A stretch of 63,795 nt of DNA, the filler included, from Globobulimina sp. (Eukaryota): assembly GCA_003354225.1 (NCBI GenBank). It is 50 parts of 50 records of this genome, joined end to end, with 100 filler letters (N's around TTAATTAATTAA, not from the genome) between each part and the next. Parts side by side here need not be neighbours in the genome. Positions count along the whole stretch, not along the records: positions 30,683 to 31,860 come from PIVH01021598.1; 49 more parts are not named here. One strand, 5' to 3'. Both the position numbers and the translations under genes were made by a program. This document shows, piece by piece, positions 1 through 63,795 of the stretch (its first letter is position 1; the number at the start of each line of letters is the position of its first letter). Below the pieces are notes generated by a model that saw nothing but the letters and a program-made list of their open reading frames with translations, was not told the DNA's origin and ran no database searches.

Positions 1-2
1 AA

Positions 3-656
3 TTTAAAAACAATTATAAAAAGATACAAAAGATGCGCAACTCACAAACAAAACAACTATCAGATTATTATGATAATATTACATTAAAATTCAATAATGA
101 TAATCACTGGAATTCAATTGAACCAATCGAGAATAGCAATGGATATCAAACAATTACAAAATGTCAATATTTTACATGGATGCAATTGTGTGCTATTTAT
201 AATCCATATACAAATAATTTAAATATCCAGAAAGCTCATCGCCGATTGGTTGATAGATTAAAACATGAATCTCAACGGAAAAGGAGAAGGATGAGAGATA
301 GGAGGCGAAGACGAAGGATAAGAAGAAGGCGTGGTGGGAGATATTATAATTATGGTTATCGACATGTACAGCCCAGAATGTATGCAGTACACAGTTATGG
401 CTTTCAATTAGCCGGTAATCCAGCTATGCCATATGGTGTGGCTTATGCATATCCCATTACGTATCATAGTATGAAGGTGCCGGTGATTCATGGCGCTATG
501 ATGCATCCAGCAACGGGCATGATTCATCCATACACAGCTATGCCTCATCCGGCTTTATTTGGACCGCAAACAATGCATATGATGGGTGGGCATGGTGTCA
601 AATCAAAAGAAAAGACTGGAATGGAAAGATTGGTTCCTTTGCCTGCATTGTCATAA
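3..656 (+). CDS. Hypothetical protein, 5'-partial, with an Arg-rich tract and a Tyr/His/Pro/Met-rich C-terminus
   Basis: Frame open from the contig edge; RKRRRMRDRRRRRRIRRRRGGRYY followed by a low-complexity tail. Confidence 0.6.
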   Translation, partial: FKNNYKKIQKMRNSQTKQLSDYYDNITLKFNNDNHWNSIEPIENSNGYQTITKCQYFTWMQLCAIYNPYTNNLNIQKAHRRLVDRLKHESQRKRRRMRDRRRRRRIRRRRGGRYYNYGYRHVQPRMYAVHSYGFQLAGNPAMPYGVAYAYPITYHSMKVPVIHGAMMHPATGMIHPYTAMPHPALFGPQTMHMMGGHGVKSKEKTGMERLVPLPALS

Positions 657-1179
657 GTGAATAGAAGGAAAATAAAATAAGACTTACGTGTTGTGTCTTG
701 AGTGTGCAAAATTGTAAGTGTCGATAAGTTATACTTTTTATACAGAAACTGTTTGCTATAGCTTTGTGTTGGGTTTGTTCTGTGTTTGTTACAACTTTCT
801 CTTGAGTTTGTAAACCCAGAACAAAGTCAGAATAAATGTATACAAAGGGGGTGGGGGCTATCTTTTGGAATATATAAATCGTGTCTGGTTTTTTTGCAAC
901 ATCCTTTCTTCACAACACGGATTTACCGTCATTTATGAGGTATAAATAAAAAGAGCCATTATGGGGCCCATGATTATAATATTATATCACATTGGGTATT
1001 GAAAGAGAATTAATGGGTGATATGTATAATAAGCTTATGCAAATACATATTATTGTAACAACCACTGAAAATTAAGTTGGATGTAATACACAAAATTTAT
1101 ATTGATTTTAGATCAAGCTACAGAAATTACAGAATGCACGTGACAGAATGTAACGAATTAACATCCAGCGTTGCTCAAT

Positions 1180-1279
1180 NNNNNNNNNNNNNNNNNNNNN
1201 NNNNNNNNNNNNNNNNNNNNNNNTTAATTAATTAANNNNNNNNNNNNNNNNNNNNNNNNNNNNNNNNNNNNNNNNNNNN
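1180..1279. other. Artificial contig spacer N44-TTAATTAATTAA-N44 (first of 49, recurring every ~1278 bp)
   Basis: Identical palindromic all-frame-stop linker flanked by N runs; intervening contigs decrease 1179>1178>1177 bp. Confidence 0.99.
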
Positions 1280-2458
1280 ACTAAGACTGTAGCAACGTAT
1301 CTAAGCACAGAGATGCAGACAACATTACCACTGTCACTGATAAACCTAACTATGAATGGATTATTATTATATTCGCATGATATGATATTAATATATCGGC
1401 ATAAATTAGCATTGGATGAGCAACAAACGGATGAATTTTATGATTTATGTTCAAAATATTTATTAATGATCACCTCTTTATTTTGTCAAAATGGAATAAA
1501 AGAAACAAATAATATTGCATTGAATGACGATTTACAAATATTTGCTCAACAAAAAGAGTCAGATGAATATAAAAACCCATTCAAAGATTATGATGATTTT
1601 GGTGATAATTTTAAGTTTGAAATTGATGGACAAGAAGAAAAAGATGAGGTGAAAGAAGAAAAAGAAGAAGAACAAATATTTATTGATTTATCCATTGCTG
1701 AGTTGGAGGCAACAATGTGGACTCAAAGCAAAATCTTATATCATTTGATACGAATTTCGTCAGTGTTTAATGATTCTGATGATGAGGACATGATTATTGC
1801 TGATTTGATGGAGTTGATAGGGTTTGATGGCGCTGATTCGTTTCTCAATTTAGTGAGCTTTTTATTTGAAAATATTTTTGAAAGCTTGGATAGGAAAATG
1901 TATAAAAAATTTAATTTGTTAGAGATACCATCGTCGATTTCATATATTTTAAAATTTATAAATTTACATAAGTTTAACAAAGATAATGCATTAAATATCA
2001 AATCAAATATGATTAAAATTAAAAATATTTCCATCAAAAATGAATTGAATAAATTCGATGCGAATACACAATTTAAATTATTGCAAATCATGCATTCCGA
2101 CGATAAACTGTCATTTTTGGACAACGAAAAGATGTTAATGGAGACTTTAAAATTATTAATTGATTTAGTACCAAATAATGGTAACGATATTGATAAAGCA
2201 AATGATTTAATCAATTATATATTGCATGATGTATTATTATTAATCTCTGATCAAGAAATTATTGGTTATGATAATGACAAAATTATAGATTTTGCACAAT
2301 TTTTGATTAATTTGCTATGTAAAACAGATTTGCAAATCGGTGAGAAATATAATTTAAAATCAATAAAATTAAGCTCAGCAACGGAATACATCATTGTATG
2401 CAAATTATTTGTTGTTTTGTCTAAACCGTCCATGAAAAATGAGAAAATATTAAAACAA
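1280..2458 (+). CDS. Internal fragment of a large helical hypothetical protein (paralogue of 52403-53579)
   Basis: Uninterrupted ORF across the whole contig; last ~85 aa align with the start of the 52403-53579 ORF. Confidence 0.8.
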
Positions 2459-3050
2459 NNNNNNNNNNNNNNNNNNNNNNNNNNNNNNNNNNNNNNNNNN
2501 NNTTAATTAATTAANNNNNNNNNNNNNNNNNNNNNNNNNNNNNNNNNNNNNNNNNNNNTTATTTTCAATCATAAGTTGTGAATCCGATTCTTTATATTCA
2601 TCTTTCTCTTCTTCGACTTGGTGTTCCTCAGCTTCTGACACAATTTTTCTTGAATGAACTTCTAAAATGATATCCGAATTCGATCCACTTTGCAACAAAT
2701 ACTGACCGAAACATTTCAGTTGTTGAGTTTCATCAAATATGTTGTTATTTGTTATCTCTTCGGAATCGTCCAATCCTTTGATCGCAGCCATCACTCTAAT
2801 TCTAATTATATAGAGAAACTTTTATAAAATATACTCATAATTAACCAATGAAGCTCATAATTAATCAGTGAAACCTCTCATAATTGTGTTATATGTGCAG
2901 TGCTAATTTTTAATAGTTGTGCAGTATGTTTTTGTTGTCCCTGATCAGATAATTATATTGTGTCTATGATCAAGTTTTTTATTTTTTTCCTAGTTGCTGG
3001 CCATTGGTGCTTTACTTGAATCCATCTTAGACATATATACTGCCACAACG

Positions 3051-3737
3051 ATGATGAATCGATTGACTCCATACCTGATTCTAACATACTTATTCTTATT
3101 TATTTCCCAATGCGAATCGAAATCAAAAACAGAAACGAAACCAAAGAGAGCAAATATAATGTTTATATTAATGGACGATGTCGGTTGGCATGATGTCAGC
3201 TTCATGGGATCACAAATACCGACACCAAATATAGATGCATTACGCGCAGAATCCGTATTCTTAAGCAAACATTATATTCATTTAATGTGCAGTCCATCTC
3301 GTTCGCAAATAATAACCGGACGATATCCAATGTATCAAGGTTTTGTAATTAACATTTTTATCTTTTTCTAATATCAAGGTTTTGTTGCATGTAATTATCC
3401 AATGTATCATAGGTTTTGGTAAGATGATGCCTTGGGATTACACAGAATTGGGTGGTATTCCCGTTGGGTATGTTGTTTTTTGTTGTTTTTCGGTTATTTT
3501 TATTGTTTTTGCATTGTTAAAGGCAACCGACTGTTGCAAATTGGTTGAAATCAATTGGTAAATATGCTACGTATGCAGTGGGAAAGTGGCATATGGGTTA
3601 AGTTCATATATACACCGATTCAGATCAACAATCTGTTTTTTTTTATTATATTACATATATATTGAAAGGTTACGCATATCAAGGTTTACTGCCAGGTTCT
3701 CGAGGATTTGATCATTTTTACGGCTTTTATCAAGGCG
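3051..3737 (+). CDS. Secreted arylsulfatase (ARSB/I/J-like), 3'-partial; introns 3340-3412, 3468-3522, 3597-3668
   Basis: Signal peptide, NIMFILMDDVG, CSPSR formylglycine motif; splicing restores GKWHMG and RGFDHFYG in frame. Confidence 0.93.
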
Positions 3738-4312
3738 NNNNNNNNNNNNNNNNNNNNNNNNNNNNNNNNNNNNNNNNNNNNTTAATTAATTAANNNNNNN
3801 NNNNNNNNNNNNNNNNNNNNNNNNNNNNNNNNNNNNNTGAAAAGAATAAAAGGGTTAACAGAACAGGACGTTTTATTGACATAATCGACAGAATGATTGT
3901 TCAAATCTCAAAAACAGAAAAAGATTATGTTGATCGTATGAACAGGAGACACTGAAATAATTTATCCTTGGCATGATGAAACCTTCTTGTTTTTTTTATT
4001 ATTTTTCGCAATAAAATCCAAAAAATGTTTTATATTCTCATTACCAAATATCTTCTTGTTTGCACTTTGCATAATATAGAATCAGAAAATTTTGAATAAA
4101 AGATGTGTGACAATGTAATAGAGTTTTCCTATTTTGCTCATGAACAACTTTTTTTAATCATTTGTGAATTGTTAGAGACAGTATTTAAAAAGTAAAGTTT
4201 TTCAGTTTGCAAAGCAAAAAATTAGTCAATTTGTATTCAGCTCATTCTGTCAACAACAAACAGCTAAAAGCGCAATACCGTTATCTGTCTCTAATAAACT
4301 ATAAGGCGAATC

Positions 4313-4785
4313 ATGTCCGGTTGGGATTGTAATTCCTGTGCGTTACGAAACAATTATACACGTAAGACATGTCAGGCATGCTTTGTAAAACGAACTCAAT
4401 CCCCAAAACAGGTAGAACAAATTACATAATGTAAATAGGCATATCATATTCATATCATACCCGACTACCAATCAATGTAATTGCATTATTGCAAGGCCAG
4501 ATAACTAAATTAAACTTTAACTTAAACAAAAATACAATAAAGAATTGTATTGATTATCAAAATTGGACATCAACACAAGTCATAGACTGGATTGTAACTG
4601 CGGAAAAAGGAAAATTTAAAGAGTATCAATCCGCGTTAAAATATTCGTTTGCTGAGGAAGATATAGATGGCTCTTGTTTAGATGATATCGATCAAACTGA
4701 TGTTGAAATGTGGGGAATCAAACAACAAGATCAAAAGGGCATATTTGGTGTTATACAAAGCTTATTACAATTAAACATAAATTAA
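4313..4785 (+). CDS. RanBP2-type zinc finger + SAM domain protein; intron 4412-4500
   Basis: Exon 1 MSGWDCNSCALRNNYTRKTCQAC matches W-x-C-x2-C-x3-N-x6-C-x2-C; exon 2 WTSTQVIDWI...EEDIDGSCL...WGI is SAM-like; phase-0 GT..CAG join. Confidence 0.8.
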
Positions 4786-5116
4786 ATACGTCAATAGCTA
4801 ATTTGTGTGTCATTTATTTGACCACACCATACCATTTCGGTTGCTTTTTTCAATGTTTTTGGGTGTTTATTGTTAATTGAACGATTTTAATATATTAATA
4901 CATAGTTTGCTTTGATGCAAATCACAGCCTTCCGTTTTGCTGTAATTGTTTTTCCGAAATTTAGCAATATATAATTAAAGAACACTCTGTTTTGGAAAAA
5001 ACAACTTGATACTTTANNNNNNNNNNNNNNNNNNNNNNNNNNNNNNNNNNNNNNNNNNNNTTAATTAATTAANNNNNNNNNNNNNNNNNNNNNNNNNNNN
5101 NNNNNNNNNNNNNNNN

Positions 5117-6126
5117 CCATTTTTATCACTAATCCTGTGGACATATTCCCCTTTCCATTGGCTGCCACATTTCCATCGACTTTACTGACACAAAGAGCAT
5201 TTGAGACATTTTGCTCTGACGGCGTCAAATAAACGTTTCTGAAAAAAAGTAGTGCTTTGGACTTTAGATAATTATTATACAAACACAAAGTGTGGAAACA
5301 CAAAGTGTGGAAACACAAACCTTAAATAATTGTTGTTTTTAATAAAGTAAATGCCGTTACCACTATGTGCGTCGCTTTTGAGTAACCAGTCAGGATTTGC
5401 CTCGTTATCACAAGGTATCTGTCGAAAAAACTCAATCCGTTCTGTGCTGATCTGCAGATCATAGCTCATTGGTAACCATAATTGACAGTAATCTGCGATG
5501 CTATGCTGCATACAATATGACATAATGTATTTGTAAGTTTGTGTCTTATCACTTAGGCTTTTGAACTGACGAAAGGTAGCTTTGTATGAATTTAATTGTA
5601 TTTGTAAGCCGAGGCAGGCGACAGTATTATTGTTGTTGTTATGCATTGTTTTGTGGTTGTTTGCAATGTGTATCTTATTTTTATTGAATTTCATTTGTTT
5701 GATTTGTGTGTATCCCAAGGAATATAAATAAAAGATTGCAAATTGTATAGCGCAACAATCGTGATACAGGAAATTATACATTGAGGGTTTGCATTCATTT
5801 GCTTTGTTTGTGGGAATCAGGTATTTATTAAATTTGGTGGAGTTAATTGAGTCATGATCATATTCAATCAGATCGAATATAGAAAATCTAATTTTTATCT
5901 GGCCAACGATATTCCCTTCAATAGGATATGATGTATTTTGTGCATTCACTGTTATTCTCAAATCTTGTGTGGTCATTGTCAATATCGATGTGGCTTCCTT
6001 TCTGTTTTCGCCATGGATTGATATTTTTGACAAATATACAAAATGGGCAAACATCCACATAATAATCAATAGGAAAGTGCCATGTCGGCAAAATTTCAAT
6101 AGTTGTTTGTAACTGGAGGATGACAT
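5117..6126 (-). CDS. Tubulin-tyrosine-ligase-like (ATP-grasp) protein with N-terminal membrane anchor, 3'-partial; intron about 5240-5320
   Basis: WLPMSYDL...WLLKSDAHSGNGIYFI resembles TTL-family P-x-(T/S)-(F/Y)-x-L...W-I-x-K...G-x-G-I; hydrophobic segment near the N-terminus. Confidence 0.55.
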
Positions 6127-6170
6127 GGTACTCTGAAGTCACACTCCCAACAATAGTGTAAGAGCATCCG

Positions 6171-6295
6171 GTTTTCAGCGTCAGATTTTTATTGTTTCTG
6201 AGAAACGAAGGCAAACCTATATTATTTTTACCTTCATCAGTCACCAGAAACGGTTTGCTTATACCTTACCCCAATAAAAATCTGACGCTGAAGAC
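6171..6295. mobile_element. Putative MITE with 21-bp perfect terminal inverted repeats
   Basis: TTCAGCGTCAGATTTTTATTG (6174-6194) is the reverse complement of 6272-6292; the left end recurs at 46698-46730. Confidence 0.6.
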
Positions 6296-6395
6296 NNNNN
6301 NNNNNNNNNNNNNNNNNNNNNNNNNNNNNNNNNNNNNNNTTAATTAATTAANNNNNNNNNNNNNNNNNNNNNNNNNNNNNNNNNNNNNNNNNNNN

Positions 6396-7574
6396 AATAT
6401 GTTCCACCTGATGATGACTAATACTGTTATCCGCCTCATTTGTTTTATTATTCACATCATTCTCTCCATCCTCACTGCCAACATCATCGCCAACAACTTC
6501 ATCATTTTCATGAATTGACCGCAATCCAAACGATTTCCCAACAAACCACGCGTGATTTACATATTTGCGAAAGCAAAAATAAAGCAATGGTTCAATAATA
6601 TATCTCAGTACAATCCGTAAAATGATGGGTATCGCCTGAAATGGCGCAGGTAACACTGGCAAATCGTAGTGAGAGTAACATATTTTCCACCGATGTATAT
6701 TCACGTCGATTTCAGCGCGGCCTGCCACATTTTCATAGGTTTGGGTCATGACTGCAATTAAAAAATTAAGCAGTGTCACAACAGCCAAAATCACATAAAA
6801 TAAAACCAACGCATTGATTAATAATTCCCTGTAAGTGTTTGGATATTGGTCCTGAAAGTCACTGTTATCCATTCCATCCAACATGCCATAGATTATAGAA
6901 ATAAATGAGCCATCCCACGAATCAAAGCCATCCTGAGCTCCTGTGCTCATATAAAACACCGTGGCAAAGCCCACAATGAACACGAATACGAATATTATAA
7001 AATTGATAATGTCCCCAATCATTTTTATCATGGAAGTTACCATCAATCCCATGGTTTTGAAGGGGAATAACAACCACACAAATCTCAAACATACCGAAGC
7101 TATGGTCAGACACCATACTAATAAATAAACTGCATTGTAATTTGAATCAATACAGTGAGTGGCCATTAATCTCTCCGGACATACTTTGATCTCAAGAAAC
7201 ACCATCAACCGCAACACAAAGATACCAACATAGCCCACAATACTCGCCAAATCGAAGAAGTTTGTAAATTCTTTAGTATATCGGCTGTCGTTTATAATCT
7301 GATTGATTTCAGACAAAAAAAAGTTGCAATTTATTAAATGAAAAAGCATTTCTAAGCCATTCATGCTAGCACTCTGATACACAGATTGTAGCTCTGTCGC
7401 CATGTACAACGCAAACAGCATATGGCCCGTTGCTACAATGGACTCAAATTGCACTTTGCCAATGGGAGAAAAGAACCAATTCTTTGTAGAGTTTATAGTA
7501 AATACAAATTCTTTCATGTTATTCCAATTTATAAACATATTTATATAATCACTGAAGTATGTAATGCCCCATTG
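6396..7574 (-). CDS. TRP-family cation channel, transmembrane region (partial)
   Basis: NFFDL, MIKMIGDIINF, pore helix and S6 LLNFLIAVMTQTYENV followed by a TRP-like W and LPAPF. Confidence 0.85.
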
Positions 7575-7730
7575 NNNNNNNNNNNNNNNNNNNNNNNNNN
7601 NNNNNNNNNNNNNNNNNNTTAATTAATTAANNNNNNNNNNNNNNNNNNNNNNNNNNNNNNNNNNNNNNNNNNNNATCCAAGTGCAGTTTTTGAAGAAGTT
7701 TAAATAATTAAGTCAAGTTTTTGGAAAAGC

Positions 7731-8588
7731 ATGGCTTACCTTACACAGCCTGAGCCAGTTAAATAATTATCTATACATAGTAACAGCAGATTTATATAGA
7801 TATAAAATAAAAACAACAGACAAGAATTATGTTATTAGGCGCTCAATCGGTTGGGAAAAGTTCGATAACCATTCGAATGGTTGCGAATGAATACAATCCA
7901 CCGTATGATCCCACAATTGAAGCCTGTTACACGTTACTATTTTATATCAATATATGCAATTTCTAAAACATAAAACCTAAATTACAACAAACATTGCAAC
8001 AGATGCACCATATGTGTTGGCAATGAAAATGCGCTGTTGGATATATACGACACAGTCGACATTGCAACACACGAACTGCTTTCGCATCGGTCGACGTCTT
8101 TTGTTCGTGCTCTAGATACATATATGTTAATTTATGATGTTACATGTTTGCAATCATTCGAATATGTTCAACGAATATACACCAAAATATGGAGACATAG
8201 AGATGGAGAAAGAATAAATCTAATTTTAGTCGGAAATAAATCAGATTTAATTTGCTCGACATATTCAAAAGTGAACCATTTGGTGAATGGATTTATAAGA
8301 AATATTGAAGAGACATTCTTGATCAACATAGCCAGGGATATTAACAGCATTTGTTGCAGTTTCTTTTTCATAGCAAAGATAGAAGTGACCTCTCAAATGG
8401 CAGAGGAAGTTGCGGAATCATGGCATGTACCTTCCATTCAAACATCTGCCAAAACGGGAGAGAATGTCTTGAAAGCATTTGAAACATTGGTAAAGGAAAC
8501 CAAAAAAATGATAAACTTACCAGATCCGCGTAAACCTACTCGTTGTTCATGTTGTCAATGTGTTAATTGTACATGTGTTATAATATAA
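7731..8588 (+). CDS. Divergent Ras-family GTPase with internal insertion and CAAX; introns 7758-7819 and 7933-8002
   Basis: GAQSVGKS, YDPTIE, DTVD (degenerate G3), NKSD, TSAK, C-terminal CVII. Confidence 0.88.
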
Positions 8589-9398
8589 AACCAACGGTTG
8601 CCAATTGGTCCAGTTGTACATTTCTGTTGTTGTATTGTGGCGTCATATAGTTTGGCTGTCATCTGTTTCATAATACAGACCATAGTTTTAGTCCAAATTT
8701 TTTTCCCCGTCGACCTAGTAGTAGTAGTACAAAATTCAATCAGGACGTAAGTCCGATTCCAGGCTCACGGATTGCTGGAACATCCCCGTGAGGTTGTATA
8801 GGGCTCTATCGCTAGAGCCTGGAAGGAGGTGGAATTTCTTGTATTTTGCATATNNNNNNNNNNNNNNNNNNNNNNNNNNNNNNNNNNNNNNNNNNNNTTA
8901 ATTAATTAANNNNNNNNNNNNNNNNNNNNNNNNNNNNNNNNNNNNNNNNNNNNGGGCGTCGGCGTTAAGTGAAGGAGTAAAGCCACAGCCTCTTGTTATT
9001 GTGTTTGGATTTCGATAGGTATACAATAGCGAGTTAGTGGAGGGATCAGTTTGCACTGTAAAGGTTAGCGAGATTCAATATTTCTGTCAATGACTCAATG
9101 GTCATTTGAGGGAATGAAGGCAGCGTAACTTTGAAAACGCCATTTGAAATTACAATGTATTTGAAAGCATCCGAGCAATCCATTTGTTTCAGTTGTAAAT
9201 GAAATCCATTTGTTTCAGTTGCTCGCAATTTCCATTCAATAGAATTGTTTGAAACTATTCGGTTATTGTAAAACCATTCGCAGACAGATTACTTGTATAG
9301 GTATTGAAGATAATGCTGGATGTATTGCATTGAAATATGATCAGTAATATGGTGACAAGTGTTGGAAACACCATCTTTTTATACACTTGAGTCAAAGC

Positions 9399-9595
9399 AT
9401 GCAACTCGATTTTACAATATTTAAAACTAACACAACAAACTGTAATATTGATAAGAATAAAGATGAGATAATCAAAAATTGCGATCACTTATCAGTTATC
9501 ACGGATAGCATATGGCTTACGATATTACCAATTATTGTGTTCCAAAGAGAACAATGCGAATTCGGAATCGATATTTATTGAATTTTGTAGTGAGG
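9399..9595 (+). pseudogene. Frameshifted paralogue fragment of the 60808-61241 gene
   Basis: LDFTIFKT..TNCNI..EIIKNCDHL continues as RIAYGLRYYQLLC..IFIEFCS only after removing a 7-nt insertion (TTATCA-G-TTATCA, 9489-9501). Confidence 0.7.
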
Positions 9596-10232
9596 ATATC
9601 TGTGCCGAGGATTACTTTGACTTTCATGCGTCTCACTGATTGCGACTGCGATTCTGACATTTAATATTCAAATGAAATATTATATTGCTACAATAGCACT
9701 ATTTAGATTAAAATGTTTGAAGTGTGAGTTGATTTATTATTAGACTTAACTTTAACTTTAAATTTTATACTCGTTAAAAATAACTCTTTCTAGAAACAAA
9801 CACCAAAAACAAATCATTCATATGGTTATCTAATATCTATTAAAACCCATCGTTGAAAGATTTGGATTTAGATATAATTATTATATCGGAGTTTCGGATT
9901 TTAAAAATATACTTATTATATAGATACAGCTGTGTATTTTTTCTCAAAGTGTGTTGAAAAATAACTGTTTGCATTATTAGTTTGATATGCATAATTAATA
10001 AATTTATATTTTCCATCAGTATATGGCTTTATTTACTTCCATCCTTCAATGTGAACCTCGTCAGATCCTCATTTCGTAGTCTTTTTATAACGAAGTCACT
10101 CCATCTAACACACAAACTAAATAAGCAAACATNNNNNNNNNNNNNNNNNNNNNNNNNNNNNNNNNNNNNNNNNNNNTTAATTAATTAANNNNNNNNNNNN
10201 NNNNNNNNNNNNNNNNNNNNNNNNNNNNNNNN

Positions 10233-11411
10233 GCCGACGTGACCCAGGAACCGCCCATTTTCTTCCACTTCGGCTTCCTGTAACCACCTTCTTGCTTCTC
10301 TTTGGACTTCAAGCGGTGCATAAACGAGGTACAGTCGTCGCTGACGCAATTGCAACACGTATAGTCCTCAATAAATATCCATTCGTCCCATTTCTTGTCC
10401 CATCCGATGTAATGCACGAATATCGCCTGCAACTTATTCAATCTCCACAGCGCATTCTTTTGCGTGTTGTTCAGACGACTGCCGAACTCATCGTTCTCTT
10501 CAATCTCTTCACCGGCGGCTTTCACCGCTAATATGTCGGCCATGTACCACTTATTGCAACTGTCCAAGGCGCCCACTTTGGTGCCGGCTTTGAAGCGCAA
10601 CCAACGTTCGTCTTTGCGCAGGATTTTAATCTCGATTTGTACCTGGTTTGTGTCCTCGTCCTTACACGTTACCATATTCTCTTTGGTTTCTTCCAATTGG
10701 AAGTCCAATTTCTGGCGGCCGCGACCTCGCCGCTTATTCACCTTTTTCCGCCGCGTGGACGCCGCCCGCTTGCTTTTCTTGTCGTATTTGCGCTCATTGC
10801 CGTCCTCGTCGAGCTCGTAAATCACGCCAAAAGAGTCCAATTCGTCGAAGTCGACCTGGATGCACACAGTGGACGAGATTTCGTACAAAACGCGGGATAG
10901 CAGACACGATGGGTCTTTCCGCGTATATTTGACCTCTTTCATCTTCTTCATGTTGAAGGAGTTGGGTAAGGACCAATAAAAGAGGAAAATAATATTGTCC
11001 CACTTATTAAAATTGTTCCCTTTCTGCAGATTTATGGGCAAAATGGCATGGATGCCGGGCTGCAAATACCTGTTTTCGGCGTCGTTGATCAACACATTGT
11101 ACAACGACGTGGATATCGCGTTGTATTTGGTCAACATGTCCAAGACCTCGTACTTGGTGCCATATAAACCGATGGTTTGCACGTTCATTTTGCGCAATTT
11201 CTGGAAATATATGTCCTTTGCGAGGTATTTGCACGAATTGGGCACCAAAAAATTCACAAAGCGCTCGAAGTTGGTGGGGTCCAAAATATTTTTATTCACT
11301 AACGAAGCCTGCTGGTTTTCTAAGACGATTTGGATTAATTGGAAGGTTATGAACTGGTTATCGAAGATGCCAATACCGGTTACGGTCTTCTGATGGTTGA
11401 TGTTGAGGATG
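10233..11411 (-). CDS. Fragment of a large uncharacterised protein with a Tudor-knot/chromo-barrel-like domain
   Basis: Open across the contig; KVGALDSCNKWYMADILAV...IFVHYIGWDKKWDEWI; higher GC than most contigs. Confidence 0.7.
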
Positions 11412-11512
11412 NNNNNNNNNNNNNNNNNNNNNNNNNNNNNNNNNNNNNNNNNNNNTTAATTAATTAANNNNNNNNNNNNNNNNNNNNNNNNNNNNNNNNN
11501 NNNNNNNNNNNG

Positions 11513-11641
11513 CAAATGTTTTTGGATCGGAAAGAATTGTATTTTACCTCTCCATTTAAACAGCAATTTGAAGCAAATGCGAGACACAATGTTGCCAATG
11601 AAATAAAAATGCTACAAATAGCCGCCAATTACAATCAATGA
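11513..11641 (+). CDS. C-terminal end of a predicted HD-superfamily phosphohydrolase (COG4339-like)
   Basis: QMFLDRKELYFTSPFKQQFEANARHNVANEIKML resembles the FL-x-R-x-x-I-(Y/F)-x-T...E-x-x-A-R-x-N terminus; too short for the ORF track. Confidence 0.55.
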   Translation, partial: QMFLDRKELYFTSPFKQQFEANARHNVANEIKMLQIAANYNQ

Positions 11642-12793
11642 CATTGACATAGCAACTGGCAACATATTGGATGAGGATCAAAAAGACCATGTTTCAAATA
11701 CACTTTTTCATTGCCAGTTCTATTATTACTAATATCACCAATACTCCTTTACTTCCATTGGTAATCAAGCAAATGAGCCCAATTCCTAGGTTTCATGGCA
11801 AACAAAACAAACAATGCAGTACTTCTATATTTCTTTAATGCAGTACTTCTTGTTACCTTTATTTTTAACGTTGGTCAAAATATTTAATAATTCGGTTCTC
11901 CAAAATCTATGTCACTAATTTAATGTGATACAAGTAGTGTTGACTAAATTTATTATCATCATAAATAATTCATCATTCCACAAAATAATATTGCATCATT
12001 TGCATGTGAGTAAATATATATGCGCTCATAACACGAAGCATGATGATCGGATTAGATTTATAAACTTGTTAGGTGTTTTTAATTTTACTTTGTTAGATAC
12101 CATCCTTGAAACCTAAACAGTTATTGCAATGATCAACAATTTCCTTCAAAATTGATCGCCAAAACTGATGGTGGATCAGATTTATATATCATCACAGATC
12201 AGATCGATGGTACAGTACATTGGTACTGCACCATGACAAATTGCATGTGTTTTGGATAGTAATTCTTTCACAAATATTAGCGATATAATGCATATGCGCG
12301 AAGTACAGATTACATCGATACAAAAACAAAAATCAAAACCACTCAACAAACGACGACGACGTATATTGGACTTAAATAAATATTAATAATAGCCATCGTT
12401 ATTTGCCATACAGATTACAGAAATGTTGTTGCTATATATATTAGATCGGAGATGTGTTTTTGTATGTTTTTGTTTATACGGATAATCGCATAATAACAGA
12501 ATGTCATTGCAGCAGATACTACGATGTAATATATGCAACAAAACAAATGTGAAAGAATTACGTACCATCACTGATGATATATAAATATGATCCACACTCT
12601 CCAGGTTTGGCGACCAATTTGCAGTGACTAACAATCTGCTTTCCTAACTATACAAATGTAAAAAAAAATTAAGTTCTATTTAGTATCATCNNNNNNNNNN
12701 NNNNNNNNNNNNNNNNNNNNNNNNNNNNNNNNNNTTAATTAATTAANNNNNNNNNNNNNNNNNNNNNNNNNNNNNNNNNNNNNNNNNNNNATT

Positions 12794-13484
12794 TTACAGA
12801 TACACATAGGAAGTAAGACCATTTTGTGTCACTGTGAGGATCATAGTACCGGTACCAACAGCAGCTGACTGTGTACCGTTATAAAAGGACACCAATAATG
12901 GAACACGAAACTTCTTATAGCCAAATAAACAGTTACCGTCACTTGTCATATGTCCATTCACTCCAGAATCCATTACCAGAGGTCTAGAAACACTGGAAAT
13001 GTTTGAAGTATCAATGGGGGTACGGTAGCGGCGACCATTTTGGAAACGTTTGTGTCTTCTGGACGAAATACGACGAGGGGAGGTGCACTCATGACGATAA
13101 TGTCCTCTTCCACCACATCTCCAACACATAACATAAGAGGGGGAAGCATTGTACCTTTTAGGAAACATAAATTGACGATTTCCATGCATTTTCGGCGATT
13201 TTTGACGATTTTCGTCGAATTTCGGCTTTTTAGCATAAAGTTCACGATTTACTGACCGAACAGACGATGGAGGCGTAGGTACACTCGACTGGGGACACAT
13301 TTGAGGCACTGTACTTGACACAAACACCATGGTTTTCTGACGACTGTCCTTCAAAAATGGTTTTCTTACTCTTTTGGGGTCCATATTTCTCGGGTTAAAA
13401 ATCGTTCACAGATGCAGATTTTTCACTCAAAATAACAGTTACTTTTCACTGGGAACAGGGAAGGCTTGCATAGGACCATAACCA
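12794..13484 (-). mobile_element. Ty1/Copia LTR retrotransposon 5' part: PBS-like site, short gag with zinc knuckle, aspartic protease with premature stop
   Basis: CWRCGGRGHYRHEC (CCHC), VMDSGVNGHMT...VSFYNG...AVGTGTM protease; GGTTATGGTCCTA at 13483-13471. Confidence 0.85.
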
Positions 13485-14068
13485 AGCGGACGTCCAGGAA
13501 TTCCAACTAAATTAACATGGAATATCCAAGTCCAAAAATATCAGAGGCGATGTTGGTGATCGAATAAATTAACCAAACTGTTGTTGTTTTAGTTCCTCAG
13601 TAAAGCATATTGTTCTGCACTGTTCCTGTAGTCTTTTCAATAATATTTTACTACAAACAAATAACAGATATTAACCAAATATGGGTACATAACACGCGTA
13701 ACGTCGCGTAACTCAGAAGTCTCCACAGAATATAATATAATAAACAGGCAACTCGCAAAAGGCGCAGTAAACCATTTCTACGTGCAACAAGACCTGCACG
13801 TCTACATACAAATGACGCTCTTAAATATATACGACGCACTAATTCTGAATACAAAGTGCGTGGTTCAAGACCGTTTTACGACTCTCCATCTTAATATTAA
13901 TATTAGCTAAACTAACTGGAGAGTTCGGTTGGCTCATATCAAGATTACTTACCCAGAGCCCAACTTACNNNNNNNNNNNNNNNNNNNNNNNNNNNNNNNN
14001 NNNNNNNNNNNNTTAATTAATTAANNNNNNNNNNNNNNNNNNNNNNNNNNNNNNNNNNNNNNNNNNNN

Positions 14069-14231
14069 TTTTTTGTAACTTAACATATATTTTGGCACTG
14101 TGGTTGTCTTTGGCAGAATAAACTGTTGCAAATCCCCCTTCGCCAATTTTTTCAATGATTTTGACGGCTTTTTTGTTGATTAAGACACTGGTTCCTGGCG
14201 GTAGTAGACCTTGGTTGTGGTCATCACCACC
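14069..14231 (-). CDS. Protein kinase N-lobe fragment, Bub1-like
   Basis: KIGEGGFATVY...YVKLQK; the KxQK form of subdomain II is typical of Bub1/BubR1. Confidence 0.55.
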
Positions 14232-15346
14232 TTTAAATAGAGACGAGATTAGACTGTTGATGTGTATATCAATATTTATATTGAAAATCATTTGTCTGCA
14301 TAGGAACAGAGGCATAACTTCATTATAAAAATCTGGAGGCCTCAAAAACGTTTAAGTCAAAAACATCTAGAAACATCTTTGCGAATGAAGCGATGCATTG
14401 GAGTGTGTATTGGAACCTGTTGTTTGTTTCCTGCAGTTAATTTGTATTTGCTTCACAATATATGCACATTACTCGTATTGTTAATTATATGTCAGATTCA
14501 AGAACGATTTTCAATGGATATATCCACATGAAATATGATAATGGTTTGTATATAACGTATGGATTTGAAAGAAACTTTTTCAAAATGTTTCAATAATATC
14601 TAGTCGAAGCAGCAATGCCTTCACCATCAAAATATAACCACTTTTTGAACGGACAAAACTATGAAATACCATTATGGAACGCAATGATATACCTAACAAT
14701 ATGTGTTTGCATTGGAATGTGTATTGGAGGCTGTATAAAATATTTTGAGGGCAAATGTAACGAAATAACTGAATACAAAGGCATTGATGTTAGTGAAAAT
14801 CATGTATAAATTTTTTTGTCAACCCGTTCTTGTCAAAAATGTACAAGTATTTATTGTAAGAAAATAACCCTTGCACTTGAGTCACGTACTGTATATCCTC
14901 GCACTTTTCAGTTCAAACTATTATAAAGGTAACAAACTACGACTACGTCGGTTGCACCGCAAATCACCGTTCTTTGACTGAGATTCAAATGCTAACAACT
15001 TTCCCGTCATAAGGACTAGCTTCGTGAAAATTAAATAATCAAATTGATTATGTGCCCTTTTGTTGCAAAAAGATCACACGGAACACAATATTTCTCCATA
15101 AATCCTGTTCGAAAAACCATAAATGTGCTTTATTTTTACCCCATATTAATTTCGATTGTTTATTGTTCACATTTAGTTTCTCATTTTCGTTCCATTCATT
15201 TTCAAATCCCTCCAAAATTCCTTTATGGCTATGCTCATGGGAGTAGNNNNNNNNNNNNNNNNNNNNNNNNNNNNNNNNNNNNNNNNNNNNTTAATTAATT
15301 AANNNNNNNNNNNNNNNNNNNNNNNNNNNNNNNNNNNNNNNNNNNN

Positions 15347-16011
15347 ACATTTGCGGTTTGCTTTAATTTGTTTATTAATGTTGTTTTGCGTTTATTCAAT
15401 GCAGTGATTGCATCAAAAAATGCGGCTTCAATTTGTTTGCTACAGTTTGCAATTTGTTGATCAATGCCTGTTATATTTATGAATTATGGCACAATAAATA
15501 TCAAATGAGCTATAATATAATTCAAAGTTTTACCTCTTTGTATTTCGTCAATGTTTTGCATGGATTGCTCCATTGATTGGATCTTTTTATCCATTGTAAT
15601 TATCGCTTTTTGTTCTTCATTGGCGATGACATTCTATGTAATAATAATTTATGTGGAGAGTGCAAGGATGGATATATAATAAATATAATATGTACCAAAG
15701 AACGATCAGATTTTGCTTTTTTGACAATATATTTAAATTTATTGGTCTCAAATAAAGTTAATTCTAATTCCTGCGCAAAATTAACAACCTGTCCATCTTC
15801 GATTTCTTTTAATTCATCACTTGAACAAAACAATTAAATATTTCAAACTGACTGTTATTAAATGTATGACCGATAATATAAATAAAACATACACAGAGCT
15901 CATTTCTGCTGTCAATTTTCGAATCATTTTGGTTTTAACGCCATGACTACACAACCATTGAATAAATTCATTTTCACCGTTACTCGTTTGTCCTTCCAGT
16001 TGGGCAGCCAT
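15347..16011 (-). CDS. SAM-like + coiled-coil protein, three introns, 3'-partial
   Basis: MAAQLEG..FIQWLCSHGV.. splices via GT-AG introns to DELKEIEDGQV.., NVIANEEQKAI.. and IDQQIANCSKQIEAAFFDAITALNKRK. Confidence 0.65.
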
Positions 16012-16057
16012 TATATTAAATGAGATAGACCAGTTAAAATTTTGTAGTTTGCTGATA

Positions 16058-16524
16058 ATGGGAAATTCTTCAACTAACGACTGGGCCGCAAACGCAGACC
16101 ATCCGCTGATAACAAACGCCATCCTCAAAGTCGGTTGGTTAATAAAGAAAGGCGCCACACGGAACAGTTGGAATAAACGCTATGTGTTGTTACTGACAAC
16201 AAACATTTTATTATATTTCACCGATTCCAACTGCTTAGAACATCGAGGAACCGCAGATTTTAGCAAATTGAAAAATGTTGGCACGATCAACAAAGCAGCA
16301 TCCACATTCATCATAGTGACAGCAAACAGAACCTGGGAATTCAAAGCAAGCAACAAAGTCGACGCTATGGACTGGGTTAAAAAAATAAAGCACGTTTACA
16401 ACCAACACAGACATAACAATAAAAACAAAAAACACCATCACGACCTACAACAACTCGAAAAACAGAAATCAAAACAGAAAGACACGAAATCCACCTTCGA
16501 GTACGAAATGAATATGGTCAAAAC
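16058..16524 (+). CDS. N-myristoylated PH-domain protein, 3'-partial
   Basis: MGNSS start; KVGWLIKKG..SWNKRYVLL..LLYF..RTWEFKA..DWV. Confidence 0.88.
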
Positions 16525-16624
16525 NNNNNNNNNNNNNNNNNNNNNNNNNNNNNNNNNNNNNNNNNNNNTTAATTAATTAANNNNNNNNNNNNNNNNNNNN
16601 NNNNNNNNNNNNNNNNNNNNNNNN

Positions 16625-17060
16625 CAATATATAAAGCAGCGGCAGAATCCTCTGCATCTGTATTATTACACGATGGATTTGCTAAGGATAGTCCTGGAGG
16701 GCATGTAGTACCAACACTATCATTACCTGTATACCACCAATCGAATGTGATGCCTTCCACTGAATGTTCAGCATACCAATCAAGCCATTGTCTGGCCATA
16801 TCATTATATTTGGAGCTATTCCATTGTAGTAGCCCTCGTAATGCCATTCCAGAATAATATGGAACAGATCTGTAATATGCATTGCTGTTTGAGTCATAAT
16901 AACCAGGATCATGGTGTACCAATATAGCTCCTGTATTTGGCATAAACAAATCATTGATTCAATCAGCTACTATGGATGCTGTTGATTGTAGCAACGATTG
17001 TTCGCAATCATGTGCAAAACAGGCACAAAGCAAAAAACATAGGAATTTCAGCTTCATCAT
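16625..17060 (-). CDS. Secreted six-hairpin-glycosidase-like protein with an in-frame TGA at 16961-16959, 3'-partial
   Basis: Signal peptide MMKLKFLCFLLCACFA in frame with PYYSGMALRGLL..WLDWYAEH..DAEDSAAALY. Confidence 0.5.
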
Positions 17061-17185
17061 ACTGTTGATGCATGGTAGAAACCAAAAAAATGGACCATAA
17101 TGGGCTGGACGATGCTTTGAGAACTTGATGTTTGGATACATATATCTCTTGCAGTCGAGCTAAAAAACGTTTTTGTTTAACGACA

Positions 17186-17802
17186 ATGTCAAAATCCGCT
17201 ATGATCAGACAAATGTCTGCTCAAGCAACATTAAAACTAACGCATACACCATCCACTGCAGAACCAGAAGAGATTATTACCGCTAGAAAATCGTTAAAAA
17301 CGACAGAAAATATAACAACATCCTTAGTATCTATTGCGAATCATTTGTACTTGGCACAAAAAGATGAATCTAGATTAATGACGAAATTGTGTGATGCGTT
17401 AACAAGTGTTAATATTGTTAGTAATGATGATAAATTTGCGATATTTTTGAATAATATGGGCAGAGTATATTCAAACTTCGATGAAGTGTACCAATTATAT
17501 CTAATCAATATGGAAGACCAACTGCTTAAACCCATCCATCAATTCAACAAAACAGAACTCAAAACATGCCAACAATTGCAGTTACAACTAACTACAAAAA
17601 AAGCTGAATATGATTTGAAGAAAGAAGGTGAAAATAAGTTAGTTAAAGCTCAATCCGTTAAAAAAATCAATTTGCTAAGAGTTCATGTTGAGTATTCCAT
17701 ATGTTTTCGTTTTTGAATTAACATTCTTTTCAATACTGTACGTACTGTGTTTATGTTTGGCAGAGTGCAAAGAACAAATCATGCCAAAAATTAGATGAAT
17801 TG
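17186..17802 (+). CDS. BAR-domain protein, 3'-partial
   Basis: Helical N-BAR-like pattern ending QLLKPIHQF...KKAEYD; probable intron near the 3' end. Confidence 0.6.
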
Positions 17803-17989
17803 NNNNNNNNNNNNNNNNNNNNNNNNNNNNNNNNNNNNNNNNNNNNTTAATTAATTAANNNNNNNNNNNNNNNNNNNNNNNNNNNNNNNNNNNNNNNNNN
17901 NNATATAGAAAAATCCAGTAAACAGGAACAAATAATATACTTTATTAAGAGAGTATATAGTAAATTAAAAAAGATAGAGAATTGAGAGG

Positions 17990-19028
17990 TAGTGTAAAAA
18001 AGCCGCATCGCCAAAATGCCGCACCGCCGCCCGGTTTAAAACAGCGCCCAAGGGTTACGGTATCGTATAAGGTAAAAGTATAAAAATATGAAATTTTTAG
18101 ACAATTTTTTTTAATTTTAAAATACACGAAAATGGGGAAATTATAAGTCATATATGTAATACATATTTAACGTCATGGAACCATTGGACAGTTTTGGGGG
18201 CATCGAATGAGTTGGTTGTGTCTGTGCAACTGTCAATCAAGCAGGAAACCAGCCAGGGAAGGGACTGTTCGGACTACAGTCGTTGAAAACGTTTTTCGAC
18301 TTGCACCTCCACCTAAATTAGTAATTACCTCCTTGTACTTACATACATTATACATATTTATATACAGAATTGGGCCTGGGGCAATGAATGATGGGGAGGC
18401 TTCCCCCACTCCAACTTGAGATAAGTTTTCGAATATTTTTGCCCAAACATAACTATTTAAAAATTATACAATACTTTGCCGTGACATCGTTTGTTTGCTT
18501 GGTTGGTGGGGTTTATGACCAGCTGCAGCAGACATTTGACTATCTATGAGTTCAGTTTGTTGTCGAAGCTAATTTTTCTCAGACATATGCTTCATAATCA
18601 GGTCTGATGTTTAGAAAATTAGCAACAGATACCTTCAAACCAAAGTCGCGAAAAGTTGGACAAGTAGAACTCATTCGACCATGGCTTCCCATTCCAGACT
18701 GGGTTTTGCTGCACTGTACATACATACATACATACATACACGTACGCACGCACGCATGCACGCTTACTATGGAAGGGCTGGTTGGAGCTTCGAAAACGTG
18801 AAATACGTTGTACATGGGAATATAATTGACTAAATTCTGACTGAATAATAATAATAATAATAGCCTGTATTTTACAGTATTTTGCATTAATAAAATTTAT
18901 TATAAACGAGACAAAATTATTATGACAAAAACTGAAAAGGCCTAATTTTTGCGGTGAGCGCTGTTTTAAACCGCGTACGGCAGCGGAGTGGCGGTGCGGC
19001 TTTTGGCGGTGCGGCTTTTTTTACACTA
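17990..19028. mobile_element. Non-autonomous DNA transposon (~1.04 kb) with long GC-rich imperfect TIRs
   Basis: TAGTGTAAAAAAGCCGCATCGCCAAAATGCCGCACCGCC..CGGTTTAAAACAGCGC at left is mirrored at 18957-19028; no intact ORF. Confidence 0.8.
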
Positions 19029-19180
19029 TCTATAAACCAAACCATTTCCATAGCAACGTGAATTCGCCGCAACGCTGAACNNNNNNNNNNNNNNNNNNNN
19101 NNNNNNNNNNNNNNNNNNNNNNNNTTAATTAATTAANNNNNNNNNNNNNNNNNNNNNNNNNNNNNNNNNNNNNNNNNNNN

Positions 19181-20358
19181 GACCATTTGCATGAATTTCG
19201 GAATAAGAAATTGAAAAAGATTCAAGATTGCATCAATAGACATTATCCCATAGGTAATGGTGAATGGAGCGACGAAAATAAGTTTATTGACTACATCATC
19301 AAAGATACTGTTAAATTGCGGGATTTATTGGCTGTCAAATTGCGCAAATATGTCAAAAATAATACCGACTTATATATATCACAGATATTAAAAGAGATTA
19401 ACGATCGCGACACAGAGAGGGAGAAAGAAAATGATATTCATATCGAAGAGAAAAAAGAAAAAGAAAAGGAATTGCCAGAAAGAGAAAAGGATTTTATTTC
19501 ATATTTGGTCGATTTAGCATATGGCAGTGATTCTGAATGGAAACAACAACAGAAAGAAATCAGAAATTTTTTTATCGGCGGAAATATTGACATAAAGCAA
19601 ATGAAAAAAGTAGAGTTTTCAAAGAAAATGTTAGCAGTCACCCAATCCTTACAATATCCCAATGCCCAATCCGGCAAATTATATAAAAAACTATTAAATC
19701 AACCATCGACTGATGACTTATGCGATATTATAATATCTGAAATTGATTCGTTTCGAAATAAAAAAAGAGAAAAAGTGAGGAAGGAATGCATGAAAGCAAA
19801 TATAACTAAAAATAGTTGGTCGTCAAAAAAAGAAGGCACAGAATTTTTATCCAAAACATTGAAATTAAAACACAATCAATTAAAAAATGTAATTATTAAA
19901 TTATTTGGCTCAATTGATGACGATGATGTATTTGCGGATTGGCTCTGTGATGTTATTTATAATAAAAATGATTTAAATAAATTGAATTCAAGAATTGGAA
20001 ATTATTTCAATAACAATACCTTTATAATTAATAACAATGATAATTATAAAACCATCAATGATTTTAAAAATTGGTTTAATATTTCAATATTTACTGCAAA
20101 TAATTTATATCAACAAATTATAAAAACATTAAAAAACACCTCCTCATTTACAGCAAAAGAGTTAATTGAAATATCATGTAATTATTTATCAGATATTAAT
20201 CAAATAAATAAGAAAGACATTGTTGAGAAATGTAAAAATAAAAATATTAATAACCACAAATTATTTATCGACAAATATGGTGATTCAATTGAAAATTTAA
20301 TGTTTTTTTTGAAGGATATCTTAGAATTAAAATTATCGAATGCCAATCCATTATTAAT
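19181..20358 (+). CDS. Internal fragment of a large Lys/Asn-rich hypothetical protein
   Basis: Uninterrupted ~390-codon frame in very AT-rich DNA. Confidence 0.75.
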
Positions 20359-20458
20359 NNNNNNNNNNNNNNNNNNNNNNNNNNNNNNNNNNNNNNNNNN
20401 NNTTAATTAATTAANNNNNNNNNNNNNNNNNNNNNNNNNNNNNNNNNNNNNNNNNNNN

Positions 20459-21465
20459 ATACTATGTACAATTAAGAATATGTCATACAGTATGTGGCTA
20501 TGTGCATTGTGCAAGGATAACATATATGTAATGTAATATGCACATACGTTTACTGTACGATAATTAAAGCCAGAACTCATAGAGTCCGGTATATCAATAC
20601 GATAAAAATGCCAGTCTGGATTACAATTATTCTCACCTTTATCCAAATTACAATCCCATTGAGATTGCATTAATATGACAGCACCGCCGTATGTTATATT
20701 ATGTGATACATTTGTTATTTTACCGTGTGTTGCAGCGCGAATTATTTCATCCAATGAAAATAGATTATACCCCTCAGCGGGTTTGCCATTATGATTAACG
20801 TCTTCTGTGTTTGACCTCGATACTCCAAACGCAGAGAAGGTAATGTCCACTTTAACAAAGGCGGTAAATGCGCCAATATTAACAATGGGAACTTGGGCAG
20901 ATTTGTCATCAGTTTCAAGCGGACACCATGACTTTACTTCGCATCGATCATTGGCTGCATAAGTGCGATTATAATGCGATGAACAGTTATTTGGTGACTG
21001 GCTGTAACAACAGTTGCCAGTATATATGCCCTGACTCTTTGGCGTATACGTACCCACTTTGCATACATGTGTATAATTAGCTGTATTACATGCGCCGACA
21101 TCTCTATTTCCGGGACAATTATCACGTATTTGATTCGGTGTTACTATCATTGATGTTGTAATGAAGAAGACATCTTCTTCGATTGACGGGATTACTAAAT
21201 CCATAGCATCGTATACTGTGCCAGCAGTCGTGTTAAGTGCACCTCCGACAGATCCGGTTCCTTTCAATTTAACAGAAGTTGTGCCTGTTACTGGATCAAA
21301 TTCTTGATAGCCTCTCTCAGCATATACGGTAAATACACAGATATATATTAATACAGATATAAGACAGGTATAATAAACAATGGCTAATCTGCGATTTTTA
21401 ACCCTAATAAAACGTGTAGATTTATACACACAAAGTATATTTTCTAAACTTTCCCAAAAGGTCAT
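20459..21465 (-). CDS. P2X ATP-gated ion channel, 3'-partial
   Basis: YKSTRF, TM1, GYQEFD, SVKLKG, VTPNQ, CEVKSWCPLE, WDCNLD, GFNYR, then a GT intron. Confidence 0.95.
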
Positions 21466-21822
21466 GGTCAAAGAGTTTTTTTTTTATAATCTGCTTTCTC
21501 AATAATAATGCGAAGATTGTTACTTCAAAAATTATTGTGAATGTAATTCTGTGTAATTCAATTATTGTTGTGTTTGATTTACTAGTACCGGTATGCAAAA
21601 ACAATGTAAATTAGCACACAACGTTTTAGCTTAGTGNNNNNNNNNNNNNNNNNNNNNNNNNNNNNNNNNNNNNNNNNNNNTTAATTAATTAANNNNNNNN
21701 NNNNNNNNNNNNNNNNNNNNNNNNNNNNNNNNNNNNTTAAAAGCTTTTTATTTTTCATCAAAAAAACACCCAACCTCACATTATTCATTTTTACAACATT
21801 TCCAACAACTCTTAATCTTTGA

Positions 21823-22523
<701 letters not shown>

Positions 22524-23014
22524 TAATTATTACAGGCACAGATATTTATTGCATTAATTTCAAATGTATTTGATCTCAAGAAAAAGTAGAATAAGAAATT
22601 GATTTTCTGTTTTATTTTTTTTTTGTTTGTTTTTAATCGTTTGCAATCTTGTTTATTTCAATTTTAATAATAATTCAATTAATTTTTGTTCTACGCGTGA
22701 GAAATTTGCAAAGCATATGAAGTGCAAGGATAGAAAAACGTTTTTGACTACTTTCCTGTAGATTGGTTCGGAGGAGACGTTTTAGATCCTATGTATTGTT
22801 ATCACCATCTCCCTGGTGTGCGAGGATAATCTAAAACTATTTGTGAGGTGAAACAAACATATGATATTATTGTACAACGAATTACGGAAACCAACAAAAA
22901 TACAAAATGAGTGCNNNNNNNNNNNNNNNNNNNNNNNNNNNNNNNNNNNNNNNNNNNNTTAATTAATTAANNNNNNNNNNNNNNNNNNNNNNNNNNNNNN
23001 NNNNNNNNNNNNNN

Positions 23015-24192
23015 GAGATATTGAGCGAAATTATCGGATTGGCTGCCAACCCGAACGTGAATCAGGCGCATTATTTCAAGCTATACCACGCCTTTACTAA
23101 ATTAGTTTTAATCAAACCCGCAAAGCGTGGCGGCCGAGGAAGTTTTATGCAGCGATCGAAATTATGTAAGATTCGACTACAAATGTTCAGAGATAAGAAA
23201 TACGACTTATTATGGACGCATTTGTTGCAACACATGCGTATATTGGCCGAGATGAAGCAGAAACGGGCAAAACTTGGTAAGGCAATCCAGCCCGCCACAA
23301 ATCAAGTATTCCTTAGACAGAAACGGGCGGTGAATTACGTTCGTGAGGGAGACTTAAGCCGAGCCGCCGCAGCCTTGACAACCAACGGTATGGCGCCATT
23401 GACCGATGCCATCAAACAACAGTTAATCGACAAACATCCGGCCCAACACAAACCGGATCTGTCTATATTTAATCTGGATAATGTACCGGAGCTCGAGCTG
23501 ATTTCCGGCGAAGTTTATAAAACCTGTTTGAAACAACAACGATTAGGGGGCTCAGGCCCGTCATTATTGAGACCGTATCATATTAGGCAATGTGCGCGGA
23601 GCTTCAGTGGGCGTAAACTGGCTCTGAGCATTGCAAAATTTGGCAAATGCTTATTTAGCGGCAATTTCCCTCTATATTTAGGTCGGTATTATTCAGCATC
23701 TTCATTGTACCCATTATGGAAAGACCACACTCGAACCGGTGCCCGACCCATCGCATCCGGCGACGTATTGGACAGAATTATCGGTCGTACAGTTGTGAGG
23801 GATAAGCGTTTGGAGTGGAGAGACATTTTGGAGCCGGAACAGCTATGTTTATCCGAACGCGGCACAGAAAAATGTATTTTTGCCTGTAAGCACGCGATTG
23901 CCACCAATGCGAATAATAAGGATTGGATTTTGGTGGCAGTTGATATCAAAAACGCGTATAATTCCGGCGATAGACAAATTAAATTAATCGCAACGCAGAA
24001 ATATGCCCCGGAATTACTGAAATTCGAAGCTCTAAAATACAACGATAGCATTCCATTATATATGTCCGATGGAACTGTCGTTCAGTCGCAGGCCGGGGGC
24101 AAACAAGGCGACACTTTGGCTGGTTTTAACCATGGTTTATATGACAAATATATCACAGATCCGATCCGATCTAAAACCAAATATAACAATTA
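23015..24192 (+). mobile_element. Non-LTR retrotransposon reverse transcriptase (CRE/SLACS-like), partial intact ORF
   Basis: GDLSRAAAAL..LIDKHP, GGSGPSLLRPYH, RPIASGD, VDIKNAYNS, GGKQGDTL. Confidence 0.88.
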
Positions 24193-24292
24193 NNNNNNNN
24201 NNNNNNNNNNNNNNNNNNNNNNNNNNNNNNNNNNNNTTAATTAATTAANNNNNNNNNNNNNNNNNNNNNNNNNNNNNNNNNNNNNNNNNNNN

Positions 24293-24571
24293 AAAGGATT
24301 ATATAAATGTTCTGATTTGGTTGTTAAAGCTGCGGAATATGGTGTGTTTGAAAAATCAGGAAACTCATATATTTTACCTGATGGAACAACAGCAACAATG
24401 AAAGCTGTAAGAACAAAATTTAAAGAATATGCTAATGAAATAAATATGAATGCAATTGCAAAAGCAATTAAAGAAAATTTTAAATTCGGCCAGATTGAAA
24501 GTTCAGATGAGGAAATTAACATTGAAGAAGTAGAATCTATTGATACAAAAGAGGTAGAATCAAGTGAGTAA
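24293..24571 (+). CDS. Phage RecA/UvsX-like recombinase C-terminus (partial)
   Basis: GLYKCSDLVVKAAEYGVFEKSGNSY followed by an acidic tail. Confidence 0.6.
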   Translation, partial: KGLYKCSDLVVKAAEYGVFEKSGNSYILPDGTTATMKAVRTKFKEYANEINMNAIAKAIKENFKFGQIESSDEEINIEEVESIDTKEVESSE

Positions 24572-24752
24572 TAAATCAAGCTTATGGGTTCCAAAATTTA
24601 ATACTGATGTTATAATTGAATTTAATTCTGATTGTACAGAAATAAATGTTGAATATATTCCTGGATCGTGTTACACTGAATCAGAATTAAAAAAAGAAGT
24701 TAAAGTCATCATTAAAAATATGTTAAAATTAGTTACTGATGAAATGAAATAA
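24564..24752 (+). CDS. Phage-like hypothetical protein
   Basis: GTG start overlapping the upstream gene end, GAGGT Shine-Dalgarno upstream. Confidence 0.65.
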   Translation: MSNKSSLWVPKFNTDVIIEFNSDCTEINVEYIPGSCYTESELKKEVKVIIKNMLKLVTDEMK

Positions 24753-24873
24753 ACGTCGATTTAAGTGTATTAAATGTTAAGGGTATGTGTTAGTATGTAT
24801 TTCTTATTTAATACGCTTATTTCATAGTGTCAGAACGTTAAGTATACAATAAATCATTAAGGAGGAAAACAAA

Positions 24874-25128
24874 ATTCCAATATTTGACTATGAATGTTCA
24901 TGTGGTAATATTTTTGAAAAATTAGTAATGAACACAACAAAAAAATTGATAGTTGTATGTCCAAAATGTAAATCTGAAAGCACAACAAAAATTATGAGCA
25001 ATCTTTCCATTGTTAATATTCGTGGTTACAGTGAGCAAAATGGATATTCAAAAAAAGTCCAAAGTGATGTTGATATAATAAAAGCTGGTCCAGAAAAATC
25101 AATCGAAAGGATGAAAAATGCCTTCTAA
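24874..25128 (+). CDS. FmdB-family zinc-ribbon protein, ATT start
   Basis: TAAGGAGG at 24858-24865, 8 nt before ATT-CCA-ATA-TTT-GAC-TAT-GAA-TGT, giving (M)PIFDYECSCG..CPKC. Confidence 0.8.
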   Translation: MPIFDYECSCGNIFEKLVMNTTKKLIVVCPKCKSESTTKIMSNLSIVNIRGYSEQNGYSKKVQSDVDIIKAGPEKSIERMKNAF

Positions 25129-25303
25129 GGAGAATGATATGTTTGACTATATTGATGAATCAGAAAGAAAATCTCATATTATAAAGTTAAAGGTTGAAGG
25201 AAGATTATGTCAGTTTTGTGATAATGAAATGGAACCAGAAGAACGAGATGATAATATTTATTGGAAATGTACTTGTGGAAACTTTGAGGAGGTTGTTATT
25301 TAA
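25118..25303 (+). CDS. Small zinc-ribbon phage protein
   Basis: CQFC...CTCG; overlaps the upstream gene. Confidence 0.7.
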   Translation: MPSKENDMFDYIDESERKSHIIKLKVEGRLCQFCDNEMEPEERDDNIYWKCTCGNFEEVVI

Positions 25304-25305
25304 AT

Positions 25306-25470
25306 ATGTGGACAAATGATGATTGGGCATCCACTTCTAATACCACAAACACGTTTGAGCCAGCTTTCGGTAAAAATACGTCATACATAACACCATATGA
25401 TTTTTATTATATAGATGATTATAATTATTATAAACAAATAGATGATGATGAATTTCATGATGAAATATCT
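25306..25470 (+). CDS. Phage-like hypothetical protein, 3'-partial
   Basis: GAGGAGGT Shine-Dalgarno, ATG 2 nt after the previous stop. Confidence 0.6.
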
Positions 25471-25570
25471 NNNNNNNNNNNNNNNNNNNNNNNNNNNNNN
25501 NNNNNNNNNNNNNNTTAATTAATTAANNNNNNNNNNNNNNNNNNNNNNNNNNNNNNNNNNNNNNNNNNNN

Positions 25571-26748
25571 AATAACTGCAAAACAGAAATTGAATGCGAT
25601 TGTTGTTCTTGGTGAAATGCATCCCGTTGTTTATACATAATACCATTTCGTCGTCTGTTGGGTGGAAATAACACTATTTTGGAATGTGGGAAAGAGGAAA
25701 AGAAGGATTTTTTGAATATCCGGATTTTTTGTACGGAGGTAGCTTTAATGATCATTCCGAACCGCCGATTTTTGATACATTTCATAATGGAAACGTGGAT
25801 GAATAAACTTAGGAATTTAAAACAATAAATAAATAAGCACTCCTGTCTGGTCGTTGAATAGTAAGCACAGGTTGCACTCAACGGACCCATCGTTTGAAAA
25901 ATAAAAAAGAAACGAAGTACTTAAAAGGTTGAAGTTTTTGATGTCAAACTAGTTGAACATTGAAAACATTCAATCCGAAAAAGTTAAAACAGTTTATGAG
26001 GACTGATCAAACAAAGTGCAAAAAATGCACTATGGGACTCATAAACAAAAATACAGTTCAATCCGAACACACACTCAAATAAAGCATAAAGAAATGAGAT
26101 AAAAGAGTGGAAAAAGATGAATAACAATATATAACATCATGCATAAATTAAATTTATAAAACATTCTATTTTTCATTCTATCCATTGCTGAACAAAATAT
26201 ACAACGTCTTCCCTGTTGTACGTACCAGGACCTTCGCCCCAACCGCTACCAAAATTATTTACATCGGTTTTCCGACCGTTATAATCTCGTTTTAATATAA
26301 ATAAATGACAAAGCCATATGGCAAGAATGAATGCAATCTGATAATAATATAAAACACTATTTGGAGATATCAAGTCCAATCCCAGCCAAAATTGATACTG
26401 GTGTTCAAGCGACAAATATAATACATTTGCAATCCATGCAATAAGTGTCAGATTTGTTTTAATGGGAAATATCATCATAAATTTCCACAGAATCTGGTAA
26501 TGAATATTTTCAAATATCTGGTAATATCTAAAAGTTGAACATCTAAAAAATAAAAAATAGATCTGTAAGAACTGTATAATACCAAAAATAATAATAAATA
26601 ATCCTCGAGGTGACGGCGTTTGCTTCGACAATAACTGCAAAACAGAAATTGAATGCGATTGTTGTTCTTGGTGAAATGCATCCCGTTGTTTATACATAAT
26701 ACCATTTCGTCGTCTGTTGGGTGGAAATAACACTATTTTGGAATGTGG
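25571..26748. repeat. Terminally redundant contig: exact 119-bp direct repeat, 1059-bp circular or tandem unit
   Basis: 25571-25689 is identical to 26630-26748. Confidence 0.92.
26173..26748 (-). CDS. 258-aa membrane protein spanning the junction (25890>25690 then 26748>26173)
   Basis: The two track ORFs are in the same frame through the repeat (777 nt joined); several hydrophobic segments. Confidence 0.6.
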   Translation of the reverse strand, partial: PHSKIVLFPPNRRRNGIMYKQRDAFHQEQQSHSISVLQLLSKQTPSPRGLFIIIFGIIQFLQIYFLFFRCSTFRYYQIFENIHYQILWKFMMIFPIKTNLTLIAWIANVLYLSLEHQYQFWLGLDLISPNSVLYYYQIAFILAIWLCHLFILKRDYNGRKTDVNNFGSGWGEGPGTYNREDVVYFVQQWIE

Positions 26749-28126
26749 NNNNNNNNNNNNNNNNNNNNNNNNNNNNNNNNNNNNNNNNNNNNTTAATTAA
26801 TTAANNNNNNNNNNNNNNNNNNNNNNNNNNNNNNNNNNNNNNNNNNNNCATATCTCATTTGTGGATGCGCTTTGCATAAGCTACATCTGCAAAAAATCCA
26901 TATTTTTACATCACAAAAAAGTGAAACCCACAGATAACATGAATGTCGCACATTCCCACACAACATATACAAATGATATATGAACACATGTACATCAAAC
27001 AATCCGTACGTTCATCATATGTTGCTAGGTTATCATGGAATACGGATAAAAAAGGCAAAAAAAACATTTTTAGCGAAAGCGCAGCAGTTTCAAATTCAAC
27101 TTAAACGTATACAAATATATATATGTACATACAAAAACAGAGTTACAATGTCTGAATGTGATTTAGACGAGAGTTCCTACAAAATAGACAGGTCAAAGCC
27201 ATCTTTACTCCTTCAAATCGTACTCTCACAAACACACAATATAACGGCCCACCACTTGAATGCGCCAAGGGTTCCTTTACTTATTTTTATATTTATTATC
27301 CTTTGCACGTCGGGATAATAAATAATAAATTAGAAAAACAAAAGTAAATTCTGAAATAAAAAAAAACTTTGAAGTATCACTCAAAAAAACTTTAGAGTAA
27401 AACACATAGAAACAAACCTTTTAAACACACATTCATCCAAAACATTTCCAAATCTCTCTCTCATAATCTCATATAACCATACAAATCTCCCAATAATAAT
27501 CATACAAAATCTCCCAATAATAACACTCATTTTCATCCAAAAATTACCTAATCTTATCTCTCATAATTAATGTTTGCTGAACAGATTAGCCAAAATATGT
27601 GGCGAGAGCATTTTTAATTCCAAAGATGGACTGATGGTTATTACTGTGATAATGAACCAATTCGTGGTGTAATTAATGGCAAATACCATCGGGTTTGATT
27701 ATGATAGCAAGACACAGTCACAACCAAATAATCAATAAATATCAAAAAAAAACCGAAACTCGCAGAACAGAAAATGAGCAACAAGTCCGACAGGTTGGGG
27801 ACAGTTTTTTTGTTAGAACAATCTTACGCAGCTACTTACTATTGTAAAGACATTCAGTGTTAAATTCCGAAATTCAGATTCAAATTTTAAATGTAGATGA
27901 TCAAATTCAAAATTCCGAACCAAAACAGTTAAACATAGAAAATTTAGTTCAAAATTCCGCAATTAATTAAACACATTTTTCCGCTCTCTCTCTCAATCCT
28001 CTCTCTGAAATCAAGCAACCAATCAANNNNNNNNNNNNNNNNNNNNNNNNNNNNNNNNNNNNNNNNNNNNTTAATTAATTAANNNNNNNNNNNNNNNNNN
28101 NNNNNNNNNNNNNNNNNNNNNNNNNN

Positions 28127-29282
28127 CGGACAGCGTCTGCAGTTCACCGACCAATACCATAAGCAATGTAGCGTTTATCGTTTTAAGCGGAGGAGAGAAC
28201 TTTAATAATCAGACTGCAGGTACAGAGGATATATCATCTGTAACAGAGATAAATGTTTATGCGCCGGATGTGGACATTGATAATTATACTGCGGACGTGA
28301 ACAGATCAGACGCATATGATGACCTGAGCGGTCTCATTGTCCATTCCCGCCGTCCTCTTATTTCTCTTTCCTTTGTAGATGTCATTGGCCAATCCGTCCC
28401 ATAAGCTGAGGAACAACGCTTTGTTGTAAATGTCGGCGGAATGGTCGCTGCGCGAACGCTGCGAAAACAGCGCATCAATCTCGTCGATCCATATGATACT
28501 CGGTGCCATCTTCCGTGCTAAACTGAATAAGGCAGAGATGTATTTCTGTGAATCGCCGTACCATTTCGACATCAAACGGCTCATATCCACGTCTGCAGTG
28601 TCACGAAATTTATGGAAATTTAGCGCAGGTTATCCTTGCACAGCGTATATAGCGCCTAACTGAAGAAGGTAGCGTTGGTTTCGCGAGCAATGGCTTTGGC
28701 CATCATAGATTTCCCAGTTCCTGGCGGTCCGTGGAACAGCACACCTAATGGCGGTGCGCAAAGACGCGAGGAACCGGTCAATTGAGGGTAGATTAAGGGG
28801 ACTAGCACAGTTTCGGTCAGATCGCGTTTGATGTGCTCTAAGCCGCCGATGTCGGAGAATTTGACGTCGATGGAAGCGGGCAATACGATGAGGTCTAACA
28901 AGGAGTCTTCGTACGTGTTGGTGTTGAATGAGGTGATTTTGCGACCGGATTTCTTCATTTTTTTGAGTAAGACACGTTTGCAATGTTCTGCAATGTCTTT
29001 GCGGTTCTGCTCAGGGTCGGTTTGCTGGGCGATTAGGGATTTGAACATATAGCCCAAGGCCGCTAAGGAGCCGCCGATTAATAGAAACTCGGAGATTATG
29101 GACCACCAATCTTTGGAATGTGTGATGACTAATTGCTGAGCGGCGTTGGGGATGGCGGACGATGCGTTTTTGTGAGAGGAGCGCAGGTTTAAGTGCGGAG
29201 GGCGACTGTTTGTGGTTGATGTTGCTGTTGAAAATAAAGAATCGATTGGTACATTGGTTTGAGATGAATTAAAGTGTGCCAT
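28127..29282 (-). CDS. ATAD1: ATAD1/Msp1-type membrane-anchored AAA+ ATPase, intron-containing, 3'-partial
   Basis: N-terminal TM, FSDIGGL, GPPGTGKS, SKWYGDSQK, IIWIDEID, FLSLWDGL. Confidence 0.88.
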
Positions 29283-29544
29283 GATAATGTTGCAGAGGTT
29301 TTGANNNNNNNNNNNNNNNNNNNNNNNNNNNNNNNNNNNNNNNNNNNNTTAATTAATTAANNNNNNNNNNNNNNNNNNNNNNNNNNNNNNNNNNNNNNNN
29401 NNNNTAATGATTTCCAGGGGTTTCTGAGCGTTACCGCTCCCATAGGTTGCAAGAGAATATAATTTATATCATATCATATGAGACTGCAACTAAATCAAAA
29501 TTAATGCAGAAATAATTTATACATTTATACATTTATTATTAATC

Positions 29545-30582
29545 TCACAAAAACATTTGTGCGTCTGGCGAATTGCCCAACACTTTGATTGTCTTTTTTT
29601 TCATCTCTTTCCAATATTTTGTCATATTTTCTCTGCTCAATCCATGATACTGAAACACAAAAACAAAGCATGTTATTTAAAAAAAAACAAAAAACGAAAC
29701 GCACGTAACTTGTAATTGAAACTCCGATATGTAACGAGGTACAACATCAAACCATGCCCATTCACCATAAAACATATTCAGATGCTTATAATAATCAGGA
29801 TAAGCATACATTTGTCTGGGTGCTTTCATACCATTTGATCCATCATAACTGATCGGAATTTTATCCATTCCATTGGTCATTGCCAAGTCCATTCCTCCCG
29901 CCCCATCCGTACCAAACCCGTAATCAAAAAAACAATTCCCAGCCAATTCCAAGCTTTCTGAATATTTATACTCATCAAATTCCATCGTAAATTCTTGATT
30001 AACAAAACAAAATTTATGCTGCGGGTCTGGATAACCATATTTTTGGTGATGCAATTCGTAGAAAGTACCCACATCGACAATATGATGATGGTTCCCTGCT
30101 TCTGAGTCAGTAAACAAATTCCAGCGTTTCAGAAACTCATTAATTGCCTGTTTTGCTTTGTTTTCAGGAGTCATAAATCCAATGTCAATGTCTCTGCCAT
30201 CCCAAGGCATATGTTGTCCGTTCCTGACTGCAAAGAGTAATGAACCCCATCTCAATGAATATTGCACATCATATTTGGTGAGATATTCGTCCAATTTATG
30301 CCAGACATCAAACATTATCTTAGTGCAACATGGAATTGCTCTCGGTTCGCCCATACAATATTTCTTATTCATGCTACAGCCATAAGCTCGAGTTACGGTC
30401 TTTGCAGGATCTTTATTTGCATTTTTCCGCCAGTCAGACTCATAAATTGGCGGATTTAACAATTGACCATATTTAGAAATGAATGTGTAGCCATTCTCCC
30501 CACAGCTTGGAGGTAAGATAACTGCCTCTTTGTCTGTGCTCTTTGAATAATTATGTTTCTTCATTTCCAAATGGTTGTGGTG
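29545..30582 (-). CDS. LicD/fukutin-family phosphotransferase, 5'-partial, one intron near the 3' end
   Basis: YSLRWGSLLFAVRNGQHMPWDGRDIDIG. Confidence 0.85.
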
Positions 30583-30697
30583 NNNNNNNNNNNNNNNNNN
30601 NNNNNNNNNNNNNNNNNNNNNNNNNNTTAATTAATTAANNNNNNNNNNNNNNNNNNNNNNNNNNNNNNNNNNNNNNNNNNNNGACAGTAGACATTTC

Positions 30698-30871
30698 TCA
30701 AGGAGTGACGTAACAAAACTTTACTTCCTCTTCTAGGAGACCAGTTTTGAGTCGACAACGCCTGGGACACTGGATAGTACAATCGATCAATAGATAGCCA
30801 TAGGGATTGGCGTTATGGCATAATTGATCACGTATAGCCATTTCGTAGGCTTCGGCCACATAATACAAATA
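30698..30871 (-). CDS. Polinton packaging ATPase C-terminal fragment
   Basis: EAYEMA...PYGYLLID...RLKTGLL...YVTP matches the DA...PYGYLLID...RLRT...Y-x-P terminus. Confidence 0.7.
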   Translation of the reverse strand, partial: YLYYVAEAYEMAIRDQLCHNANPYGYLLIDCTIQCPRRCRLKTGLLEEEVKFCYVTP

Positions 30872-30958
30872 CAATTGATCAATGGACAGACAAATACAAA
30901 AATTATTTTTAGTGACTTCTAATTTTTCCAAAATTTGTGCTATTTGACAGCAATCCAT
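30872..30958 (-). CDS. Polinton adenain-like cysteine protease N-terminal fragment
   Basis: MDCCQIAQILEKLEVTKNNFCICLSIDQL; ATG overlaps the capsid stop (TGATG). Confidence 0.6.
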
Positions 30959-31860
30959 CACATAAAGTCCGTGGTCACCTCGGCGTTGGAACGGACATAG
31001 ACATTGGCGTCGGACTCCTGCAAAACAATAATAATATACTACTTTACGCGCCATAACAAATAGGCGCCCACGTACCAGTATAAAAATAAAAGACGTAGCC
31101 TCGTCCAAATTTTGTTGAAAGTCCATGTGAACTTGCAGGTCGGACACTCGAGGCGTTTCACCGATTTCCGATTCTCCGGCTAGATGACTGCGACTCAGAT
31201 CGAATGTGATCACTCCGAATCCGTCCAGGTATTGCCCCGCGTTTATTCCATTGGAATTCCCCGGTTTGGTACTACCGGTTGTGTGGAGCATCGCCATATA
31301 CATTTCAACCAGATCCTTAGCCGCTCGGTGGTATTTATACGGTACGGATGGGAACGATTCCGATCCGCTTACCAGCTTGATCTGACCGCGGTCGGGCCAT
31401 TGTATAAACCAAGGGCTAAAAACGAATACATATAATCATTTTAAACAATGTTAAATGCTTGCTTTAGAGTATAGTCTCCGAGACGTCTTTTCGTGGTGAG
31501 AATGAACAAGTAAACAGTTTTCGGCAACATTCTGTCGGTAAACAATGTCTCCCTGACTACGCTGGTGCCACCCACTCGACTGAACTCTATCATTTGGTGA
31601 TACTTGCAAGGGTAGACGGCTGGGGCGAATCTCAATCCATTAATAATGTCCATATGAAGGAGTGGGGTTAATTTATACTTTCGAACCAAGAGCTTGATAC
31701 TCACTAAAAATATATCGATAACGATGAGAAGGACAACAGATATACTTACAAATTTCGATTTTCAACTTGATATCTATCGCCTCCTCCACTTCCTGGATAG
31801 TTTCTTTGGCCGCTTCTGTCGCGGTCGCCGCTTTAGTCACCTTCTTTTTGACCATTACCG
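30958..31860 (-). CDS. Polinton/Maverick (adintovirus-like) major capsid protein, 5'-partial; introns 31704-31749, 31416-31462 (GC-AG), 31018-31075
   Basis: Spliced product LLVRKYKL..AVYP..LPKTVY..GDYTLNPW..GINAGQYLDGFGVITFDLS..ESDANVYV..VTTDF follows the Polinton MCP C-terminal pattern. Confidence 0.85.
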
Positions 31861-31960
31861 NNNNNNNNNNNNNNNNNNNNNNNNNNNNNNNNNNNNNNNN
31901 NNNNTTAATTAATTAANNNNNNNNNNNNNNNNNNNNNNNNNNNNNNNNNNNNNNNNNNNN

Positions 31961-32428
31961 TCTAATGGAATCGTGAAATATTATTGTCACGTTTGTGAAG
32001 TGTGGCAGTCGGTGGATAATTTCTACCAAAGTAAGATGTGTATTTGCAAAGAGTGTTATACAATGAAGTACAAAGATACGTTACGAGGATATTTAAGCGT
32101 CTTAAAAGGAAGTGCTAAAGGTAATTCCAAATTGAAAATCTGTACAAATGGAAGTCGTACGTTATTTGATTTGAGTTTTGATGATATTGTGGATATCCTA
32201 CAAAAGCAAAATTATCGGTGTTATTATTCTGGCATTCCAATGGTATTCAAAACTAACCAAAATTGGAGGTGTTCATTGGAAAGATTAGATAATATGATTG
32301 GATACACAAAGGAAAATTGTGTGTTGATATGCTTTGAATTCAATTCATTTGACAGGACTGTAAATTCTATGAACAAAGCTACTGGTTCAGCTCAATGGAA
32401 TAAAAGAAAAATTTCAATATTTTTATAG
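31961..32428 (+). CDS. HNH/His-Me-finger endonuclease-like protein, 5'-partial
   Basis: CHVC..CKEC, QNYRCYYSGIPM, SLERLDNMIGYTKENCVLIC. Confidence 0.7.
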   Translation, partial: SNGIVKYYCHVCEVWQSVDNFYQSKMCICKECYTMKYKDTLRGYLSVLKGSAKGNSKLKICTNGSRTLFDLSFDDIVDILQKQNYRCYYSGIPMVFKTNQNWRCSLERLDNMIGYTKENCVLICFEFNSFDRTVNSMNKATGSAQWNKRKISIFL

Positions 32429-32561
32429 AACAAAATTTGGTTATGATGCTCCACTGTACATACACAATTCTGACATAACGCATTAGATAACTCTATAAAA
32501 ACCCGACAACTAAAAATCCAGTTTTGATTATCTCCGCACAAATTAAGCACTTCTGTATTAC

Positions 32562-33138
32562 ATGGCAGCTCGACAGCAACAGGTACTGCTCGTACATGGC
32601 TACATTAGAAAATGTATTAGATTGAAAGACGTATCAACTAAGCTAACAACCATATATGAGACAATAATTAAATACAGCGAACGGGTATAAAAATATATAT
32701 TACACAATAATTATATTTTGTATTTATTTGTTTACCTTCATTTACCAAAAGAAACATATAACAATCGGTTTATTTGGTTCATTCAGGACAGGCAAATCAA
32801 CCTTAGGCGGCCGAATGTGCTATGAATTTAATCGTCGAAATCATACAGATATCGATTCTGTTAATAATAACATGGAACGTGTTACAACACCAAGAGATGA
32901 GAAATGGTCGAGTTATTTCGATGAAGACGAAGAGGAACAGTTACGAATGATGACAATTCATGGAAACATGAAGGAAATCTATACATTCTCATATATCATA
33001 TCATTAATCGACACACCTGGCTATAAACAATACATCAAAAACTTTTTACGTTATATATCACAGTCTGATGTTGTAATTTTAGTATTTTCTGCAACTGATT
33101 TAATCGAAAAATATCAAACCAATATCAGATGTGTTTTT
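32562..33138 (+). CDS. Divergent eEF1A-like translational GTPase with an added N-terminal exon; intron 32685-32751; 3'-partial
   Basis: GSFRTGKST, EEQLRMMTI, LIDTPGYKQYIKN, SQSDVVILV. Confidence 0.8.
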
Positions 33139-33238
33139 NNNNNNNNNNNNNNNNNNNNNNNNNNNNNNNNNNNNNNNNNNNNTTAATTAATTAANNNNNN
33201 NNNNNNNNNNNNNNNNNNNNNNNNNNNNNNNNNNNNNN

Positions 33239-34416
33239 ATCTCGAAATGCAGATACAAATCTCGACTCATGTTGATGACACCACGAATTTAGACGATGGT
33301 GATATTGATCAAAACGTCGTCACTGATCCATTTATGTGGTTGAGTGCATGGATAATATACTTCCCAATGGTGGTCAGATCAACGATGAAAAAAGGTGAAA
33401 TAGTAAAATGCAATCAAATATTTATCATATTATATCTTATAATTACCATTACAGTAACAATTGGCGAGTGTTTATGGTACAGCATCCCTCCATATATTGA
33501 TGATTGGGCAGACAATAAATTATTTGCGTTGGTGTACTCCGCAGCAACGTTTCTAATTTCCATCGCAAAATTCTTATCAGTTTATTATTTTTGTACACAG
33601 TTCGAATTTCAGACATTATGCAGTGTCAGTTTGGACGGTGCTATTCCGGATGCACAACATACGAATCGTACCACCAAAATGATTAAAAAAGTGAATATTC
33701 GCATGAAAATTATATTGGGTGTGCTTATAACCTGTCTTTTAACTCTTTTATGCATCAAAATTGGTAGAATAGCAACTAATGATTCAGATTGGATCTCTTT
33801 CCTTCGCAGTATTCTTTATTATTGGATGTTTGATGTCCCTCTGTTTGTATCACAGTTGATTTTATCTGTATATTATTGTAAAGGATGCATATTTATCTTG
33901 CATTTGCATGATATGATCAGTAATAATGTCGAGGTTTGTTACTAATATTTAATTCTTGTGTGATGAGAGTAAATATATTGCTTTCAGGAACCTGTTGATT
34001 TTGGAATGATGCATGATGAATATCGCAAATTTAGGTCAAAATTTAAAAAAGGTATTGATTTATTGGAGCTTATGCTGATGTGCAGAATCGGCGCTTTGAT
34101 CGCATGGATATGGATTGATTTGAGCACATTGTTGGATCCAAGCGCTTCTCTGTTGAGTGCAGTACAAACCATTGTTTATTTGGTATTGGATACTTTGCCA
34201 TTTATTGAGTTGATATTTGCGGGCTCTTCAGCAACGACACAATATCATTCATTTAAAAAAAGACTTTATGAGATTCAACAGTTATCATTGCAGTTAATTT
34301 ATTTTATTGGCTATGTAGTGCAGTATCCATTTTTGGTGAAAATATTTGCAAAAGAAGTAAGTGTCAAAAATGCTGCAAAAGTGACTGCTGCATTTATTAT
34401 TGCTAAAATAATATCA
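33239..34416 (+). CDS. Multi-pass membrane protein, possibly gustatory-receptor-like; intron 33934-33987
   Basis: About 7 hydrophobic helices; C-terminal YP..VKIF..EVS..amphipathic helix. Confidence 0.55.
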
Positions 34417-34516
34417 NNNNNNNNNNNNNNNNNNNNNNNNNNNNNNNNNNNNNNNNNNNNTTAATTAATTAANNNNNNNNNNNNNNNNNNNNNNNNNNNN
34501 NNNNNNNNNNNNNNNN

Positions 34517-35694
34517 TCACATTTCTCTTTTAAAATTGGCATTTTCTGTAACGCAAATTTTAAGTCAGGCACATTTTGCGGCAGTAATGACAAATAGCCA
34601 TTGAATCTACACAAAAGAAACGAGAGCCAATCAATGGATTCAGATCTACCAATCTCTAATTTTAATGGTTGTAATACATTGCGAAATAACTGGGAGAAGG
34701 TAACATTAATTATATCTGGTTTATTATTCATAATCAATGCGGTCGATGAAGGTTCAGTGAATAAACTATCATTTTGGATGGATTTTAATTGTAATTCATA
34801 TAATTGATACAATAATTCCTCCGCAGATTTGTAATTTCTATCATTTGAGATTTTATTTACAGCATCAGATAATAATATTTTTTTCCGTTGTTGTGACAAC
34901 TGATCTTTTTGCACAAATTTCGCTATTTCCATTTGATTTGACGTCGTAAATTCTGCAGTCGACGGTATAATGTTATATAACAATTGAATGTCATTCATGG
35001 AAAACATTTTATTGTTACCAAATGAATGCACAGTGACATAATCATTGAAATGATGACTGAACGCATGATATAAATCCATGGAATATGCAAATGGAATATC
35101 ACGACCAAACATTGATTTCCATTCACTTCGAATCTGTGATTCTGTTAACAATGTGGCAGTTTCTTGATTAGTGTCATTTAAATTTGATTTGTACATTCTT
35201 TGTTTCTTGAATATTTCCTGCAATCTGATTAAAATATCATTCTCTGACATGGTGGCAAATTCTGAATGCACCACAAAAAAATCAGGCGGGCCATACGGCA
35301 CTTGAATAAATGTAATGTTTGGATCATATTTTAAAATCCTGGGTAAGCTCCACGCAAATTCAATATAACTATTTTCATGTAAAAAGTCATTGATTTCACT
35401 TAAACGGACACCAAAAAATCTGGAAGCAAATAGTTGTTTGATTTTATGCTGTTGATCCATTTCAGGTAAGCTTGCGGGCGATTTCTTGGTATTGTATGAT
35501 ATTTGTAATAGATAATGTGTTACTGATTGATATGATGGGTTATAAAATAAACCAGTTAAACCAGAGAATTTGTTTTGAAATGTAGCTGCTTTCATTGTTA
35601 AATCGTTATTTGTTTTAACATTACGATACGTTCTGCCATCATCGTCCATTTGTTTCGGTTTCTCATCTGATTCAATGCCATCGTCGGCACTTTT
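34517..35694 (-). CDS. Internal fragment of a hypothetical protein
   Basis: About 380 uninterrupted codons; no recognised motif. Confidence 0.75.
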
Positions 35695-35794
35695 NNNNNN
35701 NNNNNNNNNNNNNNNNNNNNNNNNNNNNNNNNNNNNNNTTAATTAATTAANNNNNNNNNNNNNNNNNNNNNNNNNNNNNNNNNNNNNNNNNNNN

Positions 35795-36290
35795 GCAGTT
35801 TTTCAGTTTCAAGAACATAATGGTCACAGTCCATAATAACAGTCTTTTCTCCTTTATCTGCTTGTCTCTAATGTCATTTCGCAAGTGGCTAATGGCTTGG
35901 TGGTGTTCTGGTAAATTGAAAATTCCAATAACCCAGTTCAGCTTTCATAAGTTTTCGAGACTGATTTTCAGACATTCTTTGGACAGTAGTAGAGGAACTA
36001 CTTACTTATTTGTTATATTCTACAATAAGTTAATGTCTCAGTAAACTGCTGAATGTTTTTGTTATATCAAGTCCGGTACTTAAAGGATCAAAACACGGAC
36101 ACGGAAAAGTGATGACAAGCGGCAGATGTTCTCACTTAGAGGTGACAAACAGATAAGGTAGTCATGTCGCTGCTTGAACAAAAGTTTAAATTTTGATAGT
36201 TCAACAAATAGATCAAAACATCTAAAGTGACTGGAAATAAAGTTTAACAATTTTCAAGCAACCAACTTAAAATTTAGGTCTCGAGCAAGG
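35795..36290 (-). mobile_element. Degenerate Penelope-like retroelement (N-terminal RT region)
   Basis: Frameshifted pieces LNFISS..DLFVELSKF, NLPEHHQAISHLRND and RQADKGEKTVIMDCDHYVLETEKL (ADKG at 35861-35850). Confidence 0.75.
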
Positions 36291-37634
36291 AAAAAGCTGT
36301 GAAAATAGCCAGACAACTCCAAACTTTACTTGAAATCGAGAGATAACTACCCGCCACGATCTTCTGTGCTACGCCGACTACGGCACGCCACGCCATGTCA
36401 CGCTATACAGTATCTATAAAGTTTTTATCAACGTTAAACTTTTATTTTCTAACAACATTATCGTGATTTGGAAAGTCCTAAATAAAAAATATGACTTTTG
36501 CTCAGTTAAATAGAAAATGGTTTTTTTTAGCTGGCTACATTTGTAATACATTTTGTAATACATCTATTGCATGTCAACCGATTATGACTGGTTCTGCTGG
36601 GAAACTGTATGTACAATAAGTAGGCAGCTTGTTAGTAGGTACATTATTTTGTTTATATCGTTTAGTTCATTTTGTAAACTACTTAATCTATAAACTGCCA
36701 GCCAACATATATAGGATCTGTAATATGAGAGAATGTGACAGGTGTTTATAAACAAAGAACATTTCTACAAACTGCTCCTATCTATGGTTAGTTAATATTT
36801 GTTTTACAAATTGGTATGTTGAGACAGAATCGTCACTAGCAGGTGATAAATAATATAAAATTTTATTAAAATTTGTGAACAGCCTACTTAACATGACATA
36901 ACGGTTTCCAACTAGACAAAAATAAACACAATCGCAATATCTCTGTTTGCCATTCTTCGTTTTCGACCATACNNNNNNNNNNNNNNNNNNNNNNNNNNNN
37001 NNNNNNNNNNNNNNNNTTAATTAATTAANNNNNNNNNNNNNNNNNNNNNNNNNNNNNNNNNNNNNNNNNNNNAAAATGATGCCATTGAATATTACGAAAA
37101 ACATCTCCGGCTGATGAAATCACAAAAAAATGAGAAAGAATTCTCTGATAAATGCTTAGATTTGATCCAGCTATTAGCAATTTTGCATTTTGGTAATCAA
37201 AATCTGATACAAAGTAAGAAATATTTTGAATTGTATATGGAAACATGTGATACTGTTGATACAAAAGAAATTGATATGTGGCTGAATGACATTCAACAAG
37301 CTCAAGCTCTAACATCTATGTGACAACCATCTATTTAAGTTTGTTGTAGTACGTAACTGTACGTTAGAGATTTAAGTAGAACAATCGTAAAATTAGAGGT
37401 GGTTTAAATTCACAGGTTTTCTCAAAAAAGTAGTTGCTTACATCATCGTTTATATATCTTGATATATATATATAATTATCTTGGAATATAAAGGTTAACG
37501 GTACTAAGTTATGCAACAAATATATTGTTGATTTACAATTTCTTTGTAAAATATACAGATAGCATTCAATTAAAACAAATAAGAAATATCAAATAACATC
37601 ACTTCTGTACATATAAACTACATTACATAACATA

Positions 37635-37964
37635 ATGGGAAACGTGAATGATTTGCAGGTTGAAGCAGATGATATTAATGCTCTTAACAATTATATATTG
37701 GATAGCTTTGCATGGTGTACTAGTCCATTGAAGAAATCATTTGCTGCATCGCTCGGTGGTAAACACTCTTTTGCGGTATTAACATTTCGCCATTCATTTT
37801 TATCCTGGAAAGAGCCAATCGGTTTTAAGGTAGAAAGAGATGAAGCAGGCATTTGGTGTTATCCATGGATATCGCAACAGCAATTAGAATGGACCGGTGG
37901 CACACTCAGAGTTAGTACATCATTAGATATTTACATAGTCCGTTCCAGAATGTTCGCACTTTAA
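37635..37964 (+). CDS. Hypothetical protein, probable first exon
   Basis: MGN start after AT-rich intergenic DNA. Confidence 0.45.
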   Translation: MGNVNDLQVEADDINALNNYILDSFAWCTSPLKKSFAASLGGKHSFAVLTFRHSFLSWKEPIGFKVERDEAGIWCYPWISQQQLEWTGGTLRVSTSLDIYIVRSRMFAL

Positions 37965-38350
37965 CAGAAACAAATGATTATGCAGATGGGTCTATCAGGA
38001 AGAGTTGAAAGTTATCCGAAAACCTTAATGATTTGAGAGTAGACAAGGTCAACTAAATTGAAGAATACCCTGATTTTTTGATTAATTGCAACCGGAAAAT
38101 TTATAAGTTCAGGTTATTGGTTTTACTTGACAATCCTTCGGTATCCACCTAGCCTGATTAACAGGGATATTATCTTATCCGGGGGCATGGTTTTGAAACA
38201 TAAAGCAGGCATAACAATAAAGGATGGTGCCGGGATTGTCGTTCTGGGGGNNNNNNNNNNNNNNNNNNNNNNNNNNNNNNNNNNNNNNNNNNNNTTAATT
38301 AATTAANNNNNNNNNNNNNNNNNNNNNNNNNNNNNNNNNNNNNNNNNNNN

Positions 38351-38680
38351 AGACGCTGGGTAACTCTTGTCATCTGTTCGTAAAATCTGGCAAATCGAAG
38401 TCCAAATACCACTGGTTCAGCATGAACACCATGTGTTCTACCAACAGCGGGTAGATTTCTATATTCTTTTGCCTTGTTGGCAAGTTCTACTTTTACAAGT
38501 TCGCATCCTTCAAGGAGTACTGCTCCTGCCTCACGAATTTGAATCGCCATTGCAGAATCAAGTACATCTGAGGATGTCATTCCCATGTGGATATATCGGG
38601 ATTCTGGCCCCACATGCTCTGCCACAGAAGTGAGAAAAGCGATTACATCATGTCTGACTGTTTCCTGTTCAATAGCAACA
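38351..38680 (-). CDS. purB: Bacterial adenylosuccinate lyase fragment
   Basis: RHDVIAFL..YIHMGMTSSDVLD..GRTHGVHAEP. Confidence 0.92.
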
Positions 38681-39528
38681 CTGCCATGTTATTTAATTCC
38701 ATGCTCAACATCCAATGTACAAATAAGGAATACCCCAACACATATTACAAAAAATTATTCCATGATGGCAACTCTTCATACAATGTTTATGCTATTCAAA
38801 TTGGCAAAATCTACGCCAAATATTTATCACATTCAGACATTGAGGATTTATCAGATGACATATTCGAAGATTTATTGTATCTTCGATATAAAATAAATCA
38901 AAGTGATTCATCCAGCATAGAAACAAAAAAATTATATGATACATATTACAATGATTTCCATCGCAATATTAAGTCAACCGGTCACTGTCAGCTAGCAAAC
39001 AAAAACACGGATTTTTTCAAATTTATTCAGTCGGACACCGACTATATAAACAGCACAAACGAAGCAGCCATAAACTTTTATAATTTGCTCCCAATGACCG
39101 ATGTTTTGAATGATAGTTATTATACAACCAAAGCAAAGCATATTAGTGGCAAATATCAATTATACCATATTCCGACATTATACACATATGTTTTGAGTGT
39201 AGATAAAGATGGATATTTGCCTTCATTGGAGCTAAGATTTGGCGAAATTGTCAATAAATTGCAGCACGATCAAACCAAACATTTGATGTTAAATAATAAT
39301 GAAAAACAAATATTATGGGCTGGTGAATTTTATTATATTTATGATTATAAACATAGCGAATATGTATTATTGGTGGCCAATGCATCTGGTCATTGGAAGA
39401 TAGCCGTTGATGACATGCCGGAGTATTTAGAAGAGCTATTGATACAATCATTGTTTCCAAATTATACTGTTTCGCAGTTATCGGATGCATCGTTGATGAA
39501 ATATGATTATGTCGACTTTTATCGACCA
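38680..39528 (+). CDS. Hypothetical protein with H...AGE...N-x-SGH motif, partial
   Basis: KHLML..ILWAGEF..ANASGHWK within a long AT-rich ORF. Confidence 0.6.
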
Positions 39529-39628
39529 NNNNNNNNNNNNNNNNNNNNNNNNNNNNNNNNNNNNNNNNNNNNTTAATTAATTAANNNNNNNNNNNNNNNN
39601 NNNNNNNNNNNNNNNNNNNNNNNNNNNN

Positions 39629-40563
39629 AATGTTTGAAACAGTACATTGCTGAAAACATTTTATTAAAAAACGTAATATCTTCAGCTAAAAAAAAGAATA
39701 AATCCTCGTTTCCTGCCTCTGGCTCTTCGTTTGGTGCAATCAATTTGTATGGGAAACGATTATATAAATCGAGTGGGTATAAAGTGCATAACAACAAGAA
39801 AGTGAATGGGCGTATCACTTTGTATGAACATGGATTGATGTTTTCGTTTAAAAAAGGTTGGATTTCCAAGTCAATCATTGAGGAATTCCATCAATGGAAG
39901 CCTTATGTGGAGCTAATGCCCGATGCGGATTCGAGCAATGTGTTATGTGTAGAATTTAATTATAAACATGAGGCTGATGCAGAGGCAGAGGATGATGATA
40001 CAAAAAAGGAGGAGAAATTTGATGGTCAGCAAGAAGAGATTGCATTTGGTATAGCTCCATGTCGTCCAAATGAGATTATTGAGACTATACAAGCTGAGAT
40101 CGATAAAATGTATCCAACCTATTCGTTGCAAAAGGAAATAAAAGACTTTTTAAAGAAAATTGGTGGCGATCATGAAATTGCAGAGATTATTGATGAATAT
40201 AATGAATTGAATAAAAATATTTTACAATCAATCAAGGAAAGGGATGAGATTGATGATAAAAAGTATAATAAATTACAATCTGAAATCAATACAATGAATG
40301 CGAGAATAATTGATATTGAAAATAATGCAACAATGATATGGAATGATTGTGAACTTATTATAAATAAGAAAATTGAACCACTAATTAATGATTTATGCGT
40401 AAAAATTGATTCTATGATTATGAATAATGAACATTGGAAAATCATATCAAATGTTCGCAAATCATTAAATTTTGCGAAACAATATCAAGATAAATTGACA
40501 AATATTAAAACACAGATTAAAATTATTGTAATCAAAGAAAATGATAATTTTTATCCAAATTAA
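39629..40563 (+). CDS. PH-like + coiled-coil hypothetical protein, 5'-partial
   Basis: GRITLYEHGLMF beta-rich segment followed by heptad-rich helices. Confidence 0.65.
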
Positions 40564-40920
40564 AAATTACAAGATTGTATATTATAATTTAATAGTCATT
40601 CCACATCAAATCACAATATTTTTGCAAATCCTGTTTGGAAACACTATTCTTTTGAAATTGTATACATTCTCCTTGCACTCTATGTAAATCTCCGTATGAT
40701 TTTACTAAAATTGTAAACACTGCATGTGCTTTGATACTTTGCTAGTGCTTTGACAGTGCTTTGCAACTCACAAACTGTTCGTAAACTACTCCTCTTAGAC
40801 AGAATANNNNNNNNNNNNNNNNNNNNNNNNNNNNNNNNNNNNNNNNNNNNTTAATTAATTAANNNNNNNNNNNNNNNNNNNNNNNNNNNNNNNNNNNNNN
40901 NNNNNNGTAACTTTAGAGAT

Positions 40921-41100
40921 ACAACATGTTGAACATGTTAATCACTTTCTCCAACATGTTGGCATTTTGATCAGACTGTTCAATTTGGTGCAGCATGCTG
41001 GTAAGCAACATGTTCAACATGCAGGCATCAAGCAGGCATATTAGATTTGGTGCAGCCAGCTCTTAGACAACATGTTGAACATGTTACTCGAATGTTCAAC
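40921..41100. repeat. AACATGTT palindrome-rich repeat cluster
   Basis: ACAACATGTTGAACATGTTA at 40921 and 41067; TTTGGTGCAGC twice. Confidence 0.7.
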
Positions 41101-41109
41101 CCACAATTT

Positions 41110-42016
41110 TAAAACCCCTGAGAAAGTGTCCACACTCTTCATGAAAAGCTAAATCTAGCTGTTAGAACGAATGATCTTCCTACATTCAAGAAAATAGTAC
41201 AGGATATCCAAAATCGTCCAAATGATTCGATTTTAAATTACAGATTTTATGGGGATAACATATTTTCAACATTCTTGGCTATATTCAAGACAAAGATCGA
41301 ATCACATATTCCTGAATATTTAATACAAAACTTTCCTGAAATTATATTTGAGGAAAATGATTTAAAAGAATCAACTTTAACGTATGCAGCAATATTTAAT
41401 CGCGTAGATATTATCGATCAAATGTATAAGAATGGAGTCGATATATTGAAATCTGACGGCAACAATTTAACTGCACTCGAAAATGCAGCAAAATATAATT
41501 TTCATAATGTTCTAAAATATTACTTTTCCAGATTTAATATAAAAAGCAACATTATAAATTCCTGCATTGATAAACATAAAAAATGTAACACTTTTATATA
41601 TTATAAATATTTGTACTACAAATAGAGAGCTATGTTATGACAATGCATCATTAATATTATCAGAATATATATCATCAAACATGTATGGTTTATTTTCTAT
41701 ATTCGATTACAATCATCATTTTAAACCAACAACGGATTTAGAAAAATATTTATATGGACTATATCATACTTTGCAAAAACATATTAATACATCAGAAGTA
41801 TGCATAGAAATAATGAGTTTTATTATAACACCTGAAGATAATCAATATATTAAATACGACTTAGTAGAGACTCTTATTTTGGACATAAATAAATGTCAAG
41901 AAAAAAATTTTCTAAAAAAAAGTTTATGCTCAACAATCTATAATCTCAACAATCTAAAGTTTATGCTCAACCTTTACAGCCAACATATATTATATTATGC
42001 TCAACCATTAATTTAA
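41110..42016 (+). CDS. Ankyrin-repeat protein, interrupted near 41600 (frameshift or unresolved intron)
   Basis: STLTYAAIFNRVDII..NGVDI..TALENAAKYN. Confidence 0.6.
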
Positions 42017-42308
42017 TACTGATGGAAAAGCAAAACTAATCAAAACTAAGATTTGTTTTCAGTAATACCACAATTTATTTTTTTNNNNNNNNNNNNNNNN
42101 NNNNNNNNNNNNNNNNNNNNNNNNNNNNTTAATTAATTAANNNNNNNNNNNNNNNNNNNNNNNNNNNNNNNNNNNNNNNNNNNNATTTTGGGCAGGAAGC
42201 ATAAGGTACACTCGTTGCTATTTGTTGATTATATGCATATTCCGCAGCGAAATAGAAAAACATTGCACGTAATATATTTTCTACTGAATGTAAAGCATTT
42301 TTTCTATT

Positions 42309-43124
42309 TTGATGCACATTTTTTTTTTTAATATGCACAAGAATGATGATGGAAAAGTTGATGGCGACGACGATGACGACGATGAAGACGATTTTCTGGC
42401 AAAAATCAACGATGAATTAAATAGTTCGGGTGATGTTCCATTGGTTAATAAGTTGCCGGATTATGGGTTGATCGGTATATTACAGAAAAAAAAAATTGAT
42501 TTTATAACGGAGAAAATCTCTGTAAGCAATATTGCCAAAACAAGCAGAACAATTCAAGAGAAAATTGAGTATAAATTAAGAAAAGCAAAAGAATCCGGCC
42601 AGCGAATAATTGTTTGTATTGATAGAAGCGGTTCCGGTGCGGATGCGTTTGATGAGAAAGAGGCAGAGAATGATGATTTATTTGTTTATCAGTTAGGAGA
42701 TGAATGGGATAAAATTAATAAAGATTACAATGAGATGCATCTTGTGTGGAAAACCAAAAATGCATTGATGCCAAATTGGAAAATGGATGATGATGATTTA
42801 AATGCAGTGGTTGGCGGTTCGAGCGATATCGGTGATAAAGGATTTGCATTTTCATTCCATATTCATTCAAGTCATAGGATTTACTGTGATCAATGGATAA
42901 AATCACAAGAAATGCCGTTTTTACCATATCATTTAATTGATGTGTGGCCGTTATATTTTCATAAAGATTTTCGGAAAATTGATAAAACATTTAATTATCA
43001 ATATATTTATGAAAATTGGAAATTGCAAACCAATGATGTTCGGTTAAACAAATGGATTGAAATTATTGATCCGGATTTTTATCAAAATTTAGAGAAAAAA
43101 CATTTTAAATATATGCAAAAATAA
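42309..43124 (+). CDS. Hypothetical protein, terminal exon
   Basis: 271-codon ORF with an acidic tract; no motif recognised. Confidence 0.65.
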   Translation: MMHIFFFNMHKNDDGKVDGDDDDDDEDDFLAKINDELNSSGDVPLVNKLPDYGLIGILQKKKIDFITEKISVSNIAKTSRTIQEKIEYKLRKAKESGQRIIVCIDRSGSGADAFDEKEAENDDLFVYQLGDEWDKINKDYNEMHLVWKTKNALMPNWKMDDDDLNAVVGGSSDIGDKGFAFSFHIHSSHRIYCDQWIKSQEMPFLPYHLIDVWPLYFHKDFRKIDKTFNYQYIYENWKLQTNDVRLNKWIEIIDPDFYQNLEKKHFKYMQK

Positions 43125-43674
43125 GCATGTAAATATAATCTGATTTTGCCTCTTGCTTTTTATTAATTAATTAAATTATTATAATATAATACTTTAGAAC
43201 TTGAATAATTTGAAACACGGAAACTTTTAAATTATCCTCGCGCAGATGGAAGATCGTTGAGGTTGAAATAAATCATTTATTTAAAAAAAACTTTATAACT
43301 GCGACAAGTTTGATGATGTACCTTTCAACGCACCGTTTAGATTTATTATTATTTGGTTATGTNNNNNNNNNNNNNNNNNNNNNNNNNNNNNNNNNNNNNN
43401 NNNNNNTTAATTAATTAANNNNNNNNNNNNNNNNNNNNNNNNNNNNNNNNNNNNNNNNNNNNACAAAGATTTATTAAATGTATGTGGTACAACATTGCAA
43501 GACTGGGTAGCACAGGGAAATGATGCTGGCACTACGCTGAATAAGTTACCAACGGATCAACAAATCATTGAAATGGCACAACAAATATTACCAACATATA
43601 TGTGTGAGTTCCATGATGTCGCTTCTCAATTTTACAAATCTTTTTTACAGGTTTTGAGTGTAGCAACTTGAACA

Positions 43675-44640
43675 ATGGACGGTTACAATCCCTTGCAAAG
43701 AATTCCCAGCGGCTTTGTTGTCGAACCAGGAGGTATTAATCCAGGAACTGCAATTATACCAAAAACGTCGGCGAATGGTTCTGATCTTCGACACAGTCTA
43801 AGTACTGCTCGGCGGTCAACAACTTACGACCCATCGACTATTGAAGGCTCACTGATTGACAGAGCATTCAGTCAGTCAGTGGGCAATTCACCAATTTATA
43901 TGGCAGTTTTTAATTTTTTAGCGGGATGCGGCGTGGTTGGCTTACCTGTCACTTTCAAAAACAGTGGAATTGCGGTCGGTGTTGCAATGATGGTCTGTGT
44001 CGCAGTTATTTCTGTTTATACATTACGTTTATTAATAATTTGTGGCAAAAAATTAGAATGCGAAGATTATGAAAAATTGGTGAGTAAAGTTTTTGGTGTT
44101 TATGGATATTATTTTATATCTTTCTCCATTTTAATTTTTGATATTGGCGCTTGTTTAACGTATACGATTATTTTAGGCAACTCAGCTCGCGATGTTATGG
44201 GTTATCTGTGCGGCTTTGATTCGTTCCACGATCGACAGATTGTGATCGCTGTGGTTTATGTTGTATTAATATTACCATTCTGTGTTGGGAAAAATTTTGA
44301 ATTTATAGAGAAAGTGAGTGCGATCGCTATTTTTATGGTTTTTGTGATGATGGCGGTTGTAATGTATAAATATTATGATCAGTATCAATATGATCATGCC
44401 GGAATTGATTATTTTGGAAGTAATTATGTGGACATTTTGGCTGCGTTAGGAACCATTTCCTTTGCTTTTATTCAGCATGATTTATGTTTCCTTGTTTATA
44501 AAGTATGAATTTATGTGTTTTTTCAGATACATTATTTTGTTTTTTTTGTTTTTAAGACATTGAAAAATAACACAATGAGACGGTATACAATTTTAATAAG
44601 TTTGGGAATGGCTATCCAATGCGTATTATGTGTGCTTGTG
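43675..44640 (+). CDS. SLC38/AVT-type amino acid transporter, 3'-partial
   Basis: AVFNFLAGCGVVGLP..SGI..G, multiple TMs, ISFAFIQH. Confidence 0.9.
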
Positions 44641-44740
44641 NNNNNNNNNNNNNNNNNNNNNNNNNNNNNNNNNNNNNNNNNNNNTTAATTAATTAANNNN
44701 NNNNNNNNNNNNNNNNNNNNNNNNNNNNNNNNNNNNNNNN

Positions 44741-45503
44741 ATTGTTGATCTCGCAAATTTGCCACCATATATTTTCGCTAATTTATTCTGTGCAAAATAA
44801 CCGTGTTGCAATGCATTTAATATAACCACAGAACCACGGCAATATGGAATTAGTTTACTGTTTTCTTTCTGATTTGCGGCTAATAACTGTTCCCGTAGTG
44901 ATGCAAGAATCGGGTGTTCCAATGTCATTATCTCGTCCTGCGCGAATAAACTGCCATTGTAGAAACCAAATAAATTGGCATCTGCAAAATTTACATAAAA
45001 ATGTAGTTTTGATACATTTTGTGTGTTACCAATGTATTGATAAATATTTGGTTGTATAATCATTTTATTCTTACGGTTAAAGGAAAATATGTATTTAATT
45101 GTAGAAATTACGTAATATCCAGAAACAGCAACGTTTGTATGCAACGTTATAGAAACATTATTCGTAGCTATTTCTGGATATTATGTGTCGAATTTATGAT
45201 TTTTACCTTAATAAAGTCTGTTGGGTCAGGTATGGTTGCTGGTAATTCAATTAATTGATGTCTTCCATATACCAATGTTCCAAAACAATCATTGGCTCCG
45301 TTTGGAACAATTAATTTAAAAATAGTCTTTTTTCGACCATCTTTATATTTTGGTGCAAAATTCGTCATTAATTCGACACAATCAAACTCTTTTCGATGCA
45401 CTAAACCACGTGCCCTTTTTTTGTAAGATATTTTCAATGCTGACCCATCAGAATCATTTTCTTTTGTCTCTTGGTTTGCAAGGTCATTTGTTGGAGCTGC
45501 CAT
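44741..45503 (-). CDS. PARG-like macrodomain glycohydrolase, intron-containing, 3'-partial
   Basis: FYVNFADANLFGFYNGSLFAQDEIMTLEHP corresponds to the PARG V-(D/N)-FA...QEE loop. Confidence 0.7.
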
Positions 45504-46017
45504 GTCAAAAAAAATGTTGATAAATCTTTTTGAGCACACAGGATAGGAAAGTCTGAACAGTGAAAATATACAACAACATACCATCCGGAATGTAATGCAT
45601 CTTTCTCGTCATCTTTGCCTTCATTATTGCCAGGCTGTGCCATCTTAAGTTTATAGAGTGCAGATAAAACTTGCTCACTATCTATTGTTCTGGCTTTGCA
45701 AACCAACACAAAGCTTTAAAAAAAAAGTATAACGTTAATATCTTTTATGAGATCAAATTAATCAAATAATGAAAGGAATTAATTTATATTGAACCTTTTT
45801 TTTATATTTAATATAACCATCCAAGCCATTTTCAAGCATTTGTTCCTCAAAACCAATCCGTATCAGGAATACGATAACAGTCACAATCGATATAAGTACA
45901 CCATAAAATGAAGCAAANNNNNNNNNNNNNNNNNNNNNNNNNNNNNNNNNNNNNNNNNNNNTTAATTAATTAANNNNNNNNNNNNNNNNNNNNNNNNNNN
46001 NNNNNNNNNNNNNNNNN

Positions 46018-46587
46018 CACGACAACACAAGCAGATGGCAGGCGTTGTACGGTTTGGAGCGCTACGACGAGGCGGTGGGCGACGCAGAAAAGGCGTTGCG
46101 TTTAGATCCGAGCAGTGCCGATTTGAAGCAGCAATTGCGAGCCGCCAAGATGGAGTTGAAAAAGTCGAAGAGGAAGAATTATTACAAGATCTTGGGAGTG
46201 GAGAAGGACGCGACGGAGAAGGAGATCAAGAAAGGCTTCCGGAAGAAGGCCATGTTGTGGCACCCGGATAAGTTTGCGTGCGGCACTGAGGAGGAGAAGA
46301 AGAGCGCGGAGGACAAGTTCAAAACTATTGGAGAGGCGTACGAAGTGTTGAAAGACCCGAAGATGAAACAGCGGTATGACAGTGGCGTGGATTGCGATCA
46401 CTTGAAAGGGGGCGGCTTCCCTGGCTTTGGCGGCGGCGGAGTCGATATTTCGCACATATTTGATTTGTTGGGCGGGATGGGGGGACATGGCGGAGGTGGT
46501 CACGGCCATGGGCACGGTGGCGGACATCCGGGATTTCAACAGTTTTCCGGAGGGAATGGACAGAATTTTTCATTTAGGTTTGGCTGA
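46018..46587 (+). CDS. DNAJC7: TPR + J-domain co-chaperone C-terminus (DNAJC7-like)
   Basis: ELKKSKRKNYYKILG, HPDK, Gly/Phe-rich tail. Confidence 0.9.
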   Translation, partial: HDNTSRWQALYGLERYDEAVGDAEKALRLDPSSADLKQQLRAAKMELKKSKRKNYYKILGVEKDATEKEIKKGFRKKAMLWHPDKFACGTEEEKKSAEDKFKTIGEAYEVLKDPKMKQRYDSGVDCDHLKGGGFPGFGGGGVDISHIFDLLGGMGGHGGGGHGHGHGGGHPGFQQFSGGNGQNFSFRFG

Positions 46588-46808
46588 TTTTGACATAGAT
46601 TGATAGAGATGAGTGGTTTTTTAACTTTTTTTTTTTGTTTTGGTTTTAATTTACTGTTCAATTTAAAATTAAGTCTTGTAGTAAAAGAGGTAAAAAGAGC
46701 GTCAGATTATTATTGTTTCTGAGAAACGAAAAAATGATAATCCCAGCGTTTTTACGTATGCTTGCTGTGTCGGATAATGCAACTCATTGATAAACTGCCA
46801 ACACTTAA

Positions 46809-47194
46809 TTACATTTGAGAATATTGTACAATTTGAAGAGTGTCATTTTTATAATAAAAATTAGCAGCAACAGCAACTTGTTTTGGAATATTTGTAAAGG
46901 CATCTTTTTGTGTTACATATTGTCCATTAATGGCAAAATTTAATGTACCTTTATATAAATTAATATCGACAGTAATAATATCACCTGTTTTATAACCACT
47001 AACTTTGTATTTAGCACTGCCGTTATTATACACATCACCTTGATAATAATAACTGTATGAATTTTCTGTAGATCCAACATAACTATTACCTGATATATTA
47101 AATGATTTATCAATTATACCAATACCCATGCCACTATTTGAACTTTTATTTATTCTAATATTTATAATATGTCTTCCTGTTTCCCAAAATGGTC
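46809..47194 (-). CDS. SPRY/B30.2 domain C-terminus
   Basis: GIGI..SYSYY..G..YKTGDIITVDINL..GTLNFAING. Confidence 0.85.
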
Positions 47195-47519
47195 NNNNNN
47201 NNNNNNNNNNNNNNNNNNNNNNNNNNNNNNNNNNNNNNTTAATTAATTAANNNNNNNNNNNNNNNNNNNNNNNNNNNNNNNNNNNNNNNNNNNNCTCGAA
47301 ACGCTTGTCCTTGGGACGTAGCGCGTCGATGTATTTAACAGTGAAATTATTGATGGGTTTACTCATTGTTTTAACCTTTCATTTCTGACCCTTAGGTCTT
47401 TGGGTATTTTATCTATATCTCATAAGTACGCAACAGGGATCGTATCTGTTCATAGAAAAAACGACCCGAACGGGACGCGTCGTTGTTTGTTCGAATGAAT
47501 CACTCACATTTTTTGATTG

Positions 47520-47950
47520 GGTTAAATATTGGAATGCTTTTGGCAGGTTTTTGTCAAATATATCATTCACCAAAAAGCAAAATAGGTCGTTCGGGATTGA
47601 TGAATATTAACATAAAGGAATATGGAATACAGAATGAGTTATCATTTATCCATGGATGGATTGAAGGACTGAGTAAAGACTGTGTGTTTATGAGAAATTT
47701 TGAATTTCCCATTCAGGATTTCCATTTTTATTTAGCTTTAGCCACTTTTCGTGGAATTGGGATCATGCAAGGAATATTTAGACGTATTAATGAAGGAAAT
47801 TCTTCGAATCCAACTAAGTTTCTTCCAAAAGGGTTCTCTGCCAATGTTATACTGAAATTGATGGCTATGGATGGATTGAGACATCTCAAGAATGGATGTA
47901 TGTATAAACATTTATTGACTGTTTCGACAGCAAAAGCTTCCAAATTGTAA
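47520..47950 (+). CDS. ACAD10/11-type phosphotransferase (APH) C-terminus with PTS1
   Basis: FYLALATFRGIGIMQGIFRRINEGNSS; ends in SKL. Confidence 0.75.
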
Positions 47951-48722
47951 ATCGATATACCGGTAGTTGTGCGCCTCAACAATGAGTTTGGATGTTCCGT
48001 ATTTACTTTTTTCAAATTATAAAGATAATAAAAACACACATATCAAAAAAAATAAGCAGATCATCGGCATTTAATATGCGATGATATGAAATGTTGACAA
48101 AATAAAAATGTACATCATTTCGAAAACCGTAATACGTTAACTATCACAGAAGGAGAAAAAAACAAAAAAACAAAAAAAGTAAGTAATTTATAAGTAACAC
48201 GGAAAAATCTAAAGATAACGAACACACACATCATTAACGAAATGCCTTTCAAGCATAAACGCAATGAATGGAATTTTGTGTGAGATATATAAATGGAATA
48301 ATATCTCTATATCAATTAGATCGGAACTAGATGGCCCTGCGACGTATCACAAAACATCAGAAAATAGAAACATCTCAAACCCATTGGATCTGCGAAATTG
48401 ATATCTAACATTTATCAAAACAACCAGCATAATTTGACATGCATCCAAACAAACAGTTCTTGTTCACAATTNNNNNNNNNNNNNNNNNNNNNNNNNNNNN
48501 NNNNNNNNNNNNNNNTTAATTAATTAANNNNNNNNNNNNNNNNNNNNNNNNNNNNNNNNNNNNNNNNNNNNGAGGCAATAGAGTGAGGACTATTTATTAA
48601 TCCACGCTGCTGGCAAGCAATCCTCTTAGACATAAGTAGACTTGAAATGTAACGGTCTCGAAAAAAACTTAGTTGAGCATAGTCTAATACTACTCTGAAA
48701 ATCAGAAACTTTGTCCTTTGGC

Positions 48723-49748
48723 ATGGCAGCTAAAGAAACAAACCCAAATCAGTTGTTACCCAGAAACGTATTGATAGGGTCACTTGCGATTGCCGCATTT
48801 TTAGGCTTTAAAGTCTACCAAAAATGTGTGATTAACAGGAATGCGAATAAACAAATCGATTACAATGATTATAGCCGCATACTGACAGCGAGCGCGCCGG
48901 GAAAAATAATATTAAGTGGCGAACATGCAGTTGTTTATGGAATGAGTGCCATTTCGACAGCCATTGATAAAAGAACCGCCGTTACAATTTATGAAGCAAA
49001 AGAATCGCAAGATATGAATGCTAAAATAATATTAAAATTAAATGAAGCGGAATTGTGGTGGAATGTAAATAATTTAATAAAGGTTCACAGCAAAAACAAA
49101 GCATTAAACACAGACATTGTACACAAAGAATATGATGGCAACAATGCTTTGATTAAACCAGAAATAATATTCACTGTGAATGAGGTGAAGAAATTACAAA
49201 GCGATGACCCATTATATTCACAAAAGAATTGGGATAAGCAGTTATCTGTGGTATTATTATCATTGTTGTTTTGCGATAAATTTATTAAATTATTTGCAAA
49301 CAAACATTTTATAACATCGGGCATATTAATTGAGGTAAAATCAGATATTCCAATCGGTGCTGGTTTGGGGTCATCGGCGGCATGGTCCACGGCATTAAGT
49401 GGTGCCATTTATTTTTATTATCGATATATTGTCACACATGAAAGACGCGAGAAAGTCTATGCAATGGACAGCAAATCAATGGGGGAAATATGGAGTTTGT
49501 CCTATGATTTGGAAAGAATTCATCATGGAACGCCATCGGGCATTGATAATACCACAGCAATGTATGGCGGATATATCACATTTAAAAAGAAAACAAATTT
49601 TAAAGTGATTGACCGCAAAAAAGAATTTATTCATCAAATGCAATTATTGGTAATAAATACGAACATTGTCGGAAATACAAAATTATTGGTTCAAAATGTG
49701 AGGGAATTACATAGCAAATATGCAGTAATTCTGGATGGTATTTTTGAA
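48723..49748 (+). CDS. MVK: Mevalonate kinase, 3'-partial
   Basis: SAPGKIILSGEHAVVYG, PIGAGLGSSAA, HGTPSGIDN. Confidence 0.95.
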
Positions 49749-50358
49749 NNNNNNNNNNNNNNNNNNNNNNNNNNNNNNNNNNNNNNNNNNNNTTAATTAA
49801 TTAANNNNNNNNNNNNNNNNNNNNNNNNNNNNNNNNNNNNNNNNNNNNTCATCGGCAATAATCGGTTTGAAAAGTCAAGCGATAACAATCATCAATCCAT
49901 ACACACAACCATATATTCCATGATTCAATAATCAATTATTGTTCCATAAAAATCATATGATAATTCCATAAAAATGATATGATAATTCCATAAAAATCCT
50001 GATATTTTCATCCTTTATGATTATTCATTAAGAAAGGACAATTGCGCATTTTCGCACAACAAATTTGTGTTTCTATTTGGAAAAAATAAAAGGTTGGGGG
50101 TTTGGTTGCCCACAAAGGAAAAAGTAGAATATATTTGTGTGGCAAGAGATAGAAAGGAAAATGAGAAAATATCATCATAGTATTGGGGAATATGAATTTG
50201 TGTGATACTTGTTTTGCAAGGATACATTATTTAACATTTTATAAAATATGTCATTTGCGCATAAATGCTGCATTTTTTTAAACAATGAAGCTGCGAAAAG
50301 TTTGTTTTCTTGGCTACAAAGTGCAAGGATATATTAAAATTTGTACTTTTCCGACACA

Positions 50359-51025
50359 TCACACGTCTGACTCTATAACAGGTGTACTGATGGTTCCATA
50401 GGTTAACGTATTTGAGCTCATCATTCTGTGAAAAACACCCCATAGCACAAATACTAAAAACCCTCCACCCGAACAACTAATTACATCAAACAGCGGCAGT
50501 CCTGTAGTAGTATCTTTGTACCTTTCTAATTGTTGCACTGCGGCAACGTTTTCCGATCCAAACAATTTGCCCACAACAAACCGATATTCATATTGTATTT
50601 GAATTTTATTTGCATGCTGTGCTTCGGGAGTGAATATGCACCACGTTTGTTGAATTTCAGTTCGCTCCCTATTCGAATAAAAATCCAAACATTGAATGTC
50701 TTCTGAATGTTGTAATGATGCAGGTAATGTATCAGGATCTTCTCGAAACGAATTATCATTTATAGAATGTTCATTCGGACGGTCTGCTCTAATTATTGCT
50801 AAATATCCTGTTTTAGGTTCTTTTTGACACAGAGAGCTAAGTAATATTTGGTTGGCAACCGCCATATGTTTGATATTTATGAAAGAAGGGTCATATTTGA
50901 CAGTCCACATATTTTTATGAATTTCGGAACTTGTTTTCCCAAAAGTCGAATGCCTGGTACTTCGAGCTCGGATCGAGACCCAGCTTGCCCATGTCGTAGC
51001 CTATATCGATCGGTTCGTCTTCATG
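50359..51025 (-). CDS. Hypothetical protein C-terminal part
   Basis: At least 183 open codons; no motif recognised. Confidence 0.5.
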
Positions 51026-52402
51026 NNNNNNNNNNNNNNNNNNNNNNNNNNNNNNNNNNNNNNNNNNNNTTAATTAATTAANNNNNNNNNNNNNNNNNNN
51101 NNNNNNNNNNNNNNNNNNNNNNNNNCCTGCTATATTAACAGAATAGTGAAAGCTGGTCCACTATATTAACCAAATATGAATCTATTAGCTGCTGGACAGT
51201 CCTAATAGACAAATAAACTTTAAAACTGGATAGTAGCTTGACTACCATATAGACTTGATAGTCACTTGAAATAGGTGATCAGGCTATCTACTCTGACTAT
51301 ATACACAAATGAGAGTGGGTAACCCACAATACTGACAAGATAGCAACTTGGTCACTATAGCAAAAGGGACAAGATAGCAACTTGGTCGCTGTATGGACAA
51401 TTTAAAATTCTAAACTGAGAGCTCCTCCCCGTTTTTTGCAGGAAAAATTGCCCTCAATTTTTAAAATTAACACTCAGGATTTTGGGCGAAAGAGTTGGTA
51501 GAACCTCCATATTTGTAGCGCACGGTCGTCACAAATAGTTCATCTATAGTGCAATGGCTTCGATCACTAGGGGTCCGTGTAGGTTTGAAGGGCAGAGAGT
51601 TACGCCAGACAAACTGCTGAGTAAAGTCTGGGACGAAAGGGGTGAAAAGAGAAGAAAAAGGGGGCAAAGTTACTAAGAAAGGTTAAGAAAGAAAGAGAGG
51701 GGCTCTAATTACTTAAAGAAGGGGCAAAGAAAGTGGCAAACACTAAGAAAAGGGGAAGGAAAGAAAGATTAATTTAAATAGCAGGATGGCAATTTATACT
51801 TGCTCAGCCTTTTATTCCTGAATAAGTACCCAATAAATAACTCTATTAGGGATATTATGCAACCTCCTTAATAGGTTTTATTATATTATAACTCTATTAG
51901 GAATATTTTGCTATCTCCTAGATAGGTTGTATTATATGGCATGAGTAAACAGAGAAACTATTATAATATAAACTAGAATTGATAAAGATTACCTTTTATT
52001 TGTTGACCAATACCAAGTAGAATGCCACATTACTTGGGACAGCCATTATTATAACTTATTATTATTATTATTTAAAAACAGTTTAGCAATGAGAAAAGAA
52101 TAAACAATTAAGTTATAAAGTAAACACTTTATTACTTTCAGAGGTAACTGGCTCACAAATAAGAATATTATTTATTATATTTAATTATTATTTTATTTAA
52201 AAACCGGGTGGAATAATATTACTTTTTAAAATAATTCAAAAACAGAAGAGAGAGAGAACAAAGAGATCACACAAAACGGAGGCGTGAGCTGTAGCTTCTG
52301 TGNNNNNNNNNNNNNNNNNNNNNNNNNNNNNNNNNNNNNNNNNNNNTTAATTAATTAANNNNNNNNNNNNNNNNNNNNNNNNNNNNNNNNNNNNNNNNNN
52401 NN

Positions 52403-53579
52403 GATTTATTCGAGGTGACTGAATTAAACGCAACATATTCTTAGGTCCAATACATTGGAAATTTCGATATTTTATTTTCAATCTTTTTCGGCCATTTACG
52501 CATTGTTCTTTTATTTCGTTTTCGATTCTCTTGAAATTGAATGTTAAATATATTTTCGGTGCTAATTCATTCTGCGAATCGTAACAAATCCACGGTTTGG
52601 TGTTTAATTGGATGATATCCAATATTTTCGTTGTGTTAATCAATTCATTTTGCGTTAAATCAAAGAAATTACAGTTTAATGTCAAATGCTGATCAACGTT
52701 CACAAAATTATTCTGTATATCAATCATATTTTGAATACTCTTTAAATTATTTCGAATCACTGCATTTCCGTGTTTTGCAATTAATGATATTGAGAGTGGA
52801 ATGTTGTGATTTAAATCTGGTAATTTAGTGTTGTTGATAGATATTGCATTCATAGCATTTTTATATTCTGCCAAGAGTTGTTTCCATTCATTCTGATCTC
52901 CCCATTTATTGAGCTTACATTGTTCCAAAACATCTTTCATTTTTAATTTGTTACATCCAGATTCTGATATTGCGCCCATATATTTGCTTTGAATCAATTG
53001 GATCCAATGTCCGATGACGGTCAACTTATTTAAATGCCAAAATTTGCGATTTTGCTGTTTCAGCTTTAATAATATTGGAAAGCTTTTTTTGCCGAACTTA
53101 AAAAATGCCAAAAAACTTTCAACTGTAACCTTAAAAATGATGGCTCGTTCGTAAATCTCGGTGTTAAACTCTTTAATTAGCGGCGTGATAATATTCAAAC
53201 GTTTATCAAAATCCTTTTCTGATTTTGCATATTCAATTTTTCTGTCGACTTCTTTTTGATTTTTATTCCTTTCCATGATTTGTATAATCATTCCAGCCAA
53301 TTTGTTATTTGTGTGCTGAATTTGTTGAATAATTTTCTTTGATTGCAATGCATCGCGAGATAAAACGGCAAATAATTGACCAACAATTTTATCTTCGGTT
53401 GCTTGGTCCCATTTAATTAGATCAGCATTGTCAACCTCAATTATTGTATCTAATTTGCATAAAACATCAATTAAAAATTGCGCATACTTTAAAATGTGAT
53501 TTTCTTTTTGTTGATCAATGTTCGAATCCTCAATTAATTTCAATAATTCATACAATATTTGGTTACACAACTTTTCTGT
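52403..53579 (-). CDS. Internal fragment of a large hypothetical protein (paralogue of 1280-2458)
   Basis: AQFLIDVLCKLD..ATEDKIVGQLFAVLS versus AQFLINLLCKTD..ATEYIIVCKLFVVLS. Confidence 0.8.
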
Positions 53580-53679
53580 NNNNNNNNNNNNNNNNNNNNN
53601 NNNNNNNNNNNNNNNNNNNNNNNTTAATTAATTAANNNNNNNNNNNNNNNNNNNNNNNNNNNNNNNNNNNNNNNNNNNN

Positions 53680-54856
53680 CAACGACCTACTCCAAATCCC
53701 ACACAACGACCTACAACAAATCCCACACAAAGACCTACAACAAATCCCACAGTAAATCCAACTCCATCACCAAGCAATAATTTTACACCATTACCTACTC
53801 CATCACCGTCACCGTCACCGTCATCGTCACCGACAGATAATCCCACTCTAAATACTACACCACGCCCAACTCCACCACCAGCCAATAATTCAATTGTAAT
53901 AACAACTCCATCGATATCGATATCACCAACGAATAAGTCTGCACCGGATAATGTCTTATCCAATGATATAATATCAAATTATGTCTTAAATGACAAATTT
54001 GAGATTGCAGGGTTTACGTTCCCAGCTGCAATCGGTAAGTGCATGAATGAGTACTTTGGCAGTGATACATATATCAAATATGAATGCATTCGCAACGGCA
54101 CCGCCTCCCACACCCTTTATACTGCAAATGATTGCGACGCAAAGTCCATTATATTAAATTCTACCCATTATTATGACCCTCTATACGACGAATTTGAATG
54201 TGATGCGGCACAAAACACATTCATGGAAATATACCTATTTTCCAACAGAAAATGCTCAGAGTCCCAAACAAGTATATTTATTGCAGATGGTGTCTGTATA
54301 CCAATTAATAACAACAATAATGGCACAGAGTATTATAGAGCATACTGCAATGGCTATCACCTTGGAATAGAAGATATCGTGTATTCCAAAGTGTTATTTC
54401 AATATTTCGAGGATGAGGATTGTACATTCCATGCTTTTAAAGGTCAAGAAGTGATACAAGAGCACGATATTTGTCCTTTTCAGCAATACACGATATTGCA
54501 TGATGAGTATTTGTTGCAGCAATCAATATCAATATTTATCGAAGCGGTCGATTGTTTTACCATCGATGTGCGCCAAATGTCGACCACCGATATATTATAT
54601 ACCAATGACCCAACAGTTTCTCCGAAAGCCTTTATTTAGTCCAGTTATAGCGTAGCTGCGGTTTTATTGATTTTGTGCATTGGCTCGATATTCCTCGCCT
54701 TGGTTTTCCATGAATCGAGGCCAGGGACAGATAGACCGAGATATTTTGCCTTAGTCAAATTTTTCAGTGGCTTTGCTGATTTGTATACGGATATTATATT
54801 TACGTTTACTCTCTTATCGCAGCGGAATGCTCTCTGGCTTTATTCCTTTGCCTTTA
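53680..54856 (+). CDS. Pro/Thr-repeat, Cys-rich cell-surface membrane protein with an in-frame TAG at 54637-54639
   Basis: PTxxPT repeats, Cys-rich domain, then TM helices in the same frame after the TAG. Confidence 0.7.
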
Positions 54857-54958
54857 NNNNNNNNNNNNNNNNNNNNNNNNNNNNNNNNNNNNNNNNNNNN
54901 TTAATTAATTAANNNNNNNNNNNNNNNNNNNNNNNNNNNNNNNNNNNNNNNNNNNNAA

Positions 54959-55213
54959 GTATTGAAACAAGTGCATCCCGAGGTAGGTGTAAGCAAAAAA
55001 GCAATGGAAGTCTTAAATTCATTTGTAACGGATGTATTTGATAGAATTTGTGATGAATCTGCTAAATTATGTAAATATTCTGGAAGACAAACGTTGGGTG
55101 CACGAGAAATCCAAGCTGCCACATCCTTGGTATTACCGGGTGAATTAGCTAAACATGCTCAATCTGAAGGCACTAAATCTGTCAATAAATATCATGCTTC
55201 TATCAGCAAATAA
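54959..55213 (+). CDS. H2B: Histone H2B, 5'-partial
   Basis: [24 protein letters not shown]. Confidence 0.97.
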
Positions 55214-55609
55214 AGCGTTTTTTTGTTTTTTTTTCAAATTGTTATTTGTTTGGAGTTTACATGTTGTAATTTATTAATTAAATTAATTATAATGTTTTTA
55301 TTATTAAATTTGGTATTTTTTTGCATTGCACGTGCGTATGTTTGTGACAGTTTCAATTATAAGTACAAAATTATTGCGTTTTTAAATTATTGTTGCCAAA
55401 AAACGTCATATTTCGACAAAACCGTCTACGCGGACTTATTCATTTCAAAGTCAGGTCCCCTTTAGGAAAATGCACGCATCTCCTCCTCAAAAAAAAATCG
55501 AAAGTTTGATAGTATTAACAAAAAGTAAGAATTCTATTTTTGATGAAAAATCCGAATTAATAAATTCATGTTCTTTCATCAAACCCTTAATAATTATACT
55601 CACAATCAT

Positions 55610-56133
55610 CTAATTGTTAAATGCAACGCCTTCACACTGCACATCAACATTTAGTACATCATTTAACAACATTACTTTCTGTATTATGCGTTTTTTATGT
55701 CCTAATTTATCAATTCCTAACAATCCCAAATCATTGAAAGTTATTGTTTTAATGACAGCCATATTATCAAATCCATTCTCAATAAATAATTTTGTATATT
55801 CAGGCAATCCAACATCGTTCATCATCCATAATTGCACTTTATACAAATCAGTATCGCCATTCATTAATTTCTTCAATATTTCTATCTCTTTGTTAATATG
55901 GCTCAAATCAGTCTTTTTTTCTTCGGTCACAATCAATCTCAAATCATTTATCTGCTCACAGACTGTATTCATACTCTTCTGAATATGCATCAATCCCATT
56001 GATAATGAATCCAATCTCGCATCATATAAAGCAAACTTCTCTTCAACATTCATTCCTATTTCCTGCTCCTCTTTCTCCTTCACCTCCTTATGCGATTTAA
56101 ATTCATTCTCAATATGTATTTTAATCACTTTTA
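55610..56133 (-). CDS. Coiled-coil + SAM domain C-terminus
   Basis: WMMNDVGLPEYTKLFIENGFD..DL..LGIDKLGHKKRI. Confidence 0.85.
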
Positions 56134-56233
56134 NNNNNNNNNNNNNNNNNNNNNNNNNNNNNNNNNNNNNNNNNNNNTTAATTAATTAANNNNNNNNNNN
56201 NNNNNNNNNNNNNNNNNNNNNNNNNNNNNNNNN

Positions 56234-57410
56234 CGAATCTCAAATTTATACGTTTTTAATGTCAAAATCGTTAACATTGTAAACGTACCAAAATAATATG
56301 GAGCCATCCGTGCCGGCGGCAGAAAATAATGCAACGTTTTCTCTCCACCGTTAATTTCTTCGTGTGCTTTGTAAAAAGAATTAGCGCCAAAATGATAGTA
56401 AACTGTGCAATAAAGTTGGAAATTTGCAACAAATCAACAAAAAGTATTTCTCAACTTACTTGCAAAAAATGTACGTATTCCAATACAAACAAAAAAAGGA
56501 ACCAATGAGGCAAATATACCCAGCAATGTGTTCCATTTAAATAATAACATGACCCATGGTAACAATAAAAATAACATCATATCTACGTTTACATACCATA
56601 ACTGACCCAAACACCCTATGTAGTTCAAGTCAAGTCAGACAGGAACGGGAAAATCAATACAAAATAACAACATGTTTTTTTTGTACTAGACGCGTTTGTT
56701 TTGTTACGTCTGTTCAAAAAAAATATTAAGTTGTGTATCTTATATGTACATCATATGTTTGCTTATGGTTTTAAACAATATAAAAAAGTATGTGTGTAAC
56801 AAACCTCCTTCATTCCGTTTATCCATACTAGCATAGAATAGCAATATTTTATACCAAGACTTTGCACACATTTCATAATTATCAACCCGCGAATCAACCT
56901 TATAACCATACGGTATTTGATCGAAAATAAACATCTGCAAAAGCAGCACAAAAACAATCATTGGCAGTAAGCGTAATATTCGATGAAGATATGCCAATGG
57001 TATCCATATATACATTGCACGGAATGCCTTGTGACGATCATATTTTTGTAACTGTCTATGCAATGAAAATGCGCCTAAAAAACCACTTATAAAAAAAAAT
57101 GTCTCAACGGAAAAATCATATTCAGCAAACATCATATATAATTTATTAAAAACGTATGGATAATCATCTGGCATCGCGCCTTGTGGTAATATTCTGTCCG
57201 CTGAGGGTATTCGAAAAGTGTCTAAATTTGCCGTTGCACGTTTGCCGCTGAGGGTAGTCGAACACCAAAATAGATGTACATGTCCCCATACCACCCATAC
57301 CATGGACACAAAGCGCAATCCGTCAAGGAAATTAAATTCCGATTTATTTTCTGGTCGCCGGGAATTAAATATTTTCCATGTATTTTGAATGCTGAAACAA
57401 TATAAAAAAC
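56234..57410 (-). CDS. NRF-6-like O-acyltransferase (acyltransferase-3 family), partial, with introns
   Basis: DGLRFVSMVWVVWGH, VETFFFISGFL, HRILRLLP, WYVNVDM, RMAPY. Confidence 0.9.
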
Positions 57411-57510
57411 NNNNNNNNNNNNNNNNNNNNNNNNNNNNNNNNNNNNNNNNNNNNTTAATTAATTAANNNNNNNNNNNNNNNNNNNNNNNNNNNNNNNNNN
57501 NNNNNNNNNN

Positions 57511-58686
<1,176 letters not shown>

Positions 58687-58844
58687 GNNNNNNNNNNNNN
58701 NNNNNNNNNNNNNNNNNNNNNNNNNNNNNNNTTAATTAATTAANNNNNNNNNNNNNNNNNNNNNNNNNNNNNNNNNNNNNNNNNNNNTATCTATATACCA
58801 ACAAAACATATTAATTTTGTTGTTGGTGATTTGCTGGTACATAA

Positions 58845-58882
58845 ATCCACGTAGCTCAATTGGTAGAACCCTGATTTTCCAT
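58845..58882 (+). pseudogene. tRNA 5'-half remnant (possibly Gly-TCC)
   Basis: TAGCTCAATTGGTAGAAC A-box/D-arm followed by CTGATTTTCCA; no matching 3' half seen. Confidence 0.4.
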
Positions 58883-59154
58883 TAAATATGGCATATTATG
58901 GATACATTAAATATCTATGCATTTAATATGGCAATATTCATATATTAAAATGGCCAAAGACAATTTTTATGGCCTCAAAACCAGTGAAACGTATTATCAA
59001 ACCAGTGAATGTAACACGTATTATTTAGACAATATTTATGGATCAAACGTGTGAAAATGACACGTATTATTTAACCTGTATTAATGATACATATTTAACG
59101 GCATGGTATATATTAATTTATTGTTATTTGGTATCTAATTTTATGTGCACATTT

Positions 59155-59217
59155 ATGATGATAGCTTAAGAAAGCATCTTATTAAAGAAGATTTGGGTTC
59201 AAATCCCAATTATCACA
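59155..59217 (+). ncRNA. tRNA-like element with a reduced anticodon arm
   Basis: Acceptor ATGATGA/TTATCAC, D-arm GCTT-AAGA-AAGC, TCTT-ATTA-AAGA, T-arm TTGGG-TTCAAAT-CCCAA. Confidence 0.55.
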
Positions 59218-59485
59218 TCACACACACAAGCACAAACCAACCAACTCAAAACACATTGATTACATATCTGTACTGATTACATACAAGAAAAACCCATTGA
59301 TTACAACGTTATGTATTTAATATATTGATAGTTTTGCAATGTTAATGTGTATGTGATCAATGCAGGTGAGTCGAAAGTCACTCGATCAATATCACAGTCA
59401 AATAAAAAGAAAAAGACAAAAACAAAACATGTGAAAGGATATATTTGTAAATGTTTATTTTTTTTTTCAATACTTATCTCATTCT

Positions 59486-59604
59486 TGTGTCTGCTGTTAA
59501 GATTTTGTAACATAAAAAAAATGAAAATACTTTTCGAACTGATTGCATTTTTGAGAGCTGTTTGATAAGTTTTTGAAAAAATCAGTACTTATCGGAGAGC
59601 CCTA
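59486..59604. repeat. Dispersed repeat, copy 1 (probable transposon end)
   Basis: Closely matches 60065-60183; similarity stops at GCCCTA. Confidence 0.8.
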
Positions 59605-60064
59605 ATAATTAAAGAAGAATTTTCACTCAAAACTTTGAATTAAACATTTCACCCAACTGTTCTGTGCATTAAAGGGAATGTTGGATTGTTATGGCACACA
59701 GAAAATAAGATAATCCGACTTTGGATAAATGTAGCAATACACCTTGGATATTTTAGATGATGCAGCTGATATACAGCTGATATGTCTGATATGTCTAATA
59801 TCGGAATTATGAACACAGATTATTTTATTTTTAGCAATACAGATACAGTATCTTATGAATAATAACAATACCATTCTCCCATCAGATTTGACGACCATTG
59901 TATTGGAATATGTGCCGTCGTGCACATTAAAGTTATTGCAAGCAAACAATGGCTATACCAAAATNNNNNNNNNNNNNNNNNNNNNNNNNNNNNNNNNNNN
60001 NNNNNNNNTTAATTAATTAANNNNNNNNNNNNNNNNNNNNNNNNNNNNNNNNNNNNNNNNNNNN

Positions 60065-60183
60065 TGTGTGTGTTGTTAAGATTCTGTAATATAAAAAAAA
60101 TGAAAATACTTATTGAACTGATTGCATTTTTGAGAACTGTTTGATAAGTTTTTGAAAAAATCAGTACTTATCGGAAAGCCCTA
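60065..60183. repeat. Dispersed repeat, copy 2
   Basis: Closely matches 59486-59604 with a different 3' flank. Confidence 0.8.
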
Positions 60184-60540
60184 TTTTAAGGTTTTTCATA
60201 TAATGTTAAAAACGAAAACTTTACTTTAATCGTTTAGATACCGCCGACAAAAACAATCAAATCCATAACAGTTACAATCACACAAATAAAAACAAATTGG
60301 ATCGACTACAAAGTGCTAACCACGAAACAATAAAATTTCCAATCAAAGATTATTTATTAGATTTAGTCGCATCACACCACCACAACACACGACATTGACG
60401 TATTTCAACACAAAAAACATTTCAAAAAATAAGTAATGAACGCGGTGGTTAAGCAGCATGTGGAAAAATTGCACATTTTCGTGACAAACAGCATCTCGCT
60501 CATTGCTTATTTTATGAAATCACATATCCATTTCCAATGA

Positions 60541-60722
60541 TTGATATTATGGTTGTTTGTGGATATTATTTGTGAGTTTATTATGGTTGGCTCGATAAGT
60601 CACCGCACAATACGCTGTCCATAAAGCTCAGCATCAAAGAATTTATCCATCGTTTTTGCGGCCGATTACCATTAATAAACTCACTCAAAATAATAAGCAC
60701 AAACAACCATTAATAATATCAA
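60541..60722. repeat. Imperfect inverted repeat with ~50-55 bp arms (MITE or hairpin)
   Basis: TTGATATT..ATGGTTGTTTGTG..GTGAGTTTATT is mirrored by AATAAACTCAC..CACAAACAACCAT..AATATCAA. Confidence 0.7.
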
Positions 60723-60807
60723 AGCCTTCTCAGTCTCAACACCTTCCTTCACCGCATTTCATTTTTTGTTTTGTGTTATACAGAAACGCGGATTTTCATT
60801 TTAAAAA

Positions 60808-61241
60808 ATGGCAAACAAAGAAACAATCATAAAAGACAAAACCACAACGACTCAAACAGAGAAATTAGATTTTCAAATATTCAAAACAGACGCAACAAAC
60901 TGTAATATTAATAAATATGATAACAAGAAAGAAGGTGAAATTATAAAGAATTGCGACCATTTATTGCGAATTGCATATTGTTTGCGATATTATCAATTAT
61001 TATGCCAGAAAGAGAGTGATTTGAATGCGCAGCAAATATTGATTGAGTTTTGCAGTAATTCATATTTAATGTGTTTGTCAGATTATATTCATTTAATGAC
61101 AAAACATTCTGAGACTGAAACCTTAAATAAAATTAGTTATGATTTGCAAAAATGTCATAATATGGAAATATGTGCAAATATGAATGACTGTAAATGGACA
61201 AAAAGACATTATCGAAATAGAGAGGATGAGAAAAATAATAA
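60808..61241 (+). CDS. N-terminus of a multicopy Cys/His-patterned hypothetical protein
   Basis: CDHLLRI..DYIHL..KH..C..C..RHYR; paralogue at 9399-9595. Confidence 0.75.
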
Positions 61242-61341
61242 NNNNNNNNNNNNNNNNNNNNNNNNNNNNNNNNNNNNNNNNNNNNTTAATTAATTAANNN
61301 NNNNNNNNNNNNNNNNNNNNNNNNNNNNNNNNNNNNNNNNN

Positions 61342-62310
61342 GTTGATTGCATTTATGTGGATGATGATATTATTAATATAATTAATAATAACTTGCAGAG
61401 ATTGTTAATATTAACGTTGCAGTTTGAGGACAACAATGACAATCATTATAGCAACGATAATATGAAAGAAAAACAAACACGAAAACATCGGACAATTATA
61501 TTGCCAAAAACGTTAGAATTTATACAAATAATTGCCTTTGATTTGAGTGACACAAAATATAGTTTAGATTTTAGTAAATGTGCGGATTTAATTTGTATAA
61601 AGTTTACAGACTCTACCTTTGTTCGTGATGAATTATTTGATAATGTTATTTGTCAATGTATTCAAAAACGGATAGTATGGAACCAATCATTGATTGAATG
61701 TTTTATTGTTGATGAGATTGACAGAGAATATAATTCGTGTTGGTTTAGGTATTTCCAATCATTGTCTGACCCCGAAATAGATGCGAAATTGCCCAGAATC
61801 CAATTTATTCGGTATACGAATGAAAAGAATGTGAGGATTGTGGCGAAAAAATATAAAGAAATGATTGAAGGGCAAACTGTTTTGCACGAATCGGAATCAC
61901 GGACATCGAGACCGATCACGGCATCACCAATGCTAAAATATAATAATTCGCTATCAATTCATAATAATGAAAACGATGAAATTAATGTAATGTATATTGA
62001 TGATAATTTGTATCATAATCCATTGGAGAATTTGCAGTTGGTAAAGTTGAAAGAAATTGGTCATAACACACACGATTTATATACGATTTTAAGTGAAGAT
62101 GATAATAATCGAATATTGTGGAGATTATTAATTATAAACAAATATAAAAACGATAATGAGATATTAACAAATAAACTGCAAATATACAGGGAATTGATTG
62201 ATGCGAAGGTGATAAAATGGGTTAAATCGCTTGGATATAAAAAAATATTTATGCCATTTGTTAATTTAAGTATTTCAAAGAGATTTAGTCAATATTCAAA
62301 TATTGTTTAA
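61342..62310 (+). CDS. Hypothetical protein C-terminal part
   Basis: At least 317 open codons ending in TAA. Confidence 0.7.
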   Translation, partial: VDCIYVDDDIINIINNNLQRLLILTLQFEDNNDNHYSNDNMKEKQTRKHRTIILPKTLEFIQIIAFDLSDTKYSLDFSKCADLICIKFTDSTFVRDELFDNVICQCIQKRIVWNQSLIECFIVDEIDREYNSCWFRYFQSLSDPEIDAKLPRIQFIRYTNEKNVRIVAKKYKEMIEGQTVLHESESRTSRPITASPMLKYNNSLSIHNNENDEINVMYIDDNLYHNPLENLQLVKLKEIGHNTHDLYTILSEDDNNRILWRLLIINKYKNDNEILTNKLQIYRELIDAKVIKWVKSLGYKKIFMPFVNLSISKRFSQYSNIV

Positions 62311-62618
62311 TGTTGTGAGTTTTGTTGCGTTTTCATTTTGTGTTTGCTGAAAGTAAAATTAGATTAGATTTAGCGTAGTTATATGACTTTGAAAACAATC
62401 TAGCACATAACAGTCATATCACTCATATGTGATAACAATACAAAATTCAAGTAAAGCATTTCCAATATTTTGCGTGGATTTTGGTTACTTTTTGAATAAC
62501 CGCATTAATTTCATGCATNNNNNNNNNNNNNNNNNNNNNNNNNNNNNNNNNNNNNNNNNNNNTTAATTAATTAANNNNNNNNNNNNNNNNNNNNNNNNNN
62601 NNNNNNNNNNNNNNNNNN

Positions 62619-63234
62619 TAATAGAATAATAAAGTAAACCCATACACGCAAACAAAAGATAAAGTTTTGCGCTGATAGAAACGTCACTAACAGCTGGGCC
62701 CTGTCTCTCTACTCGTATCTTTTCTAGACCGAGCCTGCCAGCCACAAAGTCTCGTTTACTAGGACGAGCCATGTATGAATAGATTAGACGACTACGTCGC
62801 TCGGCAAAAGATAACAACATGCGTTTTTTACAAGATAGTTTCTTCTCTACTAAGCCACAAGCATCATTAGGAGATAGTTTAGACTTATTAGTCAATAAAT
62901 ATTGTAAACATAAAAGCTGTGACCATCTATACAAGATAGAATATCGACATAACAAAAAAGTAGAGAATTTGTGAAAGAAAAGCAATTGCTCCGCCGGCAA
63001 AGGCCAACGCGCCTGATGCTTCTCAAGAAATGCTCTATAAAGAGACTTTTTACAAAATGTGCAGAGAATATTACTCTCTCCACACCTGCTAACTTTCAGA
63101 CACAAACACAGGACCGCTATCACCATTTGTAATAATATTAATAAGTAGATGACCGAGTATATATATATTTGTATTAATGTGGAGCTCAATATGGCAACCA
63201 ATAAGCCATCTGAGCCAGTGCTAAATAACCCCAA
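62619..63234 (-). CDS. Unidentified hydrophobic/basic ORF
   Basis: About 205 open codons; composition unlike the other contigs. Confidence 0.3.
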
Positions 63235-63795
63235 TTGTACGTACTATTTGGATAACGAATTCCAACAGTATTATAATAATAGTTTATGTAGGTAGCGATT
63301 TAGGCCAATTTAGAAACCCCAGGAAACGTTAGGTAAGAACCGCGACCGGGTTGTGCCGTCCTAGCAGCCAGGTGCTTTGAGAAATAAGAAACTCGAAATG
63401 TACATAAGCGGCAAGCTTTATTGTAAAGTAAAAACAGTTGAATAATATTAGCGCTGCGACAAATAATAGTATAGTCAAGAGACTACTAAGATAACCAAGA
63501 TAGAATAATCTAACAATGAATAGAGACAGAAATCACAGCCTACTAAAAACCAGTTATACAATCAGTAGCATAAAATGCATCAATAGTATGCAAATTTTAG
63601 TGTTGCTAAGCAACCATCGAAAACGTCATAATATTGTAATTACAATAATTATAAGTGCCTAATTTGATGTAATAACATCATAGTATATTATTTTTTCGGC
63701 GTATAAATGGCTAAAAATGCACAGCTACTACCTACATAGTATTCGATGCTGGTTTGATTCGATCAGAACTCATTCCTCGTTTTCGAACTACGTAC

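Follow-up and report, generated by a model that had tools for sequence, protein, structure and literature searches.

The three sites at which a recurrent motif had been described in this stretch of Globobulimina DNA are, in our reading, not one thing. The site in the C-terminal extension of an E2-like protein is a conserved element of its own protein family, the site within an insert of a Ras-like protein is a probable second copy, and the site in an eEF1A-like gene is most likely a coincidence; to this three-way division, taken as a whole, we give an even chance. Our verdict is therefore that a lineage-specific helix-loop-helix occurs on no more than two hosts. Foraminifera matter ecologically, and hardly any annotation exists for their genomes. 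The safe result is a new family of E2 proteins with an extension, together with a transcribed insert of 40 residues in a dead Ras.

The window, i.e. the whole stretch of DNA analysed here (63,795 nt), is made up of 50 contigs, each 1177-1179 bp long and separated from the next by spacers of N and TTAATTAATTAA; its GC content is 34 %. Pfam matches of the longer ORFs indicate eukaryotic content (P2X receptor, SPRY, SAM, Arf, sulfatase and ion-transport domains), and scans of the whole stretch for Rfam families and tRNAs returned zero matches. Introns in this stretch are short, with a GC content of 0.16-0.24 versus 0.28-0.42 in exons. The encoded proteins are rich in I, L, F, Y and N, a composition that favours words such as the first block of the motif. 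All three stretches named in the preliminary description are real and in frame, except that the range of the third was off by one base: 58023-57933 (minus strand) lies out of frame and runs into many stops, whereas 58022-57933 (minus strand) gives the correct segment of 30 residues. Site 1 (8277-8369, plus strand) translates to HLVNGFIRNIEETFLINIARDINSICCSFFF, which has 31 rather than 30 residues, and site 2 (32586-32675, plus strand) to LLVHGYIRKCIRLKDVSTKLTTIYETIIKY. The hosts had been named correctly as Ras (PF00071, E = 2.7e-19, 69.8 bits against a cut-off of 21.6), eEF1A-like (GTP_EFTU, PF00009, E = 1.9e-18) and UBC (UQ_con, PF00179, E = 3.4e-15, profile positions 83-139, only the C-terminal half lying on the contig). 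The features of the three genes are compiled in the table.

Table. Features of the three motif-bearing genes, in positions of the window.
Feature	Position	Strand	Basis
Ras-like first coding exon, MAYLTQPEP	7731..7757	+	translation; exact boundary inferred
Ras-like first intron, 62 nt, GT..AG	7758-7819	+	inferred
Ras-like P-loop exon, TRIMLLGAQSVGKSS...DPTIEACY	7820..7932	+	translation; X6 record 15 spans 7820-7932, then 8003
Ras-like intron, 70 nt, GT..AG, GC 0.23	7933..8002	+	joint 7932->8003 in X5 (depth 57.7) and X6
Ras-like last exon: DTVDI, NKSD, insert, TSAK, Cys-rich tail, CVII and stop	8003..8588	+	Pfam, H-Ras alignment
40-residue Ras-fold insert, residues 87-126 of last-exon translation	8262..8381	+	phmmer split match
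Ras insert block 1, LVNGFIR	8280-8300	+	translation
Ras insert block 2, DINSICCSFFF	8337-8369	+	translation
eEF1A-like putative exon 1, 41 aa, MAARQQQVLLVHGYIRK...	32562..32684	+	ATG-initiated open frame; composition
eEF1A-like 7-mer, LVHGYIR	32589-32609	+	translation
eEF1A-like putative intron, 67 nt, GT..AG, GC 0.16	32685..32751	+	sequence reading; length similar to the 70- and 82-nt introns
eEF1A-like GTPase exon, GSFRTGKST ... DTPGY, runs off contig	32752..33138	+	Pfam GTP_EFTU
UBC (E2) C-terminal half and linker, MLDIL start at contig edge	58307..58686	-	Pfam UQ_con
E2-like putative intron, 82 nt, GT..AG, GC 0.24	58225..58306	-	sequence reading; splicing joins both ORFs in phase
E2-like C-terminal extension, runs off contig	57513..58224	-	conserved in 6 database proteins
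E2 extension motif	57933..58022	-	translation; kept in 6/6 relatives, linker length variable
E2 motif block 1, LINGYLR	57999-58019	-	translation
E2 motif block 2, 11 residues	57933-57965	-	translation

The site of the E2-like gene is a real one. An exhaustive phmmer search with 240 residues of the extension against 1,835,955,588 proteins returned six relatives (E = 2.8e-26 to 2.4e-4). Two of these are EukProt proteins from the foraminifers Nonionella stella and Bolivina argentea and the other four derive from ENA contigs; hence the E2-extension motif is lineage-specific, as had been proposed, in that its only named relatives are foraminiferal. Since the stretch is conserved in all six relatives it is coding, and the motif is a real, conserved element of a family of UBC proteins with an extension. 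Both blocks are retained throughout, with P0008 and P0009 deviating in block 1 or at the Cys, and in the family consensus h-I-x-[GA]-Y-L-[R/x] is linked by 6 to 13 residues to [IV]-P-[ML]-D-[IV]-x-x-[LI]-C-[YF]-x-[FY]-[YW]-Y. A UBC domain precedes the extension in four of the six proteins; P0004 and P0007, which give no UBC match, may be fragments. The extension matches no Pfam family, the Protein Atlas returned no usable match for it, and 73 pattern matches among metagenome contigs yielded no relative that tblastn confirmed.

The UBC half itself is close to UBE2D-type chains in the PDB (1.6e-26; query residues 2-63 align to residues 88-149 of the 7xed chain). At the position of the catalytic Cys85 of UBE2D2, just before L86, the window's copy has a Met; the replacement is uncertain because no complete codon lies between this Met and the contig edge. 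The HPN region falls off the contig. Among the four relatives that cover the site, the catalytic Cys is kept in one (P0005, VICLD) and replaced in three.

The second host is a protein whose best PDB match is H-Ras (6.7e-16). phmmer splits this match in two, query residues 4-86 aligning to H-Ras 45-124 and residues 127/128-187 to H-Ras 124/125-187, and the insert thus falls into the loop that follows NKSD, with H-Ras T124 on one side and V125 on the other. Several GTPase motifs are kept, namely the P-loop GAQSVGKS as well as NKSD and TSAK, which align to their H-Ras counterparts, and the C-terminus is a Cys-rich tail of CAAX type ending in CVII. The segment DTVDIATHE, in contrast, aligns to DTA---GQE of H-Ras, with both G60 and Q61 missing. 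Because the glycine of DxxG and the catalytic Gln are absent, the protein is very likely a Ras-fold protein without the usual GTP hydrolysis, as judged from the alignment. The only relative found in 5.8 billion clustered proteins is a weak one, P0003, a normal GTPase with DIAGQE and no insert. For the insert region the Protein Atlas lists only Ras-like or unnamed rows at 0.80-0.82, below the 0.9 mark, and among 263 pattern matches in metagenome contigs tblastn confirmed no relative of the Ras-like protein.

What all three sites have in common is a word of seven residues. The 110,937 six-frame residues contain the pattern L[LIV]xG[YF][IL]R, written after the data were seen, at three places, all in the coding frame, and shuffles of the 52 long ORFs contain the same strict pattern at a mean of 0.01 per 11,655 residues. 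A test that allows for the post-hoc choice counts every set of three 7-mers, one from each of three contigs, in which no pair has a BLOSUM62 score below 27; such triples arise in 10 of 30 shuffles (mean 0.47 triples), and a second one, unrelated to the first, is present in the real data (KDIVEKCK / KDIAEHCK / KDVLEQCK). By itself, the shared word is therefore at chance level. When HMMs were built with one segment left out, the omitted segment ranked 5th or 6th of 1337 six-frame peptides (E = 0.35 to 1.1). We note as a caution that a recurrent word of seven residues in an AT-rich proteome is no evidence of a family.

The Ras insert and the E2 extension share more than this word. Downstream of block 1 both carry a second block of 11 residues, which is common to these two sites only and follows after spacers of 12 and 11 residues, respectively. 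As a control we used 237 cross-contig pairs of 7-mers scoring at least 27 and took the best downstream ungapped 11-mer of each: the Ras-E2 pair, itself picked post hoc after the data had been seen, scores 31 and ranks first of the 237, with the next score at 25 and the 99th percentile at 23.6. The combined pattern (h-h-x-G-[YF]-h-R, a spacer of 6-13, then D-h-x-x-h-C-x-x followed by three aromatic residues) is present in the E2 copy, in the Ras insert and in most relatives. In a comparison of the E2-family profile with the Ras insert, hhalign assigns a probability of 56 % (P = 1.1e-4, 30 columns); and when the same profile is scored against 75 ORFs of the stretch, the Ras ORF is the best non-self match (21.9, next 15.3). 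Because both blocks recur at nearly equal spacing, the Ras insert is probably a second copy of the E2 module, a reading that stands at about even odds. If the two segments are indeed one module, domain shuffling would have placed it into a GTPase surface loop, and it would offer a handle on the roles of pseudo-GTPases and pseudo-E2s in Foraminifera.

The strongest competing account, unlikely in our estimate and still to be taken seriously, holds that all likeness between hosts is coincidence or convergence of hydrophobic amphipathic helices in an AT-rich genome, with the Ras insert an unrelated loop expansion and the E2 motif a domain of its own family. It accords with the outcome of every HMMER-based test, none of which is significant (with E2-family profiles the Ras and eEF1A-like segments are found at E = 0.24-0.5 or with negative bits), with the second, unrelated triple in the same data and with a proteome whose residue usage favours such words. 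It also accords with the DNA, as the Ras and E2 sites show no likeness beyond what their shared residues require. The coincidence would, however, have to extend to a second block that is the best of 237 control pairs at a spacing of 12 versus 11, to the hhalign P-value of the Ras insert and to the top non-self rank of the Ras ORF among 75; a probable second copy in the Ras-like protein remains the reading that we prefer.

For the eEF1A-like site, coincidence is probably the right account. This site carries block 1 alone, and the two-block pattern is absent from it. Pairs that include it rank 41 and 87 of 237 for the second block, hhalign gives a probability of 4 % against the E2-family profile (P = 0.0096, 14 columns), and the score of the exon against that profile (13.9, rank 6 of 75 ORFs) is within noise. 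On these comparisons the site appears to share the word of seven residues and nothing else. The host is an eEF1A-like GTPase, whose P-loop GSFRTGKST aligns to GHVDHGKST and whose DTPGY aligns to DAPGH of the archaeal EF-1alpha 1jny, so that the catalytic His is replaced. The putative exon 1 has a GC content of 0.34-0.38, close to exon 2 (0.33) but not to the intron (0.16), and its other two frames carry 3 to 6 stops. As a counterpoint, with an exon 1 that is exon-like in composition, the motif may yet be a copy that has diverged strongly. Use of an alternative donor at 32583, recognised by sequence reading, would exclude the motif from the eEF1A-like transcript.

The preliminary description had gone further and proposed one mobile module of 30-35 residues on many hosts, with Ras, eEF1A and E2 as examples, as part of a large genome-wide family that marks pseudoenzymes. 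We regard this as improbable. It draws on the three coding-frame occurrences of the pattern in ~59 kb, where ~0.1 would be expected in six frames, on the exon-like composition of the eEF1A-like exon 1, and on a changed catalytic position in all three hosts; the change stands for Ras and eEF1A, but for E2 it rests on the first codon of the contig and is uncertain. Against it, equivalent 7-mer triples turn up in a third of the shuffles (10/30) once the post-hoc choice is allowed for, and the eEF1A-like segment, with no second block and an hhalign probability of 4 %, matches by its 7-mer only (rank 6/75), which speaks against one module on three hosts. Nor is the motif tied to inactive enzymes only, as P0005, one of the four relatives covering the site, retains the catalytic Cys.

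The search for a larger family gave no member beyond the E2 proteins, so that by the refuting condition of the preliminary description itself no family emerged. An HMM scan of the 1337 six-frame peptides of the whole stretch detected no fourth copy of the motif, and none in the other 47 contigs. With a profile built from the three segments, 76 candidates among longer proteins contained none at E <= 10; with a profile built from nine segments, 1977 word-sharing candidates returned only its six training proteins. These searches compare ~40 residues with 5.8 billion sequences, so their sensitivity is limited, and this low power is a point in favour of the family that had been proposed. Similar words presumably occur near the N-termini of WD40 proteins from a freshwater foraminifer. 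Literature searches on foraminiferal genomes, transcriptomes, GTPases and ubiquitin enzymes listed no description of such a motif.

That the Ras insert is protein at all is shown by spliced contigs. Logan contigs of public runs were aligned to the Ras contig only, and their spliced joints mark them as RNA-like. In X5 record 9 the 70-nt intron has been spliced out, and the contig then runs continuously over 8003-8529 with 1 other letter, retaining 8262-8384 and with it the insert; the contigs of X6 and X7 (~90-95 % alike, other organism label) span the insert without a gap. At the first intron, an X6 contig links 7746 to 7820 with 7 other letters in between. A further X5 joint, 7749->7861 (CT..AG, 24-letter side), was left out of account as unreliable. 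Compared with this relative (organism C), the Ras-like gene has 18 differing codons over 8098-8500, of which 10 are synonymous, and within 8277-8369 the insert shows one change, L106S in the linker, with both blocks unchanged and no stop or frameshift. Since the spliced contigs retain it, the insert is coding, a real and transcribed protein segment. The reading of the insert as an unspliced in-frame intron (GT..AG, 8283-8378, 96 nt, or 8271-8378, 108 nt) and not protein is close to refuted and has hardly any probability left: removing either candidate would leave a Ras of normal length, and the GC content of the insert (0.31) is intermediate between exons (0.36-0.38) and introns (0.23), but a contig that has already lost the neighbouring intron keeps the insert, the contigs of the other organism label span it as well, its sequence over 8277-8369 differs from organism C by a single change, and its alternative frames hold 6 and 2 stops.

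For the module as such, a helix-loop-helix is predicted at low confidence. The AlphaFold2 model of the E2 extension (7-row alignment) places a helix at 66-80, a loop, a helix at 89-99 and then a beta hairpin, with a mean pLDDT of 48 and about 55 over the motif; the model of the Ras-like protein (2 rows) has a mean pLDDT of 42. As both models are of low confidence, the helical hairpin is a prediction only, and the two-helix unit of the preliminary description is reproduced in outline, but at a pLDDT of only about 55. Complex prediction for two copies of the 41-residue motif gave a score of 0.02. We suggest that the two amphipathic, aromatic-rich helices would fold into a hairpin, which would either lie against its host or engage a partner, possibly via self-association. 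In the Ras-like protein this hairpin would occupy the surface loop equivalent to the site of the Rho insert helix; because of this location, we propose that it may supply a G domain that is lipid-anchored and hydrolysis-dead with a surface for binding partners.

A likeness to F-box, SOCS box or LisH, which had been put forward, found no counterpart in databases of known domains. Pfam returned 0 families at E <= 10 for all nine motif segments and, on whole host ORFs, 0 families at E <= 1 over the motif stretches (F-box, SOCS box and LisH included); a PDB profile search at E <= 10 returned only two viral Rep chains (E about 1). With neither a Pfam nor a PDB match, an identity with these domains is unsupported. 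What is alike is the general build, a short helical unit of 30-45 residues, and block 2 ([IV]P-x-D-[IV]) loosely recalls the LP-x-E of the F-box; unlike in these domains, the conserved G-Y-h-R block precedes the P-x-D block and does not follow it.

A likeness to the RIIa/DPY-30 dimerisation-docking helix-turn-helix (PF02197, PF05186) is a possible lead: these domains are short two-helix units with a G-aromatic pair in helix 1, and helix 2 starts with P-x-[DE]-h-x-x-h-h-x-x-aromatic-aromatic, at a spacing similar to that in the shortest members of the E2 family, P0004 and P0008. Searches of Pfam and the PDB returned no match to these domains, HMMER being weak for units of 40 residues. One may speculate about a foraminiferal two-helix docking module, possibly of a divergent RIIa/DPY-30 type, that was shuffled into surface loops and termini of catalytically dead copies of housekeeping enzymes (a lipid-anchored Ras, E2s of UEV-like type and, perhaps, a paralogue of eEF1A) and assembles them on a common scaffold; we consider this a long shot, a shade less probable than the genome-wide family discussed above.

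Among known systems, most members of the E2-extension family resemble the UEV-type pseudo-E2s (Mms2/Uev1, TSG101), because the catalytic Cys is absent in most of them, replaced in 3/4 relatives and apparently in the window's copy; P0008 also gives a weak UEV match (E = 0.059). They differ from UEV proteins in that active UBE2D-type enzymes are very close matches of the window's UBC half (1.6e-26), in that one relative keeps the Cys, and in that all members carry, at the C-terminus, an extension that exceeds 250 residues and to which no Pfam family corresponds.

For the Ras-like protein the closest comparison is with Rho GTPases, which carry an insert helix in the loop after NKxD, between strand beta5 and helix alpha4. 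Both are small GTPases with an extra helical element, here a predicted one, in the loop after NKxD. The Rho insert helix comprises ~13 residues versus about 40 here, and the host here is a Ras-like protein in which the DxxG glycine and the catalytic Gln are missing; the likeness is one of position.

Besides the L[LIV]xG[YF][IL]R word on the Ras-like, eEF1A-like and E2-like contigs, a second set of three similar 7- and 8-mers (KDIVEKCK, KDIAEHCK and KDVLEQCK) was found on contigs 16, 23 and 42. The three ORFs that contain them are unrelated to one another, and such words therefore recur easily in the window. Further features are collected in the table.

Positions of additional features along the window
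Feature	Position	Observation
Contig	10233-11411	Tudor-knot ORF (Pfam)
Contig	28127-29304	
Contig	46018-47194	DnaJ/TPR next to SPRY (Pfam)
Contig 8 ORF	9348-9578	paralogous to contig 48 ORF
Contig 48 ORF	60805-61239	no Pfam family in Pfam scan
Contig 2, single unbroken ORF	1280-2458	393 aa; no Pfam family in Pfam scan
Contig 42, single unbroken ORF	52404-53579	392 aa; no Pfam family in Pfam scan
Cys-rich ORF upstream of eEF1A-like gene	31961-32425	no Pfam family in Pfam scan
Joint in X5 contig	7749->7861	CT..AG borders; 2 intervening letters; 24-letter side (window 7726-7861)
Repeat immediately 3' of Ras-like gene	8715-8795	high-copy
Stretch shared with P0003	8436-8490	17 of 18 residues identical

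Two pairs of ORFs have sequence blocks in common. The ORFs of contigs 2 and 42 are probably paralogues, because they have two such blocks (FAQFLINLLCK/YAQFLIDVLCK and ATEYIIVCKLF/ATEDKIVGQLF). The ORFs of contigs 8 and 48 have F-x-I-F-K-T-x-x-T-N-C-N-I ... E-I-I-K-N-C-D-H-L in common. The Cys-rich ORF reads ...YYCHVCEVW...CICKECY...ENCVLICFEFNSFDRT...

According to the ORF list, the first three contigs of the table have open frames on many strands, and parts of them seem higher in G+C than the AT-rich remainder; the assembly may be mixed.

At the 5' end of the Ras-like gene, a contig assembled from the public sequencing run X5 contains a joint by which the ATG and the P-loop would be skipped. 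Possible explanations are that the gene has an alternative 5' exon, that the contig derives from a paralogue, or that its parts were joined wrongly. The repeat at the other end reaches a summed contig depth of about 1000 in run X1 and of 136-180 in runs X5 and X6, and is flanked on both sides by many loose contig ends when run contigs are placed on the window. The Rfam scan of the window matched no family to this repeat, and by the tRNA scan it is not a tRNA.

Among known proteins, P0003 (JGI source), a weak database relative of the Ras-like protein, is an ordinary Rab-like GTPase. Despite the nearly identical stretch, [IV]QTSAKTGENVLKAFET, overall identity between the two proteins is just 27-34%.

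Follow-up and report, generated by a model that had tools for sequence, protein, structure and literature searches.

Evidence for a Polinton/Maverick-like capsid gene split by three short spliceosomal-type introns in a Globobulimina sp. genome assembly

We analysed a stretch of 63,795 bases from a Globobulimina sp. genome assembly (hereafter, the window), and the evidence from one of its contigs supports a new Polinton/Maverick-like capsid module, one with spliceosomal introns, apparently inherited, inside the capsid gene. With a probability of roughly 0.8, the contig derives from a multi-copy eukaryotic element of the Polinton/Maverick-like (adintovirus-like) type with an intron-split capsid gene, for which we infer splicing, virion formation and the identities of a protease and an ATPase. 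The term Polinton-like is applied here to a fragment of 1178 bp; the hallmarks of Polintons (protein-primed family-B DNA polymerase, retroviral-type integrase, terminal inverted repeats and target-site duplication) lie beyond its reach. The window is made of 50 unrelated pieces of 1177–1179 bp each, joined by runs of N with the TTAATTAATTAA stop linker. The pieces are concatenated in order of length; adjacency within the window is biologically meaningless and neighbouring pieces give no genomic context. The capsid gene fragment is wholly contained in the piece at positions 30683-31860, on the minus strand.

We distinguished four exons separated by three inserts of 46, 47 and 58 nt (GT-AG, GC-AG and GT-AG, respectively); no insert length is a multiple of three, and each insert shifts the homologous reading into another frame. 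When the exons are joined (31858-31750, 31703-31463, 31415-31076 and 31017-30958), they form a frame of 750 nt that runs uninterrupted through 249 codons to a TGA. Exon 1 (31750..31858) is partial, stays open to the contig end at 31860 and would encode, ahead of the C-terminal jelly roll, a linker and the first strand region. It is followed by intron 1 (31704..31749; 46 nt, GTAAGT..TTTTTAG, phase 1, 30% GC) and by exon 2 (31463..31703; P0001), which shares 72% identity with the library protein P0005. Intron 2 (31416..31462; 47 nt, GCAAGC..TTTTTAG, phase 2, 23% GC) is the GC-AG case, and exon 3 (31076..31415; P0002), the putative core of the C-terminal jelly roll, is matched by 15 library proteins at E <= 1e-3. 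Finally, intron 3 (31018..31075; 58 nt, GTACGT..TTTTGCAG, phase 0, 40% GC) precedes exon 4 (30958..31017), which holds the last 19 codons and the TGA stop (30960-30958). A first-pass annotation had proposed introns of these lengths, one of them GC-AG, and a single frame assembled from three ORFs. We recovered the same coordinates, lengths and minus-strand orientation, as well as the peptides GDYTL/N/PW and FIFIL/ESDANVYV..VTTDFM rebuilt across the junctions (slashes). The ATG at 31855 was considered as a gene start and rejected: homologues still align on its upstream side, and the frame is open right up to the contig end, 5 nt beyond it, so exon 1 must be internal and the 5' half of the gene falls off the contig.

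We searched for homologues of the exons with an exhaustive HMMER scan over 1.84 billion representatives and obtained 19 library proteins at E <= 1e-3. In the protein libraries the family is present only as short unnamed ORF fragments, and a word-indexed protein search with exon 3 found no longer protein. The link to full-length proteins came from a profile comparison: the near-family profile (A3) aligned with the profile of P0020, P0023 and P0030 (full-length, 441-447 aa) with a probability of 98.6% in hhalign (E 7.6e-16, 266 columns). P0020 itself is a 441-aa relative, only ~27% identical to the product of the contig. Its AlphaFold2 model had a mean pLDDT of 52.5, rising to 70-88 across most of residues ~264-425, which are the counterpart of the exons of the contig. 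The model of P0005, a closer proxy, reached a mean pLDDT of 40.1 and was not used for structure search.

The P0020 model was compared exhaustively with 48,161 PDB representatives using VIA-align, and the 12 best chains were all double-jelly-roll capsid or scaffold proteins. The highest scores belonged to Sputnik (Z 9.3, rmsd 3.5, 146 aligned residues), EhV-201 (8.6), mavirus (8.5) and ASFV p72 (8.4), followed by faustovirus and PBCV-1 (8.2 each) and the adenovirus hexon (7.8); SGIV, FLiP, PRD1 P3 and the orf virus scaffold protein were also among the 12, while unrelated beta-sandwiches appeared from Z 6.2. Ten of the 12 rows cover only model residues ~243-425, again the portion encoded by the exons of the contig, and the mavirus and hexon rows begin at residue 31 with a poor fit (rmsd 16-17). 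A Foldseek search of the same model against BFVD gave 54 matches at E <= 1e-3, and the best was a Maverick-derived protein (UniProt R9XLG5) of Cotesia sesamiae Mombasa bracovirus, at 24% identity over 439 columns (E 5e-17), followed by adomavirus LO7, an adintovirus capsid, and virophage and giant-virus (NCLDV) capsid proteins. The TM-scores of these matches were low (0.16-0.37), a consequence of the weak P0020 model. Cotesia bracoviruses are described as carrying Maverick remnants (PMC2646287, PMC5704228). A language-model look-up of exon 3 pointed to Preplasmiviricota, next to clusters in which 31% of members carry DJR-like_dom and 10% Capsid_NCLDV, with recognition below the usual level.

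Sequence profiles returned nothing comparable: the exons and the 19 homologues had no Pfam, PHROGs or PDB sequence match, relaxing the cutoff to E <= 10 brought no match of the exons, P0005 or P0020 to DJR-like_dom (PF21738) or Capsid_NCLDV (PF04451), and neither PHROGs with P0020 nor a search of PDB sequences with the P0020 family profile yielded a hit. On the modelled fold, the spliced product is supported as the C-terminal half (second jelly roll) of a Polinton/Maverick-like double-jelly-roll capsid protein. The first-pass annotation had called this half of the major capsid protein, and the call holds through a chain that runs from the exons to the P0020 family by hhalign and from there to double-jelly-roll capsids by VIA-align and Foldseek. 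The double-jelly-roll assignment is thus reached via P0020, in which only the C-terminal roll is confidently modelled, and the first roll lies outside the contig.

The three inserts have the features of spliceosomal-type introns. All of them have canonical GT/GC-AG ends and T-rich acceptor tracts, none removes a homologous residue, and GC content is 31.8% in the introns versus 47.3% in the exons. At junction 1, P0023 (residues ~211-240) spans the joint with no gap there. At junction 2, P0005 and P0014 align to the spliced product without gaps, and P0005, P0014 and P0019 are uninterrupted at that point. At junction 3, gapless alignments were obtained with P0007, P0025, P0014, P0020 and P0023, down to the C-terminal ..VTTDF motif, and exon 4 matches the C-termini of P0007, P0025 and P0014 without a gap. 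A search of public runs turned up the sequence in no RNA run. No spliced joint was seen among the contig pieces of the public run X1 that aligned to the contig, and these pieces appear to be DNA.

Differences among related copies in X1 followed the predicted exon-intron structure; the figures rest on the best-supported 40 of the 64 differences to the contig. Both listed indels (2/2) fall in introns: a 1-nt insertion in intron 2 of one related copy, and in intron 3 a 2-nt insertion that is accompanied by three substitutions in a single copy (another copy was too diverged to align from 31024). Intron 1 held 7 listed differences in 46 nt, versus at most 10 across ~220 nt of adjoining exon sequence in the same X1 contig. 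Within exons, 17 of the 26 listed differences were synonymous, against an expectation of 22% (binomial p 3e-6), and in exon 4 all five listed differences were synonymous third positions of the spliced frame. We also considered retention of intron 3, by which capsid and next gene would be read as one protein, given that the frame of exon 3 remains open across intron 3 and exon 4 (30962-31075) into the downstream ORF. This was rejected: the open frame is no evidence for such a fusion, because 13.7% of shuffled sequences behave alike by chance and one copy carries the 2-nt insertion.

A decaying pseudogene, in which the frame breaks would be random insertions that merely resemble introns, could account for the truncated gene downstream of the capsid, and PMC8097293 describes most vertebrate Maverick copies as degraded, with insertions called introns by software. 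Such a pseudogene is nevertheless extremely improbable here: three of three inserts are AT-rich and canonical at both ends with T-rich acceptors and no loss of homologous residues, the exons are free of stops and show a strong synonymous excess, and the position of the third intron recurs in relatives, as described below. Hence the evidence supports three spliceosomal-type introns, one of them GC-AG, with actual splicing predicted from these sequence features. Under the proposed mechanism, the capsid protein would be produced only after the host spliceosome has processed its transcript in the nucleus.

Among the 14 library proteins whose alignment reaches the end of exon 3, 10 read a V (GTN) at that point and then continue into unrelated residues (P0008 being an ambiguous case among the 10), and in the other four the homologous C-terminus continues. 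P0022 is an eleventh case of a V followed by an unrelated tail. This is what an ORF caller gives on running into an intron that starts with GT. Since homology stops in most metagenome relatives at this one position, and with a GTN codon, intron 3 seems old, and these protein ends suggest that a phase-0 intron 3 is common to relatives that are only 40-70% identical. At least one intron position being apparently shared at that distance points to inheritance within a viral lineage.

We put even odds on a broader proposal: a deep, previously undescribed lineage of Polinton/adintovirus-like viruses whose capsid genes would carry inherited spliceosomal introns, with one phase-0 intron conserved at 40-70% identity, and which would depend on host nuclear splicing and be systematically missed by ORF-based discovery, with its assumption that viral genes are intronless. 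If so, part of this virus world is invisible to ORF-based pipelines, expression of such elements takes place in the nucleus and relies on the spliceosome, and intron positions can be used as markers of descent within a viral lineage. Scans of a viral contig collection and of a genome contig collection, together with a phage tblastn, found no relative; the absence of the family from the viral contig collection searched is consistent with pipelines overlooking an intron-bearing lineage.

P0020 is encoded on L001, a metagenome contig of 2.5 kb on which an arginine-rich ORF, the capsid gene and a Peptidase_C5 ORF follow each other in this order. The Peptidase_C5 (adenovirus endoprotease) ORF scored 28.1 bits against a Pfam cutoff of 21.3, and PHROGs gave nothing for this protease. 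The ORF directly upstream of the capsid gene (L001:200-685) has 161 aa, a very arginine-rich C-terminal half and no Pfam match; it may be a DNA-condensing core protein. A metagenome scan with P0020 recovered related loci of 2.0-2.5 kb only, and the 14-kb contig on record for P0020 was not among them. Both in L001 (2021-2025) and in our contig (30960-30956), the capsid stop overlaps the start codon of the gene behind it as TGATG, in two relatives with capsids that are only ~27% identical. This conserved overlap may couple translation of the next gene, presumably the protease, to that of the capsid. In the reading that we propose, the capsid stop overlaps the start of a gene whose counterpart in this distant full-length relative is an adenain-type maturation protease.

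The first-pass annotation had described the TGATG overlap as one with the protease. The overlap stands, but the ORF behind it is not an intact protease: about 32 codons of the next gene (30865..30958, minus strand), whose ATG overlaps the capsid stop, are followed by an ATPase-like end. These first codons are probably the N-terminus of a maturation protease. Codons 1-32 had no Pfam match, and BLASTP gave no alignment of the downstream ORF to the L001 protease. X1 copies that diverge from the contig at 30950 and 30916 read MDC-EQLTRVLTGL and ATKNYFRACL where the contig reads MDC-CQIAQILEKL and VTKNNFCICL, respectively (hand translation); because the diverged copies keep the peptide pattern, codons 1-32 appear to be a conserved coding start.

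For the remaining codons, ~33-87 (30864-30698), HMMER found matches to the C-terminal ends of P0011 (4e-11), P0015 (1.4e-6), P0017 (1.5e-5) and P0018 (2.6e-5). This segment (30698..30864, minus strand) comprises the last 55 codons and the stop of a P0018-like gene, which is probably an A32-type packaging ATPase. P0018 shows Walker-B-like and sensor-like motifs by eye, and its neighbours in a protein atlas are clusters with Pox_A32 in 26-29% of cases, which we take as a lead only. The ATPase-like part had no Pfam, PHROGs or PDB profile match (searched with P0018, P0011 and P0015, and with the ATPase-like family profile against PDB), and a word-indexed protein search with P0018 retrieved only P0018 itself. 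The downstream ORF is therefore best described as a fusion in which the 5' end of the gene behind the capsid gene meets the 3' end of a probable packaging-ATPase gene.

The joint between these two parts, at 30864/30865, is in frame and has 1 nt of shared sequence. An X1 contig that is 99% identical departs from our contig at 30864 and continues ..YDISIDKANI, and another X1 contig, on the ATPase-like side, enters from ..YPKVGPGGK-N, which fits the family motif YPGK.K.NY. No X1 contig bridges the joint, and the depth in bins 30843-30922 is fully explained by contigs that end at 30864 or 30916. The joint may be either an internal deletion in one copy or a chimera of assembly or amplification; in both cases, only ~32 codons of the protease-like gene remain in the contig, and the 3' end of a probable packaging-ATPase gene follows directly.

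Run X1 contained 27 contig pieces at 85-100% identity to the contig: 7 at >=99%, 11 at 95-99%, 5 at 90-95% and 4 below 90%. One X1 contig reaches ~550 nt past 31860 on the upstream side. Runs X3 and X4 of the same sample had no matching sequence. These copies bear on whether the fragment belongs to a mobile element or to a domesticated (exapted) host gene derived from a capsid, in which introns would have been gained after capture. Introns and purifying selection would be expected of a host gene, and the adjacent viral genes in the contig are truncated. Domestication is very unlikely all the same, as 27 pieces in one run represent many diverged copies, the next gene begins by the same compact overlap as in L001, other X1 copies run on into fuller protease-like and ATPase-like frames, and many diverged lineages from metagenomes appear to have an intron position in common. 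The preference of the first-pass annotation for a viral cassette over a domesticated capsid is borne out by these diverged copies and by the pieces of probable capsid-maturation and packaging genes on its flank.

An adintovirus-like virus that is exogenous and not integrated, has spliced genes and was sequenced along with its host would also carry a module of capsid and adenain-type protease. Its GC could lie above that of most pieces, and the contig has 43.2% GC versus 26-40% in most other pieces of the window; moreover, a near-identical piece of 151 nt was found in the run of an unrelated marine sediment metagenome. We consider such a virus unlikely, since copies that differ by up to 15% in one sample, together with the internal joint, look more like an integrated family. 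A multi-copy Polinton/Maverick-like element, probably integrated, is the reading that we retain.

Among the other pieces of the window are AT-rich ones with short introns and genes for ordinary eukaryotic proteins (Arf, Ras, P2X receptor, PH, SAM, DnaJ and amino-acid transporter). The Arf GTPase gene of the AT-rich main organism (21737-22914; 178 bits) has two introns of ~68 and ~53 nt with GTATG donors, by reading; the homologue of the P2X ATP-gated channel (20459-21636; 181 bits over 341 aa) is one uninterrupted ORF. A few pieces reach 44-47% GC, and this higher-GC minority may stem from a second organism. One of them (28127-29304; 47% GC) encodes an AAA ATPase in two exons split by a ~68-nt GTTAGG..CTGCAG intron. 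The piece at 12791-13968 has 40% GC and may be a Gag-Pol fragment of a retroelement, judging by zinc-knuckle and Pol beta-barrel matches below threshold. Since short introns occur in both GC classes, they give no pointer to whether the element sits in the main AT-rich organism.

A literature search outside subscription journals and supplements found, for spliceosomal introns in Polinton capsid genes, only the work on dinoflagellate introners. The nematode gene name F54H12.2, considered as a lead, had no literature match and was dropped. The element resembles animal Mavericks/Polintons and adintoviruses in its double-jelly-roll fold (via P0020), in the adjoining adenain-type protease (on L001) and in the probable A32-like ATPase of its gene set (a lead). 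It differs in that its capsid gene has three introns: intact vertebrate Mavericks are described as having intronless ORFs (PMC8097293), and nematode Mavericks as having intronless core genes, with introns only in cargo genes (bioRxiv 10.1101/2022.07.12.499685). Its capsid sequence is also unlike those of Mavericks and adintoviruses, with a similarity too low for any Pfam model.

The capsids of virophages (Sputnik 3j26, mavirus 6g45) and NCLDV (PBCV-1, ASFV p72) are the best structural matches of the C-terminal roll (Z 8.2-9.3); in contrast, identity among the structural matches is only 5-10% (7-10% for the chains named here) and there is no Capsid_NCLDV Pfam match. The introns also set the element apart from the virophage-like elements of Cafeteria (EMALE), reported as having no introns (PMC8547959). 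Surveys of endogenous Polinton-like viruses and virophages call uninterrupted ORFs and cite the absence of introns (PMC10120064, PMC9356565). A parallel exists with dinoflagellate Maverick-Polinton-like proviruses, in which spliceosomal introns lie within integrated elements; according to PMC11957031 and PMC12166617, those introns are transposon-like introners, recent insertions acquired mostly after integration, whereas the introns described here are 46-58 nt long and at least one position is apparently shared among relatives.

Adenoviruses offer a further comparison, as they combine nuclear expression via the host spliceosome with a hexon-type capsid (Z 7.8 to our model) and an adenain protease, all of which would have counterparts in the predicted element. 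The late transcripts of adenoviruses are spliced, and splicing joins leaders to uninterrupted capsid coding regions. In the element described here, unlike in adenoviruses, the capsid coding region itself would be split.
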